NCBI RefSeq assembly: GCF_963921235.1
Contig: NC_086097.1
Coordinates: 156,862,001 to 156,926,000 of the forward strand
Source of the DNA: Mobula hypostoma
Lineage: Eukaryota
Direction: 5' to 3'
DNA: 64,000 nt
Shown: positions 1 to 64,000 of the stretch, piece after piece
Numbering within the stretch: position 1 is the stretch's first letter
Layout: every line of letters starts with the position of its first letter
The notes under the pieces: generated by a model
Database searches by the model: none
Told to the model about the DNA's origin: nothing
Seen by the model: the letters and a program-made list of their open reading frames with translations, nothing else
Program-made: the position numbers and the translations under genes

Positions 1-2314
1 CTGGATGGCAGGAGATGGGGAATAAGTGGGCCCATTGGAGTACTTGGGCACACAGCTGTCGGTCTATTTGTGTGGTCTATGATGCGACAGGGAGCTGGGT
101 TCCTTTTTTACTGAAGCTGATGGCTAAGTCATGGTCTTCCTGTGGGAGTTTGGTTAGATCAAGAATTTTCTATATTTCCATGGATTCACGGTGAAGTCAG
201 TTGAAGTTGCGGGCAAGTGGATTCCCAACTCAGCAGTGAACCAGATGACCAGGCGAAGCAAGGGTTGTGAGTGGTTAGTTAGGGATAATCCAAGATGAGG
301 AGTTGTTTGGTGAGTCAATCAGGAGGAATTGGATGGATGCAGTGCTCTCTGATGATCATCTGTGTAACACGCTGTCATGTTTCACTGCTAATGTAATGGC
401 CTCTCTGTCATGTTTCACTGCTAATGTAATGGTTTCTCTGTCGCAGCAATGTTTGGGTTATGACTAGAGATAACGGGACTTTGAAATGTATGTTATCCAA
501 TGAGAGGAATGTTGTTCTTTCTTGTGGGTCTGGAAGAGAGATTTTTGTGGTCTTTTGTTGGTGAGAGAAGAAGGAAGATGCATGGGGAGAGAGCTGGTAT
601 ACCGCCGGACGGAGTGGACTGAGAGCAAGGGTCCGAAGGTCAGCGACGTTCAAAGAAGGTCGATGGTGGACGGATGGCCGTATCAGTGAGCTCCAACATG
701 CACTTTTGACTTTTTCCTTAAAACAGGCCCTATTCATCTAATTTTCTTTACTAACCCTATATTCAGATTAAGATTTATAAAGTCAATCATTTAATTGCAT
801 ATGGTGTACTGTCTGATATTTTGAGGTGCGGATTTGTAATAGGGCAACACATCACGCAGCATCCACACAAACAAGATTTCTCAGTTTGGCGGGGCCAGAA
901 GTTGTCTTCCCTTAGATGAACACGTGCTGGCCGAGCCTGAGGGTTATATCTGCATAGGCCATGTGCGTGCTTTGACCATCGCAGACACCACGGGATGTCT
1001 GTCAATGGCTGTGATGCAGACAGGGTGAGAGATTGGCTCGGTAGTCCAGCTTGTTGGTCCAGAAAATTGCCGGCAACATCTGAATCCACCAGAGCTTTCT
1101 GTGCGCTTAGAGACATTGAGGTGTGGAGGAGGACAGAGAGCATGAGTTGGGCTATGGCGCTGGAATGAGGGGTTCGGTGAGCCTACTAGAGAGAAGGCCT
1201 TTATCTCTATGTGGTGGTGCCATTTCCCGGACTCAGTGAGTGGATTAAGCATGGGTGACTGGCTGTGCTGCAGTACGTGCAGAAGTTGTTCCTCCCTGAG
1301 TTATGGAGGTATTGCTGATTAGGGTCCTGCAGCTTGAAGTGGCTCTGGGAAAGGAACTATGGCTCTGGCTGGCAATCTGAATGGTCATTCCATAACATGT
1401 TTGTCGTTACAAAGGGCCAGAGTGATGAGACTTTTGAGGTCGGTGGACATCTGCCGGGTAGACAACTTGTCTATCAAGCACTTCAACAGGCTGTGATGGT
1501 AAAGGGCCAGCAGCACTTGACATTCCATCTGCACTCCTTCGCAAGTCCCTGAATTCCATGCTGTAATCTAGCACCAAATGTGAGTCTTGATGCAGGTAGA
1601 ATATCTGATCCACTGCTTCCCTTCCACCTCCTGGATAGTCGAAAACCCGGTGTACCTCAGCAGTGAATTCCTCATACATACGCAATGATGAAGGTAATCT
1701 TGGCTCAATCCATAGAATACAGAGATAGTAAGAGCTCAACATGGAAGATGCACTGGGACAGGAAGTTGCAGCTCTGGACTGGGGATCTATTGAAGATTTC
1801 AGGAACTGGAACCCGGGGCTCTGAGGGAGGAGGGTGACTATCACAGGGCTGCTGAAACGAGATGGAGAGTTGATTGAGAGTGACAAGCAGATGGTAAATG
1901 GTTTCCTGCCACTTCTGGATTGGGTATTCATGTCAGCGGATGACTTTCTTTAAGCTAGCAAATCCTGCTAGGTCATTCGCTGGTTGACCTATCCTGTCAG
2001 GAAATGTAGAGGCAGCTTGGCCCAAGGGCAAAGCAGCAGAAACAATTCAGTGATGAATGATGTTTAATAATAGACTGCAAAAATAACAAGCCATGAAAGA
2101 CTGCAGAACATGAGAGAATAGCTATTAACCACAACTGGCAACAAGGTAACAGAGGACTGGGATAAAATGGATGAGGCTAGCTCAATGGGTGAACAAGGAC
2201 TATGGTTGAGAGCTGGGTTTAAATAGGCTGCAGGTGATGAATTGGAAATGAGTAGAAAGTGATTCCTGTTAACTGAGTGGAGACTGGGAATTGCTTGCCC
2301 CTGGAGTTCTAACA
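1..2314 (-). mobile_element. Decayed Ty3/Gypsy LTR retrotransposon: 5' LTR, gag, protease and start of RT (runs off the window start)
   Basis: Gag-like peptide YEEFTAEVHRVFDYPGGGREAVDQIF...DYSMEFR (ORF 1407-1931). Retropepsin-like KALVDSDVAGNFLD (ORF 787-1143). In 1-360, ILDYP*LTTHNPCFAWSSG and LPQEDHDLAISFSKKGTQLP resemble the Gypsy PR-RT linker. Candidate LTR 1995-2314 has TGTCAG...CTAACA termini. Confidence 0.85.
363..948 (+). mobile_element. Solo LTR inserted in the Gypsy protease region
   Basis: Termini TGTAAC...GTTATA with 4-bp TSD TCTG (359-362 / 949-952). Internal 33-bp tandem duplication at 372-437. Shares blocks with 43076-43740. Confidence 0.8.
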
Positions 2315-2740
2315 TAGCTGCTACAGTAATGTATCCCTGGAATTTGATAAAATCCATACAACAAGATCCATTAAGCTTTACAGAACAGAGAAGGGGAAAG
2401 ATAAATAACGAAGCCAACAGTATATAGTGATTAACTTGGATTTATAAACTAAAAAAAATTATGATGGAAAGGATTAATGTGGGAGGGGGGTACAGTATTA
2501 CACCATTTCCCTTAGAAAGATAGATTAAATTAGAAAATAATGCAATGAGTTTTGATTACTGCATAGTTCACAGGTTCATAGATGATCACAAACAGGGGAT
2601 TATTTGTCTTACTGAGTTTGTGTTGTCTTTTTGTTCAATTCCTAAACTGTTTCCCAATATCCCCTATCATTTTTTGATGATGAATGAATTAAATCTTTTC
2701 TCACTGACATACCAGGAAGTATATCCAAGATTGTAATGAG

Positions 2741-3005
2741 TGTACCATGGTAGTGTAGCGGTTAGTGCGACATTATGACAGCTTGGGACGCTCCGAGTTC
2801 AATTCTGCCACTATTCTGTAAGAGGTCATTGTACAACCTCCCCCTGGAATGCATGGGTTTTCTCTGAGTCATCTAGTTTCCTTCCAGAGTCCAAAGACAC
2901 ACCAGATAGGTCAATTGGTCAATGTAAATTTCTCTGTGGTTAGGATAGAGTTAAATCAGGGTTGTCGGGGTTTGCTGAGGCGCTGTGGCTCAAAGGGTTG
3001 AAATG
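2741..3005 (+). mobile_element. tRNA-derived V-domain (HE1-like) SINE
   Basis: A-box-like TAGTGTAGCGG at 2751 and B-box-like GAGTTCAATTC at 2795, followed by a V-domain-like GCATGGGTTTTCTC...TTTCCTTCCAGAGTCCAAAGAC...ATTGGTCAATGTAAATT. Confidence 0.7.
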
Positions 3006-3633
3006 GCATGATATCACGAAGTGAAAAACGAAAATACATTTTCATGACAAAGTTTCACCTTGTATTCTTTTCATGTCAGATGAACAAGTACAGCAAGGTA
3101 CAATGAATGAAAAGTTTGCTTACTGTAATACCACAGGCACGTGAGTATAGACAACACACAGAATTTATGTTAATCATAAATTGTACAAGGCAGTGAAGAT
3201 GAAACATACTCAAAGTTCTTGTGATTTTGGTGATCCGATTGAAAGGTAATAACTTCTGTGCACTCATATAAGGATTAGCTTCTGAAAGAATTTGACAGTG
3301 TGTATGCACTATGTATGTATTCCTGACGGGAAGATCCAAAACTAGGAATATGGTCTCAGGTTAAGGGATTGCTCAGCTAAAATGAGATGTGGAAGAATAT
3401 GCTCTCTGTGAGGATGGGGAATATTTTGAAGTATCTGGGCAAGACAGGTGCTGAGTAATACTCAAGGCTAAACCAAATAGGTTCTTGCAATGTTGGGGAA
3501 TTGATATTGTTGATTCTTCCTCTTGTGTCACAATGAGGTCACCCTCATTGTGGAGGAGCATCTCCTTATAATCAATATGGGTAGCTTTTAAGCTGATGGA
3601 ATGAATACCAATTTCTCTTTCTGGTAAAAAAAA

Positions 3634-3940
3634 TTGTCATTCCTCTTCTTTTATTCCCTATTCTGGCCTCTTACCTCTTCTCACCTGCCTATCACTGCCC
3701 CCTGGAGCCCCTCCTCCTTCCGTTTCTCCTGTAGTCCACTCTCCTCTCTTGTCAGATTCCTTCCCACCTTTTACCTTTGCTACCCACCTGGTTTCAGCTA
3801 TCACCTTCTAGCTACCCTTCTTCCCCTCCTCACACCTTCCAGTCCTGAAGAAAGGTCTTGGCCCAAAACTTCAACTGTTTGTTTATTTCCATGGATGCTG
3901 TCTGGGCTGCTGAGGGCCTCCAGCATTTTGTGTGTTGCAC
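3634..3940 (+). mobile_element. Penelope-like element 3' terminal repeat, decayed
   Basis: Pyrimidine-rich tract, then AGTCCTGAAGAAAGGTCTTGGCCCAAAAC...GATGCTG...CCAGCATTTTGTGTGTTGC, similar to the PLE ends at 35440-35560 and 54156-54300. Confidence 0.7.
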
Positions 3941-4919
3941 TTGGCAATCAATGTCTCTTTTGCCATCAACAGAGCAGGTTTAATGCCCCTCTTCTGTCAT
4001 AGTGTTTTAAGTCACTATGGCAGGCACAGGAAGAAAAGAATGATGCTTAGCAGTACACTGAAGTTACCAGAATGCAATAGGCACAAGGAAGTGAGAATTG
4101 AGATGGGTGAGTTAGAGTTCAAAGTCTAGCAATTAAAGGGAGCGATTTAAAGAAAAGATCGAACAACATTTATGAATATTCTTTAAGAGAATTATAATGT
4201 CATGATTAGAAAATTTGTAACGATATCTAATAATTTACTGTAGGCAATAAGGATTTTATTTCTTATTTTGCACAGAAATTACAGATATTACTGAAGTGAT
4301 TTGCTACATTAAATTAAAATGGCACATCACACTGATAGTTATAAAAGGATCTCATCAGATTGCAAATCTCTTTCATGATAGCTAACTAACAATACATTAA
4401 GATGCCATGTATCTCGTGTAACTATAGAAAAGATGGTTTCACTGTCTAATTTCAATGCTGCTTGAGCCATTAGAGAAATATGAAAAAGTAGTCTGCTGTG
4501 TGATTGTAAAGTCCTCTAGCAATTGTCCTTCAGGAGATTTCTATTCTTTATGAAATTACTTGTATAACTCTGTGACTTTCACTGAAGAGTAGAAATATCC
4601 GTAGACGACCAATCTTGATAACAAATCTCTACATGAACAACTGCACAAAGAATATGATTAGAATCCTTATATATCACTGTACATCATTTTAAATATTTTA
4701 CCAGAATGTTACTGTCAACATATCATTTAGAGCAGCACAAAAACAAGCCCTTTATCCCAGCTTGCTTATGCCAAAGAAGGTGCCCATTAAACTCATTCCA
4801 TTTGCCCTACTTGGCCCAAATCCCACCAAAAATTTCCTATCCATGTCTTTTAAATGTTGTTATTATACTTGCCCCAACTACTTCCTCTGGATACTCATTC
4901 TATAAGTACTAAGGACGAT

Positions 4920-5735
4920 ATCCTCAAGACAGGTCACAAAGCAACTGTCTTCATTTCTTTAATGCCTTCTTTTTCATTTTGGTTGTGGTCCTGCTACTGC
5001 TGGAGCCTGTTATCTGCACTCTGGCGGTATGTTTTTTTTAGGACGCTCAGGTGATCTTTGTTGTCTCTGAGAGGGTACCATAAGGCTGAGAGCAAAACGT
5101 GTGGCATTGAGGCTAGGAGGCCTGGAGACAGGGCACAGGGCCATGATCATCTCTCACCAATCTTGCTGATTAAAGTGCCAAGGAAGATTGAAATCTTTGT
5201 GGCAAGTGCAGAGGGAGGCAAGTGAGTGTTCAGTGTCTTCTACCAGCCTCTCACTCACTGCTACAGGAGGAGGATATCTGTGTGTGGTGGTCTCCCTCGC
5301 CCTCTCACTCGCCGCTTTTGAGAGAAGGTCCTTGTGTCTGAATAATCTCTCTTTCCCTCAGTGCTGTCGACAAGGTTTAATCAACACGGTTTGTGGAATG
5401 TTGACTCTAATTCACGATTATGATCTGTTTTCCGGTTTTTCTTCATGCCTTTTTTTGTTACTAGTTTGGCCAATTTTGAATTGGGATGGTCTGTAGATAA
5501 TGCAAACTGAGGTGAACTGAAATATGACTTCTGATTTTGTGCTTGATATTCTATGAATTTTCTCTTTTTTGTTGCCATTTGTGCAATTGCTTTTGGGGAG
5601 GGTGGGTTTGATGTTTTTTTTTTCTTTGACCAGGTTCCATAGTTCTTCTTTGTTTTGTGGTTGTCTACGGGGAAGATGAATCCCAGAGCTGTATAGTGCA
5701 TGCATACTTTGATAATAAATGTATCTTAAGTTCTT
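4920..5735 (+). mobile_element. Non-autonomous retroelement with Rex1-like 3' tail
   Basis: 3' end GATGAATCCCAGAGCTGTATAG...TACTTTGATAATAAATG resembles the tail at 22695-22765. No ORF. Confidence 0.45.
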
Positions 5736-6142
5736 TAAATCCACACCACCCCCTGCATTAAGAAGTTGTTTCTCAGGACTTTTTTAAATTTTTCCTCTCT
5801 CACCTTAAACCTTTGCCTTCCAATTTCTAATTCACATTCCCTGGAAGTCTTGGCTGACCAGAGCGGAGGAAGAACCATGAGATAACAATCGTGATAAAGG
5901 ATTTGGTAATTAGTGGGACAGATGGGCATTTTTGCATTCCAAGATCATCTGTTACCCCTCATGATATCTTTAAAAAACTGTAAAGCCTTCTGGTGGAGGA
6001 TGAAGAGCCAAAAACGGTTTCTAACATAGGTTACAATGACACACATTGAGAGTCGGATGAAGTTCTCCAGGCAGGATTCAGGGAAACATAGAAATTGATA
6101 AAGAACAACTGAGAGTACACATAATCAAGTAACTAGGGGAAA

Positions 6143-6330
6143 CACAAGGAATTCTGCAGATGCTGGAAATTCAAGCAACACACATCAAAGTTTTTGGTGA
6201 ACGCAGCCGGCCAGGCAGCATTCCTAGGAAGAGGTACAGTCAATGTTTCTTACTCAGCCCAAAACGTCAACTGTACCTCTTCCTAGAGATGCTGCCTGGC
6301 CTGCTGCGTTCACCAGCAACTTTGATATGT
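6143..6330. mobile_element. Palindromic Penelope-like mini-insertion
   Basis: Inverted arms CACATCAAAG...GGTGAACGCAGC...GGAAGAGGTACAGT / ACTGTACCTCTTCC...GCTGCGTTCACC...CTTTGAT. 14-bp TSD GTAACTAGGGGAAA at 6129-6142 and 6331-6344. Confidence 0.8.
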
Positions 6331-6559
6331 GTAACTAGGGGAAAGCCAGTTTCAGTAAAATGCAAGTATATCTGGCTTGCATTAATTGGATCGAAGAATT
6401 GACCCACAAAACTGCAGCAAAATATGATCTGCTTTTGATGAAAAAATGATTCAGGTATAGTTGAGACGCAATCTCATCAGGAACAAAGGAAGAACTGTCA
6501 AACCCAGATCTCCCTGGATGAGAAAGGAGATATACAGGAAGATAAAGCAAAGAAGAAGG

Positions 6560-8431
6560 CTGGTTATGAGGAGTCTTGGCTATAAATACCAGCAAGTCTC
6601 AAATTGAATTGAAAATAGTCAGAAAAAAAGTGAAAAATTAAATAAGAGCGATCACGGAGTGTGTTTATAAAAACATCGGTTGCTAACATAAATGAGATAC
6701 AAATAGCGAAAGGGTGGCTCATAAAAGTCATGTGGCAAAGTCAATGTAAATTTATTGCCAAAGTATATATATGTTAACATATACTATCTGAAATTCATTT
6801 TCTTTCAAGCATTTATAAGGAAATCAGGAGATACAATAGAATTTATGAAAACTATATATAAACAAAGACTGACAAAAAACCAATGTGGTAAAGAAGACAA
6901 ATTGTGCACATAAAAATAAACAACACTGAAAACATGAGTTGTAGAGTCTTTGAAGAGATACTGCAAATTGTGGAATTAGAGAGAACAAGAAAGGAAATTT
7001 CAAATGGCTACAGAGTAGTAGTAGTACTAAATAGGTACTTCGTATCTTCATAGTGTTCACCAGGTTCTTCTGAAGTCATAATTAAAGCAGAGGCAGTTTA
7101 GAGACTAGTTATGGTAAATATTGACAGTATAGAAGTATCAAAAAAGTCAGCTGAAGTTAAATCATCAGGACCAGATGGGGAGCTTCCCAGAAATCTGAGG
7201 GATGTGTGAGAGGAAAGTATGAAGACACTGACAATAATCGTTCAATGCTCTTTGGAAATAAGGAATGGCAGAAGACGAGAGAGTAGTGAATTTTACTTCT
7301 TCTCCCCGAAAGAGAATGAAGGAGAATCACCACCATCACAGTTAAGTCAGTTGAATCTAAGTAGGTAAGAGAGTCATATATTACAGGAATAGGTCTTTTG
7401 TTCATACTAATCATCAAGTACCCTAATACTAAAATTTGTGTGGGCAGATCATGTCTTACTAACTTGACTGAGCTTCTCAAGTAGATAATGAATGGGATTG
7501 ATAATGAATGAAGGCAGAACAGTATGGTAAGACATTCAACAAGGACCCTCATGCTAGATTCATCCAGAAAAATTAAGATGCAAGTATCCAAGGATCTTGA
7601 ACGTTTTTGGTCAAAGCTTCTTAGCCTCTGGAAGCCAGAGAGTAATGGCTGAGGGGGTCTTATTCTGGCTGGAGTTTGATGACTGACAAGTGGTGTTCCG
7701 CAGGAATTCATACCGGGACTTCTCCGTGATTATATAAATGAGTTGGATGAAAATGTGAATTAAAGTCAAAAGTTGAGTTTATTGTCATGTATTTAATTAC
7801 ATGTATGCCCAGATGCAAGTGAAAACTTACTTGAGCAGCATCACGAGCACATAGCATCATATAAGTAGCATTTCAAATGAAAATCCAAAGGAAAAGTATA
7901 AAGTTAATGGCAAGACCCTTGGCAGCATTGATGTACAGAGAGATCTTGGTGTCCAAATGCATAGCTTCCTAAAAGTAGGTCACACAAGTTGATAGGGTAA
8001 TGAAAAACATACTGTATGTGGCATGCTGGCTTTTATTTGTCAAGCACTGAAATCAAGTGTCAGGAGTTTACGCTGTAGCTGTATCCCGTTCTGGTCATCC
8101 CATTATAGGAAGGACATGGAGGCTTTGGAGAGGGTGCAGAAGAGGTTTACTACATGCTGACTGGATTAGAGGGGATGTGTTGTAAGAAGAAGTGGAGTTG
8201 CTTTCTCTGGAATAGTCGAGGCTAAAGAGATACCTGCTAGAAGTTTATAAAATGAATCAACAGATTAGACAATTAGTATCTTTTTCCCAGAGTTGAAATG
8301 TCTAATACAAGAGGTCATATATTTAAGATGGGGAATGGGTGGATGGAATTTAAAGGAGATAGGCAGGGCAAGCTTTTTACACCGAGATGGTGGGTGCCTA
8401 AAATGACACCAAGGGTCATGGTGGAGGCAGA
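6560..8431 (+). mobile_element. Old fragmented CR1 LINE (ORF2) with small antisense Rex1-tail insertions
   Basis: Degenerate RT motifs: GGCAGATCATGTCTTACTAACTTGA (GRSCLTNL), AGTGGTGTTCCGCAGG (SGVPQG), GAGAGGGTGCAGAAGAGGTTTAC (ERVQKRF). Confidence 0.75.
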
Positions 8432-8972
8432 TACCATAAGACCTTAAGACATAGGAGCAGAATTAGGCCATTTGACCCTTTGGGTCTGCTCCCCCATTCC
8501 AACATGGCTGATTTATTATCCCTCTCAACTCCATTTTCCTGCCTTCTCCCCATAACCTTGATGCCCTGAATAAGCAAGAACCTTTCAAACTCCACCTTAA
8601 ATGTAACCAACGACTTGGCCTCCACAGCTGTCTGTGGCAAGGAATTCCACAGATTCACCACTCTCTGACTAAAGCTTTTTTTCCTCCTCTCTATTCTAAA
8701 TGGATGTCCCTCTATTCTGAGGATGTGTCCTCTGGCCCAAGACTCACCCACCAGAGGAAACTTCCTCACTATCTCCACTCTATCTAGGCCTTTCAATATT
8801 TGATAGGTTTCAATAAGATCATGCCTTCTTCTTCTAAACTCCAGCAAGTACAGGCCCAGAGCCATCAAGCGCTCCTCATATATTAACCCTTTCATTCCTG
8901 GAATAATTCTTGTGAACCTCCTCCAGACCGTCTCCAATGCTCACATAACTTTTTTTTAGATAAGCAGCCTAA
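8432..8972 (-). mobile_element. CR1 LINE 3' fragment
   Basis: ORF 8416-8937 (RRFTRIIPGMKGL...FSQRVVNLWNSLP) followed by a CR1 3' UTR. Confidence 0.9.
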
Positions 8973-10740
8973 AAGACAAAGGAGAATTGGTTGATGTTGT
9001 ATACATGGATTTTCAGAAGGTCTTTAACAAGAACCCACTCTTGAACTTGCTTAACAAGCTATGAGCACACACTATTACAGGAAAGATTCTAGCATGGGTA
9101 AAGCAGTGGCTGATTGGCAGGAGGCAAAAAGTGGGAATAAATAGAGCTTTTTCTGGTTGGTTGCCAGTGACTATTGGTTTTCCACAAGGTCTGTGATGGG
9201 AACAATTCTTTTTACATTATGTCTAAATGATTTGGATGATGAAATTGATGGCTTTATTGCAGAGTTTGCAGACAAAATGAAGATAGGTGGAAGGGCAGGT
9301 AGTTTGGAGGAAGTAGAGAGGCTATAGAAGGATTTAGACAGATTAGGAGAATGTGAAGATGTAGCAGATGAAATACAGTATTGGGAAGTGTATGGTCATG
9401 CATTATGGTAGGAAAAATGAAACTGTTGACTATTTTCTAATTGCAGAGAAAATACATAAAAACTGAGGTGCAAAGGCACTTGGGAGCCCTTGTGCAGGAT
9501 TCCCTTAAGGTTAATTTGCAGGTTGAGTTCAGGTAAAGAAGGCAAATGCAATGTTGGTATCCTTTTCAAGAGGATGAAAATATTAGATTATGAAGACACG
9601 TAGTCCTCTTTTATTGTAATTTAGTAATACATGCATTAAGAAATGATACAATATTTCCTCTGGTGTGATATCACAAAACACAGGGCAGACCAAGACTGAA
9701 AAAACCGACAAAACCACATAATTATAACATATAGCTACAACAGTGCAACAATACCGTAACTTGATGAAGAAGTCCATGAGCACAGTAAAGTTCAAAGTCT
9801 CTCAAATGTCCCACATCTCATGCAGACAGGAGAAGGAAGAAAAACTCTCCCTGCCATGCCGACCACAATCCGACTCTGAGTTATCCGAAAACTTTGAGCT
9901 CTGATCAGCTCTCCGACACCGAGTACTGAGCGCCACCTCTATCCGAACGATTCGACCTCCATCTCGATCGCCAAAAGCAGGCAAGGCCGGGGATTTTGAA
10001 GCCTACCCTCCGAAAGATTCCCGACCACGCAGTAATGACAGCAGTGAATGAGCGTTTCAGAAATTTCTCCAGATGTTCCTCTGTGCTTTCACATCCATTC
10101 TCCATCAAATCAGAATTGTCCACCATGGATGTAATATTGAGATTTTATAAAGCACTGGTGAGGCTTCACTTGGAGAACAGTGAGAAGTTCTAGGCCCATT
10201 ATCTTAGAAAGGATGTGCTAAAGCAGGACTAGGTTCAAAAGAAGTTCATAAAAATGATTCCAGGATTGAATGGCTTGTCATATGAAGAGCATTTGATAGC
10301 TACGGGCCTTTATTCAGTGGAATTCAAAAGAATGAGAGGTGATCTCATCGAAACCTATTGAATGGTGAAAGGCCTTGATAGAGTGGATGTGGAGAGGATA
10401 TTTCCTGTCATGGGAGAGTTTAAGACCAGAGGACACTGCCTCAGAATAGAGGGGTGCCTTTTAGAATGGAGATGAGGAGGAGTTTATTTCGGCAGATAGG
10501 GGTGAATCTGTGGAATTCTTTGCCACGAGCAGCTGTGGAAGCAAAGTCTTTAAGTATATTTAAGGCAGAGGTTGATAGGTTCTTAATTAGGCAGGGCATG
10601 AAGAGATACAGTAAGAAGGCAGGAGACTTGGGGGGGGGGGGCGGGTGCTGAGAGGAAAATTGGGTCATCCACGATGAAATTGCAGAGCAGATTTAATAGG
10701 CCAAATGGACTAATTCTGCTCCTATATCTTATATGTTCTA
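8973..10740 (+). mobile_element. CR1 LINE RT/3' fragment, interrupted at 9583-10125
   Basis: Decayed DFQKxF and FADxxK motifs, C-terminal VNLWNSLP (ORF 10454-10651), 3' UTR ending TATCTTATATGTTCT. Confidence 0.85.
9583..10125 (-). mobile_element. Non-autonomous retroelement, 5'-truncated copy of the family at 36760-37400
   Basis: Reverse complement follows 36840-37400 block by block, including the 3' hairpin and AATCT tail. Confidence 0.75.
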
Positions 10741-11079
10741 AAACTGCTCACAATACTCCAAGTGTGGTCTGACCAATGCATTTTAAAGCCACAGATTTAC
10801 ATCCTTGCTTTTGTATTCTAATCCTCTATTCTAACATTGTATTTGCCTTCCTTATCACCGACTCAACCTGCAAATTAAATTAAATGGAATGTTTATGTTG
10901 AATTCCATAAACAAAATGATGTGACAGCATTAGAGATGGTCAACAAAAGATTAATAAGAATGGTTTATGGCACAAGGGAATAATCAAATGATGAAGGGTC
11001 TGGACAGAGTCTATACTTGCCTTGCAGACATTGAATCGCCATTAGTATCATACATTGGCTCTGAGCTGGCATAGAATCA

Positions 11080-12460
11080 CAGTGGGATAAGGAAATTGTG
11101 GATGTACTGTTTAAGTATTTTGCATCATTCTTCACTGTGGAAGACACTAGCAGTATGCCGGATGTTCGAGGGTGTCATGGGACAGAAGAGAGTGCAGTTG
11201 CTATTACTAAGAAGAGGAAGGTGGTGCTTGGGAAACTAAAAGGTCTGAAGGTAGATAAGTTACCTGGACCAGGTGGACTACACCCAATGGTTCTGAAAGA
11301 GGTGGCTGAATACATTGTGGATGGTTTAGTAATGATCTTTCATGAATCACTAGATTCTGGCATGGTTCCAGGGAACAGGAAAATTCTAGATGCCCTGCAT
11401 TCTTCAGGAAGGGAGAGAAGCAGAAGAAAGCAAATTATAGGCCAGTAAGCTTAACCTCAGAGGTTAGAAAGATGTTGGAGTTGATAGTTAAGAATGAGGT
11501 TTCAGGGTACTTGGAGGCACATGTTATAATGGGCCTAAGTCAGTATGGTTCCCTTAAGGGAAGATCTTGCCTGACAAATCTTTTGGAACTCTTTGATGTT
11601 GTAGAAGGATTTAGACAGATTAGGAGGAAGGTCAAAAATATGGCAGATGGAATGTAGTGTCAATGTCGGGAATTGAATGGTCGTACACTTTGGTAGAAGA
11701 AATAAAAGTGAAGCTTATTTTCTAAGTGGGGAGAAAATCTAAAAAATCTGAGGTGCAAAGGAACTTGGGAGTCCTTGTGCAAAATTCCCTAAAGGGTCAT
11801 TTGCAGGTTGAGTTGGTGGTAAGGAAGGCCAATGCAATGTTAGCATTCATTTTGAAAGGACTACAAGATAAACCAAAGTGTAATGTTGAGGCTTTATAAG
11901 ATGTTGATGGGGCCTCACTTGGAGCATTATGAGCAGTTTTGGGCCCCGTATTTGAAAAACAGGATGTGATGACATTGGAGAGGGTTCACGAAAATAATTT
12001 TGGGACTGAAAGGCTTTTCTATTGAGAAGCGTTTGATGCTTCTTGGCCTGTACTCATGGAATTTAGAAAAAAGAGAGGAGGATATCATTGAAACCTATCA
12101 AATGTTGAAAGGTCCAGGTAGAGTAGATGTGGGGAGAATATTTCCTATGGTGGGAGAGTCTAAGACCAGAGGGCACAGCCTCAGAATAGAGGGGCTGCCT
12201 TTTAGAATGGAGATGAAGGTGAACTTCTTTAGCCAGAGAGTGGTGCATCTGTGGAATTTGTTGCCACAGGCAGCTGTAGAGCCCAAGTCTTTCTTTATAT
12301 ATAAGGCAGAGATTGATAGATTCTTGATTGGTCTGGGCATGAAGAGAAGACAGGAGAATGGGGCTGAGAGGAAAAATGAATCAGCCATGATGGAATGATG
12401 GAGCAGACTCAATGGGTCAAATGGCCTAATTCTGCTCCTATATCTTATCGTATGGTTCTG
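11080..12460 (+). mobile_element. CR1 LINE ORF2 fragment with internal deletion
   Basis: ORF 11098-11448 (YFASFFTVED...PGPGGLHPMVLKE), ORF 11472-11657 (GRSCLTNLLE), ORF 12000-12398 (FFSQRVVHLWNLLP). Confidence 0.9.
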
Positions 12461-12803
12461 TACAATAACAGGTCTATATAAGGTATCAGTAAATTACACA
12501 CAAAAAAATATAGTCTAAGACCTTGAATCCATGAATGCTTCAGCAGTCTGCAGTCAGTCACAATACAACTTCTGCCAAGCCAACACTGAGGGGTAGTGCT
12601 AACTTCAGCTTGGATGCTGCGTCACACTTGGAGTCCACCAACTCCAACACATTGGGACCAGGACCGACTGGCAGACTGTCCCTGCTTTTCACTGAACTGT
12701 ACAATGGGAGCATCACAGATACTGCTTCAGGAAACCAGCAGCCTGAGTACCATTGTTGAGAGGAAAGAAATTGTGGACATTTCAGGTTGAAACCCTCCAT
12801 CAA

Positions 12804-13262
12804 TGGGCCAGCTGGTGGTGCAATGACATCGGCGCTGGACCCGGGAGCAGAGGTTCCTGGGTTCGAAACTAGTTGGGCTCGCTCCCGAGTACGCTTTCCA
12901 TCCGTGCCGGGTTGAGTGTCGAGATCGCAACTCGACTTCGTAAAATAAAGGGAAAATACTGCGAAAATGCTTGTGTGAGCAGTGGCGTGCCACACAGTTG
13001 CTCCGTGTCTTGTAAAAGCCATGAAAAATACATCTCAGACATGCACACGCACAGACGCGCACGCACAGACTCACACACGCGCACGCACAGACTCACACTT
13101 GCAGATGCACAGACTCACACACACAGACGCGCACGCACAGACTCACACACGCGCACACACAGACTCACACTTGCAGACGCACAGACTCACACTTGCAGAC
13201 GCACAGACTCACACACACAGACGCACAGACTCACACTTGCAGGCACATGCCAAAAAAAAGAA
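12804..13262 (+). mobile_element. tRNA-derived SINE with expanded AC-rich 3' region
   Basis: A-box TGGTGCAATGA at 12816, B-box GGTTCGAAAC at 12860, A-rich end, perfect 16-bp TSD TGAAACCCTCCATCAA (12788-12803 / 13263-13278). Confidence 0.85.
13036..13245 (+). repeat. Compound tandem repeat of (GC)ACAGAC / ACAGACTCACAC units
   Basis: Directly visible reiterated units inside the SINE. Confidence 0.95.
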
Positions 13263-14274
13263 TGAAACCCTCCATCAAGACAAATAGTGGAGAAGCAAGA
13301 TGGCCAACATAGAGAGGAAGGATCCTTTATATATATATATATCCAGTACAGTACATCATTACGGTTTTGATAAGTCTCATGGGAAAGTGGCAGAACAGAA
13401 ATAACGACCTGTATTGTATAATGATGCAATAACCTGGTTGTTACAAAAGTTCAAAATTTCAAAGTATATTTATTATCAAGGTACCTATATTATAAAGTAA
13501 TTTTGAAATGTCATCAACAACAGGAATTTTGAAATGTCATGTAGGATTGCTCTATTCTGTTCTGTTGTAAATTTGAAAAATCAGCAACCAAATTAGGGCT
13601 TACCAAATTTGCATTGACAAAAATGCATTGATAATCAGTAGTGACTGAGGAATTGTCTCTCGCACTTCGTTACAACCACTTCAAGGCAATGACCAGCCCT
13701 CCACTTAATGTCTGATTTTGAAGACAGAGAGTCTAACAACGTTGTATACAGCTTCGCATAGTCTCAGTGTCAGCCTTTGAGCTCAAGTATCCGCAGTAGG
13801 TTTAGTGCTCCAAAATCATTAAGAGATTGGCACCAGTGACACCCAGTGCTCTAACATTAAAACACGTAAAAACAATTAAATTTGGGAAATAATAAGCTTT
13901 TTTAATTATCTAGAATCAATAAAATTGTTTCTAAATTTTGACAGAGTAAAACACTAATTGTACCACGTTATTCTTTACGACGGCACATGCCTCTGATTTT
14001 CCAAATGGCCATGTCTAATACTGGGAAAGGGCAGCTGAATCTTGGTTAGATCCAGCTCCACTACTGGAGGAATTCACCCACCATCAGAGCTCAGTTTGGA
14101 AATCAGCAGTGAAACTCTGCCATGATGTGTGAGATATCTGTAACTGTGTAAGTGTCTGTGAAATGATCTTAATAAGATAGGAAAGATTAAGAGAGATAGA
14201 AACATAGAAACATAGAAAATAGGTGCAGGAGTAGGCCATTCGGCCCATCGAGCCTGCACTGCCATTCAGTATGA

Positions 14275-17200
14275 TCATGGCTGATCATCCAACTCAGAAC
14301 CCTCTACCTGCCTTCCCTCCAAACCCCTGATCCCTTTAACCACAAGGGCCATATCTAACTCCCTCTTAAGTATAGCCAATGAACTGGCCTCAACTGTTTC
14401 CTGTGGCAGAGAATTCCACAGATTCACCACTCTCTCTGTGAAGAAGTTTTTCCTTATCTCGGTCCTAAAAGGCTTCCCCTTTATCCTCAAACTGTGACTC
14501 CTCGTTCTGGACTTCCCCAACATCGGGAACAATCTTCCTGCATCTAGTCTGTCCAATCCCTTAAGGATTTTATATGTTTCAATAAGATCCCCCCTCAACC
14601 TTCTAAATTCCAACGAGTATAAGCCTAGTCGATCCAGTCTTTCATCATATGAAAGTCCTGCCATCCCAGGAATCAATCTGGTGAACCTTCTTTATACTCC
14701 CTCTATGGCAAGGATGTCTTTCCTCAGATTAGGGGACCAAAACTGCACACAATACTCCAGGTGTGGTCTCACCAAGGCCTTGTACAACTGTAGTAGTACC
14801 TCCCTGCACCTGTACTCGAATCCTCTTGCTATAAATGCCAGCATACCATTCGCCTTTTTCACCGCCTGCTGTACCTGCATGCCCACTTTCAATGACTGGT
14901 GTATAATGACACCCAGGTCTCATTGCACCTCCCCTTTTCCTAATCGGCCACCATTCAGATAATAATCTGTTTTCCCATTTTTGCCACCAAAGTGGATAAC
15001 TTCGCATTTATCCACATTAAATTGCATCTGCCATGAATTTGCCCACTCACCCAACCTATCCAAGTCACCCTGCATCCTCTTAGCATCCTCCTCACAGCTA
15101 ACACTGCCACCTAGCTTCGTGTCATCCGCAAACTTGGAGATGCTGCATTTAATTCCCTCATCCAAGTCATTAATATATATTGTAAACAACTGGGGTCCCA
15201 GCACTGAGCCTTGCGGTACCCCACTAGTCACCGCCTGCCATTCTGAAAAGGTCCTGTTTATTCCCACTCTTTGCTTCCTGTCTGCTAACCAATTCTCCAC
15301 CCACACCAATACCTTACCCCCAATACCGTGTGCTTTAAGTTTGCACACTAATCTCCTGTGTGGGACCTTGTCAAAAGCCTTTTGAAAATCCAAATATACC
15401 ACATCCACTGGTTCTCCCCTATCCACTCTACTAGTTACATCCTCAAAAAATTCTATGAGATTCGTCAGACATAATTTTCCTTTCACAAATCCATGCTGAC
15501 TTTGTCCGATGATTTCACCGCTTTCCAAATGTGCTGTTATCGCATCTTTGATAACTGACTGTAGCATTTTCCCCACCACCGATATTAGGCTAACCGGTCT
15601 ATAATTCCTCGGTTTCTCTCTCCCTCCTTTTTTAAAAAGTGGGGTTACATTAGCCACCCTCCAATCCTCAGGAATTAGTCCAGAATCTAAAGAGTTCTGA
15701 AAAATTATCACTAATGCATCCACTATTTCTTGGGCTACTTCCTTAAGCATTCTGGGATGCAGACCTGGGATTTATGTGCCTTTAATCCCTTCAATTTACC
15801 TAACACCACTTCCCTACTAGCATGTATTTCCCTCATTTCTTCCATCTCACTGGACCCTCTGTCCCCTACTATTTCTGGAAGATTATTTATGTCCTCCTTA
15901 GTGAAGACAGAACCAAAGTAATTATTCAATTGGTCTGCCATGTCCTTGCTCCCCATAATCAATTCACCGGTTTCTGTCTGTAGGGGGCCTACGTTTGTCT
16001 TAACCAATCTTTTTCTTTTCACATATCTATAAAAGCTTTTACAGTCAGTTTTTATGTTCCCTGCCAGTTTTCTCTCATAATCTTTTTTCCCTTTCCTAAT
16101 TAAGCCCTTTGTCCTCCTCTGCTGAACTCTGAATTTCTCCCAGTCCTCAGGTGAGCCACTTTTTCTGGCTAATTTGTATGTTTCTTCTTTGGAATTGATA
16201 CTATCCCTAATTTCCCTTGTCAACCACGGGTGCACTACCTTCCTTGAATTATTGTTTTGCCAAACTGGGATAAACAATTGTTGTTGTTCATCCATGCGAT
16301 CTTTAAATGCTTGCCATTGCATATCCACCGTCAACCCTTTAAGTGTCATTTGCCAGTCTATCTTAGCTAATTCATGTCTCATACCTTCAAAGTTACCCTT
16401 CTTTAAGTTCAGAACCTTTGTTTCTAAATTAACTATGTCACTCTCCATCTTAATGAAGAATTCCACCATATTATGGTCACTCTTATCCAAGGGGCCTCTC
16501 ACAACAATATTGTAAATTAACCCTTCCTCATTGCTCAATACCCAGTCTAGAATAGCCTGCTCTCTATTTGGTTCCTCAACATGTTGGTTCAAAAAACCAT
16601 CCTGCATACATTCCAAGAAATCCTCTTCCTCAGCACCCTTACCAATTTGGTTCACCCAATCTATATGTAGATTGAAGTCACCCATTATAACTGCTGTTCC
16701 TTTATTGCACACATTTCTAATTTCCTGTTTAATACCATCCCCAACCTCACTACTACTGTTAGGTGGCCTGTACACAACTCCCACCAGTGTTTTCTGCCCC
16801 TTAGTGTTATGCAGCTCTACCCATATCGATTCCACATCCTCCCGGCTAATGTCCTTCCTTTCTATTGTGTGAATCTCCTCTCTATTAGTGAGGCCGAATC
16901 TGGAGTATTGTGTTTAGTTTTGGTCACCAAGTTACAGGAAGGACATAAATAAGGTTGAAAGAGTGCAGAGAAGGTTTACAAGGATGTTGCCGGGACTTGA
17001 GAAACTCAGTTACAGAGAAAGGTTGAATAGGTTAGGACTTTATTCCCTGGAGCGTAGAAGAATGAGGGGAGATTTGATAGAGGTACATAAAATTATGGTG
17101 GGTATAGATAGAGTGAATGCATGCAGGCTTTTTCCACTGAGGCAAGGGGAGAAAAAAACCAGAGGACATGGGTTAAGGGTGAGGGGGGAAAAGTTTAAAG

Positions 17201-17748
17201 GAAACATTAGTGGGGGCTTCTTCACACAGAGAGTGGTGGGAGTATGGAATGAGCTGCCAGACGAGGTGGTAAATGCAGGTTCTTTTTTAACATTTAAGAA
17301 TAAATTGGACAGATACATGGATGGGAGGTGTATGGTGGGATATGGTCTGTGTGCAGGTCAGTGGGACTTGGCAGAAAATGGTTCGGCACAGCCAAGAAGG
17401 GCCAAAAGGCCAGTTTCTGTGCTGTAGTTTCTATGGTTTCTATGGTTTCTCTAACCAGCATTGCTACCCACCTCCTTTTTTTTCATGTCTATCCCTCCTG
17501 AATATTGAATATTCCTGAATGTTGAGCTCCCATCCTTGGTCACCCTGGAGCCATGTCTCTGTGATCCCAACTATATCATATTCATTAATAACAATCTGCA
17601 CTTTTAGTTCATCCACCTTGTTAGGAATGTTCCTTGCATTGACACACAAAGCCTTCAGGCTCGCTTTTACAACACTCTTAGCGCTTAATACAATTATGTT
17701 GAAAAGTGGCCCTTTTTGATTTTTGCCCTGGATTTGCCGGCCTGCCAC
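14275..17748 (-). pseudogene. CR1 ORF2 (apurinic-like endonuclease plus reverse transcriptase), broken
   Basis: Motifs [67 protein letters not shown]. Split by frameshifts, a stop and a nested insertion. Confidence 0.95.
16886..17449 (+). mobile_element. CR1 3' fragment, (CTATGGTTT)n tail subfamily, nested in the older host CR1 endonuclease
   Basis: ORF 16963-17427 (QRRFTRMLPGLE...FFTQRVVGVWNELP). Near-identical to the reverse complement of 24700-25255. Confidence 0.92.
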
Positions 17749-17890
17749 TTTTACTTTTCACCTTACTACATTTTGCTTCTACCCTCATTTTACATCCCTC
17801 TGTCTCTCTGCATTTGTTCCCATCCCCCTGTTGTGAGCTAATCTCCTCTCTCCTAGTCTCTTTAATTTGATTCCCACTCCCCAACCAAAA

Positions 17891-18570
17891 TCACCTCAGT
17901 AGCCCTCGCAAATCTCCCCGCCAGGATATGTCATTGGTACCTATATGTACCACGACCTCTAGCTCCTCACCTTCCCACTTCAGGATATCTTGGACACGAT
18001 CAGGAATATCCCGGACCCTGGCACCAGGGAGACAAACTACCATCTGGGTCTCTGGACTGCGTTCACAGAATCGCCTATCTGACCCTCTTACTATCGAGTC
18101 CCCTATTACAACTGCCCTCCTCTTCCTTTCGCTACCCTTCTGAGCTACAGGGCTGGACTCTGTGCTGGAGGCACGGACACTGTTGCTTCCCCCAGGTAAG
18201 CTGTCCCCCACAACAGTACTCAAACTGGAGTACCTATTGTCAAGGGACACAGCCACCGGGGTACTCTCTATTACCTAAATCTTCCCCTCCTCCTCCTAAC
18301 CATGACCCACTTGTCTGCCTCCCGTGGCCCCAGTGTGACCACCTGCCTGTAACTCCTCTCTATCAACTCCTCACTCTCCCTGACCAGATGAAGGTCGTCG
18401 AGCTGCAGCTCCAGTTCCCTAACGCGGTCCCTTAGGAGCTGCATCCCGGCGCACCTGGCGTAGATGTGGACGTCCGGGAGGCTTGGAGACTCCAGGGCCT
18501 TCCACATCCGGCACCGAGAACAACAAACTGCCCTCACACTCATACTGCCCCTCTCCTCAAATAACAACAA
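17891..18570 (-). pseudogene. CR1 ORF1 (zinc-finger/coiled-coil plus SGNH esterase), broken
   Basis: CCSRCRMW...CAGMQLLRDRVRELELQLDDL, then VVIGDSIVRG, VCLPGARVRD, VVVHIGTND. Confidence 0.9.
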
Positions 18571-19039
18571 AAAATGAATACCAAACCTTCCTTGCCTCGC
18601 CTGTTTCCGCCTAAGTCTGTTGAGCCGAAGCCCTTAAGCCTTCACTCTGCTTCCGGCTCACTCCACTGCCTGCGAACTACGCTGCCCGCTGTATGAGGCT
18701 GTGTTCCTTTTGAATCTTCCGCACTTCACTGCCTGACGTCACACGCCTGCGCAGTCCCGCTTCTCTGATTTGGGCCAAATATGGGCAAATGAGATTAGTT
18801 TAGATGGACATCATGGTAGGCATGTTTGGCTGAGCAGAAGGGCCCAGTTCTGGCTGGATTATTCTATGTCTCTATGATGATGAAGTGTCAGCTAAACCTT
18901 ACAGATTCTAGGACAGTGAATGTAATCAATTGACCACAACAAATTGTCTAAATTAGATGCAGAGAATCCAGCCACTGTATGACAATACAATTAAATTACA
19001 TTTTCTGTCAATAACAAGTAATTTGCATTTGTGTTTCAT

Positions 19040-19640
19040 GCCATGGCTAGGACCACCAGTGCCTCTACTTCCTCAGGAGGCTTAATAAATTTGGCATGTT
19101 CCCTTTGACCCTAACCAATTTTTATTGATGCATGATAGAAAGCAATCTATCCATCACAGCTTGGTAGGGCAACTGCTTTGCCCAAGACTGCAAGGAACTG
19201 CAGAAAGTTGTGGACATAGCTCAACACATCATTGAAATGAATGTCTGTCTACAATTCTTGCTGCTTCATTAAAGCAGCCTAAAATAATCAACGAGCCCTC
19301 CTACTTCGGATATTCTCTCTTCTACCCCACTCATCCCCATCAGACAGAAGATACAGAAGTCTGAAACCATGTACCACTAGGCTCATGGATTGTTTCTATC
19401 CCACTGTTACAAGATGATTGAAAAGTTCCCTAGTATGACAGGACAGGCTCATACTCCACTCGGCTGTGGCCTTGCAGTTCATTGTCTGCCTGCAACTGCA
19501 CATGCTCTGTAACTGTAACACTTCATCCTGGATTCTGTTATTGCTTTTCCTTGTACTACCTCAATGTAATGAAGTGATCTGTGTGGAAGGAATGTTTTTA
19601 CTGTACATCAGTACATTTGACAATAATAAACAACATTACT
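19040..19640 (+). mobile_element. Rex1/Babar-like LINE 3' fragment, decayed
   Basis: CAGTGCCTCTACTTCCTCAGGAGGCT (QRLYFLRRL-like) and GCAAGGAACTGCAGAAAGTTGTG, ending TGACAATAATAAAC. Confidence 0.7.
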
Positions 19641-20204
19641 AGTTTCACTTAACCAGTGTCAACACTTTCTGACTCCACCTCACCATTCATCCTCACCTCC
19701 TGATTTCAGGAAAGAATGGATAAGTGGGTCACTTCTCTCCAAACAAGTATGCTGAGAGCAACCAATCAAAAGTCTTTAAAAGTATGACATAGCTTTGAGA
19801 GCAGAGGCAAGATGAGAGTACATCATGGAGAAGAACAGAAGATCAAGACCAAGATGCCAAACAGTGAATTCTGAAGACATTTCTTTACCTGTTTAAACTG
19901 AGATTTTGGGATTTGCCCAAAGTAATCAGTAAAAATGAAAGATTCCTTGATAAAAAGAATGGACAAGAGAAAGGGAAACTAATGGTTATGCTTATATGAG
20001 AGGAGGTTCAGCAATGTTGGTGCAGCCTTCTTAAGCTGAGTAAACCCTTTCAGTGCATTGTGCTGCGTATAATTATGAGGAAGGTTACTGCAAGTTTAGA
20101 AGTGCTGGCAGCTGTCTGGTAGACAAGGTTTAATACAGAAAAGTTTAAAAGTGCTGCATTTTGGAGTAAGAAATAAGCAACATCTTAAACAACATGTTAA
20201 ACTA

Positions 20205-20445
20205 CCATTTTACTTTACTTTATACTTTATTGCCCCCAAACAATTGATACTAGAATGTATAATCATCATAGCGATATTTGATTCTGCGCTTCCCGTTCCC
20301 TGGATTACAAATTGATAGTAAATATTAAAAATTTAAATTATAAATCATAAATAGAAAATAGAAAAATGGAATGTAAGGTAGTGCAAAAAAACTGAGATGC
20401 AGGTCAGGATATTTGGAGGGTACGGCCCAGATCCGGGTCAGGATT
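20205..20445 (-). mobile_element. Short non-LTR 3'-end fragment (AGTAA-type tail)
   Basis: Begins TTTACTTTACTTTATACTTTATTG on +, i.e. a minus-strand AATAAA plus simple tail. Confidence 0.45.
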
Positions 20446-20669
20446 TTACAAGAGTTGCAAGAGCAGGGAAACAATATGTTTGAAATTGGCCAGAGAAGTT
20501 GGCATCAGGGTGGCCTCTCGAAATTCCCTCCTTTAATCTAACCTCTTGAATTCCCAAAAACCCTTTTCAGAAGCTACTTCCTCAACTAAGCTTCTGGTCA
20601 CCAGTCAGAGATACTTGTATGTTTGGTATCATATTTTAATTGATAATGTGGTTAGGTTTTATGAGTGTT

Positions 20670-21295
20670 TGGAAAACCTAATTAGGGATAGTCAGCATGC
20701 GGGGCAAGTTTTGTCTTATTAACTTGATCAAGTTTTTCAAGTTTTCAAGGTGACAAAAGTGATTAGTGGAAGTAGATGCTGTCTACATTGATTTTAGTAA
20801 GGTGTTTGATAAGGTTCCTCATTTGATGCTCATTCAGAAGATTAAAAAGCATAGGATATATGGTGAATTGGCCAATAGGAGAAAGTGGGTAGTGGTAGCT
20901 GTGACTTACTGTATTTTGGCTGCAAGTTTCTGACTACAGCTGTTCCACAAGGATCTAAAACTGGGACCTCTGCTGTTTGTAATATATATAAATGACTTGG
21001 AAGAAAATGTAGATGTGAGAGTTAGTAAGTTTGCAGGTGACATGAAGATTTGCTAGTGTTACAGAAAATATAGAAGACTGGCAAAGTATCCAGCAGAATA
21101 TAAATCAGATGCAAATACGGGTGGAGAAATAGCAAACAGAGTTTAACCTGGCCAAACTTGAAGTGCAGTACTTGAAGTGAAGATCTAATATAAAGAGATA
21201 GTAACTCTTACTGGCAAGACCTTCATGATGAGCAGAGGGATTTTGGGACCCAAATCCATGTCCCCCTGAAAGTGGCTACACAGGTTGACAGATTA
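20670..21295 (+). mobile_element. Old CR1 RT fragment
   Basis: GATTTTAGTAAGGTGTTTGATAAGGTTCC (DFSKxFDKVP), GTTCCACAAGGATC (VPQGS), AGTAAGTTTGCAGGTGAC (SKFAxD). Confidence 0.8.
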
Positions 21296-22009
21296 ATGTC
21301 ACGAAGTACCCAAATTCACATTCTGCAGTCTCACATGCCAACCTGAAGATTGCAAATAAGCTGATCATTTAAGGCAGCAGTGTGAACACAAAATTAATGG
21401 TCTAGTGGGCAGCATTGATCTCTAGTCTGCAATATGTTTCTGAGAACTCAGTACTTACAGCGGGCACCTCAAGGCACTGGAAATATATCACCAACACAGT
21501 TGCTGCAAAATCCTCCAAATTAACTGGAAGGATAAGCCAGCTAACATCAGTTTTCCCTCACGGTTCACGGGTTATTCTTAGTTGGCCATTCCGATCACTT
21601 GTCAGCAGCAAACTTTTGAAACATATTCTATTCTGAACTCGTGGTGGGATGAGATTGTTCAATGAGCACACAGAGTCCTGCATAGGCATCAAAGGAATGT
21701 ACCACCTCATCAGCTTCTCATTCACCTTCCGATCAGCCTCTTTCTGCCCAATCCATTCGCTCCCACAGAATTAGTTATGCATCATCAAGAACCCCCACCA
21801 TCCAGGCCATGCTCTCTTCTGGCTGCTGCCATCAGGAAGGCGGTATAGGGGCTTTATGTCCCACACCAGGAAGTTATTACTCCTCAACCATCAGGCTCCT
21901 GAACCAGTGTGGATAACTTTACTCATCTCAACACTGAACTGATTCCACAATCTCAGGACTCACTTTCATGGACTCTATAACTCATGTACTCAATACTATT
22001 AATTTATTC

Positions 22010-22408
22010 CTGTTGGTGGACCTCGAAGGGCAGCTGAAGTTCCCTAACCATATCGCAGCCACCACCCTGCGACCAGACATTGTCCTAGTGTCTGAGGCTA
22101 CTAAGCAAGTGGTGCTGCTGGAGCTGACAGTCCCATGGGAAGATAGCTTGGAAGAGGCCTTTGAAAGGAAGCTCTCCAAGTATGCAGGACTGGTCAGCAA
22201 CTGTCAGCAGGCTAGTTGGAGAGCGAGGTGTCTCCCAGTGGAGGCTGGTTGTAGGGGATTCATAGCCCGTTCTTTAGTTAGAGCCTTCAGCATTTTGGGC
22301 TTCGATGGAGAGAGGAAGAGGAGAGCCATCCGCAGTACCACCGATGCGGCAGAGAGGGCCTCAAGATGGCTGTGGCTCAAAAGAGGGGAGCCATGGAGCC
22401 ATAAGTAG
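22010..22408 (+). pseudogene. HERO-type restriction-like (PD-D/E-xK) endonuclease domain, C-terminal fragment
   Basis: TTLRPDIVLVS...LLELTVPWE...ERKLSKY...PVEAGCRGF...AERASRWLWLKR. Frame is open but 5'-truncated. Confidence 0.88.
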
Positions 22409-22415
22409 CTAGCCA

Positions 22416-22533
22416 TCTGGACACAAGCTGGGGTCTGATCAGCCCTGGCTGGGTCACCTGGAGGAGGCTGTATGATGTTGAAAGACCCGAAACAGCCGAT
22501 GATTCCAGGAACATCACTGAAGATGTGTCCAGA
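22416..22533 (+). ncRNA. Predicted rearranged (non-circularly permuted) hammerhead ribozyme in the HERO 3' UTR
   Basis: CTGAAGA 22517-22523, GAAA 22489-22492, GTA 22470-22472. Perfect stems TGATGTT/AACATCA, GGCTGT/ACAGCC, GGGTCT/AGACCC, TCTGGACACA/TGTGTCCAGA. Confidence 0.65.
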
Positions 22534-23573
22534 AGCATCAACAGATGTATGTACACAGCATTCATTTATTATTATTGTTTTTTTTTATTTCCACAGTTCG
22601 TCTTCTTTTGCAAATTGTTTGCTTGTCAGTCTTTATGTGTAGCTTTTCATTGATTCTATTGTATTTCTCTGTTCTAATGTGCATGCCTGCAAGAAAATGA
22701 ATCTCTGGGTAGTAGATAATGACATATCTGTACCTTGATAATAAATTTAGTTTGAACTTTGAACCCACATAACCAGGGTGGACACAAGTCATTCATGCTT
22801 CCAAGAAACTGCCTAAGATGAAGTAGAATAGTGAAAGTCACAGTGTTCAACACACACACACACAGAGGTGAAAAAGCAGCTTCTTTCAGGGACTCATGGT
22901 ATTTCACTTTACAAGTGATTTCTGATAACATTTTATCATGACAGTTTCTACCCAGATAAAACAACATTCTGGTTTACTGTTTTATGATCTACTAAACTGT
23001 AACGAACCTTCAACATGACTGTCAGGAGAAGCATGTTACATTCCCCTAGCCTGCATTGAGACTGAAAACAATGTTGGCCACCCAACATATTCAAAATTAA
23101 GTAAGAGATTTTTTCCATAGATTTTTGTTCCATCCATAGATATTAGATGGAATATGTAATTAAAATTCTCCAACAATGACTAATTTGCAAAATGCTAAGC
23201 ACTAATTTCAATAGACTTCTAGACATCTGGAAAATTGAAAATGTCACTCCACTCATTAAGAAGGGAGAGAGGCAGAAGAAATGAAATTATAGGCCACTTC
23301 ACCTGACCTCAGTAGTTAAGAAGAATTAGAAGTCCATTGTAAGGGTTGAAGTGTTGGCACATACTAACACAGGCCAAAGTCAGCATGGTTTCCTTCAGGG
23401 GAAATCTTGTCTGACAAATTTTCTGGAATTCCTTGAGGAAATAGCAGGCAGGATAGACAAAGGAAAGTTAACGGATATTGTTCACTTGGATTTTCAGAAG
23501 GCATTTGATAAGGTGCCATACATGAGGCTGCGTAACAAGATAAGAGCTCATAGTATTACAGAAAATATATTAG

Positions 23574-23884
23574 ACCATAAGACCATAAGACAAAGGAGCA
23601 GAAGTCGGCCATTCAGCCCATCGAGTCTGCTCTGCCATTTTATCATGAGCTGATCCATTCTCCCATTTAGTCCCACTCTCCCGCCTTCTCACCATAACCT
23701 TTGATGCCCTGGCTACTCAGATACCTATCAATCTCTGCCTTAAATATACCCAATGACTTGGCCTCCACTACCGCCTGTGGCAACAAATTGCATAGACTCA
23801 GCACCCTCTGGCTAAAAAAATTTCTTCGCATCTCTGTTCTGAAAGGGCGCCCTTCAGTCCTTAAGTCATGCCCTTTCATACTAG
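23574..23884 (-). mobile_element. CR1 3' fragment nested antisense in CR1
   Basis: ORF 23667-23879 (RNFFSQRVLSLCNLLP), ACCATAAG tail repeats on +, ATATTAG repeated at both flanks. Confidence 0.85.
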
Positions 23885-24089
23885 AATATTAGCATGTATA
23901 GAAGAATAGCTGACTAGTAGGAGGCAAAGATTTGGGATAAAGGAGGCATTTTCTAGTTGGTTGCAAGCGATAAGCAGTGTTCCACGGGGGTTAGTGTTGA
24001 GATCGCTTCTTTTCACATTATATGCTAATGATTTGGATGACAGAATTGATGGCTTTGTGGGCAAGTTGAATAAGCAGGGCATGTGAAGA

Positions 24090-26045
24090 AGGATGAAGAT
24101 TTTAGGCGTTTGGGATGGTTAATGGTGCCTAACGGCGTCTCCCTTGCTTGCATCTTCAAGAACAGCTCTATTTCCATTTTTAAAATCTCTATTTTTCCCT
24201 TTCAAGGTTCTTTTGAAGACCCTGACCTAGAGTTACATGCTGACTAGGGTTCTTTGTGGGAATGGGACCCGCTTTCAGGGTTTCATAACTGGGTGCCAAG
24301 GGCTCAGCTTAAGAGCTTCACTTGCCTTTGGAGGACCAAGTTTTTGTGGCTCTGGAGATGGGGGTGGGTGGGGGAGGGGGGTTCAGAGGTCGGTGTCTGG
24401 GCAGGAGATCCCTGTGTCATGGGAGATGGAAGATCTAAGGCTGTGTGCCCAGAGACCCGAGATCTTTGGGCACAGAGCTTGGAAAAAACGACGCAATGGA
24501 CTTTTAACATCGTAAACCAGCGAGTTTTTTGTTATGTCTCCCCTCTCACTATGAAACGGAGACACCCCTTTCTCCCTTATTGGGGAGCGAGAGAGACTGT
24601 GGTATGTTGAATGCCAGGTGCATAATGTAGTCTTTGGAGTACTGCAAGTCTGTGTCTTTGCTGTTACCTTGCTCACGGTTGTGTGTTCAGTGGCGGGTGC
24701 CATAGAACCATAGAAACTACAGCACAGAAACAGGCCTTTTGGCCCTTCTTGGCTGTGCCGAACCATTTTCTGCCTAGTCCCACTGACTTGCACACGGACC
24801 ATATCCCTCCATACACCTCCCATCCATGTATCTGTCCAATTTATTCTTAAATGTTAAAAAAGAAGCTGCATTTACCACCTCGTCTGGCAGCTCATTCCAT
24901 ACTCCCACCAATCTCTGTGTGAAGAAGCCCCCCCTAATGTTCCCTTTAAACTTTCCCCCCCTCACCCTTAACCCATGTCCTCTGGTTTTTTTCTCCCCTT
25001 GCCTCAGTGGAAAAAGCCTGCTTGCATTCACTCTATCTATACCCATCATAATTTTATATACCTCTGTCAAATCTCCCCTCATTCTTCTACGCTCCAGGGA
25101 ATAAAGCCCTAACCTATTCAACCTTTCTCTGTAACTGAGTTTCTCAAGTCCCGGCAACACCCTTGTAAACCTTCTCTGCATTCTTTCAACCTTATTTATA
25201 TCCTTCCTGTAATTTGGTGACCAAAACTGAACACAATACTCCAGATTCAGCCTCACCAATGCCTTATACAACCTCATCATAACAGTCCAGCTCTTATACT
25301 CAATACTTTGATTAATAAAGGCCAATGTACCAAAAGCTCTCTTTACGACCCTATCTACCTGTGACGCCACTTTTAGGGAATTTTGTATCTGTATTCCCAG
25401 ATCCCTCTGTTCCACTGCACTCCTCAGTGCCTTACCATTAACCCTGTATGTACCACCTTGGTTTGTCCTTCCAACATGCAATACCTCACACATGTCTGTA
25501 TTAAACTCCATCTGCCATTTTTCAGCTCATTTTTCCAGCTGGTCCAAGTCCCTCTGCAGGCTCTGAAAACCTTCCTCACTCCTCCTCCAATCTTTGTATC
25601 ATCAGCAAATTTGTTGATCCAATTTACCACATTATCATCCAGATCATTGATATAGATGACAAATAACAATGGACCCAGCACTGATCCCTGTGGCACACCA
25701 AAAGTCACAGGCCTCCACTCGGAGAAGCAATTCTCTACTACCACTCTTACCACCTCGTCTGGCAGCTCATTCCATACTCCCACCACTCTCTGTGTGAAGA
25801 AGCCCCCCCCAATGCTGATGCTGATGCTTTTTTTTTACTGGTGGGGAGAGGGGGGATTGTTGCTTGCTGCTGCTTATGTGTGGGAGGGATAGGAGTTGGG
25901 GGGGACTTTGGTGTTCTAAAATTTAACTGTCGTTCATTCTTTGGGACACTCCTCTGTTTTCATGGATGGTTGCAAAGAAAAAGCATTTCAGAATGTATAT
26001 TGTATACATTTCTCTGACATTAAAAGTACCTTTGAAACCTTTGAA
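24090..26045 (+). mobile_element. Non-autonomous retroelement (CTTTGAA tail) split by a CR1 insertion
   Basis: Non-coding. Ends GTATACATTTCTCTGACATTAAAAGTACCTTTGAAACCTTTGAA. Two halves at about 24090-24700 and 25815-26045. Confidence 0.5.
24700..25814 (-). mobile_element. Young CR1 3' portion, (CTATGGTTT)n subfamily
   Basis: ORF 25424-25786 ([17 protein letters not shown]) and ORF 24774-25511. Confidence 0.95.
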
Positions 26046-26268
26046 TGGGTAAAGAAATGTAATATAGGGTAGGGAAATATATGTTCATGCATTTTGGTTA
26101 AAGAAATAAAGGCATAGACTATTTTCTAAATGGGGAGAAAATTCAAAGATTAGGGATACAAAGGGACTTTGGAGTCCTTGTGCAAGATTCCCTGAAGGTT
26201 AATTTGTAGGTTGAGTTGGTGGAAGGGAAGCAAATGCCATGGTGGCATTCATTTTGAAAGGACTAGAA

Positions 26269-26590
26269 TCAGAATCAGAATTAATATCACTGGCATATAT
26301 TCTGAAATTTCTTGTTTTGCAGCAGTACATTGGAATTCATAATAATTAAAACTGTAAATTAGTGTAAATATATATATATATAAGTTAAGGTAAATAAGTA
26401 GTGAAAAAAGAGAAAAAAATAAAAAGTTGTGAGGTAGTGTTCATGGGTTCAATGTCCATTCAAAAATATGGTGGCAGAGTGGAAGGAACCATTTCTGAAT
26501 CATTGATTTGTCTGTCTTCAGGCTCCTGTAGCTCCTCCCTGAAGGTAGCAATGAGAAGTGAGTATGTCCTGGGTGATGGGAGTCCTTAAT
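26269..26590 (-). mobile_element. Rex1-like 3' fragment with (TTCTGA)n tail
   Basis: AGAATCAGAATCAGAAT on +, then TTCAGGCTCCTGTAGCTCCTCCCTGAAGG, the reverse of LPSGRxYRSL. Confidence 0.6.
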
Positions 26591-27004
26591 TGTTCACCCA
26601 GCATTCTTATAAGACTCAGGCCACACTTCACAACACTGTATTCCATACACCACTTTTTGCCCATTCTTCCAATTTGTTTAAGTCCTACTGCAATCGCATT
26701 GCTTCTTCAGCACTATCTACTCCTCCACCTGTCTTCACATCATCCGCAGATTTTGGCTCAGAAACATAAATTCCATTATCCAAATCGTTAACAAACAATG
26801 TGAAAAGTAGCAGTCCCAATACTGACCCTTGTAGTCACTGGCAGCCAGCCAGAAAAGCCCCCTTTATTCCCACTCACTGTCTCCTGCCTGTCAGTCATTC
26901 CTCTCTCCATACCAGTACCTTTCTTGTAACACCACAGGATTTTATCTTGTTAAAAGATAAATTCACTAGCTAAATTTTATCTTGTTATCTTGTTAATTTT
27001 ATCT

Positions 27005-29068
27005 GTGAAGGGCAGATCGTGTCTAACAAGCTTGATAGATTTCTTTGAGGAGGTGACCAGGCATATAGATGAGGGTAGTGTAGTGGATGTGATCTACATG
27101 GATTTTAGAAAGGCGTTTGACAAGTTTCCACATGGTAGGCTTATTCAGAAAGTCAGAAGGCATGGGATCCAGGGAAGTTTGGCCAAGTGCATTCAGAATT
27201 GGCTTGCTTGCAGAAGGTGAGAGGGTCGTGGCGAAGGGAGTACATTTGGATTGGAGGGTTGTGACTAGTGGTGTCCCACAAGGATCGGTTCTGGGATCTC
27301 CACTTCTCGGGATTTTTATTAACGACCTGGATGTGGAGGTAGAGAGGTCGGTTGGCAAGGTTGCAGATGACACAAAGGTTGGTGGTGTTGTAGATAGTGT
27401 AGAGGATTGTCGAAGATTGCAGAGAGACATTGATAGGATGCAGAAGTGGGCTAAGAAGTGGCAGATGGAGTTCAACCCGGAGAAGTGTGAGGTGGTACAC
27501 TTTGGAAGGACAAACTCCAAGGCAGAGTACATAGTAAATGGCATGATTCTTGGAAGTGTGGAGGAGCAGAGGGACCACAGTTCCCTGAAAGTTGCCCTCA
27601 GGTAGATAGGGTAGTGAAGAAAGCTTATGGAGTGTTAGCTTTCATAAGTCGAGGGATAGAGTTTAAGAATCGCGATGTAATGATGCAGCTCTATAAAACT
27701 CTGGTTAGGCCACACTTGGAGTACTGTGTCCAGTTCTGGTTGCCTCACTATAGGAAGGATGTGGAAGCATTGTAAAGAGTACAGAGGAGATTGTTACGTA
27801 CCCCGTAACTGGGTTGCCAAACCAGCAGAAATGGATCACTCAGTTGGAGTCTGGAGTACTAGAACTAAGAAAGTTTTATTAAAGAAACAAGCAACACACT
27901 AATCGAAAGGATAATAAATACAACAGTTTAGCAATGATAAACACACATGTGCACAGAATTAAGATAACAGCATCAATCAAGCTCTATCGTTATCTAGGGG
28001 TAAATGACCAAATTTCAAAGTGACTCAAAGTTCAGTCCAGTTTAGTAGTTCAGTTCGCAGTAATCGTTGCCATGGCGATGGACAACGTGGGGGGGAGAGA
28101 GAGAGAGAACAGGAACAACTGATCATTCAGACACAGCTTCACTCACAGACCGGCGATATGGCTCACAAGCAGCTTTTGGGCAGGTCCTTGGTGATGTCAC
28201 CTGAGGTCACCGACTGTGACCCCTCCTCCAGATGCGGTCGATCCTCTGCAGTGAACCCGGCACCCAGGCAAGGGCGGACACACACCGGGTTCCCGCTGAT
28301 CGTACCTTTCCACCCTGGCTGTTGTCTGATACTTCCCACCGACTCGTGAGAGGCGTACCGCTTCCAGGGTCTTGTTACCTCGGGTGGCGTGTGTCCTGCC
28401 TTAGCGAACCGGTCCCTTTTTATCCCCCTGCTGGGGTAACGCCCGTCCATCACTTCAAACAGTTCAGGGTTCAAAGGGGGAGCCGCTCCAGACAGCTCTC
28501 TACACATCTCCAAGTGCTGTTTCATTGTGTCCCTTATCTCTCTCTTGAAGACAGGTGGCAGACCAACTGCTGATCACACAGGACAGCTAACATCTTATCT
28601 ATGTGTATTCGTCACAAGATTTACCAGGATGCTGCCTGGTTTAGAGAGTATGCATTATGATCAGAGATTAAGGGAGCTAGTGCTTTACTCTCTGGAGAGG
28701 AGGATGAGAGGAGACATGATAGAGGTGTGCAAGATATTAAGAGGAGTAGATAGAGTGGACAGCCAGCGCCTCTTCCTCAGGGCACCACATTCAATACAAG
28801 AGGACATGGCTTTAAGGTAAGGGGTGGGAAGTTCAAGGGGGATATTAGAGGAAGGTTTTTTAGTCAGAGTGTGGTTGGTGCATGGAATGCGCTGCCTGAG
28901 TCAGTGGTGGAGGCAGATACACTAGTGAAGTTTAAGAGACTACTAGACAGGTATATGGAGGAATTTAAGTTGGGGGGGGTTAAATGGGAAGCAGGGTTTA
29001 AGGATCGGCACAACATTGTGGGATGAATGGCCTATACTGTGCTGTACTGTTCTATGTTCTATGTTCTA
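27005..29068 (+). mobile_element. CR1 3' half, (TATGTTC)n subfamily, interrupted by a solo LTR
   Basis: ORF 26990-27220 (KGRSCLTSLIDFFEEV) and ORF 27117-27605. Same family as 46132-49722. Confidence 0.92.
27792..28616 (-). mobile_element. Solo LTR
   Basis: TGTTACG...CGTCACA termini and 4-bp TSD AGAT. Splits the CR1 VQRR|FTRM motif. Minus-strand AATAAA near 27875. Confidence 0.88.
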
Positions 29069-29170
29069 AGCACCGTCATGTGTAGCACCTTATCAAATGC
29101 CTTCTGAAAATCCAAATAAATGACATCCACTGTCTCCCCTTTGTTGCCCCTGCTTGTTACTTGTATGAGG

Positions 29171-29779
29171 TGTCTTGTACCCGGTGACGGGTTACAGAAC
29201 CAGCAGAAATGGAAAACATTTTGGAGTCCGGTATTGCTATTAACCAATGGTATTTATTAGTAACTACGCCATACGGTAATATAAATGCAGATATATCAAA
29301 CAGGTTAGCAATGATTATATATGTGTGGAAATATACGAAAACTAAGTTTCTTCAAGTCTAGGGGTAAATAGATAGTCTTACGATGATGAGTAAAGTTCAA
29401 TTCAGTTCGTGGTATTGAGTTGAGTAGTGATTGGAGGGGGAAAGAGGGAGAGGGGGAAAGAGGGAGGGGGGAAAAAGGGAGAGGGGGAAAGAGGGAGAGA
29501 TTTGAGTCTTCAGGTGAGCTGACGCTGTCGATTCTCCCGTTGTCCTCCAAAATCCTTTAGAAGTCACCGACTGTGATCACACAAAGGGGACCATTCTTCT
29601 GTGGTGGAATTATCAACCCAGGCGAGGGTCGGTAACACAAATAACTCCCCACCGGTCACACCCTTTTCACACAGTTTTTACCTCTCTCTCTCTTAATAAC
29701 AAGGTGTTTGGCGTTGAACAACTCTCTCTCTCTCTTCTCAAAAGCACAGTTCATAGGGGTAATTCAGGACCCCGTCACA
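29171..29779 (-). mobile_element. Solo LTR related to 27792-28616
   Basis: TGTC...GTCACA termini and 4-bp TSD GAGG. Shares AACCAGCAGAAATGGA, TCTAGGGGTAAAT and GTCACCGACTGTGA with the neighbouring LTR. Confidence 0.82.
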
Positions 29780-29900
29780 GAGGGCATCAAAGAATATGGT
29801 GAGAAGTCAGGTGTATGGGGTTGAATGGGCTCTGGGATCAGCTGTGTTAGAATGGCAGAGCATTCGATGGGATGAATGGCCTAATTCTGCTCCTATGGTC
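29780..29900 (+). mobile_element. CR1 3' UTR fragment
   Basis: GAATGGCCTAATTCTGCTCCTATGGTCTTA terminus. Confidence 0.7.
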
Positions 29901-32220
29901 TTACTTCCTTGAAGAACTCTAACAGATATGCCAGGCAATATTTTCCTTTATGGAAACCATGCTGACTTTGATTTATTTTATCATTGCTTTCCAAGTACCC
30001 CGAAACCTCATTCTTAATAAAAGACTCCAACACTTTCCCAGCCACTGAGGTTAGGCTAACTGGCCTATAATTTCTATTCTCTTGATTTCCTCCCTTCATA
30101 AAGATTGGAGTGACATTTGCAACTTTCCATTCCTCCGGGACTATCCCATAATCAAGTTATTCCTTAAAGATCATGAACAATTCATCTGTTATCTCTTCAG
30201 CAACCTCTCTCAGGACTCTGGGATGCAGTCCATCTGGTCCATCTGATTTATCCACCTTAAGACCTTTCAGTTTGCCTAGCACTTTATCCTTGTAATAGCT
30301 ACGGCACTAACTCTTGCTCCATGTCGCTCATGCACCTCTGGCACATTGCCAGTGTCTTCCACAATGAAAACTGATGCAAAGTACTCATTAAGTTCTTCTG
30401 CTATTTCTTTGTCCACCATTACTACCTCACCTGCCTCATTTCCAGTGGTCCAATATCAACTTTCATCTACCTTTTATTCTTTATATAACCGAAAAATACT
30501 TCAAATATCCTGCTTTATATTATTGATTAGTTTGCCCTCATGTTTCATCTTTTCCCTTCTTATAGCTTTTTAGTTGCCTTTTGTTGTATCTTGTAAGCTT
30601 TCCTATCATCCAACGTCCCACTCACTTTTGCTACCTTATACAAGGATACAAGACCATAAGACAAAGGAGCAGAATTCAGCTATTTGGCCCATCCAGTATG
30701 CTTCACCATTCAATCATGGCTGATCTTTTTATCCCCCCCCCCCACCCCAGCCCCACTCCCTGGACTTCTCCACATAACCTTTGATGCCATGTCCAATCAA
30801 GAACATATCAATCTCTGTTTTAAATACACCCAACAACCTGGCATCCACAGCTGCCTGTGGTAATAAATCTGTGTCTGTGCCCTCTTGTCCTGGAGTCCCC
30901 CATCATGGGAAACATCCTTTCCTCATCTACTCTGTGTAGGCCTTTCAACATTTGAAAGTTTTCAATGTGATACCCCTCCATCTTTCTAAATTCCAGTGAG
31001 TACAGACCTAGAGCTATCAAATGTTCCTCGTATGATAACCTTTTCATTCCCAGAATCATCCTTGCAAGCCTCCTCTGAACCCTCTCCAATGGCAGTGCAT
31101 CTTTTCTGAGATGAAAAGCCCAAAACAGTTCACAATATTCAAGGTGAGGCCTCACCGGTGTCTTATAAAGACTCAGCATACATCACTGCTCTTGTATTTT
31201 AGACATCTTGAAATGAATTATGTGTCCTTTCAATGGCTTTTATGCAGTCCTTAACTTCCCTTGTCAGCCATGGTTGCCTACCCCTGCCATTTGAGAACAA
31301 CTTCTTCAGTGGGACATACTTATCCTGGATCATGTGAATTATTCCTCGAAACCTCAGCCATCTCTGCTCTGCCGTCATTACCATCAGTATCCTCCTCCAA
31401 CCCACCACGGTGAGCTGCTCTCTCATGCCTCTGAAATTCCTTTTATTCCATTGCGATACTGATGCATGTAACTTATGCTTCTCCCTCTCAATTTGCAGTA
31501 TGAATTCAATCATATTATGATCACTGTCTCCTAATGGCTCCTTATTAGCTTATTAGATCTTATTAGTTTCCTAATAAGATCTGGGTTATTACACAACACC
31601 CAATCTAGTATAGCCTTTCCCCGAGTAGGCTCAAGCACAAGTTTCTCTAAAAAGCTATCTCGTAGGCATTCAACAAATTCCCTCTCGTGATCCGACACCA
31701 AGCTAATTTTCCCAGTCTCCTTGCATATTGAAGTCCCCCATTATAATTGTGTCATTACCCTTATTACATGCATTTTCCACTCCCTTTGCAATCTCAACCC
31801 CACATCTTGGCTACTATTTGGAGGCCTATACATGATTCCCAGAAAGGCTTTTTCACTGCTGCTCTTTCATAACTCTACCCACAAAAATTCAACATTCTCT
31901 GACTCTATGTCACCTCTTTCTAAAGGTGTAATTCCATCTCTTAAGAAAAGAGCCACACCACCACCCATGCCTTCTTGCCTGACCTATCTCTACAAAGTAT
32001 ACCCTTTGATCTTAAACTCCTAACTATGGCCTTCTTTCAGCCACAAATCAGTGTTGCATCATACCGACAACATCGTACTAACCAATCTGTAATTGTGCCA
32101 TGAGTTCATTCACCTTATTCTGAATGTTACATGCATTTAAATACAACACCTTCAGTCCTGCATTCTTCTTCCTTTTAAACTTTAACTCTTTGCTCTATCT
32201 GCATTTAAACCCAATCATTG
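29901..32220 (-). mobile_element. Old CR1 ORF2 (APE-tether-RT N-terminus) with nested CR1 3' fragment at about 30645-31215
   Basis: ORF 29893-30099 ([10 protein letters not shown]...SQHGF), ORF 31199-31513 (QPWLTREVKD), ORF 30820-31179 (LYKTPVRPHLEYC). Confidence 0.85.
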
Positions 32221-32654
32221 GCTTGTTGAATTGAATTGATTTGACTTGACTTTATTTCGTACATCCTTCACATACATGAACAGTAAAAATCTTTACGTTA
32301 TGTCTCTGGCTATATGTGCAAACATAGTAATTTATAATAATCTTTAATAAATAGAACAGCCAATAGAAATAACACTCAACGCAGCATGAATTAATCAGTC
32401 TGATAATCTGGTGGAAGAAGCTCTTCTGGAGCCTGTTAGTCCTGGCATGATGGTAGCAGCTGGATTAGATTGTGGTAGGGTGACTCAAGTCCCCAGTGAG
32501 CCTTTGGGCTCTTTTTTTCACACCTGTCTTTGTAAATATCCTCTAGTAAACCTCTGCAAGAATATTGTTCCCCCTCGGATTCAAGTGCAACCCGTCCCTT
32601 TTGTACAAGTCACACCTTCCCCAGAAGAGGTCCCAAGACATCCTGGATGCTGGG

Positions 32655-33820
32655 GAGACTAGTGTCTATGATGGAGCTGACTGAGTTTACAACTTTCTGC
32701 AGCTTATTTCTATCCTGTGCAGTGCCACCCGCCCACCCCCCCATATCAGATGGCGATGCAGCCAGTTAGAATGTTCTCCACGGTACATCGGTTAAAAACT
32801 TGTGTCTTTAGTGACATACAAAACTGCTCAAGCTCCCAATGAAATATAGCCACTATCATGCCTTATTTGTAACTGTATCAATATGTTGGGCCCAGGATAG
32901 ATCTTCAGAGATGTTGACACCCAGGAACTTGAAATTGTTCACCCATTTCAGTTTTAATCCCTCTATGAGGACTGGTGTGTGTTCCCTTGTCTTACCCTTT
33001 CTGAATTCCACAATCAGTCCTTTGGTCTCACTAACATTGAGTGTAAAGTGGTTGCTGCAACACCACTCAACTAGCTGATATATCTCACTCCTGTACGTCT
33101 TCACCACTCAACTAGCTGATCTATCTCACTCCTGTATGTCTTCACCACTCAACTAGCTGATCTATCTCACTCCTGTACGTCTTCACCACTCAACTAGCTG
33201 ATCTATCTCACTCCTGTACGTCTTCACCACTCAACTAGCTGATCTATCTCACTCCTGTACGTCTTCACCACTCAACTAGCTGATACGTCTCACTCCTGTA
33301 CGTCTTCACCACTCAACTAGCTGATCTATCTCACTCCTGTACGTCTTCACCACTCAACTAGCTGATCTATCTCACTCCTGTACGTCTTCACCACTCAACT
33401 AGCTGATCTATCTCACTCCTGTACGTCTTCACCACTCAACTAGCTGATATGTCTCACTCCTGTACGTCTTCACCACTCAACTAGCTGATATGTCTCACTC
33501 CTGTACGTCGTCACCACTCAACTAGCTGATATATCTCACTCCTATACGTCTTCACCACTCAACTAGCTGATCTATCTCACTCCTGTACGTCTTTACCACT
33601 CAACTAGCTGATATATCTCACTCCTGTACATCTTCACCACTCAACTTGCTGATATATCTCACTCCTGTACGTTTTCTCATCACCATCTGAAATTCTGCCA
33701 ACAATAGTCATGTAATCACCAAATTTATATAGATCATTTGAGTTGTGCCTAGCCATACGGTCATAAATGTAGAGAGTAGTGCAGTGGGCTAGTCACACAA
33801 TCTTGAGGTATGTCAGTGCT
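32655..33820 (-). mobile_element. Rex1/Babar-like RT fragment carrying an internal minisatellite
   Basis: ORF 32856-33107 (YRSEIYQLVEWCCSNHFTLNVSETKGLIVEFRK...FKFLGVNISEDLSW). Decayed KFxDxxT motif near 33715. Confidence 0.85.
33061..33672. repeat. 41-bp minisatellite, about 15 copies
   Basis: Unit CACCACTCAACTAGCTGATCTATCTCACTCCTGTACGTCTT. Starts at 33061, 33102, 33143 and so on. Confidence 0.98.
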
Positions 33821-34385
33821 GAAGCTTTATAAGGCATTGGTCAGACCACACTTGAAAGTATTGTGAGCTGTTTTGGGCCCCTTGTCTAAGAAAGGGTGTA
33901 CTGCCATTAGAGAGAGTCCAAAGGCGATTCATGAGAATGATTCCATGAATGAAAGGGTTAATGTACGCAGAGCATTTGATGGCACTGAGCCTTTGCTCAC
34001 TGGAGTTAAGAAGAATGAGGAGAATCTCTTTTGAAACCTAGCGAATATTAAATAGCCTAGACAGAGTGGATGTAGGAAGGATGTTACCTATAGTGGATGA
34101 GTCTAGGACCAGAGCACACAGCTTCCAAGTAGAGGGCTACCTATTTAGAACAGAGATGAAGCAGAATTTCTTTAGCCAGAGCTTGATGAATCTGTGAATT
34201 TCATTGTCACAGAAGGCTGTGGAAGCTAGGTTATTGAATACATTTAAAGCAGAGTTTGAAAGTTTCTTGTTTAGTCAGTGTGTCAAAGGTTACAGGGAGG
34301 AGGTCAGGGAATGGGGTTGAGAGGGAAAATAAATAGCTATGATGGAATGGCAGAGCCATTCTACTCCTATATCTTATGGTCCTAT
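33821..34385 (+). mobile_element. Old CR1 3' fragment
   Basis: CTTTATAAGGCATTGGTCAGACCACACTTG (LYKALVRPHL), AATTTCTTTAGCCAGAG, 3' end CCTATATCTTATGGTC. Confidence 0.85.
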
Positions 34386-35036
34386 AGTCACATCAAGTAT
34401 TTATTGCAGAAATAATTGCATGCATTGATACCATATAGGCTGTAGACAAGACAAGGCTCTCTGGTGAAAAATGAATGGCTATTTAGGTGTCAGACATAGT
34501 TCAGCAGCAATACTCATTTCCTTTGACGATCCCCTCCAGAACTAGTAAAATTCATTTAGGTCAATGGTCTATTGAAGCACCAAATTTTCCAAGATTATAA
34601 AGCTTCAGGATGTGATATGAAAGAAGAGCAGATCATGTTCTCATTAGTGTTCTTGCCAATATATAGCTCTCAACCAACAACAAAGAAACAGGATTATTTG
34701 ATAATAATTAGATTGCCTTTTGTCACTGGAGTGATGATTACATTCTTATCCTCCAAACTCAAAAGTATTTGTTACTACTGAAATGTGACTGATACCGTGA
34801 AGGATCCTGATACCTGGAGCATCAAGAGAAAAAAAAGTAGCCAGGCATTAGTTACACACCAGTATGTGCTCATCTCTTCTGCTTTATGGCCTATTTTTCT
34901 GTTTCTTACATTAGGTGAAAAAGAATGTGTTCGATATCCCTACATATTTGCAACAATTTACACTATACTCTAGACCCTATAATATTATATTGAGATTTAA
35001 TCCAACTAATCTACCAATGCACATTCAAACTGCAGT

Positions 35037-35575
35037 CAATACCGCTTCCCATTCCGACATGTCAGTCCATGGCCTCCTCTACTGTCACGATGAGGCTGCG
35101 CTCAGGTTGGAGGAGCAACACCTTTTTTCCCCACCTAACCTTCAACGTGATCATAATTGTCTCACCCCACCAGTCCTCATACCCGTTTCCCTCTCTCACC
35201 TTATCTCCTTACCTGTCCAGTATCTCCATCTGATGCTCCACTGCCTTCCTTTCTTCCATGGTCTTCAACCCTCTCCTATCGATTCCCACTTGCTCCTGCC
35301 CTTTATCTTTCTCACCAATCAACTTCACAGCTCTTCACTTCACAACTTCCCCTCTCCAGGTTTCACCTATCACTTACCACCTTGTGCTTCTTCCTCCCCT
35401 CACCCACCTTCTTACTCTGACTTCCCAGCTCTTTTTACCAGTCCTGATAAATGATCTCAGCCCAAAACATTGACAGTTTACTCTTTTCCATAGATGCTGC
35501 CAGGCCTGCTGAGTTCTTAAAGCACTTTATGTCTGTTGCGTGGATTTCCAGCATCTGCAATCTTTTTTCATGTTT
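35037..35575 (+). mobile_element. Penelope-like element 3' fragment
   Basis: NTASHSDMSVHGLLYCHDEAALRLEEQHL matches the GIY-YIG C-terminus at 54586-54937, followed by a terminal repeat with a degenerate hammerhead. Confidence 0.85.
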
Positions 35576-35864
35576 GTGCAGTTATGCAATGCTCAGTTCT
35601 ACTCAACTTTGTTGGAAGCTTGAAGGTAAGTTTCCATTCAAAGTACCAAACAGCATTCTGTGTCCTTGTTTATACTTAATTAATAAACTGATGGTCTAAA
35701 TGTTCTGTAGACATCAGTTTCATTTTCAGCGAAGAAACTGTATCAGACAATCATCATTAATGATGCTGCAGTATTAATATAGCCCTATCCTTTCCCATCC
35801 TGCATTAACTCCTAACCTTAACTTCTACATTATTTCTCCACTCGGACTGGACCACCAACAGCAA

Positions 35865-36740
35865 TACCTACATCAGGCTGCTGTTTGTAGCTTGGAACTA
35901 GGCATTCAACATCATCATCCCTCTCTACTGATCAACAAGTTTCAAAACCTGGACTTCTGTACCACCTTCTGCAAATGGATGCTTGACTTCCTCATTGGGA
36001 GACCACAGTCAGTGCAGATCTCTTCCTTGCTGGTAATTAATCACCACAACTACTCCCCCAGGATGTGTGCTAAGCTCACTGCTCTACTTTCTCTATACCC
36101 AGTACTATGTGGCTAAGTGTAGCTGAAATGCATTCTATAAATTCGCTGATGACACCACTGATTTTGGCAGAATCTCAGATAGCAATGAAGAGGTATACAG
36201 AAGATAGATAGATTGGATAGTTGAATGGTGTTGCAACCACAACCTCCTATTCAATATCGGTAAGACCAAGAAATTGATTGTGGACTACCAATACCCGCCA
36301 ATTGAGATGACAGCAGAGTAGTGGATGAGCAGTTTCAAGTTCCTAGGCATCAACATCTATCTTGGGCCCAGCAATTTGATGCAATCATGAAGAAGGCACA
36401 CCAGCAGATATACTTCATTGAGGGTTTAATGAGATTTACTACGCACCAAAGATACTAAAAAATTCCTACAGATGTACAATGGGGAACATTCTGACAGATG
36501 GTATCGCTCCCTGATATGGAGGCTCCAATGTGCAGGATCAAAAGAGGCAGCAGAGTGTTGTACACCACCGAACTCCACCCCATGCTCAACTCAGTACATC
36601 ATTAAGGACATCTGCAGCAAGTGGTGCTTCAGGAAGTCAATATCAATCTTTAAGGGCTCTTAACATCCAGTACATCCCCCCGATCATTGTTACCACCAGA
36701 GACCAGTAAAGGAGCCTGAACACTCAACATTTTAGGAACA
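35865..36740 (+). mobile_element. Rex1/Babar-like RT fragment, decayed
   Basis: CKWMLDFLIGRPQSV, PPGCVLS, TATAAATTCGCTGATGACACCACT (YKFADDTT), TTCAAGTTCCTAGGC (FKFLG). Confidence 0.85.
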
Positions 36741-36759
36741 TGTGTCCATAAGTGCTACC

Positions 36760-37400
36760 TCAGGAGGGGAGGAGAAGATGGCGACACGACGCAGCACGCG
36801 CAGCCACTCCAAAATGATATTGTATTTGCTAAATAGGGGCCATGCACAATTCTGATTTGATGGAGACAGCCGTGAGAGGCATGAAGGAACATCTGGAGAA
36901 ACTTCTGAAATGCCCGCTTTGCTGCCGCTGCTAATGTGCGATCGAGAATCTCCGGAGGGTAAGGCCACAAATCCTTGGCTTTGCCTATTGCCGGAGTCGA
37001 AGTTCTTGGCAGAGATGGTGCTCGATGCTTGATGTCGGAGGGCTGGTCGGAGGCTCGAAGTTTTCGGACGGACTCAAAAGACGGCTGTGGTCGGGTGCTT
37101 CCAGGGTGCTGCATCGGCAAGTTTGCGGCACTGGAAGCTCATGGTAGGGAGAGTTTCTCCCTTCTACCATCTGCGTGAGATGATGGGACTTTCGAGAGAC
37201 TTGAGACTTTTTTTTTTACCGTGCCCATGGTCTGTTCTTCATCAAATTACAGTATTGCTTTGCACTGTTGTAACTATATGTTATAATTATGAGGTTTTTG
37301 TGTTTCTGTGATATCATACTGGAGGAACATTGTATCATTTCTTAATGCATGCATTACTAAATGACAATAAAAGAGGACTGCGTGTCCTCATAATCTAATC
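36760..37400 (+). mobile_element. Apparently complete non-autonomous retroelement with 3' stem-loop and AATCT tail
   Basis: 5' AAGATGGCG at 36775, CpG-rich body, AATAAA at 37366, hairpin GAGGAC-TGCGT-GTCCTC at 37373-37389. Second copy at 9583-10125. Confidence 0.7.
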
Positions 37401-38667
37401 CAATGTAATCTGATTTCATTTTGCAACATTAATTAATATAGAATCCAGATACATTGAAAACAATAGCACAGAAATAGGCCCTTCTGCCTATGCCACCTAA
37501 TCTGTGCCAAACCATTTAAACTGCCTAGTCCCATCAACCTGCACCTCTCCCATCCATGTACCCATCCAAACTTCTCTTAAACAGTGAAATTGAAATGGCA
37601 TCCACCACTTCCACTGCCACATTTTCACCATCATCCAAGTGAAGTTTCCCCTCATGTCCCCTTTAAACAGTTCACCTTTATCCTTAACTCATGACCTCTA
37701 TCTAGTTGTAGTCTCAACCAACCTCAGTGGAAAAGGCCTACTTGCATTTACCCTACCTATACCCCTCATAATTTTGTATACCTCTTTCAATTCTCCCCTC
37801 AATCTTCTACATTCTAGGGAATAAGGTTCTAACCTATTTAATATTTGCTATAACTGGGGGCCTCCAGTCCCAGCATCATCCTTGTAAATTTTCCTCTGTA
37901 TTCTTTCAATGTTATTTACATCCTCCTTGTAGGGAGGCGACTCAACACAAAGGTGCACAAAATGCTCAAATTAGGCCTCACTAACATCTTATACAATATC
38001 AACATAATATCACAACTGCTGTGCTCAGTACTTTGATTTATGAAGATCAATGTGTCAGAAACTTTCTTTACAATCCTATCTACTGTGATGCCACATTCAA
38101 TGAATTATAGACCTGCATTCCCAGATCCTGTTGTGCTTCTATACTCCTCACTGCCTGACCACTCACAATGTAAGACCTACTCTGGTTAGTTGTCACAAAG
38201 TGCAACTCCTCACACTTGGCTGCATTAAATTCTATCTGCCATTTTTGTAGCCCATTTTTCCAGCTGGTCCAGATCCCGCTGCAAGCTTTGATAGTCTTCC
38301 TCCAAGTCCACTACATCCCCAATCTCTGTGTCATCCTCAAATTTGCTGATCCAGTTCATCACATTATCATTGATGGGGGTGACAATTAACGACAGACCCA
38401 ATACCAATTCCTGCAGCATTCCACTAGTTACAGGCCTCCAGTCAGAGAGGCAACTACCTACTACCACTCTCTGGCTTCTCCTGCAGAGCCAATATCTATT
38501 CCAATTTATTATCTCCTCTTGAAAGCCAAATGACTGAAACTTCTTGACCAAACTTCCCATGCGGGATCTTGTCAACTGTCTTGCTGAAGTCCATGCAAAC
38601 AACATCCACTGTCTTGCCTTCATCAACTTTCATGGCAACATCCTTGAAAAACTCTGCAAGTTTAGTT

Positions 38668-39692
38668 AGACATAGAAACATAGAAAATAGGTGCAGGAGT
38701 AGGCCATTCGGCCCTTCGAGCCTGCACCGACATTTATTATGATCATGGCTGATCATCCAACTCAGAACCCTGCACCAGCCTTCCCTCCATACCCCCTGAT
38801 CCCCGTAGCCACAAGGGCCATATCTAACTCCTTCTTAAATATAGCCACTGAACTGGCCTCAACTGTTTCCTGTGGCAGAGAATTCCACAGATTCACCACT
38901 CTCTGTGTGAAGAAGTTTTTCCTAATCTCGGTCCTAAAAGGCTTCCCCTTTATCCTCAAACTGTGACCCCTCGTTCTGGACTTCCCCAACATCGGGAACA
39001 ATCTTCCTGCATCTAGCCTGTCCAATCCCTTTAGGATTTTATACGTTTCAATTAGATCCCCCCTCAATCTTCTAAATTCCAACGAGTACAAGCCCAGTTC
39101 ATCCAGTCTTTCTTCATATGAAAGTCCTGCCATCCCAGGAATCAATCTGGTGAACCTTCTTTGTACTCCCTCTATGGCAAGGATGTCTTTCCTCAGATTA
39201 GGGGACCAAAACTGCACACAATACTCCAGGTGTGGTCTCACCAAGGCCTTGTACAACTGCAGTAGTACCTCCCTGCTCCTGTACTTGAATCCTCTCGCTA
39301 TAAATGCCAGCATACCATTCGCCTTTTTCACCGCCTGCTGTACCTGCATGCCCACTTTCAATGACTGGTGTATAATGACACCCAGGTCTCGTTGCACCTC
39401 CCCTTTTCCTAATCGGCCACCATTCAGATAATAATCTGTTTTCCTATTTTTGCCACCAAAGTGGATAACTTCACATTTATCCACATTAAATTGCATCTGC
39501 CATGAATTTGCCCACTCACCCAACCTATCCAAGTCACCCCACATCCTCTTAGCATCCTCCTCACAGCTAACACTGCCGCCCAGCTTGGTGTCATCCGCAA
39601 ACTTAGAGATGCTGCATTTAATTCCCTCATCCAAGTCATTAATGTATATTGTAAACAACTGGGGTCCCAGCACTGAGCCTTGCGGTACCCCA
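38668..39692 (-). mobile_element. Young CR1 3' portion, (TATGTTTC)n subfamily, open RT C-terminal frame
   Basis: ORF 38762-39718 runs from [10 protein letters not shown] to the stop without interruption. Near-identical to 14197-15222 and 58333-59368. Confidence 0.96.
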
Positions 39693-41813
39693 TGACTTAC
39701 CATCCTGATTATCCTCAATCAGTCCATGTCTATCCACATACTCTTATTTTCAGTCCCTTAGAATACCTTCCAATAACTTTCTCACTATTGATGTCAGGCT
39801 CACCAGTCTATAATTTCCTGGTTTATTCTTGGAGCCTTTCTTAAACAGTGGAACAACATTATCTATCCCTCAATCCTGCAGTAACTCACCTATCCTCAAG
39901 GATGATTTGAACCTTTGAATATCTCAGCCAGGGCTCCTACAATTTCTGCGTTTGTCTCCCACAGGATCCAAAGGAACATCTTTTCAGGCCCTGGGGATTT
40001 ATCCACCCTGATTTGGCCCAAGACAGCAAACACCTATTCCTCTGTAAACTGTATAGGGTCCATGATCTCTTTGCTGCTCTGCCCCACTTTTATACATGCT
40101 CTGTCTGTCTCCCGAGTAAATACATGAACAAAAATCCTTTTAAACCTCCTCCATCTCTTTTGACTCGATGCATAGATTTACCATTTTGATCTTCCAGAGG
40201 AACAGTTTTGTCCCTTGAAATATTTCGCCTTTTAACATCTGTAAAAGCCCGCAGGATTCTCCTTCACTTTGTCTGCTAGAGCAACCTCATTCCTCATTTT
40301 AACACTACTGATTTCTTTCTTCAGTGTTTTTTTGCATTTCCTATACGTACTCCTCAAGTACCGCATTTGTTACTACCTGCCTACACTTGCTGGGCAACTT
40401 CTTTTTTTCACTCAATCTTGGCCGCAATACATCTCAAAAACCAAGGTTCACTCAACTTGTTTCCTTTACCTTTTATTCTGACAGACACATACATGCTTTG
40501 TATGCTCAAAATTTCACTTTTGAAAGTTTTCCATTTATCAAGTTCACTTTTACCAGAGAGCAGCCTGTCCAAATCCTTTTCTCCCATTTAGAATCTCAAC
40601 CCAAGGACCAGATCTACCTTTTCCATAATTACCTTGAAACTAATGGGATTATGATCACTAGATGTAGTGTTGCATCAAGTACTGCACACCTCTCATTGGG
40701 ACTTCTACATACTGATTAAGAAAACTTCCCTGAAAACATTTGAGAAACTCTTTCCCATCTAGTCTTTTACAGTATGGGAGTCCCAGTCAATATGTGGAAA
40801 GTTAAAATCACTTACTGCCACAACCTTATATTTCTTGCCACAGTCTGTGATCTCTGCAAATCTGTTCCTCTAAATCCCATTTGGTGGTCTATAATATAGA
40901 TTCATTAACATGGTCACACCTTTCTTATTCCATAGTTCTACCCATAAAGTCTCTCAAGATGAGTTCTTCAGTTTGTACTGACTGAGCACTGCTGTGACAT
41001 TTTCACTGACAAGTAACACCACCCCTCCCCTTTAATCCCTCCCACTCTATCACATCTGTAACAATGGAACCCCAGAATATTGAGCTGTCAGTCCTGTCCC
41101 TCTTGCAACTAAGTCTCACTAATGGCTACAATATAATAATTCAACACGTTGATTCATGCCCTGAGATCATCTGCATTTCCTACTATATTTTTTTCATGAA
41201 ATATATGCAAGTTGGAACACTAGTCTCACTATTCTCAGCCTTTTACTTCCTAACTTTGTCTGAAGTCTTTCCAACATCTCTCTCCACAACCAGTCTACGA
41301 TCTGCTCTGGCACTCTGGTCCCCATCCACCTGAAGCTCTATTTTAACAGACCCTCTTGCATGCAGTACCAGCAAATCTTCTTGCTAGGAAATTGGTCCCC
41401 TTCCAGCTTAGGAGCAAACCATCTCTTCTGTACAGGTCATACCTTCCCTGGAAGAGAGCATAATGAATCAAAAATCTGAAGCCACCTATCCTACGCTAAA
41501 TCGTTATCTGCATATTAAAATATATGATGATCTTATTTCTGGGCTCACTAGCATGTGACACAGGTAGCGATCTTAAGCTCACAGTCCTGGCAGACCTGTC
41601 CTTTAATTTAACAATTTAACACCTAAACCCCTGAACTCACATTGCAGAACCTCATCACTTTTCCTACTTATGTCATCTGTACCTACATGGACCATGACCT
41701 TGGGAAGCTCACCATCCCACTTAAGAATGCTGAGGACTTGATCTGAGATGTCTATGACCCTGGCAGCCGGGAGGCAACATACCATCCGGGAATCTCATTC
41801 TTGTCCACAGAAT

Positions 41814-42267
41814 TGTGGTCAACTAAATATTTCAATGGATGGAAGGGTCTCGACTATATACATATGTACTTTGAAAGATTCAAGTTTACTGATATCCTAT
41901 ATGTGCTTGCCATCTTGTATAAGCTGTGGTGTCGCCTGTGAGAGGCTTCGGAGCCAATGGCTCCACTGGGGTCAGTGTGGCGCCGTGTCCAGGCTGGAGT
42001 TGGTGCTCTTCTTCCCTACCCTCCCACACCCCGTGTTTGCTCCGCAGAAGATGATCTCTATTGGAGATTTGTTGATTGCTGGCGTGAGTTTTGGACTCTT
42101 TTATTGCATGATCATGATACCATTTGTGCTTGTTGTGTGTGCTTTGTGCTGTTTGTGACTGTTGGAATTGTGTTTTGCACCTTGAACCCAGAGTAACACT
42201 ATTTCATTTGTCTGGATTCATGAGTATTCATGTATGGTTGAATGACAATTAAACTTGAATCGAATTG
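41814..42267 (+). mobile_element. Non-autonomous retroelement with TTGAA-type tail inserted in CR1 ORF1
   Basis: AGAAT repeated at both flanks (41809-41813 / 42268-42272). Ends GAATGACAATTAAACTTGAATCGAATTG. Confidence 0.6.
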
Positions 42268-42770
42268 AGAATCTCCTTTCTGTTCCCCTGACTAACACAT
42301 CCCTATTACCACAGCTCGCCTCTTCTCCCTCCTTCCCTTCTGAGCCACAGAGCTAGACTCGGTGCGAGAGACGTGACCACTGTGGATTGCCTCTGCTAGG
42401 TATACAAAGTGATATAGCTGCTGTTGAGGGGGATGGTCAAAGGGGTTCTCTGCACTGGCCGTTTAACCTTTTCACCCTCCTGACTGTCACCCAGTTTCCA
42501 GAGTCCTGCACCTTGGGTGCAACTGCCTCTCTATATATATTATCTATCAGCCCCTCAGCTTCCTGCATGATCTGGATTTCATCCAGTTCCAGTTCTGACT
42601 CCTTAACACTGAGTGTCAGAAGCTGCAGCTGGTTGCAGGGACACTAGAAGTCTCCCTGCCTTCCCACTGTCCTCAAGAGGAGCATTCTTAGCTTGCCAAG
42701 GATCCCTACTGCTCTGCTCTAACTGTGTAATTATAAAGAAGGAAACAAAAAAAAAACTGAAAAATAATCT

Positions 42771-42998
42771 CAAACAACAGGAATTCTGCAGATGCTGGAA
42801 ATTCAAGCAACATACATCAAAGTTGCTGGTGAACGCAGCAGGCCAAGCAGCATCTGTAGGAAGAGGTGCAGTCGATGTTTCAGGCCAAGACTAACAATAG
42901 TCCTGATGAAGGGTCTCGGCCTGAAACGTCGACTGCACCTCTTTCTACAGATGCTGCTTGACCTGCTGCGTTCACCAGCAACTTTGATGTATGTTGCT
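42771..42998. mobile_element. Palindromic Penelope-like mini-insertion
   Basis: About 90-bp inverted arms. 13-bp TSD TGAAAAATAATCT (42758-42770 / 42999-43011). Left arm nearly identical to 54156-54276. Confidence 0.88.
42899..42934 (+). ncRNA. Minimal type I hammerhead ribozyme of the Penelope terminal repeat
   Basis: AGTC-CTGATGA-AGGGTCTCGGCCT-GAAA-CGTC-GACT: intact core, stem I AGTC/GACT, stem II AGG/CCT, palindromic ACGT stem III. Confidence 0.75.
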
Positions 42999-43075
42999 TG
43001 AAAAATAATCTACAGCTTTTCACCCTCTTTCACTGAAGCCTTTCCTCGCTGAAGCCTTGAAGAGTTAAATCCTCA

Positions 43076-43740
43076 TGTAACGCCATGGTAAATGTTTCGC
43101 TGCTAATGTTGTAGGGTATTTCATGAAATGGTCTTTCTGTAAATGCAGTGTTTGGGTTATTGTTAGAGATAAGGAGTGCTTAGGAACGTGAGCCATCCAA
43201 TCAGGACAGAAGGCAGGGGGAGCATGTTTTTTTTGTCCCTAACACCACTGTGAGCCTTTGTCTTCGTCTGGTGGGAGATGAAGAGGGAAGACGTTGGAGA
43301 GAACCAGTCATAGGGAAACGTGATTTGATGGAGCAAGATTCAGGAGTCTAGTGAGAATCGATGAATATGACTTCTGAAAGATTTAGGCTCTAGCCTGTGC
43401 ACATTTGACTGTATAATTATAATGGGGCCTTTTTGTTTTTTTTTTCTTTACTAACTCTTTAGTTAAATTAGTATTCACTTACTTCCTTTAATTGTATGCA
43501 GTGTGCAATCTGTTATTTCCTGCTGATGAGCTGTAACAGGGCAGCAAATCACACAGCACTCACACAAACCTGGGCGTGGGTGGTAGAGACATCCCAATCT
43601 CATGGTTTTGGCGGGACTGGAGTATTTATCCCCTAGACATACAACAAAGTACAGTCGTTTTCTTCAGTGCTGAGTTGGGAGACTGCCAGTGACGACCAAT
43701 AAGATGCTTCCCAAGACACTTGGGGAGAAAGGGTATTTCA
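43076..43740 (+). mobile_element. Solo LTR related to 363-948
   Basis: TGTAAC...TTTCA termini and 4-bp TSD CTCA. Shared blocks TGTTTCRCTGCTAATGT, TGTTTGGGTTAT, TCTTTACTAAC, CACACAAAC, TTTGGCGGG. Confidence 0.82.
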
Positions 43741-44067
43741 CTCAAATCCCCACTCTAACACTGTCCACTCCTACAAAGACCGCTCCAATTGCTTTATTTT
43801 AATTTGCACTTACTAATGAATCCTGATCTCAAAACTGAAACAAACTCCCATGAAACGCTGGTATTTAATGCACTCTTGCCGATCTGTGGAAATTATTGTT
43901 CTCACTCTCCAATTCACCACTATTCAACTGCCAAAACAAGGCCCTGCTTCTTAAATGCATGCTCACCGACCTAAGTAAATTACTCCTTTCCTCACTCCCA
44001 ATCTCTGATTCGCTGCTGTTGAAATTTTATTTCGTAACTTTAGTGATTTTATGTCATATATTTAACT

Positions 44068-44360
44068 GCTATGGTGGCAGAGTGGAGATACATAAAAGAT
44101 GTAAGATTCTCCTTCTCTCTGCTAGCCTGCAGGTCACTCTTGGACAAGGTGTTGGATGGTTGAATGAGCAATTGGTGGATATTATAAGTTCTGGTTATGC
44201 AACCACTGACACCAGGCAGGCAATCTCTGAAGAGTATTGATAATGGTTGGAGTCATTCATCTTGTAAAGAAGGCAGCAATTACAAACCATTTCTGTAGAA
44301 AAATTTGCCAAGAATAATCTGTCAAGGCCATAATCACGGACGTCATATGATACAAACGAG
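44068..44360 (+). mobile_element. Old SINE with RTE-related 3' part
   Basis: Head GGTGGCAGAGTGG, and CAAACCATTTCTGTAGAAAAATTTGCCAAGAA, which resembles the RTE-derived GGCAAACCACTCCAGTATCTTTGCCAAGAA motif. Confidence 0.5.
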
Positions 44361-44844
44361 CACTTCACTGCTGCCACAAAACAAAGTTCATGACATATGT
44401 CAGTGTTAATAAAGCCAATTCTGGTTATGATTCTGATTCTCACAGTTTTCTGGACACTTTAGGCTTCTAAATCTATTGCCCAGATAATGGTTTCTCACCA
44501 AAATGCTAAAGTTCAAAGTATGATTGGATGTTGAATTTCACCTTTTTTGGTACTAATGTTAGTGCTAGTGCAAAAAACAAATTGCTCGTTCCCAATTGTT
44601 TTTCTGGAACCAAAATTTTAAAAAAATAAATCACAAAGTTAGACAAAAGTACATTAGAAGCACCAGTACACTGGCTTGCATTCAAAATAATGTACTAAAA
44701 CCAGGTGGAATCTTAGCCAATTTAGTGCAGCTGAAAAAAATTGTTCAGCAGCAAACACTGAATTCATTATCTCACAAGGAGAGAACGTCAAGGTCAACAG
44801 TCTTGAGAAAGAACTGGCAGTGAATGCAACAAGAAATATTAAAA

Positions 44845-46130
44845 AAAAATAGCAGATGCTGGAAATCTGAAAGCAAAATTAATGAAAACATGCATAGGTC
44901 AATCGGCATCTGTGAAGTGAAATAGGGTCTTTAGTTCTTGAGATAAATTACCTTGAAAATTTATCTTGAAAATGTTAACTTATTTTTGTTTTACCTAAAC
45001 TGTTTTTGTTTTAGATTTACAGTATCTGTAGTTTTTTTGATTTTTCAACTTCACAAGATGTTATGCAAGGAAGAACAAAAAAATGCCTCGTTACCATTCT
45101 AGCCCAGTTGTTCACTTGTCATCACCGCCACATCATCACCTTTAATATTATAGCTCTTGTACTCCCTATGCAGGAGGCTTTAAAACAAAGGCAATATTAT
45201 AAGAAGGAGGACATTAACAATGGAGGCATAATCACATTAACTCATGCCTGGGAGTCCATTTTGCACCCTATGTGGAGATCAACAAGCCCCAAACCACCTC
45301 TGGAACAAGTGCAAAACATAGTCTGCCATGAATAAATTTCAGCATCATCAACACATCTTCATTGATCAATTATCAGTAAATCTGCATAAAGGTGAATTGG
45401 CAATTGCCGATAAAAGATAGGCGAGTTGAGGACGAAGTGAAGTGGGTGGAGCAAGAGAGTGGATAGAAGGGCGAAGAGGAGAATGTGGATAATAGTGATG
45501 TCAGATTATAACTTCAGAGATCCAATCTGTTCATGATTTCTTCAATGTAGTGGAGACCACATCGGATAATGGATGCAGTACACTGCACTGGAGGAAGTGG
45601 AGTAGAAGTAATTTTGGATTTCCAGCAATTGAAGTGACTTTTTAAATCTTAGTCACAATCTACTGCAGGAACAGCAGTTTAAACAGCATCTGTGGCTGGA
45701 AAGGAGTTGAAATTTTGAGTTGAAATCCTGTATCAGTGTAATGCTGCTTGACACTCCGAGTTTCTTGTGCAGAATGTCTGTTGCTCATCTGCTGTTCCAG
45801 CAGCTGCAGTCTCTTGTATCTCCTCAGTTCTAGACTTGTTTACTTTTCTTTTCTCCTCATCAAATCATTAATCTATTTACAAAGGCCTGAGACAGCATAA
45901 CATCGATTAATAAGCATTCACGATTCTCTCCGATAGCAGCATCATCACTTGTGTCATTTCTTCATCAATGGTATTCCTGCTGGTTTCTCTATGCCCACCA
46001 CCACTAAAACAGATTTCATTTCCAGCTTCTCAAATTTCTTTTGATAGGTCTTCAAGTTGAAACATTAGCTCACTCTTGTCCACAGATACTGTCTCAGAGG
46101 TGCAATACTTCCAGCTGTTTCTGATTTTAA
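44845..46130. mobile_element. Cluster of highly decayed Penelope-like remnants
   Basis: GCAGATGCTGGAAATCTG termini (44852, and inverted near 45800). Minus-strand VYCI...CGLxYI-like remnant at 45540-45595. Confidence 0.5.
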
Positions 46131-46191
46131 TTAGAACATAGAATAGTACAGCACAGTATAGGCCCTTGGGCCCACAATGTTGTGCCGACCC

Positions 46192-48975
46192 TCAAACCCT
46201 GCCTCCCATATAAGCTCCTACATTAAATTCCTCCATATATCTGTCCAGTAGTCTCTTAAACTTCGCTAGTGTATCTGCCTCCACCACTGACTCAAGCAGT
46301 GCATTCCACGCACCAACCATTCTCTGAGTAAAAAACCTTCCTCTAATATCCCCCTTGAACTTCCCACCCCTTAACTTAAAGCCGTGTCCTCTTGTATTGA
46401 GCAGTGGTGCCCTGGGGAAGAGGCACTGACTAGCCACTCTATCTATTCCTCTTATTATCTTGTACACCTCTATCATGTCTCCTCTCATCCTCCGTCTCTC
46501 CAAAGAGTAAAGCCCTAGCTCCCTTAATCTCTGATCATAATGCATATTTTCTAAACCAGGCAGCATCCTGGTAAATCTCCTCTGTACCCTTTCCAATGCT
46601 TCCACATCCTTCCTATAGTGAGGCAACCAGAACTGGACACAGTACTCCAAGTGTGGCCTAACCAGAGTTTTATTGAGCTGCATCATTACATCGTGACTCT
46701 TAGACTCTATCCCTTGACTTATGAAAGCAAACACCCCATAAGCTTTCTTAACTACCCTATCCACCTGTGAGGCAACTTTCAGGGATCTGTGAACATGTAC
46801 CCCGAGATCCCTCTGCTCCTCCACACTACCAAGTATCCTGCCATTTACTTTGTACTCTGCCTTGGAGTTTGTCCTTCCAAAATGTACCACCTCACACTTC
46901 TCCGGGTTGAACTCCATCTGCCACTTCTCAGCCCACTTCTGCATCCTATCAAGGTCTCTCTGCAACCTTTGATAATCCTCTACACTATCTACAACACCAC
47001 CAAACTTTGTGTCGTCTGCAAACTTGCCAACCCACCCTTCTACCCCACATCCAGGTCGTTAATAAAAATCACGAAAAGTAGAGGTCCCAGAACAGATCCT
47101 TGTGGGACACCACTAGTCACAATCCTCCAATCTGACTGTACTCCCTCCACCACCACCACCCTCTGCCTTCTGCAGGCAAGCCAATTCTGAATCCACCTGG
47201 CCAAACTTCCCTGGATCCCATGCCTTCTAACTTTCTGAATAAGCCTACCGTGTGGAACCTTGTCAAATGCCTTACTAACATCTATATAGATCACATCCAC
47301 TGCACTACCCTCATCTATATGCCTGGTCACCTCCTCAAAGAACTCTATCAGGCTTGTTAGACATGGTCTGCCCTTTACAAAGCCATGTTGACTGTCCTTG
47401 ATCAGACCATGATTCTCTAAATGCCTATAGATCCTATCTCTAAGAATCTTTTCCAACAGCTTTCCCACCACAGACGTAAGGCTCACTGGTCTATACTTAC
47501 CCGGACTATCCCTACTACCTTTTTTGAACAAGGGGACAACATTCGCGTCCCTCCAATCTTCCGGCACCATTCCCATGGACAACGAGGACATAAAGATCCT
47601 AGCTAGAGGCTCAGCAATCTCTTCCTTCGCCTCGTGGAGCAGCCCGGGGAATATTCCGTCAGGTCCCGGGGACTTATCCGTCCTAATGTATTTTAACAAC
47701 TCCAACACCTCCTCTCCCTTAATATCAACATGCTCCAAAACATCAACCTCACTCATATTGTCCTCACCATCATCAAGTTCCCTCTCATTGGTGAATACCG
47801 AAGAGAAGTATTCATTGAGGATCTCGCTCACTTCCACAGCCTCCAGGCACATCTTCCCACCTTTATCTCTAATCAGTTCTACCTTCACTCCTGTCATCCT
47901 TTTTTTCTTCACATAATTGAAGAATGCCTTAGGGTTTTCCTTTACCCTACTTGCCAAGGCCTTCTCATGCCCCCTTCTTGCTCTTCTCAGCCCCCTCTTA
48001 AGCTCCTTTCTTGCTTCCCTATATTCCTTAATAGACCCATCTGATCCTTGCTTCCTAAACCTCATGTACGCTGCCTTCTTCCACCTGACTAGATTTTCCA
48101 CCTCACTTGTCACCCATGGTTCCTTCACCCTACCATTCTTTATCTTCCTCACCAGGACAAATTTATCCCCAACATCCCGTAAAAGATCTCTAAACATCGA
48201 CCACATGTCCATAGTACATTTCCCTGCAAAAACATCATCCCAATTCACACCTGCAAGTTCTAGCCTTATAGCCTCATAATTTGCCTTTCCCCAATTAAAA
48301 ATTTTCCTGTCCTCTCTGATCCTATCCTTTTCCATGATAATGCTAAAGGCCAGGGAGCAGCGGTCACTGTCCCCCAGATGCTCACCCACTGAGAGATCTG
48401 TGACCTGACCCGGTTCATTACCTAGTACTAGATCTAGTATGGCATCCCCCCGGTCGGCCTGTCCACATACTGTGACAGGAACCCGTCCTGGACACACTTA
48501 AACTCTGTCCCATCTAAACCCTTGGAACTAATCAGGTGCCAATCAATATTAGGGAAGTTAAAGTCACCCATGAGAACAACCCTGTTATTTTTCCACCTTT
48601 CCAAAATCTGCCTCCCAATCTGCTCCTCTGTATCTCTGCTGCTACCAAGGGGCCTATAGAATACCCCCAATAGAGTAACTGCTCCCTTCCTGTTCCTGAC
48701 TCCCACCCATATTGACTCAAAAGAGGATCCTGCTACATTGCCCACCCTTTCTGTAGCTGTAATAATATCCCTGACCAGTAATGCCACCCCTCCTCCCCTT
48801 TTTCCGCCCTCTCTATCCCTTTTAAAGCACTGAAATCCAGGAATATTGAGAATCCATTACTGTCCTGGTGCCAGCCAAGTCTCTATAATGGCCACTACAT
48901 CATAATTCCATGTATGTCTCCAAGCTCTCAGTTCATCACCTTTGTTCCTGATGCTTCTTGCATTGAGGTACTCAC
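46192..48975 (-). pseudogene. CR1 ORF2 (APE plus RT), frameshifted
   Basis: [58 protein letters not shown]. Confidence 0.95.
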
Positions 48976-49114
48976 ATTTCAGCCCTTCTACCTTACTGTC
49001 TTTACACCGTTTATTCTGCTTCTCTTTCTTCAAAGCCTCTCTATGTTAGATCTGGCTTTACTCCATGCACTTCTTTCACTGCTCTATCGCTCTGGGTCCC
49101 ATCCCCCTTGCAAA

Positions 49115-49636
49115 TTAGTTTAAACCCTCCCGAATCATGCTAACAAACCTTCCTGCAAGGATATTGCTCCCCTTCAAGTTCAGGTGCAACCCATCCAATC
49201 TGTACAGGTCCCATCTTCCCCAGAAGAGATCCCAATGATCTAAAAATCTAAAACCCTGCTCCCTGCACCAACTCTTCAGCCACACATTCAACTGCCATCT
49301 CCTCCAATTCTCACCATCCCTGTCACGTGGCACTGGCAGCATTCCTGAGAACGCCACCCTTGAGGTCCTGCTCTTCAGCCTTCTGCCTAGTTCCCGAATC
49401 TCACACTTCAGGACCTCATCCCTCTTCCTGCCTACGTCATTAGTCCCAACATGTATCACGACTTCTGGTTGCTTTCCCTCTCGTACCAGAATGTCGTGCA
49501 CCCGGTCAGAGACATCCCGGTCCCTAGCACCCGGGAGGCAACAAACCATGCGGGTGTCTTTCTCACGTCCACAAAATCTCCTGTCTGCTCCCCTGACTAT
49601 AGAGTCTCCAATGATGACAGCTCTCCTCTTCTCCAT
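49115..49636 (-). CDS. CR1 ORF1 SGNH/GDSL esterase domain (open frame, lacks N-terminus)
   Basis: VIIGDSIVRG, CCLPGAR, IHVGTND and DGLHL blocks, directly upstream of ORF2. Confidence 0.85.
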   Translation of the reverse strand: MEKRRAVIIGDSIVRGADRRFCGREKDTRMVCCLPGARDRDVSDRVHDILVREGKQPEVVIHVGTNDVGRKRDEVLKCEIRELGRRLKSRTSRVAFSGMLPVPRDRDGENWRRWQLNVWLKSWCREQGFRFLDHWDLFWGRWDLYRLDGLHLNLKGSNILAGRFVSMIREGLN

Positions 49637-50999
49637 CCCACCTTCTGCACCACAGGCTCAGACTCGGTGCCGGAGGCCCTGCCACCGTGGCTCACACCTG
49701 ATCGGTCGTCCACGCCAACAGTCAAAAAATTGTTCAAACTGAATAGAAATGACAATACGTTCTTGGTTCTAAGTTTCTCTGGCCATCAGGTGCTCATGAC
49801 TTTAAAAATACCCCATATATCCACAGTTGCCACAGGCAACTGTTTTGGTAACTGATATATATACACCGATAAGTAAGAAATAGATTTAGGGTTGAAAATA
49901 AACATTAATTTTTACTAACCTCTTTGGAGTTGTGTACACCTAATTTTCAAAGGCTGGCCTTCTTCATTGTCACAGTAATGAAAGAACAGTTGAAGAGTGG
50001 AGAGTGCTGCTTCAAAGAGAATAGTGTAATTTATTGTATGCAAACTACTCCTTCATCCTCCTGACAGAGAAGTGACATTTAAATCAACTTGTCAAATGTA
50101 TTACTCCATTCTACAGGCTCATCATATAAGTGTCAGCTTCAATAAATGGCTGAAATTTATCTCACCCGGCACCCAAATTAGTCTTCAAAATAAATTCCCA
50201 ATCTAATTTGTCAATGGTAATTCTTTTGCAAAGATCTGACAACGGCTAGCTATGACATAGAATTGTATCCAAAGTACAAAAGAGGGCTATGGTGATGTAT
50301 TTGCAAGGAAGAACTGCCTAATATGATAGTGAGCCATTCTGACCATCAAAGTCCTATATTTGAAAGTTATCATAACCATTAATTTTGTAAGCATCATTTG
50401 TGACTTTTCACACCTTCCACATAGGAGATTTCATCTGAATGCACTTTGTCTGAAGAAAAACATAATCTTTTACAGAGATTACCTTTGTTGAACAGCCAAT
50501 ACATGGGTTCAATAAGACACAGAATTACATCTCTGTGTCCTCAAATGCTCATTTAAAATCAGTTTCCATAGACATGCATCTAGAACTACTTTTGATGCAG
50601 GACTGGGAAGCTACTCTTGGAGGAGTGTTTCACCTAGATCTATTCAAGCCAGACACAAGATCTATGAGATCTTCATCAGTAGTATGCTACTGAAATAGCC
50701 CTGAAACAACAACTGCAAACAACTGCCATAAAGGCAACCTCAAGGACTCTCATCTTTGATACGTGGTATTTAATAGATGGAAAATGCCACCAATATAACA
50801 GTCCTCTCTAAAGCAGAGATACTTCATGAAGACTTTGTTGCTTCAGAAATGTTACACAGGATAAAAGATGATGCATTCACTGAAGATTCTGTATGGGATG
50901 ATGGCAATGGCCAAAAGACCCATAAGGCACCTCAAGTTCTTCCTTAAGCATACTAAAAACAAGGAAAATGAAAGGTTTCAACATTGCTTTTGACATGGA

Positions 51000-52690
51000 C
51001 ACTGTTGGCTGAGGGTTATCTGATAGAGGCAAATAAAATTATGAAAGACAGAGTTGATAATCAGATTATGTTTCCCATGGTAGTGGGTGTAAAAAAAATA
51101 AATGGGCAAAGTTTTAAGGAGAGAGGAAGAGATTTAGAGGATTTTTGAGGGGGGGGAGATCTATGTTAAAAACACAGATTGGATGATATCTGGAATGCAC
51201 TGAAAGAGGAGATGACAGAATTAGATAGAATCACCATGTTTAAGTGACATTTAGATAGGCAAGGGTGTAGCAGCATGTGGACTTAATATAGGCAAATGCA
51301 ACTAGAATAGATTGGCAGAATGGTCAACACTGATGTGTTGGGTCAAAGGGCCCTTTTCTGCTCCACATTGCTCTCTATAGTTGATGATGAAAGAAAAATG
51401 ATGTCATTGGCTGTGGGGAGGGATGTAGCACCATGATGAATAATGGTTTCAACAGCTCCACAGTAGATGCCAATACTGTAAGGAAGCCCACCGAACCAGA
51501 TCATTGGCCTTGGACATTTTCAACTGTAGCACATGTGACAATACCAGTGGACACCTAGTTAAAGTGAGTGGAGGAAAGTTTAGGGGAGATGTCAGAAGTA
51601 GTTCCTTTAAAAAAAAACAAAGTGTGCTACATGCCTAAAAAGCAGTGCCCAGAGTGGTGGTAGAGGCTGATACCATAAGGGCCTTGAAAAGACTTAGATA
51701 GGCACATAGATGTAATAAAAATGGAGGATTATTAGATACGTAGGAGGAAAGGTTTAGACTGACTGTGCTGTGAGTTTATATAGGTCAGTACAATATTATT
51801 AGCCAAAGAGCCGTCTTGTGCTGTGCTGCTTTATGTTTTATGTTTGATATTAGAGATCACTTGGATCTTCGAGTCTTATTTTCATTTAATAAGATCATGG
51901 CTGATCTGAATGCAGTCTCAAATCCAGATTTCCACCCAGCCCTAGTAATCTTCCACCCCATAGTGTCAAAATTCTATTTGCCTTCTCAAGAATATTCAAA
52001 TTTAGAAATATTCAATATACCTTGGGAAAAAGAGAGTTCCAAAATCTCGCAACTTCTGACAGAAAAAAAATCTTACAAAAGGATGACCCCTTATTTTTAA
52101 ACTGTGATCCATAAATTCTTCCTCAAAGGGGAACAGTCTCTCCACCTACAGTCTGTCAAGACCCCACTGGACCTGATATATTTTAGTCAGGTGCAGTCTT
52201 ATTCTTCTAAAGTTCAGCAGGTCAAGCCTAGCCTGTGAAATTTTTCCTCATAAGACAGCCTGCCCTTTCTCGGTATTAGTCTCATAAACCCTTTCTAAAC
52301 TGCTTCCAATGAATTTACATCCTTCCTGAATTAAAGATAATATTGCCTTCAGTAGTCCAGATGTGGTCTCACCAATGTCAGTAACAATGAAGCTTAACCT
52401 CCCTGTTTTATTCAATTCTCCACAATAAATGATGATTCTGAATCCCAGGGACCTGCAATCTCTTCCGGGTCATTTTACTTATTATTTTTGCAGTTTTTTT
52501 ATTTTTCCTGCTAAAATGGATAATTTTATATATTTCCACATGATACTCAGGTTGCTAAATCATTTGCCAATTCATCAATATGTTTTTGTACTTCCTTATG
52601 CCTTCTTCTCAGCTTGCTTTCCTAATTCTCCTTCAGACATCAACAAATATAGCCATTTCATTTTCTTCCCAGTCATTTATAAAGATTATG
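51000..52690. mobile_element. Patchwork of very old CR1 3' fragments (+ strand 51000-51845, - strand 51850-52690)
   Basis: Decayed GGAAAGTTTAGGGGAGATGTCAGA, GTGGTAGAGGCTGATAC, CCAGATGTGGTCTCACCAATG motifs. Confidence 0.65.
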
Positions 52691-52694
52691 AAAA

Positions 52695-53400
52695 GTTAAG
52701 TTCAAGTTCAAGTATCATTCAAATATACATGGAAATAGCCCAAAGAAACATTTTTCCTCTGGGGCCAAGTTGCAAAAGACATTACCAACAACACACAGCA
52801 ACACTGCACATAGCACAAATAGCATATATAGTTACAGTAGATTTCAGAAAATCATACAGTCACAAAGATGTAAGATGTAAGCCCACATCTCTGAGTGGCA
52901 TGACTGTAGATCGTCCAGGTCCAGCTTGTCCTTCCACTGGAGGGCAGCACTTAGCACAAACTGCAACACAGCACTGATGGGAGGGTCCAGCCCCAACACA
53001 GCACGGATTTCCAGCGTACTCAACAGAAGATCTTCTTTTCTCCCTTGGGGTGACTGCAACAGGTTATTGTGACCAAGGCCTAGTCCTCACTATAACCGAG
53101 GCAATGCAGTTCCCCTAAGTCGATCTCAGCAATGAACCAGTGAACTGGACTTCCAGCATTCTACATTACCAATATCCAACAGTATCTTGCAATGCCAAAA
53201 AAAAATGTCCAAGATAATCACTGGCACCGCACTCCTCTTGGCACAATGGTATGTTACAAGTCCAGGCAACAACAGAACAACGAAACACACAAGTCCAACT
53301 CCATCACCATCAAGCAAGTTGCTGATGGGATAGTGCTGCAGTATTTGATGTTCTTAGTATGCAGTAGTGACTTCCAATCATAAAAATAGACTTACAAGAC
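52695..53400 (-). mobile_element. Non-autonomous retroelement with (CTTGAA)n tail
   Basis: AAGTTCAAGTTCAAGTATCATTCAAATATACATG on +. Tail resembles the reverse of 42225-42267. Confidence 0.5.
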
Positions 53401-53694
53401 GAACAAATGCCCCTTTGATTGGACCTGGAGAAGCCGCTGCGTCTGAGCAAGCTGCCCACCTTACCAGAAATTGCGATGTTGGACACTTCCTGTTTCTCAA
53501 TAAGGCCTTAAGGTTCACTGTGCACAAAATTCCTTTATTAATCCCTCCAAACACAAACTCTTCCACGAGTCAAGTTAAATCCTATTTGTCATTGCTCTTT
53601 ACCAGTTCATCAAGTTCATCTTCTTGCCTCAGACTACCCTTTCTATTATCACAATATTGACCATTTTCTTATCAGATGTGAGTTGCTAACCATA

Positions 53695-54155
53695 CAGTGC
53701 CTATAAAAAGTATTCAACCCCCTGGGAATTTTGTGACTCTTGTGTCAAAGTGAAAGATCTCAAAGAAGTGATCTAAATTAATTACAAATATAAAACACAA
53801 AATAATTGATTGCACACTATTCACCCTTTTTCAAGTCAGTATTTAGTAGATGTACCTTTGGCAGCAATTACAACCTCAAGTCTGTGTTGCTAGGTCTCTA
53901 TCAGCTTTGCACATCTGGACTGCAGTTTTTCCCCATTCTTCTTTACAAAACAGCTCAAGCCATATCAGATTGCATGGTGAATGTGAGTGAACAGCCCTTT
54001 TCAAGTCCAGCCACAAATTCTCAACTGGATTGATATCTGGAATCTGACTTGGCTGGTCCAGGATATTAACTTCGCTGTTTTTAAGCCATTCCTGTGTAGC
54101 TTTGGCTTTATGCTTGGGGTAATTTTCTTGCAGGAAAACAGATCTCCTCCCAAGT
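53695..54155 (-). mobile_element. Tc1/mariner DNA transposon right end with transposase C-terminus
   Basis: TA|CAGTGCCTATAAAAAGTATTCAACCCC terminus and inner repeat TATTCACCC near 53818. Minus-strand peptide QENYPKHKAKATQEWLKN...PSQIPDINPVENLW resembles DNDPKH / WPSQSPDLNPIE. Confidence 0.85.
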
Positions 54156-54254
54156 CAAACAACAGGAATTCTGCAGATGCTGGAAATTCAAGCAACACAC
54201 ATCAAAGTTGCTGGTGAACGCAGCAGGCCAAGCAGCATCTATAGGAAGAGGCGC

Positions 54255-54290
54255 AGTCGACGTTTCAGGCCGAGACCCTTCGTCAGGACT
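54255..54290 (-). ncRNA. Minimal type I hammerhead ribozyme (CUGACGA variant)
   Basis: Minus strand AGTC-CTGACGA-AGGGTCTCGGCCT-GAAA-CGTC-GACT. Confidence 0.75.
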
Positions 54291-54585
54291 AACTGAAGGA
54301 AGAGTGAGTAAGGGATTTGAAAGCTGGAGGGGGAGGGGGAGATGCAAAATGATAGGAGAAGACAGGAGGGGGAGGGATAGAGCCGAGAGCTGGACAGGTG
54401 ATAGGCAAAAGGGGATACGAGAGGATCATGGGACAGGAGGTCCGGGAAGAAAGACGGGGGGGGGGGGTGACCCAGAGGATGGGCAAGAGGTATATTCAGA
54501 GGGACAGAGGGAGAAAAAGGAGAGTGAGAGAAAGAATGTGTGCATAAAAATGAGTAACAGATGGGGTACGAGGGGGAGGTGGGGC

Positions 54586-54937
54586 CTAGCGGAAGTTAGA
54601 GAAGTCAATGTTCATGCCATCAGGTTGGAGGCTACCCAGTCGGAATATAAGGTGTTGTTCCTCCAACCTGAGTGTGGCTTCATCTTTACAGTAGAGGAGG
54701 CCGTGGATAGACATGTCAGAATGGGAATGGGATGTGGAATTAAAATGTGTGGCCACTGGGAGATCCTGCTTTCTCTGGCGGACAGAGCGTAGATGTTCAG
54801 CAAAGCGGTCTCCCAGTCTGCGTCGGGTCTCACCAATATATAAAAGGCCACATCGGGAGCACCGGACGCAGTATATCATCCCAGTTAACTCACAGGTGAA
54901 GTGATGCCTCACCTGGAAGGACTGTTTGGGGCCCTGA
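54586..54937 (-). CDS. Penelope GIY-YIG endonuclease domain (5'-truncated)
   Basis: FTC...MIYCVRCSRCGLLYIGETRRRLGDRFAEH...VATHF...RLEEQHLIFRLGSLQPDGMN. Confidence 0.9.
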
Positions 54938-55326
54938 ATAGAAACATAGAAACATAGAAAATAGGTGCAGGAGTAGGCCATTTGGCCCTTCGAGCCTGCA
55001 CCGCCATTTATTATGATCATGGCTGATCATCCAACTCAGAACCCAGCCTTCCCTCCATACCCCCTGACCCCTGTAGCCACAAGGGCCATATCTAACTTCC
55101 TTTTAAACATAGCTAATGAACTGGCCTCAACAGTTTGCTGTGGCAGAGAATTCCACAGATTCACCACTCTCTGTGTGAAGAAGTTTTTCCTAATCTCGGT
55201 CCTAAAAGCTTCCCCTCTATCCTCAAACTGTGACCCCTCGTTCTGGACCTCCCCAACATCGGGAACAATCTTCCCGCATCTAGCCTGTCCAATCCCTTTA
55301 GGATCTTATACGTTTCAATCAGATCC
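54938..55326 (-). mobile_element. Young CR1 3' fragment, (TATGTTTC)n subfamily
   Basis: Near-identical to 38668-39060. Confidence 0.93.
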
Positions 55327-56657
55327 TTTTATACGATGAATTCCAGATCATGCAAACAAAATAGAGGCAGAGATGACAACCTTTCAAGCCATGTTTTGAT
55401 TCACAGGAGTTGAAATAATATCATGTTATTCAAATGTAAAAGACTCTGTTGAAACAATATCAATTATATGCCACATCAGTAAGTGGTACTGAAAAAAAAT
55501 ATGCATTCTACTTCATTAATTTGAGAGTGGCAATTAATTCAAAATCAATGCAACAAAACACTGTAATGATCTGATGGACAAGGCAAAAGTATGGATTCCA
55601 GGTGCCTGATAAGTATCTTTCTGGTTCCACAGTGAATCTTCATTAAACATTTGCATAACATACCCAAAGTCTTGAAGTTAGTTATGTGGTAACTGCTGAT
55701 GACCCCTGACACTGGAAATGGCATGTAATAAATGGATGATAAATTGGCCACAGAGCTGTGGACAGGAGCTATTTGGCTATACCCTGACTGGTCCTGAATG
55801 AAGAAGGCCTTAATTTTCCTGTGGAACTAAAGACAAGCTGAAGACATTTTGAATGCAGTGCTTGCTCTGACCACATTACACTCAATTCTTCTCAGTACAG
55901 TCTCATTACGACAAGATTGAACACATTTATTGAGAAGATTTTTATAGTATCTGTGCAGAATGCAAATTATATAGTGTGACTCTAAGAATATTTTAAGACC
56001 TTGTGAGATTATTTCTACGATATCCATGTAAACCATTTTATATTATCATTATTTAATTTTAGTGATGCTTTTTGCATCTGTGCATTCTACATAAGGCGTA
56101 TCAGATACATGTATATTAAGCAGTGAATATAGAAGTATATTGGGATTATAGAAACAGCCTGCATTGGAATTATGCAATGGCATTATACATATAAAATCAT
56201 AACATCTTCATTTGAAAATCTCTCCTTACTATTTTAACCAATTCACATTAAATGGGTGAACATTTTGAAAAATAAAAACAAAGCAGAAAGAACGAGCTTG
56301 CACAAATGGAGTATTTAGTTCCCGAGACATTCTTCTGCAATGAACTGGGAATCCATTCTACCAGCCTAGTGTTATGCAGAGGAACACTGCAGACAGTTAC
56401 CTAATATCATGGTTCCAGAGGCAGCAACAGAACAACAGCATGCTGAGCTTTTTTTTCTAGTGGTACCAATTAAAGGTGCAACGAGACACTGGGATATGAG
56501 CAGAAAATAATAGACAAAAAGGATAAAGCCGCTGAAAATTTGTTTGTATCAATTTTAAGTGCTTGAACTTAATTCTTGTTATCTAATACTATTAGGAGAA
56601 TATTTGTTGCAGTGGGGTGCAAAAATATCATGGGCAGAATACCTGATCATTAATAGA

Positions 56658-56818
56658 CTCAAGTGACTGCTGATGCTGGAATTTGGAGCAAAAAACAAAC
56701 TGCTACTGGAATTCTGTAGAGGCAGAGCAATAGCCTGATAACCTGAAAATCAACTATCCCTCCATCTCTATAGACGCTGCTTGGTCTGCTGAGTTCCTCC
56801 TGCAGGTTATTTCTTTGC
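56658..56818. mobile_element. Decayed Penelope-like palindromic remnant
   Basis: GCTGATGCTGGAATTTGGAGC...CTATAGACGCTGCTTGGTCTGCTGAGTTCCTCC. Confidence 0.55.
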
Positions 56819-58057
56819 ACCTGTTTATTGGATATTTCCTGCGAAGTTAATGAAGACTGAAGTTTAATGGTTCACTAAGTAAGTAGCCAACCTACATTTG
56901 GCTTTTGCAGCTCCCTTGCTGATGTTAAATTTTGTAATCATATTTTCAACAGCTGGTGCTTATGTAATTAGTTTACACAAGTAAATGGCTATACACAGAA
57001 AATAAACTACCAGCACGGAGGGCAGAAGAGAGGTTCTTAAATGCACTGGAAGAAATATGTTTGCATTAAGGAATTGAAGTACCTTTTAAAACACCTTAGA
57101 ACCAAAAAAAATTATAAAGTATTATTCCAGTGTTGAACGCCAAGTAACAATACCCAGTCATTATTGCATTGTTGTCTGTAAGTTCTCACTAGTGGCCAGG
57201 ATAACATGCTTATATGTTAGTGTTTAGGGGTTAAACATTGAAATTGGTAAAACATTGAAATTGGTGATATTCCTTTACTTTCTTTAAAGACATTGCCCAA
57301 AGAACTTAAGCAGATGAACAGGAACTTATGTTCATGTCTCATCAAAAAAATCACACTTCCAACTGTGTGCACTCCTTTACTATAACACTGACCTTGAGTA
57401 ATTGGATATGAAAGAAAACCACCACCTGCTAACCAAGGCACCAAAAAGATTCCAAATGAGCGACAACGGACACATGACCTAGTGTTCTGATTTAGTTACA
57501 GAGAATAATGCTTTGTCCCAGCCAGATATTATAGTGCTGACATAGATACATTCATAAAATAGTCTAAAGTAACATTAAAATGGTGCCATTATAACTTAGC
57601 CTATCATACGTTGGCAATGCTGGCTTCATTGTCAGTGTAGCAGATAGCATCCTTAGCAGCATGAATTAACAACTCCAAAGGTTCTTTTTTTACCATGGCA
57701 ACAGTTCGTCATTTTTCTCTTCAAGCACTTGTGCCACTTTCTTCTAAAATCTAACAGTATCAACATTTTCCATCAGATGCCAGTTTCAAGTCAATGGTAC
57801 AGCCTTGACATTGATTTTTGCCTTTGAATAATTTGAAACCAATAGCTCTGTGCTCAAAAATGATTTGTGGCTGTCCCATTAATATGTGATGGTTTTGGAG
57901 CAAAGTTTAGTTGATGGGGAGATGGGAGCAGGGTGGGGGAAAGTTAAGGATAAAACTAAAGTGGCTAATGGTATCCTGATCTAGCCACACATATTTATAA
58001 AAGGGTACAAATTGTGAGGTTTTGTCCGGATAGGTCAGTTTCATCCAAAAAGACTAA

Positions 58058-58332
58058 AGAACTAGAGGTCATGGGTCAAGGATGAAAGGTGAAATATTTA
58101 AGGGGGACTTAAGGGAAAACTTTTTCACTCAGAGGGTGGTGAAAGTGTGGAACAAGCTGACAATGGAAATGATGGGTGCAGGTTCAATTTCAACATTTAA
58201 GAGAAATTTGGATGAGTACATGGGTGGGTGCAGTATGAAAGCCTATGATCTGGGTGCAGTTTGATGGAACTAGGCCAGATTAATAGTTCAGCATGGACTA
58301 GTGAGCCAAAGGGCCTGCTTTTATGCTGTATT
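58058..58332 (+). mobile_element. CR1 3' fragment
   Basis: ORF 58082-58264 (NFFTQRVVKVWNKL). Confidence 0.85.
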
Positions 58333-59443
58333 ACATAGAAACATAGAAACATAGAAAATAGGTGCAGGAGTAGGCCATTCGGCCCTTCGAGCCTGCACCG
58401 CCATTTATTATGATCATGGCTGATCATCCAACTCAGAACCCTGCACCAGCCTTCCCTCCATACCCCCTGATCCCCATAGCCACAAGGGCCATATCTAACT
58501 CCCTCTTAAATATAGCCAATGAACTGGCCTCAGCTGTTTCCTGTGGCAGAGAATTCCACAGATTCACCACTCTCTGTGTGAAGAAGTTTTTCCTCATCTC
58601 GGTCCTAAAAGGCTTCCCCTCTATCCTCAAACTGTGACCCCTCGTTCTGGACATCCCCAACATCGGGAACAATCACAATCTTCCTGCATCTAGCCTGTCC
58701 AATCCCTTTAGGATCTTATACGTTTCAATCAGATCCCCCCTCAATCTTCTAAATTCCAACGAGTACAAGCCCAGTTCATCCAGTCTTTCTTCATATGAAA
58801 GTCCTGCCATCCCAGGAATCAATCTGGTGAACCTTCTTTGTACTCCCTCTATGGCAAAGATGTCTTTCCTCAGATTAGGGGACCAAAACTGCACACAATA
58901 CTCCAGGTGTGGTCTCACCAAGGACTTGTACAACTGCAGTAGTACCTCCCTGCTCCTGTACTCGAATCCTCTAGCTATAAATGCCAGCATACCATTCGCC
59001 TTTTTCACTGCCTGCTGTACCTGCATGCCCACTTTCAATGACTGGTGTATAATGACACCCAGGTCTCGTTGCACCTCCCCTTTTCCTAATCGGCCACCAT
59101 TCAGATAATAATCTGTTTTCCTATTTTTGCCACCAAAGTGGATAACTTCACATTTATCCACATTAAATTGCACTTGCCATGAATTTGCCCACTCACCCAA
59201 CCTATCCAAGTCACCCTGCATCCTCTTAGCATCCTCCTCACAGCTTACACTGCCACCCAGCTTCGTGTCATCCGCAAACTTGGAGATGCTGCATTTAATT
59301 CCCTCATCCAAGTCATTAATATATATTGTAAACAACTGGGGTCCCAGCACTGAGCCTTGCGGTACCCCTCTAGTCACCGCCTGCCATTCTGAAAAGGTCC
59401 CATTTATTCCCAGTCTTTGCTTCCTGTCTGCTAACCAATTCAC
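58333..59443 (-). mobile_element. Young CR1 3' portion, (TATGTTTC)n subfamily
   Basis: ORFs 58673-59443 and 58433-58672 are in the same frame, split by one stop. Confidence 0.96.
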
Positions 59444-59739
59444 CTATTCTTCTATGACTCTAAGACTCTAAAACTAAATATAATTGAAATGAAATGAAAT
59501 TTGCATTTGCACAATAGAATCCGTTTAAGGAGCACTTGCATCTGATTTTGGATATGCAAGTGAAGAACAGGAGGATGACCCAAGTGAAGGTTGGACCAAT
59601 CAGAGCTAAAAGAGGAAACGTGTACCTCAAGTCGGAGCAGGTAGGGTAGGTCTTTAGTGAATACTTTACTACCCTATCACCAGTGAGAGGGACCTTGACA
59701 AATGTGAGGTCAGCATAGAACAGGTGAATGCAGTGAAAC

Positions 59740-61090
59740 ATGTTGAAGTTAGAAAAAGATTGTGCTGGAACTTTTGAAAAGCATGATTTTAGATTAGTAC
59801 CTGGAGCAAATGGGATATACCCCAGGTTGCTATGGGAAGCATGGGAAAAGATTGTTGTGCCTGTAGCAAAAACCTTAGCATCCTAGAAGTCCTTGTGTAG
59901 GATTCCCCAAAGGTTAATTTGCAGGTTGAGTCTGAGATAAGGAAGGCATATGCAATGTTAGCATTCATTTCAAGAAAATTAGAATAGAAAAGCAAGGATG
60001 CATTGTTGAGACTTTATGAAACACTGGTGAGGCATTGGAGTATTTTGAGCAGTTTTGGGCCTCTTATCTTAGAAAGGATGTACTGAAATTGGAGAGTGTT
60101 CAAAAAAGGTTCACAAAGATTATTCCAGGATTGAATAGCTTGTCATGTGAGAGTGTTTAATGGCTATTGACTGGTGAAAGGCCTTGAAAGAGTGAATGCG
60201 GAGAGGATACTTCCTGTGGTGGGAGAATCTAAGACTAGAGCGCACAGTCTCAAAATAGAGGAGCATCCTTTTAGAATGGAGATGCCGAGGAATTTCTTTA
60301 GCCAGAGACTGGTGAATTTGTAGAATTTGTTGCCTCAGGCAGCTGTGGAGACTAAGTCTTTATGTATATTTAAGGTAGAGGTTGATAGATTCTCGATAGA
60401 TAGATAGATACTTTACTGATCCCAAAGGAAATTACAATGTCACAGTAGCATTACAAGTGCACAGATATACAAATATTAGAAGGGAAGTAAGAAAAAATAT
60501 AAAAAAATAAGTTCCTTCAAACAGTCTAAACAGGAGGGGGTAATCACTGATTGGTCAGGGCACGAAGGGATCTGGGGAGAAGACAGGAGATTGAGGCTGG
60601 GAAGAAGATTGGATCAGCCATGATGAAATAGTAGAGCAGACTCAATGGGCCAAGTGGCCTAATTTTACTCCTATATCTTCTGGTCTTATCCTCACTGGCC
60701 ATAGTAGTGTCAGAGGATTGGAGGGTGGCAAATGTAAATCCTTGGTTCAAGAAAAGTATGTGACTCAATAGAAATGTATAGATGATAAGAAGCTTAGACC
60801 GAGTGGACAACTCATACCTTTTTCCAAGGGTGGAACTGGCTAATACGAGGGGGCATAACATGAAGGTGCATGGAGGAAAGTATAGAGGGGATATCAGAGA
60901 ATGGTAGGTGTGTGGAGTATGCGGCCAGTGGTGCTGGTAGCGGCAGGTGATTTAGGGACAGATAAGACAGCCTTGGATGAAAGAAAAATGGAGGGCTATA
61001 TGGGAGGGATGGATGAGTTAAATTAATCTTGGAGTAGGTTGAAGAATTGGCACAACATCATATACTGTTCCTTTTTTTATGTTCTATGAA
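59740..61090 (+). mobile_element. Old CR1 fragments, with an antisense (CTAT)n-tailed insertion at about 60397-60547
   Basis: AAGGCATATGCAATGTTAGC, GGAATTTCTTTAGCCAGAG, two CR1 3' UTRs (about 60690 and 61088). Confidence 0.75.
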
Positions 61091-62772
61091 AACAGATCAC
61101 AGGAGGGGAATGTTGAATTTATTCATAAGGTGCAGTTTCCAAGAGCCAGTTTCTCTGTAATCAGCTCAGTTGTAAACAGTCCTCATTGCCAAGTGTAGCT
61201 CCAAAATTAATGCAATATTTCAGGCAGTGAACCTTTCTGCAGACCTACCCTCCCGCCTTGGTGTTGAAACAACTCTTACTTGCCCAAGGCTTCTTTCCAC
61301 TTTACCAAGTAATTCCTGATTTATCTGGTTGTCTCTGCTTCTTGTAGCTTCAGACCCTACATGCTAGCCCAAACATCATCCTCTCCCTGTGTAAATAACA
61401 CTTCAATGGAATAAGCAAAAAAAAAGATATCTATAATTATTCTCTATCACTGTGACTCAGTTGTAATGGGCCTAGTTTTGTTCACAGTTTTGTTTTGAAT
61501 GTGATTGTGATCTTGCAGCAATTATGAATAACTTCATTTTGCAGCTGCTGCAGTAAAGATGCCACAGGATAAAAAGGTAATTTTTAGCACCAGAGATGGC
61601 AAATACTTCACACTGAAATTTAGATAGCATGACAGAATCCAGGAATGGATTGTAAAGTGAAATCCCCAGGAAAAAAAGTTAAAAGGGGAATAGAGTGGCA
61701 AACTATAGATACAAATTTAGTTAAAAACATAACATTTTCAGTCCACCAGAAATCACAAGATGTTACAATGCTTCAACAGGTATAAATTCTGTATAATATT
61801 TAGGCTATTGTTAAATATCTGGTTAAGAATTATTCTTGAGTGTTCCAAAGAATCTAATTTCTATCATGGTAATTCAGTATCCAACACTAGCACTGACATA
61901 CAGGAATCCTTCGTGATTCCACCTGCTCTGTTTACAACTTTGCATGTCAGCTCTGCATGCACAGGTATTCAGATTCATATTCCTTGGTATCAAGGAGCAT
62001 GGCTCCACAGCAGTTATATTGTTTACATTAAGTCCAAAGTAGGGAATTCAGATTTTGCATTGTACTCGGGTGGTTTGAGGACTTGTTTCATTTTAATAAG
62101 TATAGCATCAGTACTGGTCACTATGAATCTGGTCATTGTGAAAACACTCCCGATCACCAATGTCCTTTGGAGAAAGAAACTTGACACCCTTGCTTAGTGT
62201 CACCTACGTGCGCCTTTTTTTCTTATATCAAAAGGATTTATTTGTAAGTGCCTTTTGGAGCAGCCAAACAAGCCATTGTCAACACGGATAAGGATGGGCT
62301 TTATGTACAAACAATATTGAGCAAATGGATTAAACAAAACAATTCAAATCAAAATATCATTTTCATTGGAATTATAAAGGCAAATACTTAAGTAATTTTG
62401 TCTCTTTTCTTGAATGGAGCTTGAACAATGTTTTCTAAACAAATGGGGGCCTCTGCTCAATCTTTCAACCATGTCCCTTGTATAAGCCTTTTAGACGTGT
62501 TCTCACTTACCATTTTGCAACTACTCTGTTGCATCAATAACCTTCATGATTCAAACTGGGCAGAGAAAATGGAATATAACTACTACAGTGGAATCATTTT
62601 GTCTTTAGATGATACTCTTCCTACAAAATCTGCCGTAAATAATTCAGGAACAGGAAACATTCCTATCTCCAAAGTAGAGGCAAAGTGACACCATTGTGCA
62701 GATAAATAGTGGAATCTGGGGAAACTGATGGGAAATTAAGGAAAATTAAATAATTCAGATATCTATCTATAG

Positions 62773-62776
<4 letters not shown>

Positions 62777-62806
<30 letters not shown>
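62777..62806. repeat. (GT)15 microsatellite
   Basis: Directly visible. Confidence 0.98.
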
Positions 62807-62808
<2 letters not shown>

Positions 62809-63454
62809 GTTAATTGTATTATTATAGATGAATATTTTAAATGGATTCTTGATGCTTAGCACAATCTTGATAGGCCAAAGGTTCTGTTTCTCTACTATAT
62901 CCCTTTTATGATTTTGTGACTCATTTGAGCTGTTCATTGGTTGATTTTGCTTCTCTTGCAAATGGTTAGAACAATATTTATGAGGCTGGCACACTTATAA
63001 GTCATGATCATTGAGAAGGTTTCATTAGGCCCTGCAAGCACACTCCATTGTTTCACACCCTGATTTGGGTTCAGTCCAATTTGTAGGGATTAGTGTGATA
63101 AATTGGAAATACAGTACATTTGCAATTCAAGCACATTCACTTACTTTCAGAAGGTCACACCATTGATACAGATAAGGCCCCATTTAGCTTATTATTTTAA
63201 AGCAGAAAGTCTTAAGTCATTCCATCATCTTAAATCTGGCGTTTGGCTCCACTGTACTCAGGTGAACTTTCTTAGCATTGATCATTGATTGTATGGAGAT
63301 TGTTCCTTAAATTGCCCATAAAATAACTTGTTTAAAATTGACTAGCAGGCTACTTAAGCTTATAGATATTTTATCCACTTTCATCTCAATCTTTCCTCAA
63401 TGCTTTAATTTCTGTCAATTTCTCTAAATCATTTCTTTAACAAGAATCAATTTT

Positions 63455-63918
63455 CAAGTCAAGTCAAGTCAAATCACTTTTTATTGGCATTTCAACCATA
63501 ACTGCAGGTACAGAACACAGTGAAAATGAGATCAATTCTCCAGGACCATGGTGCTACATGAAACAATACAAAAACTACACTGAACTACATAAGACAAAGC
63601 ACATAAACTACACTGGACTACAGACCAATCCAGGACTGCATAAAGTGCACAAAACAGTGCAGGCACTACAATAAATAATAATAAATAGTAAACAAGACAG
63701 TAGACACAGTAGAGGGTATAGTAGGTTGATGTCAAGCCAGGCTCTGGGTATTGAGGAGTCTGATGGCTTGGGGGAAGAAACTGTTACATAATCTGGTCGT
63801 GAAAGCCCAAATGTTTTGGTGCCTTTTCCAGATGGCAGGAGGGAGAGAGTTTATATGAGGGGTGCGTGGGGTCCTTCATAATGCTGTTTGCTTTGCGAAT
63901 GCAGTGTGTGGTGTAACT
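63455..63918 (-). mobile_element. Rex1-like 3' fragment with (CTTGA)n tail
   Basis: CAAGTCAAGTCAAGTCAA on +. The minus strand gives SIMKDPTHP...LLPSGKG and NSFFPQAIRLLNT. Confidence 0.8.
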
Positions 63919-64000
63919 TTAGGCATCGATGTATCTTTCTCGGTGACAGTGTTCACTTCTGTGAGTTGTAGATGATAGTTATTGGAAAAAATATTAAATC

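Follow-up and report, generated by a model that had tools for sequence, protein, structure and literature searches.

A predicted hammerhead ribozyme with a rewired stem II in the 3' tail of HERO retrotransposons

The HERO copy in the window

The window, a stretch of 64,000 nucleotides, contains on its plus strand a 5'-truncated copy of a HERO non-LTR retrotransposon, of which the end of the ORF and the 3' tail are present. The tail carries a structured RNA. The element and the parts of this RNA are the following.

22010-22560, plus strand: 5'-truncated HERO non-LTR retrotransposon copy, ORF end and tail; 95% identity to the L066 copy (22010-22558), 3' end fixed in the family
22010-22408, plus strand: C-terminal remnant of the ORF, which we take to be the restriction-like endonuclease region (RPD...ELTVPWE...K), with the stop codon at 22406-08; 91% identical to P0002
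22416-22425, plus strand: P0 5' strand, pairing with 22524-33; 10 of 10 pairs compensatory, 90% paired
22426-22450, plus strand: P1 hairpin, adjoining P0 and stem II with 0 unpaired bases, loop palindrome UGAUCA at 22436-41; 93% paired
22451-22455, plus strand: stem II 5' strand, with G22451 in place of G10.1, coming from upstream and not from the CUGAnGA strand; 93.8% paired
22457-22465, plus strand: P3b 5' strand (22457-63) and predicted kink-turn bases G2n/A1n (22464-65), from alignment and covariation
22466-22472, plus strand: stem III 5' strand, U16.1 at 22471, N17 at A22472, predicted cut 22472/22473, from the conservation of U16.1 and N17
22473-22479, plus strand: stem I 5' strand; 97.9% paired, 5 of 5 pairs compensatory
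22484-22497, plus strand: block G, comprising the stem II 3' strand (22484-88), G12-A13-A14-A15.1 (22489-92) and the stem III 3' strand (22492-97)
22498-22509, plus strand: predicted kink-turn 3-nt bulge (22498-500), G1b/A2b (22501-02) and P3b 3' strand (22503-09); 26 of 33 representatives
22510-22523, plus strand: block C, comprising the stem I 3' strand (22510-16) and CUGAAGA, C3-A9 (22517-23); core columns 95-100% conserved
22524-22533, plus strand: P0 3' strand, directly after A9 and outside stem II; 47% pairing with 22484-88, first pair in 2 of 30
22534-22560, plus strand: 3' tail, extending to where reverse transcription has its fixed start (about +86 relative to the cut); joins the 5' region in long copies

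In longer copies the reverse transcriptase is recognised as Pfam RVT_1, with R2 proteins as the best PDB matches, and is followed by CCHC and PD..E..K motifs read from the translations, the latter presumably of the nuclease. The resulting layout, which was pieced together from ORF fragments of different broken copies, is that of the HERO clade, namely a single ORF with the reverse transcriptase preceding a PD-(D/E)xK restriction-like nuclease. The nuclease region was not recognised by Pfam or PDB searches, and no GIY-YIG nuclease was matched in P0002 or P0003. The closest named proteins come from a ray (88% identity), teleosts (80-82%), amphioxus (59%) and scallop (49%). The initial annotation had called the element HERO, and this label holds, since the HEROTn protein (in the part of the PMC7650587 supplement that gives it) has, by eye, a 30-residue identical run in common with P0002 and many shorter ones with P0003, by which the reverse transcriptase groups with the HERO references.

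The unit length of the element is about 3.6 kb. Exact matches to the 26-mer that begins at the predicted cut number 1456 in the G000 genome, versus 0 for the reversed 26-mer. A very abundant unrelated repeat of about 80 bp is located at 6182-6326, 42814-42990 and 54199-54280 of the window and is also inserted in the L066 copy. Short HERO fragments within bacterial genome assemblies (L150-L152) are probably eukaryotic contamination.

Conservation and fold of the tail RNA

The region 22416-22533 was initially annotated as a hammerhead core with its strands in a non-circular order, with an extra helix. The five complementary pairs, CTGAAGA at 22517-23, GAAA at 22489-92 and the GTA triplet at 22470-72 are present as described, and the pattern as first drawn occurs once in the window versus 0 times in 100 shuffles. 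The hammerhead-like observation is thus real, with one helix misassigned.

A metagenome scan confirmed 252 relatives, of which the best 79 loci, with proteins 38-95% identical to the query, were used. The motif is found in the tail of 63 of these best 79 loci, 58 by a covariance model (4 of them only partial or weak matches) and 5 more by a descriptor. The other 16 gave no motif match: in 9 the sequence stops no more than 150 nt past the protein match, L075 has the first half of the motif only, L117, L118 and L138 have no match within their 235-501 nt of flank, and in L101, L136 and L147 the motif is absent. In sequences closely related to L117 and L118 the motif is located 570-680 nt downstream. 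Carriers occur on all main branches of the protein tree (a quick tree with midpoint root). As repeats may be assembled into chimeras in metagenomes, more weight is given to the G000 data; the counts on genomic copies cover those G000 families that are related to the queried sequences, apart from other HERO families of that genome. In L105, L107 and L123 the ribozyme lies 380-680 nt past the protein match, versus the usual 10-150 nt, and in L107 and L123 the kink-turn region and P1 deviate. One branch (L088:2190-2290 and L112:2131-2249) has UUGAAGA, with a C3U change in an otherwise intact core.

At least 100 nt of flank was available in 73 sequences, and CUGAnGA, GAAA and stems I and III served to anchor 50 of them. 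Positions 16.1 and 17 were left unconstrained in the anchoring, and 16.1 is U in 48 of the 50 while 17 is never G, in keeping with the cut predicted earlier after 22472. This U16.1-H17 site lies in exact register between stems III and I, as in hammerheads. Over 60 relatives N17 is A in 14, C in 24, U in 22 and G in 0, and over 33 non-redundant representatives A, C and U occur 11 times each; by contrast, 11 of these 33 have G as the linker base that follows stem II. The hammerhead core, C3-U4-G5-A6-N7-G8-A9 with G12-A13-A14-A15.1, is conserved at 92-100% per column in 60 relatives, with N7 free and mostly U. Mean conservation in the 62 matches that the model has outside G000 is 98% for the eleven core columns versus 58% for the others, a value that leans upward because the covariance model was trained on 30 of the sequences scored. 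The core is intact in 49 of 58 complete cores, and two of the deviations are C3U.

The partner of the strand preceding GAAA lies upstream, 19-20 nt from U16.1, in 40 of the 50 anchored relatives, and in 33 of 50 the gap between P0 and stem II is filled by a hairpin with 0 unpaired bases. A MAFFT alignment was made of the 30 best-parsed sequences, with the ends set from the parse, which favours P0. On this alignment 89.2% of the cells of the structure are paired and 35 of 40 pairs have changed on both sides; the covariation is 0.756 versus 0.223 when shuffled, and only 34-44% of cells are paired when the strands are slid. For the representatives, L141 (mis-anchored), L072 and L104 (both cut off) were dropped and 33 non-redundant sequences were taken from the 47 remaining rows; all four Watson-Crick types are found at most helix positions, and the paired fractions of II, P0 and P1 in this set are inflated, as their partners were chosen by best pairing. 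The check proposed at the outset, covariation of five helices together with an invariant core, came out positively for stems I and III (98% and 94% paired), for P0, which is the extra helix placed after CUGAnGA and compensatory in every pair, for the stem III extension and, at 98%, for the core; stem II as first drawn paired no better than when slid by one column. The core motifs are short, and a chance assembly might be suspected; it is scarcely credible, as the full set of five helices is present in 25 of the 50 anchored relatives versus 0 of 2000 shuffles and covariation extends across the 33 representatives.

The 5' strand of stem II had been assigned to GGGTCT at 22431-36, which sits in the conserved hairpin 22426-50. 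Its pairing with 22483-88 (57.5%) exceeds all 500 column shuffles but equals that obtained after a slide of one column (56.9%). The covarying partner is GGGTC at 22451-55 (93.8% paired, 4 of 5 pairs compensatory), and the linker between stems I and II is therefore 4 nt (22480-83) instead of the 3 nt first given. In the canonical arrangement the 3' strand of block C would pair with 22484-88, and this canonical stem II cannot form in HERO RNA: it is 47.3% paired, its first pair is found in 2 of 30 sequences, and A9 is not covalently continuous with 10.1, the canonical pairing being complete (4 of 4) in 1 of 50 relatives and in 2 of 50 with one inserted base. It is accordingly very improbable that the RNA adopts the fold first drawn, or an ordinary type-SGC fold through a switch that opens P0; the former has in its favour a 6-bp match in the window copy and the result of the column shuffles, but apart from its indifference to a one-column slide it would compete with P1, which is predicted at a probability of 0.87-1.0 for 8 of 9 pairs, and the latter is opposed by the poor canonical pairing.

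A helix II closed by a G10.1-C11.1 pair does lie beside G12, with its G supplied by the upstream strand. The base equivalent to 22451 is G in 56 of 61 sequences and its partner is C or U in 57 of 60; stem II begins with a G-C pair in 27 and with a G-U pair in 3 of the 33 representatives, whereas in P0 and P1 the first pair is free to vary. According to PMC4209133, hammerheads typically have G10.1-C11.1, and natural motifs exist in which one base separates 9 from 10.1.

The order in the RNA is A9, P0, P1 and the 5' strand of stem II, which meet in a four-way junction with 0 unpaired bases. Covariation establishes the wiring of the core, P0, P1 and stem II as this perfect four-way junction, with stems I-III around an intact core. 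Stem II would be stacked on the A9-G12 pair as in ordinary hammerheads, so that only the backbone link is rewired, and P0 would be stacked on P1. The kink-turn would bend stem III back, and the far ends of stems I, II and P3b would meet in a three-way junction, with linkers of 1, 0-2 and about 4 nt, which would replace the contact between loops I and II. Minimum-free-energy folding is blind to stems I and II, which form pseudoknots. In stem III the window copy has a compensated C-G pair at 22468/22495, and the major G000 form has a U-C mismatch there (22468 is T in 70, G in 8 and C in 6 of 85 copies).

A kink-turn consists of a 3-nt bulge followed by tandem G-A/A-G pairs, located between a C-stem and an NC-stem, according to the part of PMC2952850 that defines it. 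This signature is present between stem III and its extension: 26 of the 33 representatives have the 3-nt bulge with A1n, G1b and A2b, whereas about 2 would be expected, and 23 of these 26 also have G2n. It is absent in 7 of 33, mostly from one branch. The kink-turn columns are G in 52 of 56 and A in 54 of 56 sequences. Binding of an L7Ae/15.5K-type protein and a kinked geometry would be predicted at this site.

The P1 loop is palindromic in 20 of 33 representatives (UGAUCA in 11, UGGCCA in 6, GACGUC in 2 and AGUACU in 1) and not in the other 13. On the tree the loop has switched between UGAUCA and UGGCCA two or three times, for instance between L135 and L089, which are closely related. The two central bases that change are neighbours, unable to pair with each other in cis; this points, as a moderate lead, to loop-loop pairing of two copies through the palindrome. 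The GACGUC palindrome was discounted, as it may be a GACG tetraloop common to non-palindromic relatives.

Partial tandem copies and the template of HERO elements

In 28 of 30 unselected copies the insertion ends at +85 or +86 from the cut, and none of the 30 starts at the cut. Thus the cut does not define the inserted 3' end, and the simple 3'-end processing role initially proposed is not borne out, the ends lying about 86 nt downstream. In L031-L060 a CAG or ACA is often repeated at the 3' ends of insertions, at +86 to +89, which points to slippage or to the use of microhomology when reverse transcription begins.

The long copies are partial tandems, in which a truncated 3' end runs straight into a 5' region. 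In G000 the 20-mer spanning this 3'-to-5' junction has 145 matches, versus 158 for a 21-mer just inside the 5' region. Sixty loci with a 5' region were collected, of which 5 had no anchor and 9 were duplicates, leaving 46 scored copies; half of the long-copy loci came from a junction-spanning query, which favours tandems. These copies start between +103 and -796; 27 of the 46 pass the cut twice and 24 keep the whole upstream ribozyme. Not one starts within 3 nt of the cut, and there is no pile-up of 5' ends there.

Fifteen units of about 1 kb are internally deleted, with varied breakpoints, and L213 and L231 each carry their own breakpoint twice. These units (L044, L047, L053, L209, L211, L213, L221, L227, L229, L231, L232, L234, L240, L242 and L243) retain no less than 557 nt from the 5' part and 207 nt on the upstream side of the cut, and their sites of resumption recur at about -240, -278 and -289. 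Their 5' ends are variable, and L053 and L232 have one junction in common. Such units may be non-autonomous circles, which would map the sequence needed in cis.

More than one unit is copied from one template. Both repeats were recovered in 26 of 30 insertions, and they have 33 minor alleles in common versus 11 expected, several of which occur in no other of the 47-85 sampled copies. The repeats within an insertion diverge by 0.8-13%, not consistently less than unrelated copies, which is expected after neutral decay and also limits the allele test. Gene conversion is a possible source of the shared alleles. Self-targeted insertion as the source of the tandems was considered unlikely in view of the shared rare alleles and the duplicated deletion junctions.

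The relatives share this arrangement: of 49 loci, 10 have the 5'-region motif after the tail, and in five it is situated some 3.5-3.6 kb upstream; a second, upstream ribozyme is found in five contigs (L073, L080, L086, L087 and L109). The 3' ends are located 67-253 nt past the cut in 7 of the 8 pairs compared. The 5'-region motif (L061:6612-6760, and just past the tail in L077, L081-L084, L089, L095, L115 and L148) is conserved and non-coding, and consists of GUGAC repeats followed by small hairpins with GAAAGA or GAGAGA loops; it may act as a promoter, resemble an IRES or be an array of protein-binding sites. At L136:2749-3100 about 165 nt separate the end of the ORF from this motif, and they contain neither a hammerhead nor an Rfam match; a replacement ribozyme sought in L136 was not found. 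The two ribozymes of L087 (2226-2344 and 5950-6066) differ by many compensated changes and both have the UGGCCA loop, reflecting either a template switch between subfamilies or an assembly chimera. Upstream of the element in L205 the 5' repeat is adjoined by the element's 3' part in inverted orientation, as in the inverted copies of Penelope insertions.

The partial-tandem architecture points to tandem transcripts that are processed into a unit-length, probably circular template. The hammerhead would cut tandem HERO transcripts to unit length after N17, and the unit-length RNA would circularise, as has been proposed for Penelope-like elements and retrozymes. Reverse transcription would start about 86 nt past the cut and run more than once round the template. 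Mostly 5'-truncated copies would result, the window copy being one, and sometimes a copy of more than one unit, by which a competent master would be regenerated. As read from sequence, the RNA is a deeply conserved part of HERO elements and very probably a hammerhead of new wiring. That it cleaves appears highly likely; that the template is circular is a likely, somewhat less secure proposition, and the same holds for the reading as a whole, an active hammerhead of undescribed wiring that makes a unit-length HERO template. The ligase we infer, as we do stacking, kink-turn binding and dimerisation. Several observations speak against this reading: cleavage has left no direct scar in the genome, as insertions do not start at the cut; the major G000 form has a mismatch in stem III; the repeats of one insertion are not consistently more alike than unrelated copies; L136 has the 3'-to-5' junction and no ribozyme, and L101 and L147 also lack the ribozyme; the two ribozymes of L087 differ; and three of the 46 long copies start at the junction.

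A different origin of the tandems may be considered, in which the RNA is a non-catalytic docking or initiation structure that resembles or descends from a hammerhead, and the tandems arise by end-to-end template jumps on a linear RNA running from +87 to +86. Such a structure would be in line with the sequestration of the strand after CUGAnGA in P0, with a site that is uncut in every insertion and at which none starts, with the three of the 46 long copies that start at the junction itself, and with L136, which has the 3'-to-5' junction and lacks the ribozyme; the fold is also located immediately before the fixed 3' end, the place where, according to PMC6765202, proteins of the R2 type bind their RNA. 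However, it leaves unexplained the exclusion of G at N17, the free N7 and the retention of a G10.1-C11.1 pair by another strand. Furthermore, the 3' ends of insertions vary from +85 to +89 whereas the junction is identical in 145 matches, which indicates that the junction is templated and not made by jumps. A docking structure of this kind is therefore regarded as unlikely, and cleavage followed by circularisation as the better account.

After the cut, the 28 bp of P0, stem II, P3b and stem III would still join the products. This clamp would favour re-ligation and keep circles intact, and would make the first exchange of partners hard. Circularisation of a monomer needs strand exchange, because the 28 bp hold the products together, and this is the weak point of the circular model. 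The clamp could equally hold together the ends of a linear template, so that an active ribozyme would be followed by a reverse transcriptase jumping the nick. The R2 enzyme can reportedly continue across non-continuous templates (Bibillo and Eickbush 2002). Jumps at the nick appear quite improbable here, given that no copy in either set (0 of 30 and 0 of 46) begins at the cut and that no variable column is found at the cut among 85 copies.

Within the circular model a more far-reaching scheme can be sketched from the sequences, in which the 3.6-kb protein-coding HERO RNA would replicate as a circle through a hammerhead of new topology, with four blocks and a four-way junction at 9/10.1, the cage of which would favour reversible cleavage and ligation; host proteins of the L7Ae family might tune the ribozyme at the kink-turn, and loop-loop pairing of the P1 palindromes might align tandem ribozymes for strand exchange. 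In this combined form the scheme is tentative and rather doubtful. We know of no hammerhead with a four-way junction at 9/10.1 that is active.

Searches and comparison with known systems

Rfam gave no match at the gathering score in the window or in 20 relatives, only chance-level E-values. Viral contigs yielded one chance match and no protein relative; among them 37 pattern matches were found and no convincing model match (best E 0.023, with one stem III variant tried). Prokaryote genomes yielded 4 short fragments, none with the motif, and no RNA data set was listed among the sequencing runs that carry the sequence. In the openly accessible literature searched, no HERO ribozyme, HERO tandem, circular intermediate, or hammerhead with a four-way junction or a kink-turn was found; a prior description in Repbase Reports, subscription papers, patents or supplementary figures is possible. 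The parts consulted of PMC3088659, PMC7650587, PMC4640811, PMC13580325, PMC5753468, PMC3636483, PMC6765202, PMC3376415 and bioRxiv 10.64898/2026.07.22.740005 contain no mention of a HERO ribozyme, tandem or circular intermediate, and the term 'type-SGC' was found in one paper only (PMC10085705). A circular route in HERO elements is thus apparently undescribed.

If the RNA cleaves, it breaks the assumption behind the six permutations, that CUGAnGA is inseparable from a strand of stem II, and represents a hammerhead class missed by standard descriptors and by Rfam, with thousands of copies per genome across animals. A kink-turn would be added to a natural small ribozyme, and HERO would be an R2-type LINE on a Penelope- or retrozyme-like circular route. 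With a fixed start site and duplicated private junctions, HERO would then offer an unusually clean system for testing the old proposal that tandems of retroelements are reverse-transcribed from circular RNA. Gene insertion by R2-type proteins is under development, and an internal start on a circular template would be of practical interest.

The nearest known relatives of the fold are the type-SGC hammerheads. In the portion of PMC10085705 (Eckert 2023) concerned, hammerheads are divided into blocks called S, G and C, it is assumed that CUGAnGA cannot be parted from the stem strands beside it, and type SGC is validated in vitro. The order cleavage strand, GAAA strand, CUGAnGA strand of the initial annotation is confirmed and corresponds to this published S-G-C order. 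The type-SGC hammerheads described there (HRIMA-1 and variants) have in common with HERO RNA the block order, a short linker between stems I and II, an intact core and pseudoknotted helices. In type SGC, however, a stem II strand directly follows CUGAnGA, whereas in HERO that strand forms P0 and the 5' strand of stem II is a separate upstream block; type SGC would require stem II to be built from the 3' strand of block C and the 5' strand of block G, and this is not the case in HERO RNA. In type SGC, as set apart by the legend and text, an extra helix joins the free sides of stems I and II, where HERO has P3b and a three-way junction instead. Type SGC was found beside hairpin ribozymes in metatranscriptomes, and no example from HERO or from fish appears in the consulted parts of the article and its supplement. 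The wiring predicted for HERO is outside the published six permutations.

As regards the elements, Penelope-like elements (in the relevant parts of PMC4209133 and PMC11167929) resemble HERO in their partial-tandem copies, a hammerhead in the repeat, and reverse transcription that starts internally and, as proposed, runs for more than one unit on a circular template; for a Penelope protein the internal start has been shown (PMC11167929, in the same part). They differ in having a telomerase-like reverse transcriptase, a GIY-YIG nuclease and minimal type I hammerheads, while HERO has an R2-like reverse transcriptase, a restriction-like nuclease and a 118-nt caged ribozyme. In animal non-LTR retrozymes, as outlined in part of PMC7229834, a hammerhead cuts tandem transcripts, the monomers are circularised (mostly by RtcB, in vitro) and tandem cDNA has been proposed. 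These retrozymes are non-coding, 170-400 nt long and equipped with type I hammerheads, in contrast to the autonomous 3.6-kb HERO element. The 5' HDV-like ribozymes of R2, L1Tc and RTE, according to a section of PMC6765202, are self-cleaving RNAs that free a non-LTR element out of a longer transcript, as is predicted for HERO; their cut defines the 5' end of a linear template, whereas in HERO the cut is never the start of an insertion and the motif is located 86 nt from the 3' end that is inserted. Within the HERO clade itself (HEROTn, HERO-1_BF and HERO-1_SP), the reverse transcriptase has its runs in common with HEROTn, and insertion is non-specific, as described in the part of the clade's literature covered.
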